Positions 1 through 35,359 of a stretch of 35,359 nucleotides of DNA are shown here, piece after piece. Origin of the DNA: a virus; the UHGV virus genome UHGV-0358463; one strand, 5' to 3'. The notes beneath the pieces are model-generated. The model ran no database searches. It saw only the letters and a program-made list of their open reading frames with translations, and had not been told where the DNA came from. Each line of letters begins with the position of its first letter. Positions within the stretch are counted from its first letter, which is position 1. A program made the translations under genes and the position numbers.

Positions 1-45
1 ATAAAACCGGGTGATGCAAAAGTAGCCATTTGATTCACAAGGCCA

Positions 46-74
46 TTGACGCATCGCCCGGTTAGTTTTAACCT
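46..74 (+). promoter_or_regulatory. candidate sigma70-type promoter for the tRNA-Thr gene (TTGACG at 46-51, 17-bp spacer, TAACCT at 69-74)
   Basis: Hexamers read by eye upstream of the tRNA; the -10 is weak. Not verified. Confidence 0.25.
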
Positions 75-114
75 TGTCCACCGTGATTCACGTTCGTGAA
101 CATGTCCTTTCAGG

Positions 115-190
115 GCCGATATAGCTCAGTTGGTAGAGCAGCGCATTCGTAATGCGAAGGTCGTAGGTTCGACTCCTATTATCGGCACCA
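115..190 (+). tRNA. thrW: tRNA-Thr, anticodon CGU
   Basis: 76-nt cloverleaf: acceptor stem GCCGATA/TATCGGC, D-arm TAGCTCAGTTGGTAGAGCA, anticodon stem GCGCA/TGCGA with loop TTCGTAA, T-arm GGTTCGACTCC, 3' CCA. Confidence 0.9.
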
Positions 191-204
191 TTTAAATCAA
201 TAAG

Positions 205-1368
205 TTACACATCATTAGTACCTTCCTTATTTTTTGACTGGGACAAATTTGGGACCGATGGGTTCAGGATCGAGTCTATTTGCCGTGCGTGTTCGGTAAG
301 GTGATTAGGTGCAAGGTGAGCATATCGACGAACCATTTCGATAGACTCCCAGCCTCCCATTTCCTGTAACACTGACAACGGGACTCCGGCTTGAACCAGC
401 CAACTTGCCCAGGTGTGTCTCAAGTCGTGAAATCTGAAATCATCAATACCAGCCCGTCTCAGCGCCGCTTTCCAGGCTGTGTTTGCGTCATACCGCATCT
501 TCCTTACTGTTGGCGCTTTCGTTCCGTCTGGTTTGGTACAGCTTTCCTTGTACACAAATACCCAACGGTGATGATTCCCGATTTGTTTTTTCAATACGCG
601 ACATGCAGTATCATTCAGCGCAACGCCAATTGCGCGGTTTGATTTACTCTCTTCCGGGTTTATCCATGCCACCCGGCGCTGCATATCTATTTGTTGCCAT
701 TCAAGGTTGATGATGTTCGAGCGTCTTAAGCCTGTTGCCAGTGCAAATTCAACAACAGACTTTAATGGCTCCGGACATTCATCAATCAGCCTTTGTGCTT
801 CATGGGGCTCCAGCCAGCGGATCCGTTTATTCTTTGGTTGAGGCACTTTAATAATTGGTGCCTTATCCAGCATTTTCCATTCACGCTCTGCGGCTCTTAG
901 TAGGGCCTTTATAAATGAAAGATGCGTAGCCTTCGTTGCAACGGACGCTGGTTTTGGCGTGTATTCTGGAACAGGTTTCCCTTTTTTTCTGCATGCTTCT
1001 GCCCTGAGTTTCCAGTTTTCCTCATGACGCCGGTTCGTCATTTTCTGCATTGCTGAATAAATTTTTGATTCGGTAATGTCTCTTAGTTGCATTCCTGCGA
1101 AATGTTGAAGCCAGAATCCGATCCGGCTTTTGTCATCGTCCAGTGATTTTTTATGTGCTTTCTCTTCAAGCCACCTGACACACGCTTCCTCGAACGTTAT
1201 ATCAGGTATTTCACCAAGTTTGCTGACCCGCCATGCTTCAGCCTTTAGCTTGTCATGGAGTTCTGTCGCCTGCCTTTTGTCCTTTGTTCCAAGAGACTGT
1301 TTAAATCTTTTACCGTTCGGCAATGTGAAACTGGCGTACCATATTTCACCTCTGCGGAAGAGTGACAT
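205..1368 (-). CDS. int: tyrosine-type site-specific integrase (P22-like family)
   Basis: 387 aa. N-terminus [48 protein letters not shown] and C-terminal [10 protein letters not shown]...RRYAH catalytic region typical of phage tyrosine recombinases; sits next to the tRNA. Confidence 0.95.
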
Positions 1369-1595
1369 TTTCTTTCCTCTGTTATGCCATCACCCGCGCT
1401 CACCTGGACAGTATGCAGCGGAGACTGAAGAGCCGCAATGCAGGCTTGTCGTGTTGTGAGGTAAGGAGATTTATTCTTAGTGGGATCTTTGCGTGTTGCC
1501 TGAAGACGCCCTGTGCGTATCCAGTTAATGGCAGTCGGTCTGGATATCTTGAGAAAATGACAGGCCTCATCGAGTGTGAGGCTGTATGGCTCCAT
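1245..1595 (-). CDS. xis: excisionase (P22 Xis-like), overlapping the integrase 5' end
   Basis: 116 aa from the ATG at 1595, preceded by GAGGTGA Shine-Dalgarno. Sequence [33 protein letters not shown] is an HTH excisionase. The longer ORF to 1679 is taken as a spurious extension. Confidence 0.75.
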
Positions 1596-1900
1596 TATTT
1601 CACCTCTTGCTGTGACATTGTTGAAAAATGGATACCAGCTCGTTGCTGCCAGACGATCCAACCGAGAGTCATATCCCATGCCATGTATTCGTTATCGCCG
1701 TTTTTTGCTCTCCGACGATCTACTAAGTCACCGAAACGCTTTTCCATGAATAATTCATAAGCTTCGCGTTCATCTGGTTCTACTTCCAGAGATAGGAGTG
1801 CGATTTCATAAGCACGGCGCTCAATATCGTCTCGCACGTCAAGGCTGCTGATACGCTCTTTAATTTCTTTAATCAGTTCTTTGTCGGTAAAAGTGGTCAT
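1595..1900 (-). CDS. hypothetical prophage protein, 101 aa (YfdT-like by size and position)
   Basis: ORF whose stop overlaps the xis start (TAATG); acidic protein; part of the conserved early-left block. Confidence 0.65.
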   Translation of the reverse strand: MTTFTDKELIKEIKERISSLDVRDDIERRAYEIALLSLEVEPDEREAYELFMEKRFGDLVDRRRAKNGDNEYMAWDMTLGWIVWQQRAGIHFSTMSQQEVK

Positions 1901-2262
1901 TATGCTCCAGCCTCCGGTGCTTTTGGCATTACTGCCCAGTGAGTGATATTGACGTTTTCAAGGTCCCCGACCTGAAATGTCCACTGCCATTCTCCGGTTT
2001 CTTTTTGTCCCCAGGTGTACCAGAGAGAACGCCAGCCAATTAGCCAGCCTTCTCCGTTAGCATCGAATAACAAAACACTTTCATTTGCTGGTGGCAGTTC
2101 AGTTGACACTGGTATTACTTTGTTTTCCTGTGCTGCACATTTAGCTTCAAGCGCATCGAATTTACGCACCAGGTATTCAGCATCTGTTTCATTTACTTTC
2201 AGATCTCGCGGTACACATCTCCCACGAAGAAACCCTTCCATTTCGAAAACATTCATGCGCAT
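1900..2262 (-). CDS. hypothetical prophage protein, 120 aa (YfdS-like by size and position)
   Basis: ORF overlapping its neighbours by a few nt (operon organisation). Confidence 0.65.
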   Translation of the reverse strand: MRMNVFEMEGFLRGRCVPRDLKVNETDAEYLVRKFDALEAKCAAQENKVIPVSTELPPANESVLLFDANGEGWLIGWRSLWYTWGQKETGEWQWTFQVGDLENVNITHWAVMPKAPEAGA

Positions 2263-2789
2263 TTGCGTAACTCCGATAACTCGTTAAAGCGTTCCATAAA
2301 CATCCCGTAGGCATGGCCCGGTGCCAGTGGAATCACGTTGAACATCTCTGTTGCCGGGATACCTTCCAGTACAGGCCAGAAAGAGCCATCATCAAGCCCG
2401 AGATCGCGGCGTTCGGTTGCCAGCATGATGAGATCGGCATATTTCACGGGCGTACTCATAACTGGGGGTAACCCGTATTTCTCACGGATTACGGCGTCTA
2501 TTTTTTCTTCCATTTGTTTATAGTCAGGAAGAAGGCGTTTCAGTGGTGCGGGAATGTCCTGGCAATACGCTTCTGTTGCATCATGCATTAACGCTTCAAA
2601 AGCAAATTCCTGCGGCACCAACTGGCTGCAAAGAACCGCATGTTGGGCGACGCTGTAGAAGTGCGAAAGATGACCGGCAAAGCGACAGATATTTGAAAGG
2701 GAAACCGCGATATCGTTAATATCGATGTCGTCTTTATTTATCCTGTCATAATAAAAATGCTTCCCGGAAAAAGTTTTAATAAATGACAT
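2253..2789 (-). CDS. HD-domain phosphohydrolase (YfdR/YfbR-like 5'-deoxynucleotidase family)
   Basis: 178 aa from the ATG at 2789 with GGAG Shine-Dalgarno; HD-family-like region ...HFYSVAQHAVL...LMHDATEAY... . Confidence 0.75.
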   Translation of the reverse strand: MSFIKTFSGKHFYYDRINKDDIDINDIAVSLSNICRFAGHLSHFYSVAQHAVLCSQLVPQEFAFEALMHDATEAYCQDIPAPLKRLLPDYKQMEEKIDAVIREKYGLPPVMSTPVKYADLIMLATERRDLGLDDGSFWPVLEGIPATEMFNVIPLAPGHAYGMFMERFNELSELRKCA

Positions 2790-2916
2790 TTTGTTCTCCA
2801 CGTATATGCGCTGCACCGCGCTGAATTCTGGTAAAAAGAATCCCTCACCATCCGGCGATTATTGAGTAAATTACGTTTCCATAAATGCCCCCGCAGGGGC
2901 ATTTGCAGTAATGAAA

Positions 2917-3741
2917 TCAGGCGGTGAAAGTACCAATAAAGGTTTCTACTTTGCTGTCCTTGAATTTCTCAACAAGCAGATCACGAAATTCGTTAGCCAT
3001 TTCTTCCTGCACCGCCTCCAGCTGAATAATGCGCAGAACCAGTACAGGACGATCGCCAGTGATAATACTGAGGCGTAATTTAAACGGACGTTCTTTCAGA
3101 CCTTCAAACGGAACGCATTTAAATTCAAATGCCACTGGCATAATGTCTTTGGTCTTCGCTTCGACAGACTCCATCAGGGAGCGTTTGCCGCTGAAGTCAT
3201 TATCTTCAAAATCAGCGGTCTGGTTTGCTTCAATCGTGATTTTACGGACAGCCGCAGCCGCTTTTGTTGCCTGAATAGCGTCACCATTAGCATCAAAGCC
3301 CACAAGATAGTCGGCCCAGTCTTCAATCCATTCTGCCAGTGACTTCTGGGAGTTACGCTCGCCGTTAACAGACAACAGAGCAGAGAACGGTGCTGTCTTT
3401 TTCAGTTTGAGTGTGGCGGTGTTATCTGCGTGACCTGGTTCATCAATAGTACCCAGGTTAAGCACACTGACGGCACGCATATTATCAGCATCGATAAAGC
3501 AGCGGGTGCCTTCATCTGCAAGATCTTTAGAATAACGGGTAAAGTCATCGATGCTGGCAGCGGAAAGCGCACCACGGAAACGGAAGCGATTTAAATTAAA
3601 TTTTTCCAGATCATGAATGCGGAAATTCTCAGGCAATGCCACAGCATCGGCACCAATCTTACTGATAATTTCATTAACACCCTGAGCAGAAATAAGGGCA
3701 TGGATTTGATTAATTGCGGTTGCGTCTAAGTTCTGAGACAT
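2917..3741 (-). CDS. DUF2303-family prophage protein (YfdQ-like)
   Basis: 274 aa starting [21 protein letters not shown]; recognised from memory as the YfdQ family of cryptic prophage CPS-53. Confidence 0.75.
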
Positions 3742-3806
3742 AATAAGTCCTCACTATATAAAGATATTCAGTGATGAGATAAATAATCAGTTAATTAAAA
3801 ACGATA

Positions 3807-4169
3807 TTAACGACCTGCTGCGCGGAGTTTTCCGTCAGGTTCACCGGCAAGAGTCAGTAACTGTCCCTGGTCTTCCTGCAGAATAGTCAGGCGACCACCG
3901 CGATTGACATACATCGGCGTTTCGGTGGTGTCTTCTTCGGAAATTTTCCCGCGGTTAGTCGGGCGAACATATGAGAGTTTGTGTTTGATTTTCACACGGT
4001 TCTCATCAAATGGTTCGATTTCCAGGTTGAGTGAGACCTTACCTTTGGTTTTCGTGTTCATCACACCGGAAGCGACTTCACTGAGAACTGCGCCGATTTT
4101 GGTTTCAAATACGCCGCCGTCCAGCTCCCCGATAAATGCCTGCACATCAGTACTGCGTTCGCTAGCCAT
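3807..4169 (-). CDS. hypothetical prophage protein, 120 aa (YfdP-like)
   Basis: Start placed at the ATG at 4169 (MASERSTDVQ...), 7 nt after GAGGAG. The 226-aa extension to 4487 is Arg/Cys/Trp-rich and looks like translated non-coding sequence. Confidence 0.6.
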   Translation of the reverse strand: MASERSTDVQAFIGELDGGVFETKIGAVLSEVASGVMNTKTKGKVSLNLEIEPFDENRVKIKHKLSYVRPTNRGKISEEDTTETPMYVNRGGRLTILQEDQGQLLTLAGEPDGKLRAAGR

Positions 4170-4570
4170 TTTGCTGCTCCTCATCATATCGACCCTGCAA
4201 GGCCGATTAGTTTCTCCACAAAACAGAGAAGAACACCTGCGGTGGCAGCCGCCCGGATGGATTGGGTTATGAGCCCGTCGTCCGGTGATGCTCTTCTCTG
4301 TTTTGTAAAAAGGACGGTACCAGCCGGAAGCAAGGGTACAAACTGGTACCTCCAGGACTACACACAGCATAAAGTTGTGGTGCCGGGTGCCTCCCGGTGC
4401 CTGGCGAAGGTTGCACACCAGACGGGTGGGTATCCACAGAAGGTCGACTGTCAGCCTCAACCTTAACCCGCGTGCGCTGAGCCGCATTCACCACAACGCT
4501 AAGGATTCTCTCTGGTTAAAAATACTTAGCTGTTATGTGCCTGCTTTTAGCCACATCAGGCGAGGTGGAC

Positions 4571-4623
4571 CTGGTTATTCCCCAACAACAAGGATTCGGT
4601 TAATCTGGTTATCCCCAACAACG
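4571..4623 (+). repeat. two near-identical ~19-bp direct repeats (CTGGTTATTCCCCAACAACA / CTGGTTATCCCCAACAACG) just upstream of the RBS of the 4638 gene
   Basis: Read directly: copies at 4571-4590 and 4605-4623. Confidence 0.6.
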
Positions 4624-4637
4624 CAAAAGGAAAAGAA

Positions 4638-5072
4638 ATGTCCGGTAATATCTATACGCTGTACAAATCCCACTGTGAAAATGTTGGAAAGTATCGGGGC
4701 ATTGAAATCAGTGGGGTAGTGTCATCAGTCGAAATAAGCAAAGTTGAATCAAGGGCAACATTACTTACTCTTTTGGACCTTGTCTTACATGAGCACCGGA
4801 AGAAATTCGGCACTCCCTATAATCAGTTGAATGGGAAAAAGGCTCTGGTTCACCTTATTCTGATGAAGCATCACTGGATGCCAAAACAGATTAATGAGAT
4901 GAAATTTGATGAACTTCTTCTTTCAATTCAGGATGAACTCACACTTGATAAAATAAGCGTAACCGCCCAGAAATTTTTAGATTATCGAGACTGGAGATCA
5001 CAAATTCATCACTTTGATGATTTTGACGAAAATGAATGGGATCCTAATTTGTCTGCACAATATCTAAAGTAA
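4638..5072 (+). CDS. hypothetical protein, 144 aa
   Basis: ORF with AAGGA Shine-Dalgarno; transcribed against the surrounding leftward early genes; no family recognised. Confidence 0.55.
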   Translation: MSGNIYTLYKSHCENVGKYRGIEISGVVSSVEISKVESRATLLTLLDLVLHEHRKKFGTPYNQLNGKKALVHLILMKHHWMPKQINEMKFDELLLSIQDELTLDKISVTAQKFLDYRDWRSQIHHFDDFDENEWDPNLSAQYLK

Positions 5073-5250
5073 CATCCTGTGATAAAACCGTGATTTCCTG
5101 ATCCAGTTTTTTTAAGGAGTCTATTGTTTCCTGTCGATAAGACAGCACTTCACGAAGCTGGTTTATAGCTGCCAGCTTCTTTGTCATCCACTCATAAATT
5201 TCCTCATCTGTGTAGCCAGGCGCGACGATTTTGGGTTCTGTTTTGTGCAT
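5044..5250 (-). CDS. hypothetical small protein, 68 aa
   Basis: ATG at 5250 preceded by GAGGAG (7-nt spacing); 3' end overlaps the 4638-5072 gene by 29 nt on the opposite strand. Confidence 0.5.
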   Translation of the reverse strand: MHKTEPKIVAPGYTDEEIYEWMTKKLAAINQLREVLSYRQETIDSLKKLDQEITVLSQDVTLDIVQTN

Positions 5251-5309
5251 TTCACATCTCCTCAAGTTATCAGTTACTTGTTGATGGGGACCAGATTGTT
5301 AAAGAGCTA

Positions 5310-5332
5310 AGCGTCCTGTAGGGCGCTTTTTT
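5310..5332 (+). terminator. candidate intrinsic terminator (7-bp stem with one G-U pair, then TTTTTTGTT)
   Basis: AGCGTCC-tgta-GGGCGCT followed by a T-run. Confidence 0.4.
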
Positions 5333-5498
5333 GTTGCTAACGAATCATCCTGGACTTCATATGCCCCAGGCGGCTACTTCGTGGGCGTCCTGCCTGTTCG
5401 TTTTTGACATTTACTGACTGCTTACGACACATGCACCGTGTTGCAACCAGATTTTGTTGTAATCCTGTAGTTGGTCTGGAACAAAAGATAAAATTAAA

Positions 5499-5535
5499 TT
5501 GCGAGATATGCAAGTGATGTTTGCGAAATATGCAA
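5499..5535. promoter_or_regulatory. left operator/promoter region: two 15-bp sites TTGCGAGATATGCAA (5499-5513) and TTGCGAAATATGCAA (5521-5535); candidate leftward -35 TTGCAT (5507-5512) and -10 TATCTT (5485-5490)
   Basis: Same TTGCG-N6-GCAA motif as right of the repressor gene; the -35 hexamer lies inside a site. Confidence 0.45.
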
Positions 5536-5544
5536 ATTTATAGG

Positions 5545-5569
5545 TAATAAAAAGCCACCTTTCGGTGGC
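5545..5569 (-). terminator. intrinsic terminator downstream of the repressor gene
   Basis: On the minus strand GCCACC-GAAA-GGTGGC followed by TTTTTATT. Confidence 0.55.
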
Positions 5570-5589
5570 CGATGGATGGGATATTGAGG

Positions 5590-6282
5590 TTAATTATGTC
5601 TCTTAAGGGTTTGCGACTGACTGATTAAGACCTTTCCAAAGACCATGAATCGGTGTTCGTTTTCGCTAGTAATTCCCCATTCACGGTAAATCTGGTTATC
5701 AGAAATCACCAGCAGTTTGTCAGGAATCATTTGAAGTCTTTTAACGTATATTTTGTCATCAAAACCAAAGACATATATACCATCACCATCAAACTGATTG
5801 ATGCTGACATCAACGAAGATGAGATCTCCTGGCTCAATGGTTGGACACATACTGTCCCCACGAACGTTGATAACTTTGATGTGATTGGCTGGTCGTCCGC
5901 CGAACATTGATACAGCATTATCAGTTCTGTATTCGATGGCATGAATCACATCAATGACATCACCGCCCTGGATAAGGCCATTTCCCGCACTGGCACTGAT
6001 ATCCAGCATTTCAATACGGAACACATCCTTCACCTGCGCAACATCCTCATTATTACTGTTTTTATATACAGTATTACTTTTGTGGGCAGAGGTAAAGAGA
6101 TCAGCAATATCAACACCTAAGCTCTTGGCAATATTACTCAGTGTTTGTTCGGTAAATTGTTTTTGCTTACCCGTTTCTAAGCGCGAGATGTTCGCCGCAT
6201 CTACTCCTATTGCTTCAGCGAGATCGGCGATTTTCATGTTCTTCGCTTGGCGAAGTTGTCTGACTCGGTTTCCTATGTTCAT
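5590..6282 (-). CDS. cI-type prophage repressor (N-terminal XRE HTH, C-terminal S24 LexA-like peptidase)
   Basis: 230 aa; HTH region IADLAEAIGVDAANISRLETGK; S24 signature ...VRGDSMCPTIEPGDLIFVD...YVKRL... . Confidence 0.9.
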   Translation of the reverse strand: MNIGNRVRQLRQAKNMKIADLAEAIGVDAANISRLETGKQKQFTEQTLSNIAKSLGVDIADLFTSAHKSNTVYKNSNNEDVAQVKDVFRIEMLDISASAGNGLIQGGDVIDVIHAIEYRTDNAVSMFGGRPANHIKVINVRGDSMCPTIEPGDLIFVDVSINQFDGDGIYVFGFDDKIYVKRLQMIPDKLLVISDNQIYREWGITSENEHRFMVFGKVLISQSQTLKRHN

Positions 6283-6302
6283 GCGTTTATTACATTTCTT
6301 TA

Positions 6303-6365
6303 TTGCGTGATAAGCAAATCAACTTGCGCAAAATAATTGCGTGAAATAACATGCATAACGCGCAA
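6303..6365. promoter_or_regulatory. right operator/divergent promoter region between repressor and cro-like genes: TTGCGTGATAAGCAA (6303-6317), palindrome TTGCGCAA (6324-6331), ATGCATAACGCGCAA (6351-6365)
   Basis: Repeated TTGCG/CGCAA half-sites in the 97-bp intergenic region. Confidence 0.5.
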
Positions 6366-6379
6366 TATTTGGAGGGCAT

Positions 6380-6640
6380 ATGCAATCACCATTACGAAAT
6401 GTGCGTAAGGCGCATGGTTTCACTTTGCAGCATGTTGCTGCGGGTGTTCAAGTCAATCCAGCGACGTTGAGTCGTATTGAGAGGCTGGAGCAGATTCCAT
6501 CTATCGAGCTTGCAGAACGTTTAGCCAATTTTTTTAAGGGTGAAGTCAGCGAAATGCAGATTCTTTATCCGGCACGTTTTCAATCTAGCCAAAACCAGAA
6601 TGGGTTTAAACCACAGGAACAGGAGGTGAACCGTGGGTAA
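6380..6640 (+). CDS. Cro-like HTH regulator (XRE family)
   Basis: 86 aa; HTH GFTLQHVAAGVQVNPATLSRIERLEQIPSIELAERLANFF; divergent from the repressor; GGAGGG Shine-Dalgarno. Confidence 0.8.
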   Translation: MQSPLRNVRKAHGFTLQHVAAGVQVNPATLSRIERLEQIPSIELAERLANFFKGEVSEMQILYPARFQSSQNQNGFKPQEQEVNRG

Positions 6641-7184
6641 GCATCACTGGAAAGTAGAAAAACAGCCTGAGTGGTACGTGAAAGCTGTCAGAAAAACTAT
6701 CGCAGCGTTGCCGGGGGGGTACGCTGAAGCTGCTGACTGGCTGGATGTAACAGAGAACGCATTATTTAACCGCCTTCGTGCCGATGGCGATCAGATTTTC
6801 CCGCTGGGATGGGCAATGATTTTGCAACGTGCTGGTGGAACTCACTTCATTGCTGACGCTGTGGCGCAGTCTGCAAATGGCGTCTTTGTGTCTCTTCCTG
6901 ACGTCGAGGATGTGGACAACGCCGATATTAACCAGCGCCTGCTGGAAGTCATTGAACAGATCGGCAGTTATTCAAAACAGATTCGTTCAGCAATTGAAGA
7001 CGGTGTAGTGGAACCGCATGAGAAGACAGCAATTAACGACGAGCTGTACCTCTCAATTTCGAAGCTGCAGGAGCATGCAGCACTGGTCTACAAAATTTTT
7101 TGCATTTCAGAAAGTAATGACGCCCGCGAGTGTGCAGCTCCGGGCGCCGTGGCGTGTCGTGACTGTGGAGAAACTAACGCATGA
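6633..7184 (+). CDS. CII/YdaT-like regulatory protein
   Basis: 183 aa; GTG start 6 nt after AGGAGG, overlapping the cro-like stop; third gene of an immunity module; C-terminal CxxC. Family is a tentative assignment from memory. Confidence 0.55.
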
Positions 7185-7519
7185 ACAGTTTAACAACACA
7201 CTACCGTCGCTCGCAACTGATTGCGCTTCCTGTACCGGGTGGAAAAGCGAAGGTGGAGTATTGCTATGCAGTAAATGTACCAGGTGACAGGGAAATTGTA
7301 ACCCACAGCTTTGCAGAGTGGGCTGTGGGTGATTTCAACCGGCAGAAGGAGACAGTCCTTTGCGACAAGTTAACCGCTGGTTCAAAGATCACTACGGAGT
7401 GCCCGTCAGAGTCATTCGTTGGGAGCCGGAAACACAACGGGTTATCTACCTCCGCGAAGGCTATGAGCATGAGTGCTTCAGCCCGCTCGAACAGTTTCGT
7501 CGTAAATTCAGGGAAATAG
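7181..7519 (+). CDS. hypothetical protein, 112 aa
   Basis: ATGA start/stop overlap with the preceding gene; composition only partly protein-like. Confidence 0.35.
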
Positions 7520-7528
7520 AGGTCGGTC

Positions 7529-8470
7529 ATGAGCACTAAATTAACCGGCTATGTATGGGATGGTTGCGCTGCATCAGGCATGAAATTATCCAGCGTGGCA
7601 ATTATGGCCCGCCTGGCTGATTTCAGTAATGACGAAGGTGTGTGCTGGCCATCAATTGAAACCATTGCCCGCCAGATTGGCGCGGGGATGAGTACCGTCA
7701 GAACGGCTATCGCACGGCTGGAAGCAGAAGGCTGGTTAACGCGTAAGGCGCGTCGCCAGGGTAACCGCAATGCGTCGAATGTTTATCAGCTTAACGTTGC
7801 GAAGCTTCAGGCAGCGGCATTTTCTCAACTGTCAGATTCTGACCCGTCAAAATCTGACGCATCAAAATCTGACCCGTCAAAATTTGATGCGTCGAAATCT
7901 GGCAAAAAAGCGGGTTTTCACCCGTCAGAATCTGGCGGGGATCCGTCAGTAAAATCAAAACATGATCCGTCAGATAAAAAAACTTCGTGTCCGGACGCTT
8001 CGCAACCGGACACGAAGAAGGCTGAACAGGATTTTTTAACTCGCCATCCTGATGCGGTTGTATTCAGCCCTAAAAAGCGCCAGTGGGGAACGCAGGATGA
8101 TTTGACCTGCGCACAGTGGCTCTGGAAAAAAATCATCGCTCTGTACGAGCAGGCCGCCGAATGTGACGGCGAGGTGGTTCGTCCCAAAGAACCGAACTGG
8201 ACAGCCTGGGCAAACGAAATACGCCTGATGTGTGTGCAGGATGGTCGTACTCACAAACAAATCTGCGAGATGTACAGCCGCGTCAGCCGCGATCCGTTCT
8301 GGTGCCGTAACGTGCTCAGCCCGTCGAAGTTGCGGGAAAAATGGGATGAGCTTTCCCTGCGCTTATCACCGTCTGTCAGCACGTACACCGAAAAACGCGA
8401 AGACCCGTACTTCAAATCCAGTTACGACAACGTGGACTACAGCCAGATCCCGGCAGGATTCAGGGGGTGA
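7529..8470 (+). CDS. replication initiator (lambda O-like) with iterons inside the coding sequence
   Basis: 313 aa; N-terminal winged-helix-like region; central repetitive DPSKSD/ASKSD tract encoded by the iterons. Confidence 0.8.
   Translation: MSTKLTGYVWDGCAASGMKLSSVAIMARLADFSNDEGVCWPSIETIARQIGAGMSTVRTAIARLEAEGWLTRKARRQGNRNASNVYQLNVAKLQAAAFSQLSDSDPSKSDASKSDPSKFDASKSGKKAGFHPSESGGDPSVKSKHDPSDKKTSCPDASQPDTKKAEQDFLTRHPDAVVFSPKKRQWGTQDDLTCAQWLWKKIIALYEQAAECDGEVVRPKEPNWTAWANEIRLMCVQDGRTHKQICEMYSRVSRDPFWCRNVLSPSKLREKWDELSLRLSPSVSTYTEKREDPYFKSSYDNVDYSQIPAGFRG
7830..7980. repeat. replication origin iteron array (at least 6 copies of ~15 bp CCGTCAAAATCTGAC-like units) followed by an A-rich tract
   Basis: Units at 7844, 7859, 7874, 7889, 7922 and 7965, then AAAAAAA at 7975-7981. 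Confidence 0.6.
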
Positions 8471-8961
8471 TCATGAGTCTTTTGAATGAAGTTCAGAAAT
8501 TCATTGAAGCCCATCCGGGATGTACTTCCGGAGACATTGCGGATGCTTTTGCAGGTTACTCACGGCAGCGCGTTCTGCAGTCAGCAAGCAAGTTACGTCA
8601 GAGTGGGCGTGTGGCTCACCGTTGTGAAGGAGATACACGCAGACATTTCCCGCGCCTGACTGAGAGAGCGCAGGAACCGGAACCACAACCAGTTCGAGAA
8701 ACCAGACCTGTGCGCAATTTCTATGTCGGCACTAACGATCCACGGGTGATTTTGTGCCTGACCCGCCAGGCTGAAGAACTGGAGTCCAGGGGCTTATACC
8801 GTCGTGCTGCAACCGTGTGGATGGCGGCATTCCGTGAAAGCCACTCCCAGCCAGAACGAAACAATTTTCTGGCGCGTCGTGAGCGGTGCTTACGGAAAAG
8901 CAGCAAGCGCGCTGCATCGGGTGAAGAGTGGTATCTGTCAGGGAATTACGTGGGGGCTTAA
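8467..8961 (+). CDS. PerC-family-like transcriptional regulator with N-terminal winged-helix extension
   Basis: 164 aa; C-terminal EELESRGLYRRAATVWMAAFRESHSQPERNNFLARRERCL resembles the PerC/Pch signature (recalled, not searched). Confidence 0.55.
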   Translation: MIMSLLNEVQKFIEAHPGCTSGDIADAFAGYSRQRVLQSASKLRQSGRVAHRCEGDTRRHFPRLTERAQEPEPQPVRETRPVRNFYVGTNDPRVILCLTRQAEELESRGLYRRAATVWMAAFRESHSQPERNNFLARRERCLRKSSKRAASGEEWYLSGNYVGA

Positions 8962-9614
8962 TGAGTAATAAATATTGCCAGGCGCTGGTGGAACTACGGA
9001 ACAAACCAGCCCATGAACTGAAGGAAGTGGGCGATCAGTGGCGCACGCCGGACAACATTTTCTGGGGAATTAACACCCTGTTTGGCCCGTTTGTTCTGGA
9101 TCTGTTTACTGACGGTGATAACGCCAAATGTGCCGCGTATTACACGGCGGAAGATAACGCGCTGGCGCATGACTGGTCAGAACGTCTTGCGGAGCTTAAA
9201 GGTGCTGCCTTTGGTAATCCCCCATACAGCCGCGCCAGTCAGCATGAGGGGCAATACATCACCGGCATGCGTTACATCATGAAACATGCCAGTGCCATGC
9301 GTGATAAGGGCGGGCGCTATGTTTTCCTGATCAAAGCTGCCACCAGCGAAGTGTGGTGGCCGGAAGATGCGGACCATATTGCTTTTATTCGCGGGCGTAT
9401 TGGTTTTGAACTGCCTGCCTGGTTTATCCCGAAGGATGAGAAGCAGGTGCCGACAGGCGCTTTCTTCGCTGGTGCTATTGCTGTTTTCGACAAGACCTGG
9501 AAGGGACCGGCAATCAGCTACATCGGGCGCGATGAACTTGAGGCATGTGGTGAAGCCTTTCTGGTGCAGGTTCGCCAGCAGGCGGAAAAACTGGTCAGGG
9601 AGATGGCGGCATGA
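8961..9614 (+). CDS. phage DNA N6-adenine methyltransferase (Dam-like, DPPY-type)
   Basis: 217 aa from the ATG at 8961 (TAATG overlap); catalytic motif FGNPPYS. Confidence 0.8.
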   Translation: MSNKYCQALVELRNKPAHELKEVGDQWRTPDNIFWGINTLFGPFVLDLFTDGDNAKCAAYYTAEDNALAHDWSERLAELKGAAFGNPPYSRASQHEGQYITGMRYIMKHASAMRDKGGRYVFLIKAATSEVWWPEDADHIAFIRGRIGFELPAWFIPKDEKQVPTGAFFAGAIAVFDKTWKGPAISYIGRDELEACGEAFLVQVRQQAEKLVREMAA

Positions 9615-9937
9615 CGACGTTAACTCAATGCCAGCAGCAGGTGCTGGATATGCTGATTTCTTACCAGAAAGAGCGTGGCTTTCCGCCAACCAATCAGGAG
9701 GTGGCAACCATGCTGGGATACCGTTCAGTGAATGCAGCGGTAGAGCATCTTCGTGCACTGGAGAAAAAAGGCGTCATCACGATAAAGCGTGGCGTGGCCC
9801 GGGGGATAACGCTTCATACCGCGGTGAAGGACGACGACAGCGAGGCGGTCGGGATTATCCGCGCACTGCTTGCCGGTGAGGAAAACGCCAGGCTGCGTGC
9901 AGCCCACTGGTTACATGAGAGAGGCCTGAAAGTATGA
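9611..9937 (+). CDS. LexA-like DNA-binding-domain protein lacking the S24 peptidase domain
   Basis: 108 aa; QQQVLDMLISYQKERGFPPTNQEVATMLGYRSVNAAVEHLRALEKKGVITI parallels the LexA N-terminal winged helix. Confidence 0.7.
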   Translation: MTTLTQCQQQVLDMLISYQKERGFPPTNQEVATMLGYRSVNAAVEHLRALEKKGVITIKRGVARGITLHTAVKDDDSEAVGIIRALLAGEENARLRAAHWLHERGLKV

Positions 9938-10323
9938 AGCTGATCTTGCCTTTCCCGCCCAGCGTGAACACGTACTGGCGACACCCCAACAAAGGGGCGT
10001 TTGTAGGTAAAAGCCTGATAAGCGAGGCGGGGCGAAAATTCCAGAGCGCGGCGTGCGCAGCAATAGTTGAGCAGTTACGTCGTCTGCCGAAACCAACGTC
10101 GGCACCTGCTTCAGTGGAGATCGTGTTGTTTCCTCCGGATAACCGGATCCGCGATCTGGACAACTATAACAAGGCGCTGTTTGACGCCCTGACCCACGCG
10201 GGGGTGTGGGAAGACGACAGCCAGGTGAAAAGAATGCTGGTGGAGTGGGGGCCGGTTATCCCGGAAGGGAAGGTCGAGATCACTATCAGTAAGTACGAGA
10301 AAACGGCGGGTGCAGCCGCCTGA
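9934..10323 (+). CDS. rusA: RusA-family Holliday junction resolvase
   Basis: 129 aa; MKLILPFPPSVNTYWRH...IRDLDNYNKALFDALTHAGVWEDDSQV is characteristic of RusA. Confidence 0.85.
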   Translation: MKLILPFPPSVNTYWRHPNKGAFVGKSLISEAGRKFQSAACAAIVEQLRRLPKPTSAPASVEIVLFPPDNRIRDLDNYNKALFDALTHAGVWEDDSQVKRMLVEWGPVIPEGKVEITISKYEKTAGAAA

Positions 10324-10342
10324 TTAAGAGGAGAAACGAAGT

Positions 10343-11140
10343 ATGAATAATCTGATGGTCATTGATGGTATTGAAGTTCGTCGTGATGCTTATGGGCGTT
10401 ACAGCCTGAACGATCTGCACAGGGCTGCCGGTTCTCAGGATAAGCATAAGCCTGCATTCTGGCTCCGCAATGAGCAAACCGAACGTTTAATAAGCGAGTT
10501 GCAGATTTGCAACTCGGTCAATATAGAGCCAGTTAACGTTAGTCGTGGCGGAAATAACCAGGGGACGTATGTCTGCAAAGAACTGGTGTATGCCTATGCA
10601 ATGTGGATCAGCCCGTCATTCCATCTGAAGGTGATCCGTACTTTCGATATGGTAACCAGCGCACCGGAAAAATTATCCGGGCAGGCTGCTGACAAGATGC
10701 AGGCTGGCGTGATTCTGCTGGACTTTATGCGCCGGGAGTTAAACCTGTCTAACTCATCTGTGCTTGGGGCCTGTCAGAAACTCCAGGAGGCTGTTGGCTT
10801 ACCGAATCTGGCACCACGCTATGCCATTGATGCTCCTGCTGACGCGCCTGATGGCTCAAGTCGCCCGACACTGTCACTGAGTGCACTGCTGAAACAGTAT
10901 GGTATCTGCCTGACGGCTAATCAGGCATATCACCAGATGGCGAAGCTGGGGATCGTGGAACAACGCGAACGATACAGCCGTACCGCGATTAACAACATCA
11001 AAAAATTCTGGTCGCTGACAGCGAAAGGCTGCATGTTCGGCAAGAACATCACCAGTCCCGCAAATCCGCGCGAGACGCAGCCGCATTTCTTCGAATCCCG
11101 ATTCCCTGAGCTGTTAAAGCTGCTCGATACCGTTCATTGA
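10343..11140 (+). CDS. KilA-N domain protein (antirepressor-like)
   Basis: 265 aa; N-terminal MNNLMVIDGIEVRRDAYGRYSLNDLHRAAG...PAFWLRNEQT matches the KilA-N fold signature. Confidence 0.7.
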   Translation: MNNLMVIDGIEVRRDAYGRYSLNDLHRAAGSQDKHKPAFWLRNEQTERLISELQICNSVNIEPVNVSRGGNNQGTYVCKELVYAYAMWISPSFHLKVIRTFDMVTSAPEKLSGQAADKMQAGVILLDFMRRELNLSNSSVLGACQKLQEAVGLPNLAPRYAIDAPADAPDGSSRPTLSLSALLKQYGICLTANQAYHQMAKLGIVEQRERYSRTAINNIKKFWSLTAKGCMFGKNITSPANPRETQPHFFESRFPELLKLLDTVH

Positions 11141-11141
11141 G

Positions 11142-12137
11142 GTGACCGTGAGAGCACTACTGACTCCTGAAATAGCCCCGCGTATGGGGATCGTATTGTT
11201 CAGACCCGGTTCAGAGCTGATGCCCCTGTTTATGCAGGGGCGTGTCCTGCTGGAGCCTGAGCCGGAACGTTATTCATCTTTCGCCAGTGGTGCCGTTCCC
11301 GCGGCATCACAACCGCTGGCGGATGATCCTGCCGTTCGGGCCGTGTTCTGCAATGAGGCAGTGATCCGTCGTACTGGTGGCGTGGAATGTCTTGAAAGCT
11401 GGTTACTTCGTGAAAAGGGCTGTCAGTGGCCTCATTCCGACTGGCACAGCGAGAACATGACCACAATGCGACACGCGCCGGGCGCGATCCGTCTGTGCTG
11501 GCACTGCGATAACCAGCTGCGCGATCAGTTCACGGAACGGTTGGAATCAATGGCAACGGATAACTGTGCCCGCTGGGTGTTGTCTGTTGTGCGTCGGGAT
11601 CTCGGTTTTGATGACAGTCACGTTGTGACAATGCCGGAACTGTGCTGGTGGCTGATTCGTAATGACCTGGCGGATGCCTTACCGGAAAGTGCAGCCCGTA
11701 AGGCACTGAGATTACCGAAGCCTGTTGTGCCGTCTGTCACCCGGGAAAGTGACCTTTTTCCTTCGGTTCCTGCCACCAGCATTATCCAGGATAAAGCGAA
11801 ACAGGTGCTGGCGCTGAAAGTGGATCCAGAGTCGCCGGAGTCTTTTATGTTACGCCCAAAACGTCGCCGCTGGGTTAATGAAAAGTACACGCGCTGGGTT
11901 AAGACACAGCCGTGTGCATGTTGTGGAAAGCCTGCTGATGATCCCCACCACCTGATAGGTCACGGTCAGGGTGGAATGGGTACAAAAGCGCATGACCTCT
12001 TTGTGTTGCCTTTGTGCAGAAAGCATCACGACGAGCTGCATGCGGATACCGTGGCATTTGAAGAGATGTATGGCTCCCAGTTGGAACTGATATTTCGTTT
12101 TATTGATCGTGCGCTGGCAATTGGCGTGCTGGCCTGA
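11142..12137 (+). CDS. DUF968-like phage protein with Cys/His-rich C-terminus
   Basis: 331 aa; GTG start at 11142 (alternative ATG downstream); C-terminal CACCGKPADDPHHLIGHGQGG...CRKHHDELH suggests a zinc-binding, HNH-like motif. Confidence 0.6.
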   Translation: MTVRALLTPEIAPRMGIVLFRPGSELMPLFMQGRVLLEPEPERYSSFASGAVPAASQPLADDPAVRAVFCNEAVIRRTGGVECLESWLLREKGCQWPHSDWHSENMTTMRHAPGAIRLCWHCDNQLRDQFTERLESMATDNCARWVLSVVRRDLGFDDSHVVTMPELCWWLIRNDLADALPESAARKALRLPKPVVPSVTRESDLFPSVPATSIIQDKAKQVLALKVDPESPESFMLRPKRRRWVNEKYTRWVKTQPCACCGKPADDPHHLIGHGQGGMGTKAHDLFVLPLCRKHHDELHADTVAFEEMYGSQLELIFRFIDRALAIGVLA

Positions 12138-12154
12138 TTTGGTGGAGAAAGTTG

Positions 12155-12502
12155 ATGCGTGATATGTATGAAGTATTGGACCGCTGGGGAGCATGGGCTG
12201 CAGCAGAAAATAGTGGTGTGGACTGGCAGCCGATAGCGGCTGGTTTCAAGGGACTTTTACCACACGGTAAAAAGTCACGTCTCCAGTGTGATGATGATGA
12301 AGGCATCATGATAGATAGTTGTGTGGCTAGGTTGCGTAAATATAAGCCGGAAGAGTATGAGCTGATAATTGCTCACTTTGTTATCGGTATCTCATTACGC
12401 ACTATTGCGAAGAAGAGAAAATGCTCTGATGGGACTATAAGAAAAAAGTTGCAAGCTGCATTGGGATTTATTGATGCAGTTATATATATAATACATGGGT
12501 AA
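12155..12502 (+). CDS. late-gene antiterminator Q (phage-82 Q family)
   Basis: 115 aa from the ATG at 12155 (GGAG Shine-Dalgarno); MRDMYEVLDRWGAWAA...DGTIRKKLQAALGFIDAV resembles phage-82-type Q proteins. Confidence 0.75.
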   Translation: MRDMYEVLDRWGAWAAAENSGVDWQPIAAGFKGLLPHGKKSRLQCDDDEGIMIDSCVARLRKYKPEEYELIIAHFVIGISLRTIAKKRKCSDGTIRKKLQAALGFIDAVIYIIHG

Positions 12503-12509
12503 TTTATTA

Positions 12510-12528
12510 GACGGCCATATTGGCCGTC
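12510..12528. terminator. perfect 8-bp hairpin (GACGGCCA-tat-TGGCCGTC) between convergent Q and cassette genes; possible bidirectional terminator
   Basis: Palindrome read directly; flanked by AT-rich sequence on both sides but no clean T-tract. Confidence 0.3.
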
Positions 12529-13705
12529 AGCTAAATAAATATGTAATAGCATAAGGCGTAAGTAAAAAGTAGAACCTAAATGTAAGATATAAGCCACATA
12601 AAACTATAATTCCTAATGAGGCAAAAACAACTTTCTGAACAAGCAATCTTGTGGTTAAACTATCAAATGTATCCTTTATATCTTCGTAAATAGCCTTGAA
12701 GTTATATTCTGCTTGTTGTTTTTTATGATTTAACTCATCATTTATTGCTGTTAAAGTTTGCCATTGATTAAATAGAACAAATAGAATCATAATAGTGAAG
12801 AACAATGCACCCAACACTACAGCTGTATTTATTAATGCTTGACTATCCCAACCATTAGCCTGCTTCATTTGAGTCGCAACGATAATTGTTGCGACGGGGA
12901 TACCTAATATCTGATTTTGTATGTCACTGAATACTTTATGTATTTTTCCCATCTCTTCTATTTTGGCTACTCGTAACTGATCCAGTATTTTCTCGTAAGA
13001 AAAACCAGAAACGAATACTTTGTATCCTTTTTGATAACTTTCATAAAGTTGTCCTAAATCCCTTAACATGAAGGAAAAAGAGGTTTCTTTAGTTTTAGAT
13101 TCACATGATGATTTTATGCTACTTGCTAAAATAGTAAGTTTTTGATCTTTATGCGTATCTTCTGCAAAGTTTGCGATCAAATTATGAATCAGATCTCCAT
13201 TAACATTCATAAGATCATCGCTAGAATAATTTACTGGAATTTTTAGTACGTTGGATTCGACGAATACCAATTCAAAATTTGTTTCATCTAAATAAGCAGA
13301 ACAATCTTTGAATAAAGTAATTAAGCTCAAAACATCTCTGTACTTGGATATAATAGCAGGCGACTTTTTATCCCTGTTGTGATAATTAAGTTCGATTATA
13401 AAGAAGTTACTGGCTTCCTTTATCCTATTTTTAGGATTTTTTAAATACTCATTAAAAGAGAAATGTAGCTGCCCCAATCGTAATTTGGGGGGGGTTATAT
13501 GTAAGGTTATAGTTTGGCCTAACTCAATGTTGCCAGATTCAAGGGTGATGCCAAAATCATGGGGATTCTCTGTGATATCGTTGATGATGTTACAGAGCTC
13601 CTCGTTTGAAAGAATGAGTGATGCTTCAGATAGGGTACCTGCAAATGTAGCGGCCTTGTAAATAGTCACTAAGTCTTTGAAGGTTCTCTGATTGTTACTG
13701 CTCAT
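12527..13705 (-). CDS. cassette gene B: protein with a large soluble N-terminal domain and two C-terminal hydrophobic helices
   Basis: 392 aa from the ATG at 13705 (ORF track gives 13714, a GTG); hydrophobic segments ALINTAVVLGALFFTIMILFVLF and KVVFASLGIIVLCGLYLTFRFYFLL; overlaps gene A by 11 nt. Confidence 0.7.
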   Translation of the reverse strand: MSSNNQRTFKDLVTIYKAATFAGTLSEASLILSNEELCNIINDITENPHDFGITLESGNIELGQTITLHITPPKLRLGQLHFSFNEYLKNPKNRIKEASNFFIIELNYHNRDKKSPAIISKYRDVLSLITLFKDCSAYLDETNFELVFVESNVLKIPVNYSSDDLMNVNGDLIHNLIANFAEDTHKDQKLTILASSIKSSCESKTKETSFSFMLRDLGQLYESYQKGYKVFVSGFSYEKILDQLRVAKIEEMGKIHKVFSDIQNQILGIPVATIIVATQMKQANGWDSQALINTAVVLGALFFTIMILFVLFNQWQTLTAINDELNHKKQQAEYNFKAIYEDIKDTFDSLTTRLLVQKVVFASLGIIVLCGLYLTFRFYFLLTPYAITYLFS

Positions 13706-14729
13706 CCTCTTCACCTAATTCTGATAAAATCTCTGATCTTAGCGTATCCGGAATCTCGGTAAGTATCAATTTATCGTTTTCTGAATCATAAAGAACGCTG
13801 CCATCATGCAAGGCCGCACGCTCGAATTTCAGAGACCAATGTTTGGACTTTCCTTTGAAACTAACAAGCCCACGTATAACGTTGCCATCAGGCACGAACC
13901 CATCAGAGAACTCCAGATCGTCATTGGTTAACTTTTCAACTAACAACTCAGGAGCAGTTGGCCATATCTCGTTTGCAAAAACTTGAGTGTCGAAAGCTTC
14001 ACCAGAACGATTTAAATTTTTTAATTTTTCATGAGCCTTATTTAGGAACTCTTCACGTGCCTCTGGTTCAAAACCTCTTTCAGTAGCAAATTCTAAAAGT
14101 GCATTCCGTAATTTTGTTGTTTCTTGTTTGGCAATTAGAATATCGTTGCAACCTAAAAACTTTTTGAAATAACCTGCTACTGAATTTTGCCCCTTTAGAA
14201 AGCTAATATATCTCTCTTTGCCATTCTGGCGCCCAGTTAAGTCAATTCGTCCCGCTACTCGAAGTTTAGCAATGTCTAGATATTCACTTTCTTGAATTTC
14301 AAAATCGTGGACTGAAGAGCCAACTGCTGATGTTAGGATTGCAACCATCAAATAATGATTTCCATTTACCTCATTATGGGCAATTATTACATAACCACCA
14401 GTAGACATTGATTCATCATCGGCTCTGGCTTTTAAATGATTGATCATTCGGATACTAGTATCATAAAAACTATGTGTTTTATTTACGAAATAATCATCAA
14501 CGATATTACCCATAGGGTAACTATCGCGGTCATCTTCAAATTTACCATATCCTTTACCTGCTCTCCCAGAGTACCTTTCAGTAAGTGCGTTAGAGAGGTC
14601 TTTTGATGCTTGCTGAACAGGTTTTTCTGAAGGACAAGGAATAATGGTGGCTAACCCCTGTTGTTCCTTGTTCATAATGTGAACAATAAACTTATGAGTG
14701 ATATTAGTGGGGGTCGCTGATGCAGTCAT
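13695..14729 (-). CDS. cassette gene A: NdpA/YejK-like nucleoid-associated-protein family homologue
   Basis: 344 aa; AAGGA Shine-Dalgarno at 14738-14742. Collinear matches to E. coli YejK recalled from memory: GGYVIIAH..YLMVAILTS, YLDIAKLRVAGRIDLTG, RYISFLKGQ, VAGYFKKFLGC, LILTEIPDTLRSEI. Confidence 0.75.
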   Translation of the reverse strand: MTASATPTNITHKFIVHIMNKEQQGLATIIPCPSEKPVQQASKDLSNALTERYSGRAGKGYGKFEDDRDSYPMGNIVDDYFVNKTHSFYDTSIRMINHLKARADDESMSTGGYVIIAHNEVNGNHYLMVAILTSAVGSSVHDFEIQESEYLDIAKLRVAGRIDLTGRQNGKERYISFLKGQNSVAGYFKKFLGCNDILIAKQETTKLRNALLEFATERGFEPEAREEFLNKAHEKLKNLNRSGEAFDTQVFANEIWPTAPELLVEKLTNDDLEFSDGFVPDGNVIRGLVSFKGKSKHWSLKFERAALHDGSVLYDSENDKLILTEIPDTLRSEILSELGEEDEQ

Positions 14730-14845
14730 AACAACATCCTTTTAATGGTTTTGAACAATTGGTGTTGATAATACTTCAAAAAATACTAATGCGTACGCAA
14801 AAAATACAGTACTCTGTTAAGAGTGGTTACTTCGCCACACAGCTT

Positions 14846-14876
14846 AAACCCGCCGTCGAGCGGGTTTTGTCGTTTC
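14846..14876 (+). terminator. intrinsic terminator upstream of the lysis genes (candidate tR-prime-like site for Q antitermination)
   Basis: AAACCCGC-cgtcga-GCGGGTTT followed by TTTTGTCGTTT. Confidence 0.5.
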
Positions 14877-15019
14877 TGGGCTTTGGTATTCGTTGGGCTT
14901 GGTCTATCTAGCTCTTATCCATTGGCTCGGCTTCTTTTACGTTTCCGCTTCTGATTTGCGGTTCGTGGTACTCCCTCAATTTGCACCTCTTGTATCGGCG
15001 AGGTGAGAGATAACTACAA

Positions 15020-15346
15020 ATGCCTCATAACCCAAATACCTGGCTGGAGTTGGTCCAGAGCTGGTGGCGTGGAGACACACCGCTGGGCGCAGTGATTATG
15101 TCGATTGTTATGGCTGGTTTGCGCATTGCCTATTTTGGCGGTGGTGGTGGCTGGAAGCGAAAAACACTCGAAATTCTACTCTGTGGCGCTCTGACGCTGA
15201 CTTTTGCATCCGCTCTTGAGTATGTCGGATGGCCTAAATCGCTTTCTGTTGCCATTGGTGGTGGGGTGGGGCTGATCGGTGTCGATGCTATTCGTGGGGC
15301 TGCAATGAGAGTAATCGGTAATAAGTTTGGTGGCTCTAAGGAGTAA
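15020..15346 (+). CDS. putative holin
   Basis: 108 aa, first gene of the lysis cassette; hydrophobic segments GAVIMSIVMAGLRIAYFGG, LEILLCGALTLTFASALEYVGW, SLSVAIGGGVGLIGV. Confidence 0.6.
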   Translation: MPHNPNTWLELVQSWWRGDTPLGAVIMSIVMAGLRIAYFGGGGGWKRKTLEILLCGALTLTFASALEYVGWPKSLSVAIGGGVGLIGVDAIRGAAMRVIGNKFGGSKE

Positions 15347-15349
15347 TTT

Positions 15350-15826
15350 ATGCAGGTACTAAATTCCCAGCGTAAAGCTTTCCTCGATATGGTGGCATGG
15401 TCAGAAGGAACGGATAACGGGCGACAACCGACACGTAACCACGGTTATGATATTATTGTTGGTGGTGAACTATTCACTGATTACTCCGATCACCCTCGCA
15501 AACTTGTCACGCTAAACCCCAAACTCAAATCAACAGCTGCAGGCCGTTATCAACTTCTTTCACGCTGGTGGGATGCTTACCGCAAGCAGCTTGGGCTGAA
15601 AGACTTCTCTCCAAAAAGCCAGGATGCTGTGGCATTGCAGCAGATTAAAGAGCGTGGCGCTTTACCGATGATTGATCGCGGCGATATTCGTCAGGCTATC
15701 GATCGTTGCAGCAATATCTGGGCTTCACTGCCGGGCGCTGGTTACGGTCAATATGAACATAAAATAGGTGACCTGATTGCCCGATTCAAAGAGGCTGGCG
15801 GGGTGGTAAATGAAGTTGAGCTATAA
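15350..15826 (+). CDS. endolysin, lambda R-like lytic transglycosylase
   Basis: 158 aa; near-identity in long stretches to lambda R as recalled (NQRKAFLDM.AWSEGTDNGRQ.TRNHGYD.IVGGELFTDYSDHPRKLVTLNPKLKST). Confidence 0.9.
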   Translation: MQVLNSQRKAFLDMVAWSEGTDNGRQPTRNHGYDIIVGGELFTDYSDHPRKLVTLNPKLKSTAAGRYQLLSRWWDAYRKQLGLKDFSPKSQDAVALQQIKERGALPMIDRGDIRQAIDRCSNIWASLPGAGYGQYEHKIGDLIARFKEAGGVVNEVEL

Positions 15827-16202
15827 GCTGGTTATCGCAGCATTCTTCTCTACTGTCATCGGTTCTTTCATCTGGTCTGCTAACCACTACTACAGCAAAT
15901 ATCAGCACGAAAAGAAACGTGCTGATGAGGCTGTACAAAATGCTGAATCCGCAACCGCTATTACCAATAATGTCCTGCAATCACTGCAAATCGTCAATAC
16001 AGTTCTGGAGGCTAACCAGCATGCAAAACAGCAGATCGCACTGGAGTCACAGAGAACCCAGGAAGATATCAAAGTGGCTGTTGAGAATGATGATTGCGCT
16101 TCCCGTCTTGTTCCTGCTCGTGCAACTGAGCGGCTGCGCCGGTACGCGGACAATTTACGTACCAGTTCCGGCGGTACCACTACCGGCGAACCTGACCGCT
16201 GA
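15810..16202 (+). CDS. i-spanin (Rz-like)
   Basis: 130 aa; N-terminal membrane anchor LVIAAFFSTVIGSFIW then coiled-coil-like sequence; overlaps the endolysin 3' end. Confidence 0.7.
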   Translation: MKLSYKLVIAAFFSTVIGSFIWSANHYYSKYQHEKKRADEAVQNAESATAITNNVLQSLQIVNTVLEANQHAKQQIALESQRTQEDIKVAVENDDCASRLVPARATERLRRYADNLRTSSGGTTTGEPDR

Positions 16203-16344
16203 AACCCCACAGCCAGCTATTCCTGATCCGCTGACTTACAGAGATAGTCTGGATTTAAACGTGAGCCTGCTGTCAGTGCTGGCTGCCTGTAATAGGGATA
16301 AGGCTGATATTCGTAAAATTGAAGCAGAGAAGAGTGAGCCATGA
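16087..16344 (+). CDS. o-spanin (Rz1-like lipoprotein), in the +1 frame and extending past the Rz stop
   Basis: 85 aa; signal peptide with lipobox MMIALPVLFLLVQLSGC, proline-rich mature region. Confidence 0.6.
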   Translation: MMIALPVLFLLVQLSGCAGTRTIYVPVPAVPLPANLTAETPQPAIPDPLTYRDSLDLNVSLLSVLAACNRDKADIRKIEAEKSEP

Positions 16345-16538
16345 AGCAGTAAAGTGGAAAGATCGCAGCAAGAAGTGCCTGTTCAGAATTAATGAAGATG
16401 CCTCAAATACCTAAAATAGCGAGTAGCCAGATGCACGTCAACTACGAGTGTGTGGCCAGCATAACGTTGTATAAACTAAGTGATAGCAGAGTTCAATATA
16501 CGTATACTGAGAGAACTATTTCTATTTGAGAACTGAAA

Positions 16539-17132
16539 ATGACGGACTATACTTTTTTTTACTGGATAGAGATGCTTCTTAAAGAAGGCAATGTTTTATT
16601 TATTGTTCTTGCTTGTTTGATTGTCTTTTTTACTTTAAAAAAAGAAATAATAATGGTTTTAGGTCGTCTTAATACAGTTAAGCTAGGTGACTATGAGATT
16701 AAATTTAAAAAAGAAATGTTTGAAATAGAATCTAAAAGTATAGAGGTTATTAAAAATTTACCTGGAACAAATCCTGTCCTGCCGACACAACTCATTGAGA
16801 ATTTCAATATTTTTGAGAGTCTTGCTAGTACTCAGCCTAATGTTGCTGTACTTTCAGCTTGGCGCGAATTGGAGTTAACCGCTATAACGCTTGCATCTAA
16901 AAAGGGGATTGAGATCAACGGGACATCTTTAGGGCGGGCTTCAGGTATCGCTGCCTTGAAAAATGTCCAATCTGCAAACAAAATTTCTAGTGACATTGTT
17001 AAGCTTTATGAAAAAACAGGAGAGTCTATTAAGCCTATATCCCAAGGAAAGCTCTTATGTACTCAGGAAGATGCTTTGGCATTCTGTAAGAATGCAAAAA
17101 GACTTAGCAATTATTTAACATCCATATTTTAG
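16539..17132 (+). CDS. hypothetical membrane-anchored protein in an AT-rich moron
   Basis: 197 aa; N-terminal hydrophobic helix NVLFIVLACLIVFFTL; AT-rich unlike flanking phage genes; no family recognised. Confidence 0.55.
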   Translation: MTDYTFFYWIEMLLKEGNVLFIVLACLIVFFTLKKEIIMVLGRLNTVKLGDYEIKFKKEMFEIESKSIEVIKNLPGTNPVLPTQLIENFNIFESLASTQPNVAVLSAWRELELTAITLASKKGIEINGTSLGRASGIAALKNVQSANKISSDIVKLYEKTGESIKPISQGKLLCTQEDALAFCKNAKRLSNYLTSIF

Positions 17133-17208
17133 TATGTATCCATAGAGCATCCATTATTATTGGAGTAGTCGTTACAGCAGGCATTCACTGAGTGCCTGCT
17201 GCTGAACT

Positions 17209-17421
17209 CTAATAGCAAGATGGAGAATCTGCATTAAATTTTTGAGAGAGATTACTTATTTCATTCACTCCCTTATGATTAAGTAATCGCCTAATATTTT
17301 CTGGAGCCTTGAATATAAATGGGCCTTTTAGATCCTCGATGATTCCTCCTGCGACGCAGATCAAATGCTTGAAATCAACATCTTCAATTGTGGGCTTGGA
17401 GTCCAGATTATCGCTTGTCAT
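17209..17421 (-). CDS. hypothetical small protein, 70 aa
   Basis: ATG with AAGGA about 9 nt upstream; convergent with the 197-aa gene; AT-rich. Confidence 0.4.
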   Translation of the reverse strand: MTSDNLDSKPTIEDVDFKHLICVAGGIIEDLKGPFIFKAPENIRRLLNHKGVNEISNLSQKFNADSPSCY

Positions 17422-17550
17422 TTAAAAACATCCTTTCTTGCCATTAGCAGCATTGAGCATGTTATGGAATCTGTAATTTAGGATGCTGGTACTACCAGTA
17501 CTTTTTTTGTTTCATTTTGTGAATCACCTCATTTACGAGGGGAGCCTATC

Positions 17551-17901
17551 ATGCCACCACGAACACCAAAAGCCTGCCGTGTTCGCGGCTGCCGCTCTAC
17601 AACCACAGACCCTTCAGGCTACTGCGAAAGCCACAAAAGCGAAGGCTGGAAGCAATACAAAACTGGACAATCCCGTCATCAGCGCGGCTACGGTTCGAAG
17701 TGGGACAGTATCCGCGCGCGTGTCCTGAAGCGTGACAAAGTCCTGTGTCAGTTATGTCTGCGTGCTGGTGTGGTGCGTGAGGCGAAGACCGTTGACCACA
17801 TCATCCCTAAATCGCATGGCGGCACTGATGTCGACAGTAATCTGCAGAGTTTGTGCTGGCCGTGTCATAAGGCGAAGACGGCCCGTGAACGGCTGAAGTA
17901 A
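17551..17901 (+). CDS. HNH endonuclease (terminase-associated)
   Basis: 116 aa; Cys-rich with DHIIPKSHGGTDVDSNLQSLCWPCHKAKT; immediately upstream of the small terminase. Confidence 0.85.
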   Translation: MPPRTPKACRVRGCRSTTTDPSGYCESHKSEGWKQYKTGQSRHQRGYGSKWDSIRARVLKRDKVLCQLCLRAGVVREAKTVDHIIPKSHGGTDVDSNLQSLCWPCHKAKTARERLK

Positions 17902-18026
17902 GAACCAGTTCCCACTGCCAGAGGGGAGGGGCGGGTCAAATCCCTGTGACCTGACGTCTTCCGGACTGCCCGCCCCATCGTTTTTTTATACCCGCGAAAA
18001 ATGAAATTTAACCAGGAGTGCCGCAT

Positions 18027-18521
18027 ATGGCTGGAACGGCGGGGCGTTCCGGGCGTCGCCCCAAGCCAACGGCGCGCAAGGCGCTGGCCGGAAACCCCGG
18101 CAAGCGAGCCCTGAATAAAGATGAACCTGTTTTTACGCCCATCAAAGGTGTTGAGCCACCGGAGTGGTTCGCTGAAGAAGATCTCCCTCTCGCCACGACC
18201 ATGTGGCAACTGACAACCAAAGAACTCTGCGGTCAGGGTCTGCTGTGCGTGACTGACCTCGCGGTGCTTGAGCGGTGGTGCGTGGCCTATGAGTTCTGGC
18301 GACGTGCCGTGAAAAATATTGCCAGCCAGGGCAACACCATCACCGGTGCAATGGGCGGTATGGTCAAAAACCCGGAGCTGACCGCCAAGAAAGAACAGGA
18401 GTCCGAGATGAGCAGCACGGGGGCAATGCTCGGACTCGACCCCAGCAGCCGCCAGCGTCTGATAGGCCTGGCGGGGCAGAAGAAAGCCACTAACCCGTTT
18501 CTGAAAATCATCGAATCATGA
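18027..18521 (+). CDS. terminase small subunit (P27 family)
   Basis: 164 aa from the ATG at 18027 (AGGAG 8 nt upstream; the track start at 18018 is a GTG); [27 protein letters not shown] is typical of P27-family small terminases. Confidence 0.85.
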
Positions 18522-20251
18522 GCCGGAAATCTTACCCCAACGTAAATGCTGCCAATCAGTATGCCCGTGATGTCGTGCGGGGAAAGATTGTGGCCTGCCA
18601 GTTTGTGATTCAGGCCTGCCAGCGCCATCTTGATGACCTGATGGCGGAAAAAAGTAAGTCGTTTCGTTACCGCTTCGACAAGGACCTGGCTGAACGGGCC
18701 GCCAAATTTATTCAGCTGTTGCCGCACACCAAGGGTGAGTGGGCATTTAAGAGGATGCCCATCACGCTGGAGCCGTGGCAGCTCTTTGTGATCTGCTGCG
18801 CGTTTGGCTGGGTCAATAAAGGCTCCCGGCTGCGCCGCTTCCGTGAGGTGTATACCGAAATCCCCCGTAAGAACGGCAAATCGGCAATCTCTGCCGGTGT
18901 CGCCCTGTATTGTTTTGCCTGTGATAACGAGTTTGGCGCGGAAGTGTATTCCGGTGCCACGACAGAGAAACAGGCGTGGGAAGTCTTTCGCCCGGCGCGA
19001 CTGATGTGTAAACGCACACCCATGCTGACGGAAGCGTTCGGGATTGAGGTTAACGCCTCAAACATGAACCGTCCGGAGGATGGCGCGCGGTTTGAACCGC
19101 TGATCGGTAACCCCGGTGATGGATCATCACCCCACTGTGCGGTGGTGGATGAATATCACGAGCACGCCACCGATGCGCTTTACACCACGATGCTTACCGG
19201 GATGGGGGCGCGACGTCAGCCACTGATGTGGGCCATTACTACTGCCGGGTACAACATTGAGGGGCCGTGCTACGACAAACGGCGGGAAGTTATCGAGATG
19301 CTCAACGGTTCGGTACCCAACGATGAACTGTTCGGGATCATCTATACCGTTGACGAAGGTGACGACTGGACCAACCCACAGGTGCTGGAAAAAGCCAACC
19401 CGAATATCGGGGTGTCGGTTTACCGTGAGTTTTTGTTAAGTCAGCAACAGCGTGCGAAAAATAACGCCCGTCTGGCAAACGTCTTTAAAACAAAACACCT
19501 CAATATCTGGGTGTCGGCGCGTTCGGCGTATTTCAACCTGGTGAGCTGGCAGAGCTGCGAGGATAAATCACTGACTCTTGAGCAATTCGAGGGGCAGCCG
19601 TGCATTCTGGCCTTTGACCTGGCGCGTAAACTGGATATGAACAGCATGGCGCGACTTTATACCCGCGAGATTGACGGTAAAACGCATTACTACAGTGTGG
19701 CCCCGCGTTTCTGGGTACCGTATGACACGGTGTACAGCGTCGAGAAAAATGAAGATCGCCGGACAGCCGAACGCTTTCAGAAATGGGTGGAAATGGGCGT
19801 CCTGACCGTTACCGATGGTGCAGAGGTGGATTATCGCTACATCCTCGAAGAGGCCAAAGCGGCGAACAAAATCAGCCCGGTCAGCGAGTCACCCATCGAC
19901 CCCTTCGGGGCGACCGGGCTGTCACATGACCTTGCTGATGAAGACCTGAATCCCGTCACTATCTTCCAGAACTTCACCAATATGTCCGATCCGATGAAAG
20001 AGCTGGAAGCAGCGATTGAATCGGGACGTTTTCATCATGACGGCAATCCCATCATGACCTGGTGTATCGGCAACGTGGTCGGCAAAAACATGCCGGGTAA
20101 CGATGATGTGGTGAAACCCGTCAAAGAGCAGGCGGAAAACAAAATTGACGGTGCAGTTGCGCTGATTATGGCGGTTGGCAGAGCCATGCTGTACGAGAAA
20201 GAAGACACGCTGTCTGATCACATTGAGTCCTACGGGATCCGCTCGCTTTAA
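18518..20251 (+). CDS. terminase large subunit
   Basis: 577 aa; Walker-A-like PRKNGKS, ATPase and nuclease halves; ATGA overlap with the small subunit. Confidence 0.9.
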
Positions 20252-20262
20252 CTGAGGTAATT

Positions 20263-20445
20263 ATGATCATGCTGATTCTCGCGCCTCTGGTGGGCGTGCT
20301 GGGGGTGCTTTTGCTGGCGTATGGTGCCTGGCTGATTTATCCCCCTGCGGGGTTTGTTGTTGCCGGGGCGTTGTGCCTGTTCTGGTCGTGGCTGGTGGCG
20401 CGATATCTCGACCGTACACAGATGTCTGTTGGTGGAGGTAAATAG
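20263..20445 (+). CDS. hypothetical small membrane protein, 60 aa
   Basis: Two hydrophobic helices; sits between terminase and portal; could be spurious. Confidence 0.4.
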
Positions 20446-21686
20446 TGTTCTTTTCGGGATTATTTCAACGAAAAAGTGACGCACCGGTGACCACGCCAGC
20501 AGAGCTGGCGGATGCTATCGGGCTGTCATACGACACCTATACCGGAAAGCAGATCAGCAGCCAGAGGGCCATGCGACTGACGGCGGTTTTTTCCTGCGTC
20601 AGGGTGCTGGCGGAGTCGGTCGGGATGTTGCCCTGCAACCTGTATCACCTGAACGGCAGCCTGAAGCAGAGAGCCACTGGCGAACGCCTGCATAAGCTGA
20701 TCTCCACGCATCCCAATGGCTATATGACGCCGCAGGAGTTCTGGGAGCTGGTGGTCACCTGTCTGTGCCTGCGGGGAAACTTTTACGCCTACAAAGTGAA
20801 AGCATTTGGCGAAGTGGCTGAACTGCTGCCCGTCGATCCCGGCTGTGTGGTACCGAAGCTTAACAGTAGCTGGGAGCCGATCTATCAGGTCACATTCCCG
20901 GATGGCTCCACGGATGTACTGAGCCAGGAGGATATCTGGCATGTGCGTACGCTGACGCTGGACGGACTGGTGGGGCTGAATCCCATCGCCTATGCCCGCG
21001 AGGCAATATCGCTGGCAGCTGCGACCGAAGAGCACGGGGCCAGACTGTTCAGCAATGGCGCGGTGACGTCGGGTGTGTTGCGTACAGAGCAGACGCTGTC
21101 AGATCAGGCTTATGAGCGCCTGAAGAAAGATTTTGAGGAGCGTCACACCGGGCTTGGCAATGCTCACCGCCCGATGATCCTTGAGATGGGGCTGGACTGG
21201 AAGTCGATGGCGCTGAACGCCGAGGACAGCCAGTTCCTGGAAACCCGCAAGTTTCAGCTTGAAGAAATCTGTCGTCTGTTCCGGGTGCCGTTGCACATGG
21301 TGCAGAACACCGATCGCGCCACCTTCAACAATATCGAAGAGCTGGGGCTGGGATTTATCAACTATTCACTGGTGCCGTATCTGACCCGCATCGAACAGCG
21401 GATCAACACCGGACTGGTACGAAAAAGTAAGCAGGGCGTTTATTACGCCAAATTTAACGCCGGGGCGTTACTGCGCGGGGATATGAAGTCCCGTTTTGAA
21501 GCCTACGCCACCGGGATCAACTGGGGAATTTACTCTCCCAATGACTGCCGCGACCTGGAAGATATGAATCCGCGTCCCGGTGGTGATGTCTATCTCACAC
21601 CGATGAACATGACCACGAAACCCTCCGATGGCAGTAAAGCCGGTAAGCAGAAGGATAACGCCAATGCAGACGAAACAACGTCTTGA
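20445..21686 (+). CDS. portal protein (HK97 family)
   Basis: 413 aa; position after the terminase and portal-like sequence. Confidence 0.9.
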   Translation: MFFSGLFQRKSDAPVTTPAELADAIGLSYDTYTGKQISSQRAMRLTAVFSCVRVLAESVGMLPCNLYHLNGSLKQRATGERLHKLISTHPNGYMTPQEFWELVVTCLCLRGNFYAYKVKAFGEVAELLPVDPGCVVPKLNSSWEPIYQVTFPDGSTDVLSQEDIWHVRTLTLDGLVGLNPIAYAREAISLAAATEEHGARLFSNGAVTSGVLRTEQTLSDQAYERLKKDFEERHTGLGNAHRPMILEMGLDWKSMALNAEDSQFLETRKFQLEEICRLFRVPLHMVQNTDRATFNNIEELGLGFINYSLVPYLTRIEQRINTGLVRKSKQGVYYAKFNAGALLRGDMKSRFEAYATGINWGIYSPNDCRDLEDMNPRPGGDVYLTPMNMTTKPSDGSKAGKQKDNANADETTS

Positions 21687-22314
21687 TGTACCGCTGAGTC
21701 TGAAATCTGTCAGTGACTCCGGTGAGTTTGAAGGGTATGGCTCCGTCTTTGGTGTAAAGGACAGCCACGATGATGTGGTGATGTCCGGGGCATTTGCTGC
21801 TTCCCTGCGGGCGTGGAGTGACAGAAAAGCGTTACCTGCGCTGCTCTGGCAGCACCGCATGGATGAACCCATCGGTGTTTACACCGAAATGAAGGAAGAC
21901 GATGTCGGGCTTTACGTCAGGGGACGGTTGCTTATTGATGATGATCCCCTCGCAAAACGCGCACATGCACACATGAAGGCCGGTTCGTTAACCGGCCTTT
22001 CTATTGGGTACGTCCTGAAAGACTGGGAATACGACCGGAGCAAAGAAGCCTTTCTGCTGAAAGAAATCGACCTCTGGGAAGTCAGCCTGGTGACGTTCCC
22101 GTCTAACGACGAGGCGCGGATCAGCGACGTCAAGAACGCACTGGCCCGCGGGGAAATCCCCGAACAGAAAAAAATCGAAAGAGTCCTGCGTGATGTCGGA
22201 CTCTCCCGTACCCAGGCCAAAGCATTCATGGCCGGGGGCTATGGCGCACTGTCCCTGCGCGACGCTGAGGATGTGGGCTCTGCACTGAATGCACTGAAAA
22301 ATCTGAACTTCTAA
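21628..22314 (+). CDS. prohead protease (HK97 family, S78-like)
   Basis: 228 aa; alternative ATG start at 21664; lies between portal and capsid genes. Confidence 0.8.
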   Translation: MAVKPVSRRITPMQTKQRLDVPLSLKSVSDSGEFEGYGSVFGVKDSHDDVVMSGAFAASLRAWSDRKALPALLWQHRMDEPIGVYTEMKEDDVGLYVRGRLLIDDDPLAKRAHAHMKAGSLTGLSIGYVLKDWEYDRSKEAFLLKEIDLWEVSLVTFPSNDEARISDVKNALARGEIPEQKKIERVLRDVGLSRTQAKAFMAGGYGALSLRDAEDVGSALNALKNLNF

Positions 22315-22328
22315 TCAGGAGAAATACG

Positions 22329-23534
22329 ATGGCGGTTGATATTAAAGATGTCGAACAGGTCGCGCAGGAGCTGCAGCAGAAGTTTGACGACTTCAAAGCA
22401 AAGAACGACAAGCGCGTGGATGCGATTGAGCAGGAAAAAGGCAAGCTTGCCGGGCAGGTGGAAACCCTGAACGGGAAACTCAGCGAGCTGGAAAATCTCA
22501 AAAGCGACCTTGAAAAAGAGCTGCTTGAGCTGAAACGTCCGGCTGGTGGAGCGCAAAATAAACTGGCCACCGAGCATAAAGAAGCGTTTGTGGGCTTCCT
22601 GCGTAAAGGCCGTGAAGATGGTCTGCGCGATCTGGAGCGCAAGGCATTACAGGTGGGCACCGATGAAGACGGCGGCTATGCCGTGCCGGAAGCACTGGAT
22701 CGCAACATTCTCACCCTGCTGAAAGATGAAGTGGTGATGCGCCAGGAAGCCACGGTGATCACCGTTGGTGGTTCCGACTACAAAAAACTGGTGAATCTGG
22801 GCGGCACGGCTTCCGGATGGGTTGGCGAGACTGACGCGCGCTCCCAGACTGCCACCTCAAAACTGGGCCTGATTGAACCTTTCATGGGGGAAATCTACGG
22901 TAACCCGCAGGCCACCCAGAAAATGCTGGATGATGCCTTTTTCAACGTGGAAGCATGGATCAACAGCGAGCTGGCAACCGAATTTGCCGAACAGGAAGAA
23001 ATTGCCTTTACCACCGGCGATGGTACCAAGAAGCCGAAAGGGTTCCTGGCGTATGAATCCACGGATGAAACCGATAAGGTCCGGGCGTTCGGCAAACTTC
23101 AGCATATTGTATCCGGCGACGCGACGGCGGTGACCGCAGACGCCATTATCAAACTGATTTACACGCTGCGTAAGGCACACCGCACAGGCGCGAAGTTCAT
23201 GATGAACAACAATAGCCTGTTTGCCATCCGTCTGCTGAAAGACAGCGAGGGTAACTATCTGTGGCGTCCGGGGCTGGAGCTGGGGCAGCCGTCCTCTCTG
23301 GCGGGTTACGGTATCGCTGAAAACGAACAGATGCCGGATATCGCCGCTGATGCGAAAGCCATTGCATTTGGTAACTTCAAACGGGGTTACACCATCGTTG
23401 ACCGTATCGGCACCCGCATTCTGCGTGACCCGTACACCAATAAACCGTTTGTCGGTTTTTATACCACCAAACGCACCGGCGGCATGCTGGTCGATTCGCA
23501 GGCCATCAAACTGCTGAAGATTGCAGTGGCGTAA
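22329..23534 (+). CDS. major capsid protein (HK97 fold)
   Basis: 401 aa; N-terminal coiled-coil scaffold-like delta region then the capsid domain; directly after the protease. Confidence 0.9.
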   Translation: MAVDIKDVEQVAQELQQKFDDFKAKNDKRVDAIEQEKGKLAGQVETLNGKLSELENLKSDLEKELLELKRPAGGAQNKLATEHKEAFVGFLRKGREDGLRDLERKALQVGTDEDGGYAVPEALDRNILTLLKDEVVMRQEATVITVGGSDYKKLVNLGGTASGWVGETDARSQTATSKLGLIEPFMGEIYGNPQATQKMLDDAFFNVEAWINSELATEFAEQEEIAFTTGDGTKKPKGFLAYESTDETDKVRAFGKLQHIVSGDATAVTADAIIKLIYTLRKAHRTGAKFMMNNNSLFAIRLLKDSEGNYLWRPGLELGQPSSLAGYGIAENEQMPDIAADAKAIAFGNFKRGYTIVDRIGTRILRDPYTNKPFVGFYTTKRTGGMLVDSQAIKLLKIAVA

Positions 23535-23582
23535 TCACTCAGGGGCGCGGAACCGCGCCCCTGTTCTGACGGGTGAAGAATC

Positions 23583-23783
23583 ATGATCCTGAAACAAGAT
23601 CTGAAATGGTCACCGGACGGTATGCGTGTTGAGGTCATTCGGGCCGGTGAGTATGACGACGGGGCGCTTCCTGCCCGTGTGCAGGAGATTGCACTTCAGG
23701 CCGGGTTAGCAGAGCGCGGAATCAGTGCAAAAAGCAGTAAAGCGGCAAAAGAGAAAAAAGCCACGACCAGTAAAGAGGGCTGA
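23583..23783 (+). CDS. hypothetical small head-module protein, 66 aa
   Basis: ORF between capsid and connector; Lys-rich tail. Confidence 0.4.
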   Translation: MILKQDLKWSPDGMRVEVIRAGEYDDGALPARVQEIALQAGLAERGISAKSSKAAKEKKATTSKEG

Positions 23784-23785
23784 GC

Positions 23786-24109
23786 ATGCTTCTGACAATG
23801 GAAGAGATTAAAGCCCAACTCCGGCTGGATGAGGATTTCGATACTGATGACCGCCATCTGCAACTGCTGGCCTGTGCGGCACAAAAGCGGACGGAAACGT
23901 ATCTGAATCGGAAGCTCTATGCACCGGATGAAACCATTCCGGACAGCGATCCGGACGGGCTGCACCTGCCGGATGATATTCGTCTGGGGATGCTGATGCT
24001 TATCAGCCATTTTTACGAAAACCGCTCGTCGGTTACGGAAGTGGAGAAACTCGACATGCCGCAGAGTTTTGGCTGGCTTGTCGGCCCGTACAGGTACTTT
24101 CCGCAATGA
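23786..24109 (+). CDS. head-tail connector protein (gp6-like)
   Basis: 107 aa; MLLTMEEIKAQLRLDEDFDTDD is typical of gp6-like connector proteins. Confidence 0.75.
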   Translation: MLLTMEEIKAQLRLDEDFDTDDRHLQLLACAAQKRTETYLNRKLYAPDETIPDSDPDGLHLPDDIRLGMLMLISHFYENRSSVTEVEKLDMPQSFGWLVGPYRYFPQ

Positions 24110-24516
24110 AAATTCGTCAGGCGCAGACCAGCGCAACCTACATTCTGCCTGACCCAGGCGAGCTGAATAAACGCGTCCTGATCCGCCAGCGGGTGGATAT
24201 GCCCGCGGATAACTTTGGCGTGGAGCCTCAATACCCGGTTGCGTTCCGGGCATGGGCGAAGGTTATCCAGACCAGTGCCACCACCTGGCAGGAAACCGCG
24301 CAGATCGGAGACGCCATCACCCATTACATCACCATTCGCTACCGCCGGGGGATCACTGCTGATTATGAGGTGGTCTGTGATGACAGTGTGTACCGGGTGA
24401 AACGTCAGCGTGATCTGAACGGGGCGCGGCGCTTTCTGCTGCTGGAGTGTACGGAGCTGGGCGAATGTAGGCAGAGTCACGGAGGCAGCAATGGCGACTC
24501 CCTTTTTTCACGTTGA
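24106..24516 (+). CDS. head closure / head-tail adaptor protein
   Basis: 136 aa; position and ATGA overlap. Confidence 0.6.
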   Translation: MKIRQAQTSATYILPDPGELNKRVLIRQRVDMPADNFGVEPQYPVAFRAWAKVIQTSATTWQETAQIGDAITHYITIRYRRGITADYEVVCDDSVYRVKRQRDLNGARRFLLLECTELGECRQSHGGSNGDSLFSR

Positions 24517-24997
24517 TGTTCAGCAGCCCGCCGAGATGCGCTTTAACCGCGCCCGTGTCCGGCGGGCGTTTGTCACGATTGGGCAGCGTCATATGCGTGA
24601 TGCCCGTCGGCTGGTGATGCGGCGTGCGCGGTCGGCACCGGGTGAAAACCCCGGTTATCAGACCGGACGCCTTGCTCGTTCGATTGGTTATATGGTGCCG
24701 AGAGCCAGTAAAAAGCGAGCCGGTTTTATGACACGCATTGCCCCTAACCAGCGCAACGGGAAGGGGAACCGGATGATCTCTGGTGACTTCTATCCGGCGT
24801 TTCTGTTTTTTGGTGTCCGGGGAGGAGCAAAACGTCGTCGTAGTCATCATCGTGGTGCATCCGGTGGCAGCGGCTGGCGACTGGCTCCACGTAATAACTT
24901 CATGGTGGAAACTCTTGAAAAGAACCGCAGCTGGACACGCTATTTTCTGGCGCGGGAATTGCGTAAATCACTGAAGCCGGAGCGACGACACAGATGA
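24491..24997 (+). CDS. virion morphogenesis protein (HK97 gp10-like), Arg-rich
   Basis: 168 aa; position in the neck module. Confidence 0.55.
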   Translation: MATPFFHVDVQQPAEMRFNRARVRRAFVTIGQRHMRDARRLVMRRARSAPGENPGYQTGRLARSIGYMVPRASKKRAGFMTRIAPNQRNGKGNRMISGDFYPAFLFFGVRGGAKRRRSHHRGASGGSGWRLAPRNNFMVETLEKNRSWTRYFLARELRKSLKPERRHR

Positions 24998-25554
24998 AAC
25001 TGACGCCTGTTATTGCTGCGCTGCGTGCCCGCTGCCCGTATTTTGAAAACCGGGTGGCAGGCGCGGCACAGTTCAAAAATCTGCCGGAGGTCGGAAAGCT
25101 GAGACTCCCGGCGGCGTATGTGGTACCGGGTGATGACTCTCCGGGAGAAAACAAAAGCCAGACCGACTACTGGCAGGAGCTGAAAGAGGGCTTCTCCGTG
25201 GTTGTCATACTGAGTAACGGGCGTGATGAGCGCGGTCAGTTTGCCTCGTATGATGTGGTGGACGATGTCCGGCAGATGCTCTTTAAGGCCCTGCTGGGCT
25301 GGAACCCGGAAGCGTGCGGTAACCCGATTACCTATGACGGCGGCACGCTGCTGGATCTGAATCGTCATGAGCTGATTTATCAGTTCGATTTTTCGGTCAT
25401 CAGCGAGCTGACTGAAGACGATACCCGCCAGCAGGATGATCTGAACAGTCTGGATGAACTGCAAACGCTGGCGATTGATGTTGATTATCTCGAGCCCGGT
25501 AACGGGCCTGACGGCGATATCGAACATCACACCGAAATAACCCTTCCTTCCTGA
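24994..25554 (+). CDS. tail completion protein (Mu gp37-like)
   Basis: 186 aa; position immediately upstream of the sheath region. Confidence 0.55.
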   Translation: MKLTPVIAALRARCPYFENRVAGAAQFKNLPEVGKLRLPAAYVVPGDDSPGENKSQTDYWQELKEGFSVVVILSNGRDERGQFASYDVVDDVRQMLFKALLGWNPEACGNPITYDGGTLLDLNRHELIYQFDFSVISELTEDDTRQQDDLNSLDELQTLAIDVDYLEPGNGPDGDIEHHTEITLPS

Positions 25555-25562
25555 GGATCCTC

Positions 25563-25733
25563 ATGTTTGTCAAACCTGTTAAAGGGCGGTCAGTTCCTGA
25601 CCCTGCCCGCGGCGACCTTTTGCCCGCCGAAGGGCGAAATGTTGACGAGAACAACTACTGGCTGCGCCGTGAAGCAGCGGGTGATATCCGGCGCGTGAAT
25701 AAAAAGGTGAACACCGATGACGATAAGCTTTAA
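25563..25733 (+). CDS. small conserved-position ORF, 56 aa, between tail-completion and sheath genes
   Basis: Not in the ORF track (under 60 aa); ATG at 25563, stop at 25731-25733; overlaps the sheath start; reads MFVKPVKGRSVPDPARGDLL... . Confidence 0.4.
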   Translation: MFVKPVKGRSVPDPARGDLLPAEGRNVDENNYWLRREAAGDIRRVNKKVNTDDDKL

Positions 25734-27211
25734 CACCATTCCGTCGAATACGCTGGTTCCGCTGTTTTATGCGGAAATGGATAACCAGGCGGCGAATACT
25801 GCACAGGACAGCGGAGCATCGCTGCTGATTGGTCATGCCAATAACGGTGCAGAGATTGTTGCCAACAGTCTGGTGCTGATGCCGTCGGCAGACTATGCAC
25901 GCCAGATTTGTGGTGCGGGAAGTCAGCTGGCGCGTATGGTCGAGGCTTATCGCCAGACCGACCCGTTTGGCGAGCTGTATGTGATTGCCGTTCCTGAATC
26001 CACGGGCGGCGGCAACGGTTACGCTGACGGTGACCGGGGAAGCAACCGAAACCGGCACGGTGAATGTCTATGTGGGACGTACCCGCGTGCAGGCTCCGGT
26101 GACCAACGGCGATAACGTCACGACGATTGCCAGCAGTATCAAAGATGCCATCAATGCCGTTCCTGCCCTGCCGTTTACGGCTTCATCTTCGGCAGGCGTG
26201 GTCACACTGACCGCGCGTCATAAGGGGCTTTGCGGGAATGAAATTCCTGTCAGCCTCAATTACTACGGCTTTGGTGGGGGCGAAGTGCTGCCTGCGGGCG
26301 TACAGATTGCCGTGGCGACGGGGACCGCCGGAACGGGCTCTCCTGTTCTCACCGGCGCGGTGGCTGCAATGGCGGATGAGCCGTTTGATTATATCGGCCT
26401 GCCGTTCAACGACACGGCCTCCGTTAACACGCTGGTGACCGAGATGAACGATACCAGCGGTCGCTGGAGCTATGCGCGTCAGCTGTATGGTCATGTGTAT
26501 ACGGCAAAGATCGGCACGCTGTCAGAACTGGTGACCGCAGGTGACCAGTTTAACCAGCAGCACATTACCCTGGCGGGATACGAAAAAGAGACCCAGACGC
26601 CTGCCGACGAGCTGGCGGCAAGCCGTACCGCCCGCGCAGCGGTGTTTATTCGCAACGATCCGGCACGTCCCACGCAGACCGGTGAGCTGGTGGGTATGCT
26701 GCCTGCGCCGAAGGGGAAACGGTTCACGATGACCGAACAACAGACCCTGCTGTCTCATGGCGTGGCAACGGCGTATGTCGAAAGCGGGGTACTGCGCATT
26801 CAGCGTGATGTCACCACGTACAGGAAAAACGCTTACGGGGTTGCGGATAACAGCTACCTCGACAGCGAGACGCTGCATACCAGCGCGTATGTACTGCGCA
26901 AACTGAAATCCGTCATTACCAGTAAGTACGGGCGTCACAAGCTTGCCAGTGACGGTACCCGCTTTGGTCCCGGTCAGGCGATTGTCACCCCGGCGGTGAT
27001 CAAAGGGGAACTGCTGGCAACCTACCGTCAGCTTGAGCGAGCGGGGATCGTGGAAAACTACGAACTGTTTAAGCAGTACCTGGTTGTGGAGCGTGATGCC
27101 AGCGATCCGAACCGCCTGAACACGCTGTTCCCGCCTGACTATGTTAACCAGTTGCGTGTCTTTGCCGTGGTTAACCAGTTCCGTCTTCAGTATTCAGAGG
27201 AGTCTGCATAA
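25717..27211 (+). pseudogene. contractile tail sheath protein (Mu gpL-like) with reading frame interrupted near 26003-26012
   Basis: N-terminal 96 aa (MTISFNTIPSNTLVPLFYAEMDN...VIAVPEST) in one frame and the C-terminal ~400 aa (25985-27211) in another; switch lies in a GGCGGCGGC run. Either a real frameshift or a sequencing error. Confidence 0.55.
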
Positions 27212-27567
27212 TGGCCCGTATCGGGGGAACCTGTTATTTCAAAATTGACGGTCAGCAGCTATCGCTGACCGGCGGCATTGAGGTGCCCATGAACAGGACG
27301 GTCAATGATGACATCATCGGCCTGGACGGTTCAGTGGACCGCAAGGAAACTCACCGTGCGCCTTATGTCAAAGGGACCTTCAAGGTGCCGAAGAATTTTC
27401 CGGTGAGCAAAATCACCTCGTCTGATGAGATGACCATCACTGCCGAGCTGGCGAACGGTCAGGTCTATGTATTGTCGTCTGCCTGGCTGCACGGCGAAGC
27501 GAACCATAATGCCGAAGAAGGCACGGTTGATCTTGAGTTCCACGGTGAAGAAGGGGATTACCAGTGA
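27211..27567 (+). CDS. tail tube protein
   Basis: 118 aa; immediately after the sheath. Confidence 0.8.
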   Translation: MARIGGTCYFKIDGQQLSLTGGIEVPMNRTVNDDIIGLDGSVDRKETHRAPYVKGTFKVPKNFPVSKITSSDEMTITAELANGQVYVLSSAWLHGEANHNAEEGTVDLEFHGEEGDYQ

Positions 27568-27887
27568 TTGAGCTTGTACTTAAAAAACCGATCATCGCCC
27601 ACAAAGAAACACTGCATGTGCTGGAAATACGTGAGCCTACGTATGACGAGATTGAGGCGCTGGGGTTCCCTTTCTCTGTTTCGCCTGATGGTGGTATGAA
27701 AATGGACAGTCAGGTGGCGCTGAAATATATCCCGCTTCTGGCCGGGATCCCGCGCTCGTCTGCAGCGCAGATGACGAAGCTGGATATTTTCAAGGCAGGC
27801 ATGATTGTAATGCGTTTTTTTACCGGCTTGGAGACGGAAGAGAGCTCCGGAAGCGATTCTACAATGTCGCGTGGTTCTGGAAATTAA
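27564..27887 (+). CDS. tail assembly chaperone (short form)
   Basis: 107 aa, directly upstream of the tape measure gene; contains an in-frame slippery heptamer. Confidence 0.7.
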   Translation: MIELVLKKPIIAHKETLHVLEIREPTYDEIEALGFPFSVSPDGGMKMDSQVALKYIPLLAGIPRSSAAQMTKLDIFKAGMIVMRFFTGLETEESSGSDSTMSRGSGN

Positions 27888-27979
27888 ACCCCCTTGAACT
27901 TCGCCGGACGGCTATTTCCCACTTTGCTGATCTGGAGGCAGAGGCTGTCCGTATAAATGAGGAGATGAAGCATGGCTGA
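27815..27979 (+). other. slippery heptamer T TTT TTT (27815-27821) and open -1 frame extension to the stop at 27977-27979: predicted frameshifted long form of the chaperone
   Basis: Zero-frame codons CGT TTT TTT ACC; the -1 frame from 27821 has 52 sense codons and no stop until 27977. Confidence 0.5.
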
Positions 27980-29879
27980 TAATTTTCAGCTGAAAGCCAT
28001 CATCACCGCTGTTGACAGGCTGTCCGGCCCGCTTAAAGGTATGCAGCGTCAGCTTAAGGGATTTCAGAAAGAAGTCTCCAGCCTTGCTCTGGGCGCTGCC
28101 GGGGCGGGTACTGCAATAATGGGAGCACTGGCACTCCCTGTAAAATCAGCCATCACCCTTGAATCGAAGATGGCTGATGTCCGCAAAGTGGTGGACGGTC
28201 TGGATACGCCGGATGCGTTTAAGGCCATGACGGAGCAGGTACGCGCTTTGTCTACTGAGCTTCCCATGTCTGCAGACGGGATCGCGGAAATTGTGGCGGC
28301 TGGCGGTCAGGCCGGGATTGCACGTGATGAACTGATGCAGTTTGCCACTGATGCGGTGAAGATGGGCGTGGCCTTTGATACCACGGCTGAAGAGTCCGGG
28401 CAGATGATGGCCCAGTGGCGTACTGCGTTTAATATGACGCAGGATGAAGTGGCCGGGCTGGCTGACAAAATCAACTACCTTGGTAATACCGGCCCGGCGA
28501 ACGCGAAGAAAATCTCCGATATTGTTACGCGTATTGGTCCTTTAGGTGGTGTTGCAGGTGTGGCTTCCGGCGAAATCGCGGCAATGGGGGCAACCATTGC
28601 CGGGATGGGCGTGGAGTCAGAAATTGCCGCCACAGGGATCAAGAACTTCATGCTTTCCCTGACCGCGGGAAATTCTGCGACAAAATCGCAGAAACAGGCA
28701 TTGCGTTTTCTGCGGATCAATCCGAAGAAATTAGCTGCTGATATGCAGAAAGATGCCCGGGGCACCATGCTGTCTGTACTGGATGCGATGGCTAAAGTGC
28801 CTAAAGAAAAACAGGCAGCTGTGCTGAATGCCCTGTTCGGGAAAGAGTCTCTGGGCGCGATAGCACCTCTGCTGACTAACCTTGATTTGTTGCGTACCAA
28901 CTTCAGGCGGGTTGCGGATTCCCAGCAGTATGGCAGTTCGATGCAGAAGGAATATGCTTCGAGGGCAGCGACGACGGAAAACCAGCTTTTACTTCTGCAA
29001 AATCAACTTGATGCCATTTCTTCCACGCTGGGGGAAACGTTTCTTCCTGAGGTTAATGATGGTCTTGAAGCGGTAAAACCGCTCCTTGAGGAAGTGAGAA
29101 CGTTTGTCCGTGAAAACCCGGAGCTCGTTAAGACCATTGCTAAAATCGGTCTGGCTTTACTGACAGTGGGGGCCGCTGCAGGCTCTTTGTCCAGAATCAT
29201 GAAAATTCTCGGCGGTGTGATGAATATGACGCCTGCTAAGGGGCTGATTGCTCTTCTGGTTGGTGGCGCTTACCTCATTATTGATAATTGGGAAACCGTA
29301 GGCCCTGTCATAAAAAAAGTCTGGCACGTGGTGGATGAAACGGCGCAGGTGATGGGGGGATGGGAAACTGTTCTGAAAGCGATTGCCCTGTTTATGGCAA
29401 CCAAATGGGTTGCTGACGTTACCAAATCCATTACCGCAGTGACCAGAGAGATGCGTACGCTGGGGAAGGTATCGGCAGAAACGGGATTGATGGGGAAAGG
29501 CCGCGGCTTTATCGGGAAGGCCGGGGTATATGGTTTTTTGGGAACCCTGATGTATGAGCCGGTTAAAGATACTCTGGAAAGTGTTGTTCCTGAAGATACG
29601 GTTAACTGGCTGGATAATAAAGGGCTGTTTCTGGCTTCAGACTGGACGCCTTTTTTTGATCGTAAAGAGTACGAGCAGTATCAGGCCAGCCTGAGCCAGT
29701 ACAAACCCAATGTTCCGCTGTTGAATCCATCTTCTTCCATGACACAGCACAGCGAGCTGAAAGTCACGTTCGAGAATGCTCCGCCAGGTATGAAGATAAT
29801 TGATGTACCGGGCAAAGCCGATCCCCTGATGAAAATCACGCACGATGTGGGGTATTCCCCTTTTCGTTTTCCACGATAA
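27972..29879 (+). CDS. tail tape measure protein
   Basis: 635 aa; Ala/Gly-rich with hydrophobic segments; follows the chaperone. Confidence 0.9.
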   Translation: MADNFQLKAIITAVDRLSGPLKGMQRQLKGFQKEVSSLALGAAGAGTAIMGALALPVKSAITLESKMADVRKVVDGLDTPDAFKAMTEQVRALSTELPMSADGIAEIVAAGGQAGIARDELMQFATDAVKMGVAFDTTAEESGQMMAQWRTAFNMTQDEVAGLADKINYLGNTGPANAKKISDIVTRIGPLGGVAGVASGEIAAMGATIAGMGVESEIAATGIKNFMLSLTAGNSATKSQKQALRFLRINPKKLAADMQKDARGTMLSVLDAMAKVPKEKQAAVLNALFGKESLGAIAPLLTNLDLLRTNFRRVADSQQYGSSMQKEYASRAATTENQLLLLQNQLDAISSTLGETFLPEVNDGLEAVKPLLEEVRTFVRENPELVKTIAKIGLALLTVGAAAGSLSRIMKILGGVMNMTPAKGLIALLVGGAYLIIDNWETVGPVIKKVWHVVDETAQVMGGWETVLKAIALFMATKWVADVTKSITAVTREMRTLGKVSAETGLMGKGRGFIGKAGVYGFLGTLMYEPVKDTLESVVPEDTVNWLDNKGLFLASDWTPFFDRKEYEQYQASLSQYKPNVPLLNPSSSMTQHSELKVTFENAPPGMKIIDVPGKADPLMKITHDVGYSPFRFPR

Positions 29880-29903
29880 CGCAGTCCTTTTTGAGGTCAG
29901 TCT

Positions 29904-31280
29904 ATGGATTTATCCTCATTTCCCACCCGACCTTCATTACTTTCGTCGTCTTCAGGCTGGCGTGACAGACTTCAGGACGCGTCATTTCGCGGTGTGCCGT
30001 TTAAGGTTGAAGAAGAAAGTGCGGGAACCGGTCGCCGTGTGGAAACACATGAATACCCGAACCGCGACAAGCCCTATACCGAAGATCTGGGAAAAGTCAC
30101 TTTCCGCCCGTCCATCACAGCTTATGTGGTGGGAGATGACTGCTTTGACCAGCGCGATCGCCTGATTGAAGCGCTGAATAAACCCGGTCCCGGCACGCTT
30201 GTCCACCCGACATACGGTGAGCTGAAAGTCTGTGTTGACGGGGAAGTTCGGGTCAGCACATCGAAAAGTGAAGGGCGTATTGTCCGCTTTGACCTGAAGT
30301 TTGTCGAAGCAGGAGAACTCTCTTACCCCACATCAGGTGCGGCGACGGCGCAGACGCTGATGTCATCCTGTTCTGCACTGGATGACTGCATCAGTGACAG
30401 CTTCAGCGGTTTCAGTATCGATGGTGTGGCAGATTTTGTGCAGAACGACGTCGTCGGTAATGCCAGCACAATGCTTGGGTATGTTTCTGATGCGATGAAA
30501 GTGGTGGATTCTGCCGTATCGGATGCCGCCAGGCTGTTGCAGGGGGATATCTCGGTACTTCTGCCGCCGCCATCGTCAGGCAAAAATTTCGTTGAGCAGG
30601 TGCAGAAAATGTGGCGTACCGGGAAACGCCTTTATGGTAACGCCAGCGACCTGGTCACCATGATCAAAACGCTTTCCGGTGTCAGCCTCGGCAGCGATCT
30701 GCAACCGCGCGGCGTCTGGAAAACGGACAGTAAAACCACCGCCACGGCGACGCAGCAGCGTAACGTGGTTGCCAGCACCCTTCGTACGACCGCAATCAGC
30801 GAAGCGGCGTATGCCGTCACACGATTGCCTGCGCCCACAACTTCCGCGGTGATGCAGAATGCCACAGTGGGGCAGTCAACAACACCCGCGCAGAGCACCG
30901 GCTGGCCTTCTGTCACGCATCCGGCACTGAACAATGCACCGGCGGTGAAAAACACGGTTGACCTGCCAACGTGGGAAGAACTGACCGACATTCGCGACAC
31001 ACTGAATACGGCAATTGATAAGGAGTTGTCCCGTACAACCAGTGATGCGCTGTTTCTGGCGCTGCGCCGGGTGAAAGCAGATCTGAATGCGGATATCAAC
31101 ACGCGCCTTGAACAGTCTGCACGGATCATTCAGCGCACACCGGATGAGGTTTTACCCGCGCTGGTGCTGGCGGCGACCTGGTTTGATAACGCGGCGCGTG
31201 ACGCGGACATTATCCGGCGTAATGCCATTACGCATCCCGGCTTTGTGCCGGTGATCCCTCTGAAGGTGCCAGTGCAATGA
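29904..31280 (+). CDS. tail/baseplate protein (Mu gp43-like, DNA circularization protein N family)
   Basis: 458 aa; GGAG Shine-Dalgarno; first gene of the Mu-like baseplate block. Confidence 0.75.
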   Translation: MDLSSFPTRPSLLSSSSGWRDRLQDASFRGVPFKVEEESAGTGRRVETHEYPNRDKPYTEDLGKVTFRPSITAYVVGDDCFDQRDRLIEALNKPGPGTLVHPTYGELKVCVDGEVRVSTSKSEGRIVRFDLKFVEAGELSYPTSGAATAQTLMSSCSALDDCISDSFSGFSIDGVADFVQNDVVGNASTMLGYVSDAMKVVDSAVSDAARLLQGDISVLLPPPSSGKNFVEQVQKMWRTGKRLYGNASDLVTMIKTLSGVSLGSDLQPRGVWKTDSKTTATATQQRNVVASTLRTTAISEAAYAVTRLPAPTTSAVMQNATVGQSTTPAQSTGWPSVTHPALNNAPAVKNTVDLPTWEELTDIRDTLNTAIDKELSRTTSDALFLALRRVKADLNADINTRLEQSARIIQRTPDEVLPALVLAATWFDNAARDADIIRRNAITHPGFVPVIPLKVPVQ

Positions 31281-32356
31281 ACGACAATGTCACGCTACGG
31301 GTAAATGGCCGGGAGTGGAATGGCTGGACATCGGTGCGCATCGGTGCCGGTATTGAACGGCTGGCGCGGGATTTCAGTGTGGAGATCACTCGCCAGTGGC
31401 CGGGAGATGAGGGTATCACCACGCTTCAGCCGCGCATTAAAAACGGTTCAAAAGTGGAAGTGCTGATTGGTGATGAGCTGGTGATCACCGGCTGGGTGGA
31501 GGCGACTCCCGTTCGTTACGATGCCCGTTCGGTCAGCACCGGTATTGCCGGACGTAGTCTGACGGCTGACCTGATTGACTGTGCAGCCGAACCGACACAG
31601 TTTAACGGACGCTCGCTGGTGCAGATTGCGCAGGCGCTTGCTGCGCCTTTCGGCATTGAGGTGGTGAACAGCGGTGCGCCATCGGGTGTTATTCCTGATG
31701 TTCAGCCTGATCACGGTGAAACGGTGATTGAGGTAATCAACAAAATACTCGGTCAGCAGCAGGCGCTGGCTTACGACGACCCGCACGGCAGGCTGGTGAT
31801 TGGCGGTATTGGCTCAACGCGGGCACATACCGCGCTGGTACTTGGGGAAAACATCCTTTCCTGTGATACGGAGAAGAGTATCCGGGAGCGGTTTTCTGTT
31901 TACCAGGTGGCGGGGCAGCGTGCCGGAAACGACGATGATTTCGGTGAGGCCACCACCACCGCGCTGCGGGCCCGCACAGAGGACGCATTTATTGCCCGTT
32001 ACCGTCCGATGTATATCAGGCAGACAGGGCAGGCCACGGGGGCAGGTTGTATTGCGCGTGCTGACTTTGAAGCCCGACAACGGGCGGCGCGGACGGATGA
32101 AACCACCTATGTGGTGCAGGGCTGGCGACAGGGTAACGGTACGCTGTGGCAGCCCAACCAGCGGGTGATTGTCTTCGATCCGGTCTGTGGTTTCGACAAT
32201 ACCGAACTGCTTGTCTCGGAAGTCACGTTTACTCAGGACCAGAACGGCACCCTGACGGAAATCCGTGTCGGCCCACCTGATGCTTATCTGCCTGAACCCG
32301 AAGCCCCCGGCGCGCGGAAAAAGAAAAAAGCCAGAGTACAGGAGGACCCGTTCTGA
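31277..32356 (+). CDS. baseplate hub protein (Mu gp44 / P2 gpD-like)
   Basis: 359 aa; conserved order. Confidence 0.75.
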   Translation: MNDNVTLRVNGREWNGWTSVRIGAGIERLARDFSVEITRQWPGDEGITTLQPRIKNGSKVEVLIGDELVITGWVEATPVRYDARSVSTGIAGRSLTADLIDCAAEPTQFNGRSLVQIAQALAAPFGIEVVNSGAPSGVIPDVQPDHGETVIEVINKILGQQQALAYDDPHGRLVIGGIGSTRAHTALVLGENILSCDTEKSIRERFSVYQVAGQRAGNDDDFGEATTTALRARTEDAFIARYRPMYIRQTGQATGAGCIARADFEARQRAARTDETTYVVQGWRQGNGTLWQPNQRVIVFDPVCGFDNTELLVSEVTFTQDQNGTLTEIRVGPPDAYLPEPEAPGARKKKKARVQEDPF

Positions 32357-32904
32357 TGAGGACGATTGAAGCCATGCAGCGACAACTTCTCGGCCTGATT
32401 GGGCGGGCAGTGGTGAAAAGCATCAGTGCCGCCACGAAATGTCAGACTGTGGATGTGTCCCTGATTGCCGGTGAACCCAAAGCCGGGGTTGAACATCTTG
32501 AACCCTACGGTTTTACCGCAAGGGCAAACAGCGGTGCGGAAGCGGTGGTGTTGTTTCCGGATGGCGACCGTTCTCATGCGGTGGTTGTTACGGTGTCGGA
32601 CCGGCGCTACCGCCTGAAAGGGCTGCAGACGGGTGAGGTGGCTGTCTATGACGATCAGGGGCAGTCTGTGACGCTGACCCGGGAGGGGATCGTGGTGGAC
32701 GGTGCAGGTAAAACGATCACGTTTCGCAATGCGCCCAGAGCACGTTTTGAAATGGACCTGGAAGTGACCGGACAGGTGAAAGACCTGTGCGACTCCGGCG
32801 GTACCACCATGTCAGCGATGCGGCTTGCCTATAACGGGCATCGTCACAGAGAGAACGGTCAGGGCAGTAACACCGACAAACCTGATAAAGCGATGGAGGC
32901 ATGA
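32356..32904 (+). CDS. baseplate assembly protein V (spike; Mu gp45-like)
   Basis: 182 aa; conserved order. Confidence 0.75.
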   Translation: MRTIEAMQRQLLGLIGRAVVKSISAATKCQTVDVSLIAGEPKAGVEHLEPYGFTARANSGAEAVVLFPDGDRSHAVVVTVSDRRYRLKGLQTGEVAVYDDQGQSVTLTREGIVVDGAGKTITFRNAPRARFEMDLEVTGQVKDLCDSGGTTMSAMRLAYNGHRHRENGQGSNTDKPDKAMEA

Positions 32905-33329
32905 TGGAACTGTGGCTGACGGTGAACGGTAAACGCACCTGCGCCAGCGCACAGCTGGATCCGCTGACCCGCGCCGTGGTGATTTCCCTGTTTACCTGGC
33001 GGCGGGCGGAGCCTGATGACAACGCCGATGTCCCGATGGGATGGTGGGGGGATACCTGGCCTGCGGTACAGAATGACCGTTACGGCTCCCGACTGTGGCT
33101 GCTTCAGCGCAGCAAACTGACCAATCAACTGGTGCAGACAGTAAGGGGGTATATCCGCGAATGCCTGCAATGGATGATTGATGACGGCGTGGTGTTCCGT
33201 ATTGATCTGGATATCCGCCGTACCGGGATTAATGAACTGGGTAACAGTATCACTCTCTGGCGTCGTGACGGACCGGTAATGATTTCTTTTGATGATCTGT
33301 GGAGTGCGATAACGCATGGCGGACAGTGA
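32901..33329 (+). CDS. baseplate wedge protein (Mu gp46 / gpW-like)
   Basis: 142 aa; conserved order. Confidence 0.7.
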   Translation: MMELWLTVNGKRTCASAQLDPLTRAVVISLFTWRRAEPDDNADVPMGWWGDTWPAVQNDRYGSRLWLLQRSKLTNQLVQTVRGYIRECLQWMIDDGVVFRIDLDIRRTGINELGNSITLWRRDGPVMISFDDLWSAITHGGQ

Positions 33330-34374
33330 ATTTCAGCGCCCGACGCTGGCAGAAAATATCAGTATGCTCCGTAACGATTTATTCGCCAGGCTGGACGTCA
33401 GCGACACGCTCCGGCGCATGGATGAAGACGTGCGGGCAAAGGTGTATGCGGCGGCGCTGCATACGGTCTACGGGTACATCGATTATCTGGCAATGAATAT
33501 GCTGCCTGACCTGTGCGATGAGTCCTGGCTGGCGCGACATGCTGCGATGAAACGGTGTCCGCGCAAGGGGGCCACGGCTGCCAGCGGGTATATGCGCTGG
33601 GAAGGTGTCAGCGATGGCCTGAAGGTGACTGCCGGGAGCGTGATTCAGCGCGATGACCTGGTTCAGTACACGGCAACTGCCGATGCAACCAGCTCCGGTG
33701 GTGTCCTGCGTGTGCCGATCACTTGCTCAACTACAGGCGCGGTCGGTAACGCTGACGACGGTACGGCATTAATCCTGGTCACGCCGGTGAATGGTCTGCC
33801 GTCTTCCGGTGTTGCAGATACCCTGACTGGCGGATTCGATACTGAAGATCTGGAAACGTGGCGCGCCCGCGTCATTGAGCGGTATTACTGGACGCCGCAG
33901 GGCGGGGCTGACGGGGACTATGTCGTCTGGGCTAAAGAAGTGCCCGGCATTACCCGCGCATGGACATACCGTCACTGGATGGGAACGGGAACTGTCGGTG
34001 TGATGATTGCCAGCAGTGACCTGATTAATCCCATTCCGGAAGAATCAACGGAAACGGCGGCAAGACAACATATCGGGCCACTGGCCCCGGTGGCAGGCTC
34101 TGACTTGTATGTGTTCAGGCCGGTGGCACATACGGTGGATTTTCATATCCGCGTGACGCCGGATACACCGGAAATACGGGCTGCCATCACCGCGGAGTTG
34201 CGTTCGTTCCTGCTGCGTGATGGTTATCCGCAGGGAGAACTGAAGGTGTCGCGTATCAGTGAGGCGATTTCCGGTGCGAACGGGGAATACAGCCATCAGT
34301 TGCTTGCACCGGCAGACAATATCTCCATTGCGAAAAATGAACTGGCGGTTCTGGGGACGATTTCATGGACGTGA
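33316..34374 (+). CDS. baseplate J-like protein (Mu gp47-like)
   Basis: 352 aa; conserved order. Confidence 0.8.
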
Positions 34375-34949
34375 CAAACGATGATTACATCCGTCTGTTG
34401 TCGGCACTGTTGCCCCCCGGTCCGGCGTGGTCAGCCAGCGATCCGGCGATTGCCGGTGCGGCACCGTCATTAACCCGCGTTCATCAGCGTGCGGATGCCC
34501 TGATGCGGGAGCTGGATCCGCGCACCACCACTGAACTGATAAACCGCTGGGAGCGTCTGTGCGGTCTGCCGGATGAATGTATTCCGGCGGGAACGCAGAC
34601 CCTTCGCCAGCGTCAGCAACGGCTGGATGCGAAGGTTAACCTGGCGGGCGGCATCAACGAGAATTTTTATCTTGCACAGCTTGCTGCCCTGGGCAGACCA
34701 GACGCTACCATCACGCGATACGACAAAAGCACGTTCACCTGCTCATCTGCCTGTACTGACGCGGTGAATGCGCCGGAATGGCGGTATTACTGGCAGGTCA
34801 ACATGCCAGCCGCCACCAACACCACCTGGATGACATGTGGCGATCCCTGTGATTCCGCACTGCGTATCTGGGGCGACACCGTTGTCGAGTGCGTGCTTAA
34901 CAAACTCTGCCCTTCGCATACCTACGTAATTTTTAAATATCCGGAGTAA
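34365..34949 (+). CDS. baseplate / tail-fibre-proximal protein (Mu gp48-like, DUF2313-type)
   Basis: 194 aa; conserved order. Confidence 0.7.
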
Positions 34950-34952
34950 TCC

Positions 34953-35359
34953 ATGCATCGTATAGACACGAAAACCGCGCAGAAGGATAAGTTCGGCGCG
35001 GGTAAGAACGGTTTTACCCGTGGTAACCCCCAGACTGGCACGCCTGCCACCGATCTGGATGATGACTACTTTGACATGTTGCAGGAAGAACTCTGCAGCG
35101 TGGTGGAGGCATCCGGTGCCAGCCTGGAGAAGGGGCGAAACGACCAGTTGCTTACCGCGCTTCGTGCTCTGCTGTTAAGCCGCAAGAATCCGTTTGGTGA
35201 TATCAAATCGGACGGCACGGTGGAAACGGCTCTCGAAAACCTTGGTTTGGGAGAAGGCTCAGCGTTACCCGTTGGTGTACCTGTACCATATCCACTGGCT
35301 ACACCACCAACAGGATGGATGAAGTGCAACGGTTCATCTTTCAATAAAACGTTACTACC
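34953..35359 (+). CDS. tail fibre protein, 5' portion only (cut by window end)
   Basis: ATG at 34953 after GGAG; open frame to the window end; N-terminus [47 protein letters not shown] is typical of tail fibre N-termini. Confidence 0.7.

Follow-up and report, generated by a model that had tools for sequence, protein, structure and literature searches.

The prophage and its tail module

The window (the whole stretch of DNA analysed here, 35,359 nt) contains a prophage whose gene order after the integrase is early, lysis, head and tail, the end of the window falling inside a tail-fibre gene (Table 1). Because a tRNA-Thr(CGU) gene lies beside the integrase gene, only about 114 nt of host DNA are present at the start of the window. 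Integration beside tRNA-Thr is a feature that the prophage shares with the SfV/SfIV group. The right end of the prophage, with the remaining fibre genes, any gtr genes and attR, lies beyond the window. The tail module is arranged as in SfV, SfIV, SfI and SfII, in the order tail terminator, DUF2635, sheath, tube, tail chaperone and tape measure. The sheath gene has the genomic position of a sheath-protein gene, with the tail terminator and DUF2635 genes upstream and the tube gene after it.

Two other regions of the prophage were seen to differ from SfIV. In the immunity region, nothing in the window corresponds to the repressor and cro-like genes of SfIV; the gene found there instead encodes a 230-aa repressor with an HTH domain and an S24 peptidase domain (LexA/cI-like). 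This difference is ordinary lambdoid mosaicism. Between the Q-like antiterminator gene and the holin gene, a typical moron position, there are two overlapping genes. One encodes a 344-aa nucleoid-associated protein of the NA37/YejK type (PF04245, E=1.5e-68), and the other a 395-aa protein with no Pfam or PADLOC match. SfIV carries other cargo at this interval.

Table 1. Features of the window, with their coordinates and the basis of each assignment
Feature	Position	Strand	Basis or remark
Prophage of the SfV/SfI/SfII/SfIV lineage	whole window		lambdoid early genes and Mu-type contractile tail
tRNA-Thr(CGU) gene	115-190	+	adjoins integrase gene
Integrase gene	205-1368	-	100% identical to SfIV integrase
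Repressor gene, LexA/cI-like	5590-6282	-	
Two genes between Q-like antiterminator gene and holin gene	12527-14729	-	
Tail sheath gene (homologue of Mu gpL/gp39 and SfV orf11), frame-broken	25717-27211	+	nucleotide identity, Pfam, 9khy match
N-terminal ORF, 132 aa: 97 native residues (N-arm and start of domain I), then 35 out of frame	25717-26115	+	native ATG 25717; ends with TAA 26113-26115
+1 frame, open, 408 aa from TTG	25985-27211	+	
Zone with both frames open	25985-26115	+	frame-2 stop TGA 25982-25984; frame-1 stop TAA 26113-26115
Native codons for sheath residues 98-498, now in the +1 frame, no start signal of their own	26006-27211	+	domain II, subtilisin-like domain, C-terminal domain, C-arm
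Deletion junction, GCGCG -> GCG, one GC/CG unit gone	26006-26008	+	exact place within the repeat ambiguous
Tail assembly chaperone gene (PF10109)	27564-27979	+	gene end CGT TTT TTT ACC

A tail sheath gene in two reading frames

The identity of the sheath gene is established at the nucleotide and at the protein level. In BLAST comparisons it is 97-99% identical over its whole length to the sheath genes of SfV (orf11), SfIV (gp10), SfI and SfII, and to the prophage copies in about 1,100 E. coli records. In two of the matching E. coli genomes, those of the chicken isolates AH65 and AH62 (NZ_CP058302.1, NZ_CP055259.1), the feature that matches the sheath is named 'terminase large subunit domain-containing protein' in RefSeq, which is an odd annotation or possibly a fusion. 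The C-terminal ORF of the window matches three sheath families above the Pfam gathering scores, Phage_sheath_domII (43.6 bits), Phage_sheath_1 (118.4 bits) and Phage_sheath_1C (77.8 bits), and the intact homologue GE3 has the same Pfam architecture. The N-terminal ORF taken alone has no Pfam match. Once its frame is repaired, the window protein has as its closest solved structure the Mu gp39 chain of 9khy, which it matches with E=2.6e-80, residues 3-490 aligning to residues 4-494. The homology to Mu gpL/gp39 is thus full-length, with the same plan of N-arm, domains I-III and C-arm (9khy; PMC11915804). The two proteins align almost residue for residue, yet they have diverged, with many substitutions throughout.

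The preliminary description of this DNA had proposed a sheath gene split over two frames, the second offset by +1, and had quoted one peptide from each part, GNGYADGDRGSNRNRHGECL and ATVTLTVTGEATETG. Both ORFs are present with that offset in their positions, the peptides are found in them, and the SfIV sheath aligns across the pair, its residues 1-99 to the first ORF and its residues 98-498 to the second. The sheath genes of SfV, SfIV, SfI and SfII are single ORFs of 498 codons; by contrast, 2 nt are missing from the window at codons 97/98, and ORFs of 132 aa and 408 aa take the place of the single one. A single ORF running from the N-arm through the C-arm is therefore not found in the window, the frame being broken at codon 98. 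Compared with Mu gp39, the break comes directly after the part of the chain that aligns with the tube-contacting helix 72-86. A ribosomal change of frame would have to take place inside the zone in which both frames are open (Table 1).

Two nucleotides are missing from a short repeat

The switch of frame lies inside the GGCGGCGGC run at 26005-26013, with codon 98 (at 26008) as the first non-native one. Over the site, intact relatives have ACGGGCGCGGCGGCA where the window has ACGGGCGGCGGCA. Read in codons, the intact form is GAA TCC ACR GGC GCG GCG GCA ACG (ESTGAAAT) and the window form is GAA TCC ACG GGC GGC GGC AAC. The repeat at 26004-26013 is GGGCGGCGGC in the window and GGGCGCGGCGGC in the intact form. 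As a result, the Gly97 codon GGC (26005-26007, frame 1) now overlaps the Ala98 codon GCG (26006-26008, frame 2) by 2 nt.

It had been suggested earlier that a single extra G in the run would explain the two frames, and an alignment to intact homologues had been called for. The alignment replaces the gained G with a net loss of two nucleotides: a 1521-nt region of the window corresponds in the BLAST alignments to 1523 nt in all of the phage and E. coli homologues, and 99 complete E. coli genome records have exactly the window sequence plus GC, at 100% identity over 73 nt. The extra-G idea was rejected on these two observations, and the lesion is the loss of one GC/CG unit from GGGCGCGGCGGC. The frame arithmetic of an extra G and of a 2-nt loss is identical.

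The codon for Thr96 is ACA in most homologues. The version with ACG and the full tract exists as well (in the same 99 E. coli records), so that one deletion event is enough to give the window sequence. Two 1-nt deletions, or a substitution plus a deletion starting from the ACA allele, were considered and are unnecessary given the ACG allele. The gene has the marks of a frameshift pseudogene: relative to its intact orthologues it carries an indel of -2 nt, which is not divisible by three; through it, a short tandem repeat has lost one of its units; and a premature TAA follows 35 codons past the shift. The change from GCGCG to GCG is a classic footprint of slipped-strand mispairing, which is the likely origin of the deletion.

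The deleted allele in other sequence collections

How widespread the deleted allele might be was examined in several collections. Of the 1,006 E. coli genomes with the region, not one was at least 99% identical to the 71-nt junction probe of the window; the best E. coli matches to the junction were 71/73, with the gap as the sole difference. The allele was found in none of the 12 phage records. Neither the exact 41-mer over the junction nor a looser 29-mer, which permits either Thr codon, had any match in genome_contigs (species-representative), viral_contigs (IMG/VR) or metagenome_contigs (JGI), while the intact 31-mer, used as a positive control, was found in at least 120 viral contigs (IMG/VR). 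Among the matches listed, all 91 of the 91 viral-contig loci that hold the whole sheath gene have it as one intact ORF, and the same is true of all the phage and E. coli sheath homologues that were fetched. Judged from these collections, the split is private to the window sequence and is no trait of the gene family.

A mutational hot spot or a phase-variable tract was also considered. It was rejected, the junction being present in no other collection and the one similar truncation, P0002, being a large deletion. P0002, a product of a remnant prophage, is truncated very close to the residue at which the frame breaks in the window.

State of the prophage and age of the lesion

When the missing GC is put back, the gene encodes an uninterrupted protein of 498 residues with no further stops. 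The codon differences between the repaired gene and its intact relatives are almost all silent: there are 13 synonymous and 1 non-synonymous differences from ET474, and 17 synonymous and 1 non-synonymous from SW071614 and 998. In the part after the break, the comparison with the closest intact genes gives 11-14 synonymous differences to 1 non-synonymous. The 401 codons that are now out of frame still look like those of a gene under purifying selection.

The remainder of the prophage is equally undamaged. In a comparison with the inducible phage SfIV, 40 of the 40 other common genes are full length in the window, and no frame-breaking indel is found elsewhere in the 35 kb. From these genes and the codon differences in the sheath gene, the sheath lesion is single and recent, and the prophage not decayed. 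The preliminary description had spoken of a cryptic prophage; that view is contradicted by the full length of the 40 genes shared with SfIV and by the downstream sheath frame, which has not decayed. A decayed cryptic prophage is ruled out by the full length of every other gene that can be compared with SfIV. On this gene content, the prophage is otherwise complete and no cryptic remnant, and the codon differences in the sheath gene indicate that the lesion is single and very recent. The lack of secondary decay is equally consistent with a recent mutation and with an artefact.

The relatives SfI, SfII and SfV can be induced and are myoviruses; for SfI, a contractile tail and plaque formation are described (PMC3636060). 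Loss of tail function in the same phage lineage is represented by E. coli K-12 e14 and by the remnant L012, but these carry large deletions and are clearly degraded, whereas the gene set of the window is complete apart from one lesion of 2 nt. In L012:1567-2237 (Logan SRR13925403_123), sheath codons 1-94 lead into a short nonsense tail (VPERGLSV, then a stop), directly after which comes a baseplate J homologue represented by its C-terminal part. The left end of this deletion falls within a few codons of the 2-nt deletion in the window, which is probably a coincidence.

Mutation, sequence error or recoding

If the sequence is taken as it stands, the tail sheath gene would have been broken by a real, private and recent deletion of two bases, an ordinary lesion without a recoding signal. 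We consider this account quite probable. It has to be weighed against a sequencing or assembly artefact, in which the true sequence would be GGGCGCGGCGGC, with an intact gene from which two bases were lost in a short G+C-rich repeat, either at base calling or when the metagenome graph was assembled. GGC-rich motifs are known trouble spots for the Illumina chemistry. The source of the window is a metagenome assembly, the allele is found nowhere else, and the rest of the prophage is undamaged, with the signature of purifying selection intact downstream of the break, as a one-off error would show. What speaks against the artefact is the recurrence of the allele. The exact 132-aa and 374-aa products are encoded on 3-4 Logan/ENA contigs, possibly all from the reads of one sample. 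Over 19,643 nt, the ENA scaffold YACH19-1_SAMD00164868 (40.7 kb) matches the window at 100% identity; it begins 137 nt later than the window and reaches further at the other end. The differing ends indicate that there are at least two assemblies with the same allele, although the reads may be shared. An identical allele in at least two differently bounded assemblies (the ENA scaffold and the Logan contigs, 3-4 contigs in all) is not what an artefact would lead one to expect, nor is the lack of any other frame-breaking indel relative to homologues in the 35 kb. Illumina errors are overwhelmingly substitutions, and for a 2-nt deletion to enter a consensus outside a homopolymer, most reads would have to carry one and the same error, which is atypical of Illumina or of an assembler. 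Taken together, these points make an artefact unlikely, at a small but appreciable probability.

The deletion could also be real and the gene nevertheless productive, either by recoding or as a sheath made in two pieces. In the case of recoding, ribosomes would shift by -2 or +1 at GGC GGC GGC and a functional sheath would still be made. The overlap of the Gly97 and Ala98 codons by 2 nt gives this idea its geometry, since a shift at the junction would yield the native protein or one close to it: the exact native protein of 498 aa if ribosomes move by -2 after Gly97, and one of 497 aa, with one Ala fewer, if they move by +1. The out-of-frame stretch also has the codons CGG, GGA, CGA and CTA, which are rare in E. 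coli, and rare codons can provoke low-level spontaneous shifting. Yet the two-frame layout is present in none of the relatives, and within 25985-26013 there is no P-site codon able to re-pair in the +1 or -2 frame. The sole candidate for re-pairing, GGG_A at 26074, comes 22 codons further downstream, and a shift there would give a domain II with 23 altered residues. For transcriptional slippage, there is no homopolymer longer than the four bases of GGGG. There is no stop codon at the junction, and the RNA fold downstream of it is not significant (z = -1.70; 12 of 200 shuffles were as stable). The roughly 180 sheath copies that a tail requires are beyond what spontaneous shifting could supply. 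In the literature searched, frameshifting near sheath genes is discussed for tail chaperones and not for sheaths. A programmed +1/-2 frameshift was rejected on the lack of a slippery site, of conservation and of significant structure, together with this chaperone-only literature, and we regard recoding of any kind as highly improbable. The earlier reading of the split, as an inactivating mutation or a sequence error and not a programmed frameshift, is borne out in this respect: the allele is private, recoding signals are absent and the relatives have single ORFs.

A two-piece sheath would consist of the 97-residue N-terminal piece and a re-initiated C-terminal piece that assemble non-covalently. 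The contractile sheath of type VI secretion, TssB/TssC (VipA/VipB), is naturally made of one small and one large polypeptide. The break in the window falls at a domain boundary, Phage_sheath_domII starting at residue 95, and the candidate starts are TTG 25985 and, near the TAA, GTG 26087 and GTG 26099. The GTG codons are at most 26 nt from the TAA, which makes termination-reinitiation conceivable, and gene callers predicted a 374-aa product from GTG 26087. However, no recognisable Shine-Dalgarno sequence precedes any of the frame-2 TTG/GTG starts; starts at 26087 or 26099 would drop about 27-31 residues of domain II, and the N-terminal piece ends in a nonsense tail of 35 residues. In TssB/TssC the split is an ancient, conserved one between two genes that are each equipped with start signals; the split in the window is private, and its second piece is without a start signal. 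As the split is present in no relative, nothing suggests that it was selected. A two-piece sheath is therefore, in our view, even less probable than recoding. Overall, it seems very doubtful that a real deletion coexists with working tails, whether these would arise by a -2/+1 shift at GGC_GGC_GGC or from two polypeptides split at the domain I/II boundary, in which case the sheath would be the phage counterpart of TssB/TssC.

A frame change of a different kind may be encoded 1.8 kb downstream of the sheath break, in the tail assembly chaperone gene. A canonical -1 heptamer, T_TTT_TTT, is found at 27815-27821; from there, 52 codons can be read in the -1 frame before a TGA (27977-27979) that overlaps the tape-measure ATG at 27972. 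The site looks like a known programmed frameshift of the G/GT type. In annotated relatives, only the short chaperone product is listed. The -1 frameshifts of tail chaperones (P2 E/E', lambda G/GT, the Mu gp41 region) likewise give a two-frame gene in the tail module. The resemblance to the sheath gene ends there: the chaperone gene has a canonical slippery heptamer, and such sites are conserved as a class, whereas the sheath break has no slippery site, needs a +1 or -2 shift and is found in no relative.

Consequences for the prophage

We propose that a real deletion would have arisen by slipped-strand mispairing, with the loss of one GC/CG unit from GGGCGCGGCGGC in the sheath gene of an SfV/SfIV-like prophage, resident at the tRNA-Thr(CGU) gene of a gut-metagenome E. 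coli. Ribosomes that begin at the native start codon would make a product of 132 residues, comprising the N-arm and the tube-contacting helix region, then 35 nonsense residues up to the TAA. The other 401 codons, which specify most of domain I, domains II and III and the C-arm, would remain out of frame and without a ribosome-binding site. The C-arm, needed for the inter-subunit 'handshake', would thus be lost from the product. In Mu gp39, a handshake sheet is built between neighbouring subunits from their N-arm and C-arm, helix 72-86 contacts the tube, and the tail is built of 30 hexameric rings (PMC11915804). Since a Mu-type tail needs about 180 copies of the sheath protein, no contractile tails or infectious particles are expected. 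Repression, excision, replication, packaging and lysis should remain within the capacity of the prophage.

For annotation, the locus is best described as one sheath pseudogene with a frameshift, or else marked as a possible sequence error, and not as two genes. A frameshift pseudogene or a sequence error is a kind of feature that is already known, and the finding has little importance beyond annotation. The window does offer a side-by-side contrast between an accidental break of frame, in the sheath gene, and what looks like a programmed frameshift, in the tail chaperone gene. Although it seems complete, the prophage should be scored as probably tail-defective, and this bears on metagenomic counts of intact or inducible prophages.

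Follow-up and report, generated by a model that had tools for sequence, protein, structure and literature searches.

The stretch of DNA analysed here (UHGV virus genome UHGV-0358463; 35,359 nucleotides, called the window below) is an integrated prophage resembling SfIV, SfII and SfV, with an integrase and early genes in the first 18 kb, followed by head and tail genes. Within its tail region, a plus-strand gene at 27564..27887, with a GTG start and a TAA stop at 27885-27887, encodes an acidic protein of 107 amino acids (computed mass 11.7 kDa, pI 5.3). Residues 5-86 of this protein match positions 3-78/79 of the PF10109 (Phage_TAC_7) profile with a score of 32.1 bits, against a cut-off of 25. 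Pfam gives this family the title "Phage tail assembly chaperone proteins, E, or 41 or 14". The protein also matches phrog_166, annotated as 'tail protein' (E 3e-22). Its upstream neighbour on the same strand (27211..27567) encodes a tail tube protein of 118 amino acids that matches PF10618 (Tail_tube, E 2.4e-33) and is labelled tail tube in the annotations of SfIV and its relatives as well. Downstream, and also on the plus strand, lies the tape measure gene (27972..29879; 635 amino acids), identified by a match to PF10145 (PhageMin_Tail, E 2.2e-42) and by annotation. The PF10109 match, together with the location between tube and tape measure genes, bears out the initial annotation of this gene as a tail assembly chaperone.

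The chaperone gene contains a run of seven T residues at 27815-27821, flanked by G at 27814 and A at 27822. The run is read as CGT TTT TTT ACC: its first T closes codon 84, and each of the next two codons, 85 and 86, is TTT. It therefore has the X XXY YYZ register of a slippery heptamer, T TTT TTT, as had been claimed from the letters of the sequence. From position 27821, the -1 frame stays open for 52 sense codons (YRLGDGRELRKRFYNVAWFWKLNPLELRRTAISHFADLEAEAVRINEEMKHG) and ends with TGA at 27977-27979, overlapping the start of the tape measure gene (ATG at 27972) by 8 nucleotides (ATGGCTGA), so that the extension of 52 codons ending just inside that gene, which was also part of the earlier proposal, is present as described. 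The -1 frame is open from 27689 to 27979 and contains no ATG, GTG or TTG until 27965, four codons ahead of the stop. With no start codon of its own, the -1 ORF would be translated only by ribosomes coming from the chaperone frame.

The predicted long form consists of residues 1-86 followed by 52 new residues, giving a protein of 138 amino acids (15.9 kDa, pI 8.9). Its extension, encoded with the stop codon at 27821..27979, would share the stretch 27822..27887 with the 21-residue tail of the 0 frame, making that stretch dual-coded, and would then occupy the 84-nucleotide 'intergenic gap' at 27888..27971. The tape measure gene has its Shine-Dalgarno sequence, GAGGAG (27959..27964, 7 nucleotides 5' of its ATG), within the 3' end of the -1 ORF. 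As a protein, the extension has phrog_32181 (function unknown; E 4e-6) as its sole family match, and searches of Pfam and NCBIfam returned none. A sequence comparison of the long form with solved structures gave no meaningful match. AlphaFold, run on the long form as a single sequence, gave a model with a mean pLDDT of 68 and predicted helices at residues 72-88, 92-105 and 110-136; a Foldseek search of the PDB with this model was uninformative (best E 1.9).

Conservation of the slip site and of the -1 frame

The 43 gene-like ORFs of the window contain 54 in-frame XXXYYYZ heptamers, and the -1 frame is open for at least 52 codons at 6% of codon positions. About three heptamers followed by such an open frame are expected in the window; the observed number is also three, including one in a shadow ORF. 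Runs of at least seven T residues occur eight times. A heptamer with an open -1 frame is by itself not significant, and the case must stand on comparative evidence; what goes beyond chance is the position of the site, its conservation, and the fact that the -1 ORF stops on the start of the next gene. We rejected one other candidate, at 32982 on the minus strand, where a GGGAAAT heptamer precedes a -1 ORF of 56 codons, because it belongs to a shadow ORF opposite a real plus-strand gene (32901..33329). The tape measure gene holds two further in-frame heptamers, T TTT TTG at 29534-29540 and T TTT TTT at 29651-29657. The -1 frames at these sites stop after 5 and 0 codons, respectively, so slippage would only truncate the product, and both look like chance occurrences.

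We searched 50,697 phage records by tblastn with the chaperone and with the 52-residue -1 peptide. In all 30 matching records, homology to the chaperone in the 0 frame ends at residue 86, the second TTT codon, and in 24 of these the -1 peptide matches from the very nucleotide at which the 0-frame match stops. The end of one match and the start of the other coincide in SfIV (9879/9879), phiP27 (31473/31473), ST64B (9809/9809) and YeP1 (9914/9914) and, by extrapolation, in SfV (9620/9620). This frame switch at the slip nucleotide persists down to 40% identity. The -1 peptide is identical to that of phiP27 at 42 of 51 positions. The 21-residue tail of the 0 frame is poorly conserved, with 13 of 21 residues identical to phiP27 and 11 of 21 in another comparison, and ranges from 3 to 21 amino acids across homologue clades.

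Besides 14 annotated phage loci, the set of about 250 junction loci comprised two groups of 80 from IMG/VR, one near the window's clade and one from the Pseudomonas clade, plus 80 genome loci of the Pseudomonas clade. Among 162 distinct junctions from phages and prophages of Enterobacterales, Pseudomonas and Burkholderia, 161 have T TTT TTN at the corresponding codon. The run is TTTTTTC in 128 junctions and TTTTTTT in 30, with one each ending in G, ending in A, or extended to T8; nine more loci outside the motif filter also carry T TTT TTN. Among the 14 annotated loci, which come from Escherichia, Shigella, Salmonella, Pantoea, Edwardsiella, Yersinia, Pseudomonas and Burkholderia phages, the heptamer lies at codon 84-89 and the -1 ORF, 52-64 codons long, ends between -3 and +10 nucleotides from the tape measure start. 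Over the whole set of junctions, the extension has 50-63 codons. Codon 84 is AGT, CGT, AAT, GGT, CCT, ATT or GTT, specifying seven different amino acids and always having the form NNT. A variable amino acid combined with a constant T indicates that selection acts on the run itself. Lack of a conserved -1 extension among homologues had been named as a refuting outcome in the initial annotation, and both signal and peptide proved to be conserved.

Several homologous loci deserve separate mention. The only homologue without the T run is that of the Paraburkholderia phage IPK (L011, ~1040-1110; an UNVERIFIED record), in which the two phenylalanines are encoded by TTC TTC. This phage keeps a -1 extension that opens later, and the sole possible window for a shift is a 10-nucleotide overlap (GGGCGCGTAA) beside the 0-frame stop; the locus may use a non-canonical shift site or contain a sequence error. 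Chromosomal Mu-type tail clusters with AGT TTT TTC and a 54-codon extension are widespread in the Pseudomonas fluorescens group (L178-L257), and are probably tailocins or prophages. A Pseudomonas-like copy with 97% identity occurs in a 7.1-Mb sequence labelled Leclercia tamurae (OZ240079.1; L187), which suggests a mislabelled or mixed assembly.

The pattern of substitutions changes frame at the slip site. In comparison with phiP27, substitutions upstream of this site are distributed 14/4/35 over positions 1/2/3 of 0-frame codons, and those downstream 6/3/25 over positions 1/2/3 of -1-frame codons (P 2e-6). The 84-nucleotide gap taken alone has a distribution of 2/1/16, such that 16 of 19 changes fall on third positions of the -1 frame (P 7e-6), and in a comparison with F1055 the same is true of 13 of 18 changes in the gap (P 8e-4). 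The switch in periodicity at the slip site is repeated in the SfII/EPP-1 pair and in Pseudomonas pairs. These patterns indicate that the -1 frame, gap included, is under purifying selection. When the gap was considered as a regulatory region, we detected no terminator, no plus-strand promoter and no Rfam match in it. The idea that the -1 frame accounts for the gap is thus upheld by coding-type substitutions, whereas the length of 85 base pairs originally given for it is corrected to 84 nucleotides (27888-27971).

Proposed ribosomal slippage and its alternatives

With a probability of about 0.88, we interpret the T run as a site of programmed -1 ribosomal frameshifting within the tail chaperone gene of an SfIV/SfV-like myovirus prophage, corresponding to P2 E/E+E' and with lambda G/GT as an analogue. 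According to this model, most ribosomes would read 27564..27887 and release the short chaperone of 107 amino acids. A minority would slip by -1 with two tRNA-Phe on UUU UUU (27816-27821), re-pairing on U UUU UU (27815-27820), and would then translate the -1 frame from UAC at 27821 through 51 more codons up to the UGA at 27977-27979. The resulting long form would carry the junction ...MRFF-YRLGDG.... By analogy with lambda, the N-terminal domain common to both forms could coat the tape measure protein, and the basic, helical extension of the long form could recruit the tube protein, upon which the tail would polymerise around the tape measure. Both forms are expected to be absent from the virion, and the 138-residue protein is probably essential for tail assembly. 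The literature covered, from which Xu et al. 2004 was absent, contained no protein or RNA measurement for this phage group.

A downstream stimulatory structure, which the initial annotation had suggested looking for, was sought by folding the window and each of seven homologues singly, by an alignment fold and by a search of Rfam, and none was detected. The 49-86 nucleotides downstream of the slip site in the window fold like shuffled controls (z -0.09, -0.13), the consensus fold of nine sequences reaches only -0.85 kcal/mol (alifold) with no helix near the slip site, and the slip region has no match in Rfam. The 15 nucleotides upstream of the slip site contain no motif resembling a Shine-Dalgarno sequence. 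In these respects the site is unlike frameshift sites of the dnaX or IS type, which have a hairpin or pseudoknot, stable and conserved, at 5-9 nucleotides downstream, or an upstream element like a Shine-Dalgarno sequence. The Burkholderia phage BgVeeders33 has a hairpin 7 nucleotides past its slip site (L014, 1066-1115; -26.8 kcal/mol, z -3.3). This hairpin has no counterpart in the window or in other homologues, and may be a lineage-specific stimulator. The slip sites of P2 and its relatives are likewise reported to have no stimulatory structure (PMC3091744), and U UUU UUU is reported to be only modestly shifty in E. coli, much less so than A AAA AAG (PMC5009743). The efficiency of shifting is probably low: from the modest shiftiness of U UUU UUU without a structure, the long form is predicted to be a minor product, at a ratio similar to the ~1:30 of lambda (PMC5009743).

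The same 138-residue protein could arise with no ribosomal event, if RNA polymerase stuttered on the T7 run and added one U to the transcript. A homopolymer in which one extra U yields exactly this product is well suited to such a process, productive transcriptional slippage occurs in Shigella genes (PMC5009743), and selection for an unbroken T run fits ribosomal and transcriptional slippage alike. However, most homologues have only six T residues (the TTTTTTC junctions, 128 of 162), and annotation and literature alike treat the homologous P2 site, T TTT TTG, as one of translational -1 shifting (PMC3091744). The constant X XXY YYZ register of the run also speaks for the ribosome, though shared descent could account for it too. 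Efficient transcriptional slippage in bacteria needs runs of about 9. We consider a purely transcriptional origin of the long form quite unlikely.

In some loci, the long form is hard-wired in a single frame. One IMG/VR locus has a T8 run (L016, 1747-1754), and 1-nucleotide indels 3' of the T run fuse the two frames in locus L017 (~1786) and in the proteins P0002 (from S. flexneri K-1770) and P0003. Such variants may be real, or may reflect sequencing errors in homopolymers or the decay of prophages. A speculative and in our estimation unlikely proposal is that the T run acts at two levels, through transcriptional stutter and ribosomal slippage, with the hard-wired variants as possible viable states. 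If this proposal were true, the ratio of short to long forms in this phage group would be evolvable via homopolymer length.

It is very improbable that the motif is a product of chance, with the 107-residue protein made alone and no coding role for an intergenic spacer at 27888-27971. Heptamers with a sufficiently open -1 frame do occur at the expected rate in the window, and T7 runs are not rare in it, but the putative spacer evolves as -1-frame coding sequence, the -1 peptide is conserved across genera from the slip nucleotide onward, even at 40% identity, and the T6 run is kept in all but one junction while the flanking codon varies. Translation of the -1 ORF as a separate small gene from its own internal start is barely credible, since the frame offers no start codon before 27965 and conservation starts at the slip site rather than at any start codon, even though phrog_32181 and three database proteins reflect that gene callers at times call the -1 ORF or fusions. 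Those three proteins are the only matches of the -1 peptide among 5.8 billion proteins, one being a partial fragment and two being in-frame fusions created by 1-nucleotide indels.

Prophage context and annotation

Positions 27211-28100, which include the site of the proposed ribosomal frameshift, show 100% identity to the sequence of Shigella phage SfIV. This phage is an inducible myovirus whose contractile tail measures about 101 nm (SfIV genome paper). The sheath gene of the window (25717-27211) is broken into two frames, 25717..26115 and 25985..27211, by a 2-nucleotide deletion relative to SfIV near 26003-26006 in a GGCGCGGCGGC repeat. This deletion occurs in none of 1,074 complete E. coli genomes that carry the module. 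Either the sheath gene is a pseudogene and the prophage is tail-defective, or the deletion is a sequencing error; in view of the deletion, the tail module around the frameshift signal may have lost the ability to build tails.

In SfI, SfII and SfV, the sheath and tube genes have ~97% identity to the window, and divergence sets in just past the chaperone start. A mosaic breakpoint thus lies at ~27600, at the boundary between tube and chaperone, and the divergent stretch continues to 29879. The chaperone and tape measure genes of these three phages are both less than 50% identical to those of SfIV, indicating that the two genes are exchanged as one unit. Their joint exchange is a hint in favour of the domain roles proposed above. 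We also considered whether a 'tail assembly frameshift mutation' of ST64B represents programmed recoding, and rejected it as the literature describes a disabling mutation.

None of the GenBank, RefSeq and PGAP records that we inspected contains a joined CDS, and only the short form is annotated. The 138-residue protein is missing from SfIV, SfV, SfI, SfII, phiP27, ST64B and one PGAP-annotated E. coli prophage, and ORF-12 is termed hypothetical in the SfIV genome paper, which nowhere mentions a frameshift. Of 5,426 complete E. coli genomes, about 1,080 carry this tail module. This kind of recoding is known and ordinary, but is not annotated in the records inspected. The main value of the result lies in annotation, in that the 84-nucleotide 'intergenic' stretch should count as coding. 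The locus also adds one more well-supported case of the conserved chaperone frameshift.

Comparison with P2, lambda and Mu

Frameshifting is conserved in phage tail genes and has been demonstrated for lambda and P2 (PMC5009743, PMC3091744, PMC2628397). The programmed -1 frameshift of P2 gpE/gpE+E' at T TTT TTG is attributed in PMC3091744 to Christie et al. 2002, and the P2 record annotates E (91 amino acids) and E+E' (142 amino acids) as joined by a -1 shift at this heptamer. The P2 system resembles that of the window in many respects. Both have a PF10109 N-terminal domain that ends at the slip site (residue 86 here; residues 7-85 of P2 E), a T6 run in an identical codon register and no downstream structure. 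The two products are 107 and 138 amino acids long here versus 91 and 142 in P2. Both genes lie directly 5' of the tape measure gene (gene T in P2), which the long form overlaps by 8 nucleotides in each case. A profile built from 10 predicted long forms gives an alignment to P2 E+E' that runs on past the junction, FF|Y here versus FL|V in P2 (hhalign probability 83.5%, E 8e-6).

There are also differences. The heptamer ends in G in P2 and in T here, so that the A-site codon specifies Leu in P2 and Phe in the window, and the 0-frame tail is 6 amino acids long in P2 but 21 here. The sheath and tube genes of the window are Mu-like rather than P2-like, and the slip signal of P2 has been demonstrated, whereas that of the window is known from sequence. 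PF06528 (Phage_P2_GpE) has no match in the window's -1 extension at E <= 1, and the resemblance of the extension alone to P2 E' is weak (E 0.0026, probability 11%). We therefore describe the system as E+E'-like in working, with a shared family of N-terminal domains and a distinct C-terminal family (phrog_32181). By the shared N-terminal family, the slip register and the 8-nucleotide overlap, P2 E/E+E' is the closest relative, with lambda G/GT as an analogue only.

A tail assembly chaperone frameshift pair of the lambda G/GT type was reportedly described by Xu, Hendrix and Duda in 2004. The lambda -1 frameshift occurs at G GGA AAG. Features typical of this type are found in the window, namely the gene position, a startless overlapping ORF, a heptamer in the correct register, and conservation of both the signal and the trans-frame peptide. 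As in lambda gpG/gpGT, short and long chaperones would be made from one start, between the major tail and tape measure genes; in lambda the long form is the minor product, at about 1 in 30 (PMC5009743). However, there is no detectable sequence relationship with lambda, the slippery sequences differ, and the lambda tail is non-contractile. The initial annotation of the locus as a lambda G/GT analogue captures the logic of short and long chaperones, but misses the closest system, as PF10109 and the slip register are shared with P2 E/E+E'.

Mu has sheath (L-like) and tube (M-like) neighbours of the same type as those of the window, and its chaperone occupies an equal position. Mu gp41 weakly resembles PF10109 (24.7 bits), but it matches PF23746 (Gp41_Mu), which the window's protein does not. 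Between Mu gp41 and gp42 (L096, 2950-3130), an open extension in the +1/-2 frame lies beside ACGGGGGCGA and ends shortly 5' of gp42. The position of this extension in the +1/-2 frame agrees with the -2 shift reported for Mu (PMC2628397, PMC5009743), and the Mu RefSeq record annotates the short gp41 alone. The Mu extension is thus reached beside a G run in the +1/-2 frame, whereas that of the window lies in the -1 frame at a T run. A comparison with Mu-like tail modules had been recommended at the outset, and its outcome is divided: related phage loci keep the signal, but Mu itself differs in both protein family and frame. The locus shows that a Mu-like sheath and tube module can bear a chaperone of the P2 type, with a -1 shift at a T run, instead of one of the Mu type, with a -2 shift.
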